A stretch of 11,496 nucleotides of DNA from Octopus sinensis. Lineage: Eukaryota. The stretch lies in contig NW_021826986.1 in NCBI RefSeq assembly GCF_006345805.1, forward strand, positions 1 through 11,496. The letters are read 5' to 3'. Shown here piece after piece: positions 1-11,496 of the stretch (positions within the stretch are counted from its first letter, which is position 1; each line of letters starts with the position of its first letter). The notes under the pieces are model-generated. The model was not told the DNA's origin and did no database searches. It worked only from the letters and a program-made list of their open reading frames with translations. The position numbers were made by a program, and so were the translations under genes.

Positions 1-304
1 TAACTGTCTCGTGAATCTATTATGCAAATTAGCCGGGAAGATGTGTGCATATATTATAGAAAAATCTCATGACATACACATACACACAGACACAAAAGTA
101 CACATATGGACAGACACACACAAGTGAACACTCAGGCACGATTTTACATTTATTACTGGGAGGAAAAGAGCATCAAATATACAGTTAAACCAGCCAGTTT
201 GTTTATTTACTGTGATGTTTCGTATTAAGTTGTGTTCGCCATAGAATTAATTCTAAAGTAAATACGGGCAATAAATAAAATACTAATAGAAACACAAATG
301 ATAC

Positions 305-384
305 TAACAATAATAACAAAAATAATAATAATAACAATAATAATAATAATAATAAGAAGAAGAAGAATGACAATAATAATAATG

Positions 385-430
<46 letters not shown>

Positions 431-488
431 CGATAATAATAATGATATAATAATACAAATAATAATAATTATTATAATAATAAAATAA

Positions 489-519
<31 letters not shown>

Positions 520-725
520 TAATAATAGTAATGATATAATAGTATAATAATAATAGTAATAAAAATAAAAAAATAAAAGTGATAATAATGATAATAATAA
601 TAATGATAATAATAATAATATAATAATAATAATAATATTAATAATATAATAATAATAATAATATAATAGTAATGATCATATTAATAATAATAATGATAAC
701 AATAATAATAATAATAATGATAATA

Positions 726-766
<41 letters not shown>

Positions 767-792
767 AATAATAATAGTAATGATAATAATAA
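305..792. repeat. Long imperfect (TAA)n trinucleotide microsatellite with (AAG)n and (TGA)n sub-blocks
   Basis: Direct reading: ~490 bp of TAA units, a short AAG run near 352-368 and a pure TGA run near 727-765. It explains the poly-Ile and poly-His ORFs. Confidence 0.97.
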
Positions 793-1189
793 CCTGACCA
801 AAACTTAAAAACAGTGGAATTGTGTGAACCAATGAAAGAGTTCCTTATTTGAATATGGATTCTTTTGTTGCTGAAATCGTCTGCGCTGCTCAACGTTTTG
901 CGCTGCAATCAATACAAAACGAGATTCCGAACAGCATGCTTTTACTGAGAGGGGATCAAATTGCTAACATTTGTCCGAATTTTTATTCTGACTCATCCTC
1001 GTACGGCCTCCTATCATGAAGATGATGATCTAGGCTACCATGGGACTTAGAAACATAGAAGAGAGAAAAGCAAAAAAGAAGAAATAAAGAAAGAAACCAC
1101 GGTGGGAGTCCACCGGACTGGACCACACTGCGCAAGTGTTCGTGAAATCATGCTGAAATAACATACAGATAACTTATTGTGTAAATGTT

Positions 1190-1340
1190 GAAATATATGC
1201 GTCAGAACATATGTATGCATATACATACATATATACATATGCACAAATATATATATATATATATATATATATGCATATATATATATATATATGGGTGTGT
1301 GTGTATGTATACATATGTGTGTGTGTGTTTGAGTATATGT
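1190..1340. repeat. Compound (TA)n/(TACA)n/(TG)n microsatellite
   Basis: Direct reading. It runs straight into the 3' half of a family A SINE, like the internal microsatellite of the full copies. Confidence 0.9.
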
Positions 1341-1498
1341 TTGTGTTTGTCCCAACATCCCTTGACAAGCAAAAGAGACTGATTGAATAAGTACCAAGCT
1401 TACAAAGGATAAGCCCCGGAGTCAATTTGTTCGACTAAAGGCAGTGCTCCAGCATGGTTGCAACCAAATGACTGAAGCAAGTAAAAGAATAAAAGAAT
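1338..1498 (+). mobile_element. SINE family A, 3' half only, with an internal deletion of about 40 bp
   Basis: GTTTGTCCCAACATCCCTTGACAA...GAATAAGTACC...TTCGACTAAAGGCAGTGCTCCAGCATGG...AAATGACTGAAGCAAGTAAAAGAATAAAAGAA aligns by eye with 6455-6652. It lacks the CCGATGGTGG...TTAGCGGTT segment. Confidence 0.9.
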
Positions 1499-1672
1499 AT
1501 ATATGTGGGGGAGTGTCTGTGTGTGTGAATATATATGTGTGTGTGTGCCTGTGTGTGAATATATATATGTGTGTGTGTATATATATACATGTGTGTATGT
1601 GTGTGTGAATATATATATATATGTGTGTGTGTGTAGATATATATTCACACACATACACACACACTCACATAT
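1499..1672. repeat. Compound (TG)n/(TA)n microsatellite with higher-order unit GTGTGTGAATATATAT
   Basis: The unit occurs at 1521, 1551 and 1601, with a reverse-complement copy at 1637-1652. Confidence 0.9.
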
Positions 1673-2042
1673 GTATCTATGTAGGCAATTTAATATATGC
1701 ATGTATAAACGTACGCCATTTATGCACACTAAGTAACGACAATTATGTATATTTGTATGTTTGTATGTATGCATGCAGAACACACATTTTGGCAAAACTG
1801 TTACGTAGCAATCTTTCGACATTGATTTCTAAACCCTGCTTTCGATCAGTGGTCCATAAGATACTGAGTTGGATTCCCATGTATGAGGAATTAGTGTATG
1901 AATATTTGTTTTACAATTAATGTACTTTGATAATTGCTTTCAAACGTATGTGTGTATGCATCTATTTAACAGTATTAAACATATACGTATGTTTGTGCGC
2001 GTGTACATTTATTAGTTTGAATGTTTTAAATGGATATTGTAA

Positions 2043-2180
2043 ATATATATATATATATATATGTTCGTAATTATGTATGTATGTATGTATCTAGCTATCA
2101 AATATATATATATATATGAAGAGAGAGAGAGAGAGAGAGATTCGAGTGTTTCTATGTATGTCGGTGTGTGTGTGTGGGGG
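2043..2180. repeat. Compound (TA)n, (TATG)n, (GA)n, (TG)n microsatellites
   Basis: Direct reading. Confidence 0.9.
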
Positions 2181-2397
2181 GTTACATATTCAGGGAGACA
2201 AAACAGACAGAGAGATAGATATATATTCATGTATGCATGTGAATCTTTCTCTTACTTTCAGCGTCACAGGTTTTAGAGATGTATATGTTCGCCTATATGT
2301 GTTTCTTTGTGCGTGCGTGTGTGTGTGTGTGTGTGTTTTTGTTAATATACTAGATATCATTACTTCTGGAAGAATGAGCTATTACAAAGCGTGCAAT

Positions 2398-2415
2398 ATT
2401 ATATAGGATATATTA

Positions 2416-2471
<56 letters not shown>

Positions 2472-2484
2472 TGTATGTATATAT
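2398..2484. repeat. (TA)n microsatellite flanking repeat family C copy 1; TA resumes at 2690-2721
   Basis: Direct reading. Confidence 0.95.
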
Positions 2485-2689
2485 GGGGGGAGAGTTTACG
2501 AAAAAAAAACAAAAGACGAAGATAAGTGGTATACAAAATAAACAGATGTATTAGTATAACGCTTAGGAATTGAAAAAGTCTTTTACGTTTCGAGCCTACG
2601 CTCTTGTACAGAAAGGGACACAGAAAAAAGCAAGGATAGAAACAAGGAGAGAAAAAAGTGTGTGTAGTGGCTACCGATCTATCATGGCG
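2485..2689 (-). mobile_element. Repeat family C copy 1: short non-autonomous element, probably derived from a Penelope-like element terminal repeat, containing a hammerhead motif
   Basis: Near-identical to 3172-3371 (e.g. AAACAGATGTATTAGTATAACGCT and AGGAATTGAAAAAGTCTTTTACGTTTCGAGCCTACGCT). It sits within (TA)n and has no pol III boxes. The Penelope assignment is inferred from the hammerhead type. Confidence 0.75.
2580..2615 (-). ncRNA. Minimal type I hammerhead ribozyme-like motif, copy 1 (variant core)
   Basis: Minus strand reads CUUU-CUGUACA-A-GAGC-GUAG-GCUC-GAA-ACGU-A-AAAG. Stem I is CUUU/AAAG, stem II is GAGC/GCUC, stem III is the palindrome ACGU and the cleavage triplet is GUA. It deviates from CUGANGA at positions 6 (U) and 8 (C). 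Confidence 0.65.
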
Positions 2690-2721
<32 letters not shown>

Positions 2722-3171
2722 ATTGAGAGAATTAAAATCTGGCGATCCTTTGCACAGTTGAAACAACTCGGTCACTGTAAGCAACTGACGCTTCTATTCC
2801 TTCAATAAATATATATGCTCTACACAGGTTCCGCGTTGAAGACGCCGTATTGCGTATTATACTAGTAGCCAGTATCCCCTACTATACAAGTGTGTTCGTG
2901 TCGATATGTTTGTTAGACAATACAGTAGGCAGCTAGTTACAAATTATTTATGTAACACTTTTATTTTGGGGGATTATTAAAATAGTATACCCCGATTTAT
3001 ACATATCTGAAACTCGTCGCCATAATTTAAAATTTAGGGTGATGCTCGATAGACTTTGCATCCCATAACGTTGATTAATACGAAGCGGTGAAGAGTGTAA
3101 TAAATACGTGAGTCTGTGTGTATATATTCATGTACATGTCAGTGTCAGTGTTGTGTGTATATGTATATATA

Positions 3172-3371
3172 GCGAGAGTTCACGAAAAAAACAAAAAACA
3201 AAAAAACAAAAGACGAAGACAGGTGGCGTATAAAACAAACAGATGTATTAGTATAACGCTCAGGAATTGAAAAAGTCTTTTACGTTTCGAGCCTACGCTG
3301 TTCTACAGAAAGGGACACAGAAAAAAACAAGGAGAGAAAAAAATATTTGTAGTGGCTACCGATCTATCATG
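3172..3371 (-). mobile_element. Repeat family C copy 2 (hammerhead-containing, Penelope-like-derived)
   Basis: Direct repeat of 2485-2689. It differs by an expanded (AAAAAAC)n block, absence of the duplicated CAAGGA.AGAAA unit, and scattered substitutions. A TA/TG run abuts its left side. Confidence 0.75.
3277..3312 (-). ncRNA. Minimal type I hammerhead ribozyme-like motif, copy 2 (variant core)
   Basis: Minus strand reads CUUU-CUGUAGA-A-CAGC-GUAG-GCUC-GAA-ACGU-A-AAAG. The core is CUGuAGA (only position 6 deviates) and the first pair of stem II is a C-C mismatch. Confidence 0.68.
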
Positions 3372-3832
3372 TAAACAAATGGGTCTGTACAGTGACTTTC
3401 AAATTTGACCCCGTTATACATCTATGTGTAAAATTTTAACGATTCATTCCCATCACGGACTAGTACAATTAATAAAAACAGATGACTGACCTTTCATTAG
3501 TAGAGTTAGTTGTCAATAAGAAATCGGATTTGTTCTTCTCACTAAATAGCAGAAGTACCTCATCAGGTGCGCGATCTTCGTACGATTTCCAAAAAAGCGA
3601 GACTAGATACCGAAAACTATGGACTGAAGATGTTTCAAAAATGAGTTTTCTATTCATTTACGAGTATCAAAATCGTCACATATTCTACTGAAGGTTATTA
3701 GTTGATAAAATTGCCTGCAGTATTTATCTGGTACACATACTAACCAGAGAGGACGCGTCAGTCTTAAAGTAAACCATAACGAGATCTGAAATTTCGGCGT
3801 ATAAGACCGCAACTACACAGACATAAGCACAC

Positions 3833-4040
3833 ATGTATACATATATATATATATATGTATATAAGTATGTATATATGCATGTACGTGCATGTATACGTAC
3901 ATATATACACTTACATACATACGTACATACATACATACATACACACGTACATACATTCATATATATATATATTTATATATATATGCATATATTATATTTC
4001 TGTAAGTATGTATATAATTACGTATGTGTTTGTTTATGTA
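3833..4040. repeat. Compound (TA)n/(TACA)n microsatellite
   Basis: Direct reading. Confidence 0.9.
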
Positions 4041-4159
4041 TTTATTCTTGGATCTTGCAGAATATGCTCCGGGACATTACACATTGGCTATTTATATCCA
4101 TTGCATATATTATTATAATTTCAACTGAAAATGGTCTTCAGTTTTGGATCTTCGCTTTC

Positions 4160-4272
4160 ATGTGTGTGTGTGTATGTGTGAATGATGACAATGTGCTTGC
4201 ATCTTTGTGTGTGTGTGAGCGAGAGAGAGAGAGAGAGTGTGTGTGTGTGTATGTGTGTGGTTTGTGTGTGGG
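4160..4272. repeat. (TG)n/(GA)n microsatellites
   Basis: Direct reading. Confidence 0.9.
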
Positions 4273-4427
4273 TGTCCATTCTTTCGTTCTCTAATTCATT
4301 ATCACCACCAAATCAATGCGAAGTCCATGTGATTTTGTTTTTCACATACAAACACTAAGGAAAACAAGCATCCTAACCAAAGAAAGAGAGAAAGGCAAAG
4401 GAATAGTAACAATGGTATTGCGTTTGT

Positions 4428-4630
4428 TCTCTTACCCTTTCTCTTCCTCTCACCCATCAGCTCTTTCTTTCATTCTCTCTCCCCCCTCTCTCTCTCTATA
4501 TATCTCTCCCTGTCTGTTCTTCTTTTACCCTCGCGTGCTATATCCGTTCCTCTCCCTCTCTCCACGATGTAATTTTTTTTTTCACATACACTCTCTACTT
4601 TCGCTCTGTCCCACTCTTTCCCTCTGCTTT
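4428..4630. repeat. Degenerate CT-rich polypyrimidine low-complexity tract
   Basis: About 200 bp dominated by C and T, with (CT)n remnants. Confidence 0.8.
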
Positions 4631-5130
4631 ATAGTATAGGAAGCTGAATCGAAGTCTCAGACTTATGAGTCATCGGAACCGGGAGATAAATAACGTAAAA
4701 CTCGATGCTGCGATTGACCAGAATGCAGATTGTTAAAGATCTCTTTAACCTTTTATGGAAATTAACCGATAAAATGTATGCAACATTTTAATACTTAAAT
4801 TATGCTGATTTTTAACTGAAACAGCTCATGCTATGCAATTTCTACTTCGGTGAGGCTGATAAAAAAACTTTTGGCAGGCCGGTTGTTATGCTGTCAAAAC
4901 TGTTTAGCCCTAGGTCACCCCCCCCCCGATGGAGTAAGCAGCTCTAGTATCGAAGCCATATTTTTAGATCATCCATAACTCTATCTTCGGATATGATAAA
5001 GTTTCATGCGACTAAAAAGTGTTATCGAGGTTTAATATATACAAAGACAGATTTGGAGAAATTGAGGTAAATTTGACTGCTCTTTCCAGCAGTTCTAACA
5101 ATCATGTCTACTCCCGGGATCGTTTTAGCG

Positions 5131-5267
5131 CATATATATATATGTATGTATGTATGCGTTGCGTGTGTGTCTATTTATGCATGTATGTTCGTATGTATGA
5201 ACGTAGGTAATATATATATATATATATGATATATATCTATATATATAATATATATTATATATATATA
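5131..5267. repeat. (TA)n/(TATG)n microsatellite
   Basis: Direct reading. It abuts the 5' end of a family A SINE. Confidence 0.9.
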
Positions 5268-5694
5268 GGCGCAGCAGTAGCTGTGTTGTAAGTAGTCTGC
5301 TTACCAACCGCATGGTTCCGGGTTCAGTCCCACTGCGTGACACCTTTGGGAAGTGTCTTGTAATATAGCCTTGGGCCGACTAAAGCCTTATGAGTGGATT
5401 TGGTAGACGGAAACTGAAAAGAATCCCATTGCGTATATCTGTATACATGTGTGTGTGTGTGTGTGTGTGGTGTGTGTGTGTGTGTGTGTGTATGTTTCTT
5501 GCGTGTCTGTGTTTGTCCCCGCCCCATCGATTGACAACCTATGTTGGCCTGTTTACGTCCCCATAACTTAGCGGTTTGGCATAAGTCACCGATGGAATAA
5601 GTACTAGGCATATGAAAAATACGTCCTCGTGTTGATTGATTTGTTCGACTAAAAGGCGGTGCTCCAGCATTATTGAAACAAATAAAAATAAAAA
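5268..5694 (+). mobile_element. tRNA-derived SINE family A, near full length, with internal (TG)n
   Basis: GGCGC start, A-box-like TAGCTGTGTTG and B-box-like GGTTCAGTCCC (5321-5331). A CORE-like CACCTTTGGGAAGTGTCTT follows. It is colinear with 6253-6652, has a short deletion in the tail after GCTCCAGCAT, and ends A-rich. Confidence 0.92.
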
Positions 5695-6252
5695 TTCATA
5701 TATTGCTTTCAAACAATTTCCCCCAGGCACCAGTTCTAAGAACGACAGCTATAAGTTCCAGTCTACACAGATATGAGAAGAGCGCGTATGTGAAAACGCG
5801 ACATAGACTCATCTCTTATAAGTACTCGGTTGATGATACACTGAAATTGCTCAGAGCCATTGTTTTATTTGTTGAATATAGCGTATGTTTCAGTTTTCAA
5901 GCTAAGAAAAACCCGCCGTTGAAACACGTAAATTTTACATAGTCAGGAAGTTCGTGGTGGTCTTCGCTGGCAAAATTAAATGTCTCATTGTTAACTTCCA
6001 GTATAAGCGATATCAATTTCTTGTTTTGCCAACTTTTGAAAAGAACTGAAATATTAAACTCTCCACATCTCGTTGAACTTGATAACGCATGAGCTATTGT
6101 AACAACATATGATAGAGACTCAACAACAGTAACATTGGAACATTGCGACTACTATATATGGTTTTCGAAGACGAATCATTTCATTGACTGTAGAATATCA
6201 ATCAAGCAAAAAGTAAATTAAAAAAGATGCAAGTTATCAACAAAAGTTGACC

Positions 6253-6652
6253 GAGTGGCTGTGTGGTAAGTAGATTGTTTACCAACCACATGGTTCCAGG
6301 TTGAGCTTCACTGCGTGCCACCTTGGGCAAGTGTTTTCTACTATAGCCTCGGGCCGACCAAAGCCTTGTGAGTGGATTTGGTAGACGGAAACTGAAAGAA
6401 ACCTGTCGTATATATATATATCTATATATGTGTGTGTATATGTTTGAGTGTCTGTGTTTGTTTCCCCAACATCGCTTGACAACCGATGGTGGTGTGTTTA
6501 CGCCCCTGTAACTTAGCGGTTTGGTAAAAGAGACCGATAGAATAAGTACTATGCTTGCAAAGAATAAGTCCCGGGGTCGATTTGCTCGACTATAGGCGGA
6601 GCTCCAGCATGGCCACCGTCAAATGACTGAAACAACTAAAAGAGAAAAAAGA
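6253..6652 (+). mobile_element. tRNA-derived SINE family A, near full length
   Basis: A box TGGCTGTGTGG (6256-6266), a decayed B box, CORE-like CACCTTGGGCAAGTGTT, internal (TA)n(TG)n at about 6408-6455, and 3' tail GCTCCAGCATGGCC...AAATGACTGAAACAACTAAAAGAG. Confidence 0.93.
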
Positions 6653-6730
6653 GTAGGAGATACGACAGTAGATTTTCATAATCGCCTATTTGAAATATAG
6701 TTTCTAACGCATTAATGAACATTCTCGCAG

Positions 6731-6766
6731 CACACACACACACAAACACACACACAGACACACACA
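6731..6766. repeat. (CA)n microsatellite
   Basis: Direct reading. Confidence 0.9.
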
Positions 6767-7403
6767 TCCAATCCTTTCTATGATTGTCGCATGATTTATA
6801 GAATATCTTACATCCAGTGGACTATTCGAAAGCCACAGTAAACAGAATCACATGTGCCACAGGCTTTAATTAATGGTAGACATTGTAAGTTGTACGCTTA
6901 TCAATAACTCATTCAGGAGTATCATCATCACCGAAGCCTTCCACCTACGGCAAACGTGGAATACACAAAGATATACAAATAATGATGGACAGTGCAAAAT
7001 GGACTTTGTGATTAAGAGAAAGAAGAACAAAATGGTTATAATGCATTTTATTCACTGAGTAGAATCTTTATTATTCAGGTACAATGTCAATTTTCTTGGG
7101 AAGAATGAATAAAATACTTAAACTGACTCGGGCGTTATGCGTTCCTTTTATCTGTTCTAGAACGATGAAAGAGAAGCAGTGCCCTCAAGTTAGTAAACTT
7201 AGTAAATTCACCCGATCGGTGGGACTGTATGCATGACTGCATGACATTCATAACCTGTTGTAGATCACTAGCGAAATAAATGAAGAGAGATAACAGTAAG
7301 TAAGGAATTAAAGCAGATTCCTTGAATATATGTCGTACCTGGGCGAGCTTGGAGTTGATTAAAGCCTGAAACGAATGTTATGCATTTATCATATCTTTGA
7401 TAT

Positions 7404-7791
7404 GGAATGGAAGCACTCCGTCGGTTACGACGACGAGGGTTCCGGTTGATCCGATCAACGGAACAGCCTGCTCGTGAAATTAACGTGTAAGTGGCTGAGC
7501 ACTCCACAGACACGTGCACCCTTAACGTAGTTCTCGGGGATATTCAGCGTGACACAGAGTGACAGGCCGGCCCTTTGAAATACAGGTACAACAAAACAGG
7601 AGTAAGAAGTAAGAGTGAGAAAGTTGTGGTGAAAGAGTACAGCAGGGATCACCACCATCCCCTGCCGGAGCCTCGTGGAGCTTTAGGTGTTTTCGCTCAA
7701 TAAACACTCACAACGCCCAGTCTGGGAATCGAAACCGCGATCCTACGACCGCGAGTCCGCTGCCCTAACCACTGGGCCATTGCGCCTCCAC
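7404..7791 (-). mobile_element. tRNA-derived SINE family D, full length, young, with a 10-bp TSD
   Basis: Minus strand has A box TGGCCCAGTGG (7769-7779) and B box GGTTTCGATTCCC (7724-7736) at tRNA-like spacing. The body is CpG-rich and ends in (TTCCA)2. Perfect direct repeats TCTTTGATAT flank it at 7394-7403 and 7792-7801. Confidence 0.93.
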
Positions 7792-8009
7792 TCTTTGATA
7801 TACTGAATATCGTTAGTTCATCCAGTATTATTAATATAAATAGGAGGATTGGTTCGAATCCATTTGGAAAATAGGTTAATTTGGGCTCCAGCAGAAAAAA
7901 AAAGAGCAAATTATAAAATATAGAATATAGAACATAAATTAATTTCTACGTTATTTATATTATAGAGAAAAAAAATGAAATTCTTTTTCCAATTAAACTA
8001 AATAAATTT

Positions 8010-8241
8010 ATTCTTATCTATTCTAGGCACAAGGCCCGAAATTGCGAGAGAGGGGGTCAGTTGATTAGATCGACTCCAGTATGCAACTGGTACTTAGATT
8101 ATCGACCCAGAAAGGATGAAAGACAAAGTCGACCTCGGCGGAATTTGAACTCAGAACGTAGCAGCAGACGAAATACCTATTTCTTTACTACCCACAAGGG
8201 GCTAAACATTGAGAGGACAAACAAGGACAGACATACGGATT
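8010..8241 (-). mobile_element. SINE family B lacking its A-box head, fused to a different 64-bp upstream segment (8178-8241)
   Basis: 8010-8177 is the reverse complement of about 11266-11430 (B box GAGTTCAAATTCC, GAGGTCGACTTTG, GGGCCTTGTGCCTAGA). Homology stops abruptly at GGTATTTCG. Confidence 0.9.
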
Positions 8242-8699
8242 TCTAGCAAGATATTTGACTGCATAAAAGTTTTTCATTAATAATCGCATAAAGTACATGA
8301 CCCTCTTAGACTATAAATGTCTGGTTTCTAAACCTGAATAATTTAACAATAGGTGGACGAGATATATCTTACCTTCTGTTATAAAAATCAAATTACAAAA
8401 TAATGGATATACATTTAATTTTCCGATTAAATTTTCTACGAGTTTTAATAATAACCAATGAACGAGGACACTGAACTCCCAATAGAATGAAGGTGTTATT
8501 CTAAATAACATAATTACACTCTGTCACTTCTCTTCAAGATGTAGATAAGAAATTACAAAGGATGCAGTAGCAACAAATATATGTGTGGGTTTCAGTAAAG
8601 ATTCTTCAAACTTCTTTAAACATTTCTTATTGTGAAGATGTTTATAATTAATCTACAAGCTTATTTCAATTAGTATATCAAGAGAAATGAGTGTGTGAA

Positions 8700-8752
8700 A
8701 ATGTGTATAGCTATGTATATATGTGTATATATGTATGTGCATATTTGTGTGT

Positions 8753-8786
<34 letters not shown>

Positions 8787-8851
8787 ATTATATATTATAT
8801 ATTTAACATGTATATTATATATATTATATATATATATATATATAATACATA

Positions 8852-8905
<54 letters not shown>

Positions 8906-8930
8906 CATATATAATATATATACATATAAT

Positions 8931-8972
<42 letters not shown>

Positions 8973-8975
8973 TAC

Positions 8976-9024
<49 letters not shown>

Positions 9025-9062
9025 ATATATATATATATATATATACATACATACACACACGT
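8700..9062. repeat. Very long imperfect (TA)n microsatellite
   Basis: About 290 bp of almost pure A/T (8755-9045) with TG- and CA-rich flanks. Confidence 0.97.
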
Positions 9063-9491
9063 GTGGGTTTATTTATACCTGTGTATGTATAGTTTGATTT
9101 ATGAATATCTTGAAGCTGATACAAACAAGTTAGTGTTGTTTACGAATGTTCGTGATACCCGATGTAAACATGTTATAATAAATTTAAATATACATTGATG
9201 TCTTAAAGTGCTTTGCCTTAGCTGAAATCCTACAACGGAGCAATATAAACGCAGCTTTTATTCAGACCCAAGTTTGCGTTCACCAATGAGACGTATATTC
9301 CTGACGCTCTAGACGAGACAATCGAGTCTCTTTGAAGGGTGTCTACGAATATATCATTCAACGTGTGCGATTTTACAACGATTTGAGGCAGATATCGATT
9401 TTGCATTTCTTTCAGGTCACATGGTCACGCAGCAGCTCCCACATTGGCTCGTGAACTATAGCTTTAATGTATTTCAGCTGCTGTATACACA

Positions 9492-9614
9492 TTTTTTTTA
9501 CTCTTTTAGTTGTTTCAGTCATTTGACTGCGGCCATGCTGGAGCACCGCATTTAGTCGAGCAAATCGACCCCAGTACTTATACTATCGATTCTTTTGCCG
9601 AACCGCTACGTTTA
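9492..9614 (-). mobile_element. SINE family A, 3' fragment
   Basis: CTCTTTTAGTTGTTTCAGTCATTTGACTGCGGCCATGCTGGAGCACCGC...AGTCGAGCAAATCGACCCC is the reverse complement of about 6510-6650, with one internal deletion. Confidence 0.92.
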
Positions 9615-9987
9615 TAGAGCATAACATTTCTAACTTGGGATGCAATCCATGGCAAGCATTTCAGTAGTGAGACTCTGGGATGTTTTAAGCGACACATGAT
9701 GGACATCGGACAATAATTGACCCTTACGATTATCAAAAATATTCTTGCATACTCCAAAGTTAAACTCCGTTAACAAGAATATTGTAGCCATTAATATTTC
9801 GACATACCGGCTTAAAATATCTTGGACATCCCTAGGTGAAGTCGCTTGAATTCACCCGTATATTTGACCAGTTCACATTTCACCATTCCAGGACAGATTC
9901 AGAACAAATTTGATTCTGATGTAATTTTAATTGAGAATATATTTAAATGTTTTTTTTCCCCTTTATTTTAAAGATACTTGTTTATAT

Positions 9988-10203
9988 ATTGGTTTCCAAT
10001 TTTGGCACAAGGCCAGCAATTTCGGAGAGGGGATAAGTCGATTACATCGACTCCAGTACTCAACTAGTACTTATTTCATCGACCTCGAAAGGATTAAAGG
10101 CAAAGTCAACCTCAGCAGAATTTGAAATCAGAATGTAAAGACGGATGAAACGCCGCTAAGCAATTTGTCCTGCCTGCTAACTATTCTTCCAACTTACCGA
10201 CTT
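9988..10203 (-). mobile_element. SINE family B, full length but diverged
   Basis: Colinear reverse complement of 11218-11425 (GGCACAAGGCC...AGTCGATTACATCGACT...AAAGGCAAAGTCAACCTC...GAATTTGAA...TGCTAAC), with many CpG-type changes. Confidence 0.9.
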
Positions 10204-11027
10204 AGTGTTACTTTTAATATTGAATTATGATATCTACTATTTCTAAAAGTTGATGAAACCGTGTAGGGTTACCCTTTCGTTTGGCTGTTATATGTAACTC
10301 AGTCTTAAAACCCTGGAAGTACACGAAATCTCACCACAAAAATATAGCACTTATCTTTATACAATTACGAATAGAGCTTTTTTTTATGTGAGCGCAAAGA
10401 ATGAGAATACAATTTGACGTTGAATATAACACTTGAATGAAATGCGGATATTTCCCGACGCGTCAAAGATGGTAATATGATATTATATAAGGATTTCGAT
10501 AAATATGACATTGATATACAACAAAACCATATTACTTATTAAAAAATGACATTAGAAGTAATAGTAAGATTTCTGCAACTGTTCGTTATCTTTTGAACGA
10601 CTTCGTCGAGTTGCATTTCTACTTAGATTAAATAACGTATCCTCAGATTTATAGAGCAATTTAGTACACGGGTATAATATTATCACTCCTTATTTATTAA
10701 CGCGAATATGGATTCAGTAATATTAAATAGATCCTTGTTTTTTGTTCTTGTATGGGATCGCTTTTCGTTTTGGGAAAGGGAAAAGAAGAAATAGAAGGTG
10801 AATATGTATGGATGAGTAAATGGTATGAATTTGTTTATCGCTATATTTTATCGGAAATAAAGGAAATGTTGAGAAAAGAGAGGAAGACTTGGCGCAAGCT
10901 GCTTCCGCATAAAGAAAATCAGTCAACTAAATGTACTACTGAATCAGGTGGTAATGTTAAACTATGTGACAGTCATTTTCACCATTGATGCAACGGGTCA
11001 GTTATAGAAACGGCTAATCCGGCACTC

Positions 11028-11148
11028 GTCTGCGTAGACCAAGAAGTGCGAAATGAAGTACCTCGCAAAGAGACCCAACCGTAGTTCTATTCTAGAAATT
11101 GAAACCATAAAATTAAGATTGATAGCCCAACGCCATAATTGTTAGCTG
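11028..11148 (-). mobile_element. Highly decayed tRNA-SINE head, related to the family D head
   Basis: 11091-11138 aligns without gaps to 7721-7768 at 29/48 identities by hand count, mostly transitions. The relic B box reads GGTTTCAATTTCT on the minus strand. Boundaries are approximate. Confidence 0.5.
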
Positions 11149-11217
11149 GGTATTTTCGCGTTATATAAAGATGGTTACAGATAGATAATAATGGTGTAAT
11201 ACTAGTGTGCCCCCAAA

Positions 11218-11432
11218 GGGCGGCGAGCTGGCAGAATCGTTAGCACGCCGGGCGAAATGCTGAGTGGTATTTCGTCTATCTACGTTCTAAGTTCAAATTC
11301 CGCCGAGGTCGACTTTGCCTTTCATCCTTTCGGGGTCGATAAATTAAGTACCAGTTACTCACTGGGGTCGATCTAATCGACTGGCACCCCCCTCCTAAAT
11401 TTTGGGCCTTGTGCCTAGAGTAGACAAAAAAC
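11218..11432 (+). mobile_element. tRNA-derived SINE family B, full length, with an imperfect ~19-20 bp TSD
   Basis: A-box-like TGGCAGAATCG (11229-11239), B box GTTCAAATTCC (11291-11301) and an A-rich end. It is flanked by AATACTAGTGTgcccCCAAA (11198-11217) and AATACTAGTGTactCCAAA (11433-11451). Confidence 0.93.
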
Positions 11433-11496
11433 AATACTAGTGTACTCCAAATCGTGTTCCGCTTTACTGAATGTCAGAAACTACAGGTGGGAGAAG

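What the first reader, a model, noticed from the sequence alone, without database searches (positions are those of the whole stretch)
2580..3312. Pair of minimal hammerhead ribozyme motifs, 697 nt apart in the same orientation, able in principle to form a dimer
Seen: on the minus strand both family C copies carry the consensus CUUU CUGUAGA A GAGC GUAG GCUC GAA ACGU A AAAG, with stem I, stem II, the GAAA box and a GUA cleavage triplet correctly placed. Known: hammerheads whose stem III is only a 4-nt palindrome (ACGU) are characteristic of Penelope-like retroelement terminal repeats and cleave as dimers. Inference: one minus-strand transcript over 3371 to 2485 would contain both partners. Cleavage at 3281/3280 and 2584/2583 would release a 697-nt RNA, a retrozyme-like arrangement. 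Caveat: each copy has its own lesion (G8C in copy 1, stem II C-C in copy 2), so this locus may be inactive, and the two copies may be independent insertions.
Basis: partly seen in the sequence, partly recalled or inferred. Interest (0 to 1): 0.8.

Follow-up and report, generated by a model that had tools for sequence, protein, structure and literature searches.

The report
Penelope hammerhead remnants with altered core
The two motifs are damaged tail ends of a very common Penelope-like jumping gene that most likely landed near each other independently, not a retrozyme; the less ordinary part is that this whole lineage carries U instead of the near-invariant A at position 6 of the hammerhead core, and whether it still cuts RNA is untested.

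Summary
Both motifs are present as described (minus strand, 3312-3277 and 2615-2580, 697 nt apart, lesions as stated). Each lies in a ~200-nt, 5'-truncated 3' end of a Neptune-type Penelope-like retroelement. The genome has 13,318 exact copies of the 27-nt core (control 0). Relatives link to an RT + GIY-YIG frame, and full elements carry the motif in both terminal repeats 4.3-4.5 kb apart. The hammerhead identity is supported: 34 of 36 columns are fixed across subfamilies, only N7 and H17 vary, and stems covary across families. The retrozyme reading is not supported: the spacer is single-copy, close pairs are common (11 of 68 loci), and copy 1's G8C core should be dead, so a double cut is unlikely. 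I found no U6 lineage in print, but could not read Lunse et al. Copy 5' ends cluster about 105 nt upstream of the cut site, not at it. The scan has reported Penelope minimal hammerheads in other genomes, none with A6U.

The parts
3172..3371 (-). Copy 2: 5'-truncated 3' end (pseudo-LTR remnant) of a Neptune-type Penelope-like element, A7 subfamily
   Evidence: 95-96% matches elsewhere in the genome; 94% to L177, which has RT/EN-homologous sequence upstream on the same strand
3277..3312 (-). Minimal type I hammerhead motif, copy 2: core CUGUAGA (U6 at 3305), G10.1C lesion at 3300, predicted cut 3281/3280
   Evidence: sequence; lesion private, 0 of 50 subfamily copies
2485..2690 (-). Copy 1: 5'-truncated 3' end of the same subfamily, with a 12-nt insertion that copy 2 lacks; starts at the family's 5'-end hot spot
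   Evidence: alignment; 5' end at -105 from the cut
2580..2615 (-). Minimal hammerhead motif, copy 1: U6 at 2608, G8C lesion at 2606, predicted cut 2584/2583
   Evidence: sequence; lesion private, 0 of 50
2722..3112 (.). Single-copy spacer DNA, not part of the element
   Evidence: only self-hit in the genome, 1 candidate; no blastn hit to three element copies and no tblastn hit of the ORF in the window
2690..2720 (.). (TA)n at the 5' junction of copy 1
   Evidence: Tandem Repeats Finder
2396..2484 (.). (TA)n at the 3' junction of copy 1, the family's usual flank
   Evidence: 81 of 90 young copies are followed by (TA)n

Best explanation
The two motifs are minimal hammerheads inside two truncated 3' ends of a high-copy Penelope-like retroelement that most likely inserted independently in TA-rich DNA and are likely dead at this locus. 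Shown: the parent element encodes RT, a C-x4-C-xx-C linker and a GIY-YIG nuclease, carries the motif about 105 nt from its 3' end, and in full partial-tandem copies has it in both terminal repeats 4.3-4.5 kb apart. Shown: the lineage has fixed U at core position 6 while keeping the rest of the core and the stems. Inferred: in active elements the two terminal motifs pair through the ACGU palindrome and cleave slowly if at all. Inferred: new copies are reverse-transcribed from RNA not yet cut at the 3' hammerhead, because they span it intact. Inferred: the ~200-nt solo copies arise when reverse transcription starts at the end of a terminal repeat and stops at a preferred point about 105 nt upstream of the cut site, possibly the RNA's 5' end.
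For: 13,318 exact motifs, control 0. 29 of 30 loci found by the nuclease protein alone have the motif 620-890 nt downstream. 22 of 23 loci found by upstream A7 sequence have the motif, and 8 of 23 have same-strand ORF homology. RVT_1 E 6.7e-8, above cut-off; GIY-YIG E 0.0013, below the curated cut-off. 4 of 6 long-ORF loci have the motif in both 96-99% identical repeats. 34 of 36 columns fixed across five groups, the two exceptions being N7 and H17. Covariation: 7 of 8 pairs change on both sides, score 0.447 against 0.204 shuffled and at most 0.14 slid. Spacer single-copy. 1 shared departure among 8+8. 11 of 68 anchor loci have another copy within ~1.5 kb, 7 same and 4 opposite orientation. 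Non-U at position 6 in only 474 of 13,792. U6 rows form one clade (96/93) with one nested A6 copy, beside two A6 clades. 5' ends: 28 of 90 young copies at -112 to -100, and 4 of 154 within 3 nt of the cut.
Against: No cleavage or RNA data for this family. The two copies are 92% alike, closer than most subfamily pairs: only 2 of 50 copies are nearer to copy 1 and 8 of 50 nearer to copy 2, so an old local duplication is not strictly excluded. Close pairs are about three times more frequent than a rough Poisson expectation (11 of 68 against about 6%), and 7 of 11 are in the same orientation. The covariation alignment was selected with a pattern that fixes the core and enriches for changes at one stem II pair, and its rows are related. 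The A7/G7 split used N7 itself. Neptune versus Nematis was not tested with a tree.
Confidence: 0.88

Rival explanations
1. One reading: the pair works as a dimer in one transcript and releases a 697-nt retrozyme-like, possibly circular, RNA.
For: Same orientation and correct geometry; dimer cleavage is the accepted mode for minimal hammerheads (PMC4209133); pseudo-LTRs are reported as the likely source of animal retrozymes (bioRxiv 2026.07.22.740005); some loci here do hold tandem units of 201-1,580 nt with a motif in each unit.
Against: Spacer single-copy; the unit is not repeated; both lesions are private; G8C kills a Penelope hammerhead, and release needs both cuts; animal retrozymes are tandem repeats of 150-450 bp with canonical hammerheads (PMC7229834).
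Confidence: 0.04
2. The U6 lineage has lost cleavage; the fold is kept for another role, such as RNA dimerisation through ACGU or binding of the element's protein, perhaps as a rod-like hairpin in which U6 pairs with A15.1.
For: CUGA-turn mutants show low activity in deep mutagenesis (PMC9901934); A6C cuts the rate strongly in Mg2+ (PMC7151607); the predicted minimum-energy fold pairs U4-G5-U6 with A15.1-C15.2-G16.2; copies span the site uncut and 5' ends do not pile up there; cleavage was dispensable for insertion in vitro in another Penelope element.
Against: The varying positions are exactly those a cleaving hammerhead tolerates: N7 takes all four letters and H17 is A, U or C but G in only 2 of 127 copies. 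G8, G12 and the GAAA box stay fixed. Old U6 subfamilies show compensatory changes in stems I and II (L302, L304, L303). The alternative helix shows no covariation.
Confidence: 0.3
3. The two copies come from one old local duplication rather than two insertions.
For: 92% identity, above the subfamily median of 88-90%; local tandem duplications of motif-bearing DNA exist elsewhere (L189, L191).
Against: No flanking DNA is duplicated; the 5' junctions differ; a 12-nt indel separates them; only 1 shared departure, which 8 of 50 other copies also carry.
Confidence: 0.08

Closest known systems
Minimal hammerheads (min-HHR) in pseudo-LTRs of metazoan Penelope-like elements (Cervera and De la Pena 2014, PMC4209133)
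   Same: Fits the published consensus U-rich / stem I / CUGANGAH / G..C stem II / GAAAN-palindrome-NUH / AU-rich: extra base after A9, G10.1-C11.1, palindromic 15.2-16.2; mostly solo truncated copies; both repeats of full elements.
   Different: Position 6 is U across the lineage. All 44 rows of the published alignment that I read (supplement part 2) have A6, and the three CUGU strings in that file lie outside cores.
Neptune clade of EN+ Penelope-like elements (as defined in Craig et al. 2021, PMC8557442)
   Same: RT then C-terminal GIY-YIG with two cysteines between the motifs, Cys linker, (TA)n targets, 5' truncation, partial tandems and inverted 5' copies.
   Different: Nematis shares the linker, and no tree against reference elements was built. 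The window holds only non-coding tails.
Non-LTR retrozymes of animals (Cervera and De la Pena 2020, PMC7229834; bioRxiv 2026.07.22.740005)
   Same: Two same-strand type I hammerheads a few hundred bases apart.
   Different: No repeated monomer, spacer single-copy, minimal not canonical hammerheads, both damaged.
Natural A6C hammerhead of phage Bcep176 (PMC3088659, PMC7151607)
   Same: A natural change at core position 6.
   Different: That is C6 in a single phage ribozyme, slow in Mg2+ and active in Mn2+; here it is U6, fixed in an estimated tens of thousands of copies, with activity unknown.

Membership tests
min-HHR of Penelope-like elements | Core CUGANGA | tested here: not met
   U at position 6 in both copies and in 13,318 of 13,792 exact family motifs; other core positions conserved in the family
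min-HHR of Penelope-like elements | Stems I and II supported by covariation, G10.1-C11.1, extra base after A9 | tested here: met
   for the family; copy 2 itself has lost G10.1
min-HHR of Penelope-like elements | Palindromic minimal stem III and NUH triplet | tested here: met
   ACGU; H17 is A 77, U 46, C 1, G 2, gap 1 of 127
min-HHR of Penelope-like elements | Located in the pseudo-LTRs of a PLE | tested here: met
   4 of 6 long-ORF loci with the motif in both repeats; 29 of 30 protein-found loci
min-HHR of Penelope-like elements | Self-cleavage as a dimer | not testable with these tools
   needs an in vitro assay
EN+ Penelope-like element (parent family) | Single ORF with RT and C-terminal GIY-YIG | tested here: met
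   1,009-aa open frame in L126; Pfam RVT_1 above cut-off, GIY-YIG just below it
Neptune clade | Cys linker between RT and EN; (TA)n targeting | tested here: met
   C-x4-C-xx-C; 81 of 90 copies followed by (TA)n
Neptune clade | RT groups with Neptune rather than Nematis | not tested
   no reference proteins fetched
Non-LTR retrozyme | Tandem monomers of 150-450 bp, each with an intact hammerhead | tested here: not met
   spacer single-copy; both motifs damaged
Non-LTR retrozyme | Expressed as linear and circular monomer RNA | not tested
   no RNA holder on record among 24 listed runs; no reads were laid

The most novel reading that the evidence does not exclude
A long-lived Penelope lineage replaced the near-invariant A6 of the hammerhead core with U once, kept it through many subfamilies and tens of thousands of insertions with compensatory stem changes, and still cleaves as a dimer, perhaps with altered metal preference as for A6C. 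This would be a new natural hammerhead core (CUGUNGA) that every CUGANGA-based search misses.
Probability: 0.25. Interest if true: 0.6.

Novelty: new variant of a known kind. Interest (0 to 1): 0.35.

Why it matters
The pair itself is ordinary transposon debris. The lineage-wide A6U gives a clean natural test of an open question, whether Penelope hammerheads need to cut at all: a young family with intact frames carries a core change expected to be harmful, yet keeps every other hammerhead constraint, and an A6 sister family with the same stem II is on hand as control. If U6 dimers cleave, current descriptors undercount ribozymes: here 609 matches for the A6 pattern with free stem II against 13,318 exact U6 motifs. 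If they do not cleave, selection is keeping the fold for a non-catalytic job.

Tried and rejected
Rfam scan: no hammerhead family among 97 hits. Single-strand folding: no signal. No ORF of the element in the window. No tRNA gene in the window. Metagenome scan for the motif: 0 matches, which says little for an animal repeat. Sequencing runs: no RNA holder listed among 24 rows, all kept as contigs; no reads were laid, so expression is open. A pile-up of copy 5' ends at the cut site, as genomic evidence of cleavage, was not found: 1 of 90 and 3 of 64 within 3 nt, about 2.5 expected from the local rate. A downstream GAGC that might pair with the 3' strand of stem II did not covary in L302-L304 and was dropped. 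L068 first looked like an A6 ancestor, but it nests inside the U6 clade and is more likely a back-mutation. The L126 row of the energy table picked the wrong stretch and was not used. L013's ORF hit is on the opposite strand and was not counted as a link. Lunse et al. (RNA Biol, short-stem-III hammerheads) is not held and may list a U6 variant.

Full report
Observation. The minus strand carries the motif twice, at 3312-3277 and 2615-2580, with predicted cuts at 3281/3280 and 2584/2583, 697 nt apart. Copy 1 has G8C and copy 2 has G10.1C. Each motif lies in a repeat copy of about 200 nt (3172-3371 and 2485-2690). The window is a whole 11.5-kb contig of a 2.72-Gb animal genome. Its repeats look cephalopod-like to me, but that is recalled and untested. 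Rfam gave no hammerhead among 97 hits, and folding z-scores are unremarkable.

The family. The 27-nt motif with N7 free has 13,318 exact matches, reversed control 0, with all four letters at N7. Of 64 copies picked by an anchor outside the motif, 17 hold the exact 27-mer, which suggests roughly 50,000 copies (a rough estimate). Copies share a fixed 3' end about 105 nt past the cut site, followed by (TA)n in 81 of 90 cases, and have variable 5' ends. Walking upstream from a U7 copy reached RT and GIY-YIG frames. Of 30 loci found with the nuclease protein alone, 29 have the motif 620-890 nt downstream. Of 6 long-frame loci, 4 have the motif in both of two 96-99% identical direct repeats 4.3-4.5 kb apart, and L126 has a 1,009-aa open frame with a C-x4-C-xx-C linker. 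For the window's own A7 subfamily, a query from upstream of the motif gave 23 other loci: 22 have the motif, 8 have same-strand ORF homology, and L177 is 94% identical to copy 2. By the features given in Craig et al. 2021 (PMC8557442; introduction and passages read) this is a Neptune- or Nematis-type element; (TA)n targeting points to Neptune.

Is it a hammerhead? In 127 copies picked without the motif as query (19 of 146 dropped because no motif could be located), 34 of 36 motif columns have the same commonest letter in all five groups, against 19 of 45 upstream and 39 of 84 downstream columns. The two varying columns are N7 and H17, and H17 is G in only 2 of 127. Caveats: two groups are the same subfamily, one split used N7, and flank alignment is noisy. 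A search forcing both partners of the second stem II pair to differ gave 142 matches (control 0); 23 of the first 30 are paired there. A homologous sister family has A6, the same stem II and a G-C in place of C-G in stem I, and old U6 copies show compensatory stems. On 46 motifs, 7 of 8 pairs change on both sides; the covariation score is 0.447 against 0.204 shuffled and at most 0.14 slid. These rows were pattern-selected and are related. The motif fits the published min-HHR consensus (PMC4209133; main text parts 1-2 and supplement part 2 read) at every position but one.

The missed feature. Position 6 is U. Only 474 motifs have another letter there, mostly C among the 100 listed, as expected from decay. 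In a 44-row tree of tails the 24 U6 rows form one clade (96/93) with one nested A6 copy, beside two A6 clades (midpoint root). A single origin of A6U is therefore the simplest reading. The A6 pattern with free stem II has 609 matches. Published data suggest that changes at position 6 are harmful: A6C is slow in Mg2+ but active in Mn2+ (PMC3088659 section read; PMC7151607 passages), and CUGA-turn mutants show low activity (PMC9901934 passages). I found no U6 lineage in listing-level searches for A6U, CUGUNGA and its four spellings, or for cephalopod hammerheads. An octopus repeat paper reports Penelope-like elements but never mentions ribozymes (PMC13282606 passages). Lunse et al., the largest catalogue, could not be read, and supplementary file 1 of PMC4209133 was not searchable.

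The pair. The spacer 2722-3112 is single-copy and has no element sequence. Each copy departs from its subfamily at 8 of 181 columns, and they share one departure, which 8 of 50 other copies carry; both core lesions are private. They are 92% alike, somewhat above the median, so a duplication is not fully excluded. Among the first 74 anchor hits on one chromosome (68 loci), 11 have another copy within about 1.5 kb, 7 in the same and 4 in the opposite orientation; L187 resembles the window, while L188, L189 and L190 are tandems; I did not classify the spacers of L137, L203 and L211. In the dimer model (recalled from Forster et al. 1988 and described in PMC4209133), each active site takes its CUGANGA, stem II and GAAA from one copy and the cut site from the other, so the lesions cannot complement. 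G8C abolished cleavage of an anole Penelope hammerhead (PMC11167929 passages). Site 3281/3280 should therefore stay uncut, and the 697-nt RNA needs both cuts. Retrozymes are tandem monomers with canonical hammerheads (PMC7229834 passages; bioRxiv 2026.07.22.740005 part 1 of 5), which this is not.

How the copies arise (inferred). Copies span the hammerhead intact, and 5' ends do not gather at the cut (4 of 154 within 3 nt). They gather upstream: 28 of 90 young copies at -112 to -100, and 32 of 64 A7/G7 copies at -108 to -87; both window copies start in that zone. This fits templates uncut at the 3' hammerhead, as reported in vitro for the anole element. The hot spot may mark a transcription start inside the terminal repeat, or only micro-homology with (TA)n.

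Verdict. The retrozyme pair is not supported. The lineage-wide A6U core is the one feature worth a bench test. Interest 0.35.

Noticed in passing
L307-L396 and L132-L226; window 2690 and 3371: 5' ends of truncated copies cluster about 100-112 nt upstream of the cut site at a GCCATG word in several subfamilies, giving a SINE-like unit of about 200-215 nt; it may be a transcription start in the terminal repeat.
   Followed up: partly
L287-L291, L294-L296, L299-L301, L306: Sister family with canonical A6, the same stem II, compensatory stem I and a homologous tail; it repeats 11 nt of stem II plus loop about 20 nt downstream of the cut site. No parent ORF was found (one weak hit in 12 loci).
   Followed up: partly
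L188, L189, L190, L191, L192: Tandem units of about 1,540-1,590, 522, 201, 662 and 1,137 nt, each unit with a motif (intact in all but L190); L189 and L191 include flanking DNA and look like local duplications or assembly artefacts, L188 and L192 hold inverted segments. These are better retrozyme-like candidates than the window pair.
   Followed up: partly
L126:2591-7897, L127, L128, L131: Young full-length partial-tandem elements, one with a 1,009-aa open frame; the family appears recently active (top 150 protein hits 93-100% identical).
   Followed up: partly
L228-L256: Several older minimal-hammerhead families with canonical cores and GGAC/GUCC-type stem II in the same genome.
   Followed up: partly
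window 1340-1497, 5276-5640, 6254-6650, 9493-9612; 8006-8173, 10000-10150, 11215-11435; 7406-7790: Other interspersed SINE-like repeats in direct and inverted copies; the last stretch is judged by eye and from a look-alike in L191; none was classified.
   Followed up: no
window 297-792 and 8755-9053: Long (AAT)n and (TA)n arrays; the Rfam microRNA hits in the window fall on such simple repeats and are below gathering scores.
   Followed up: no
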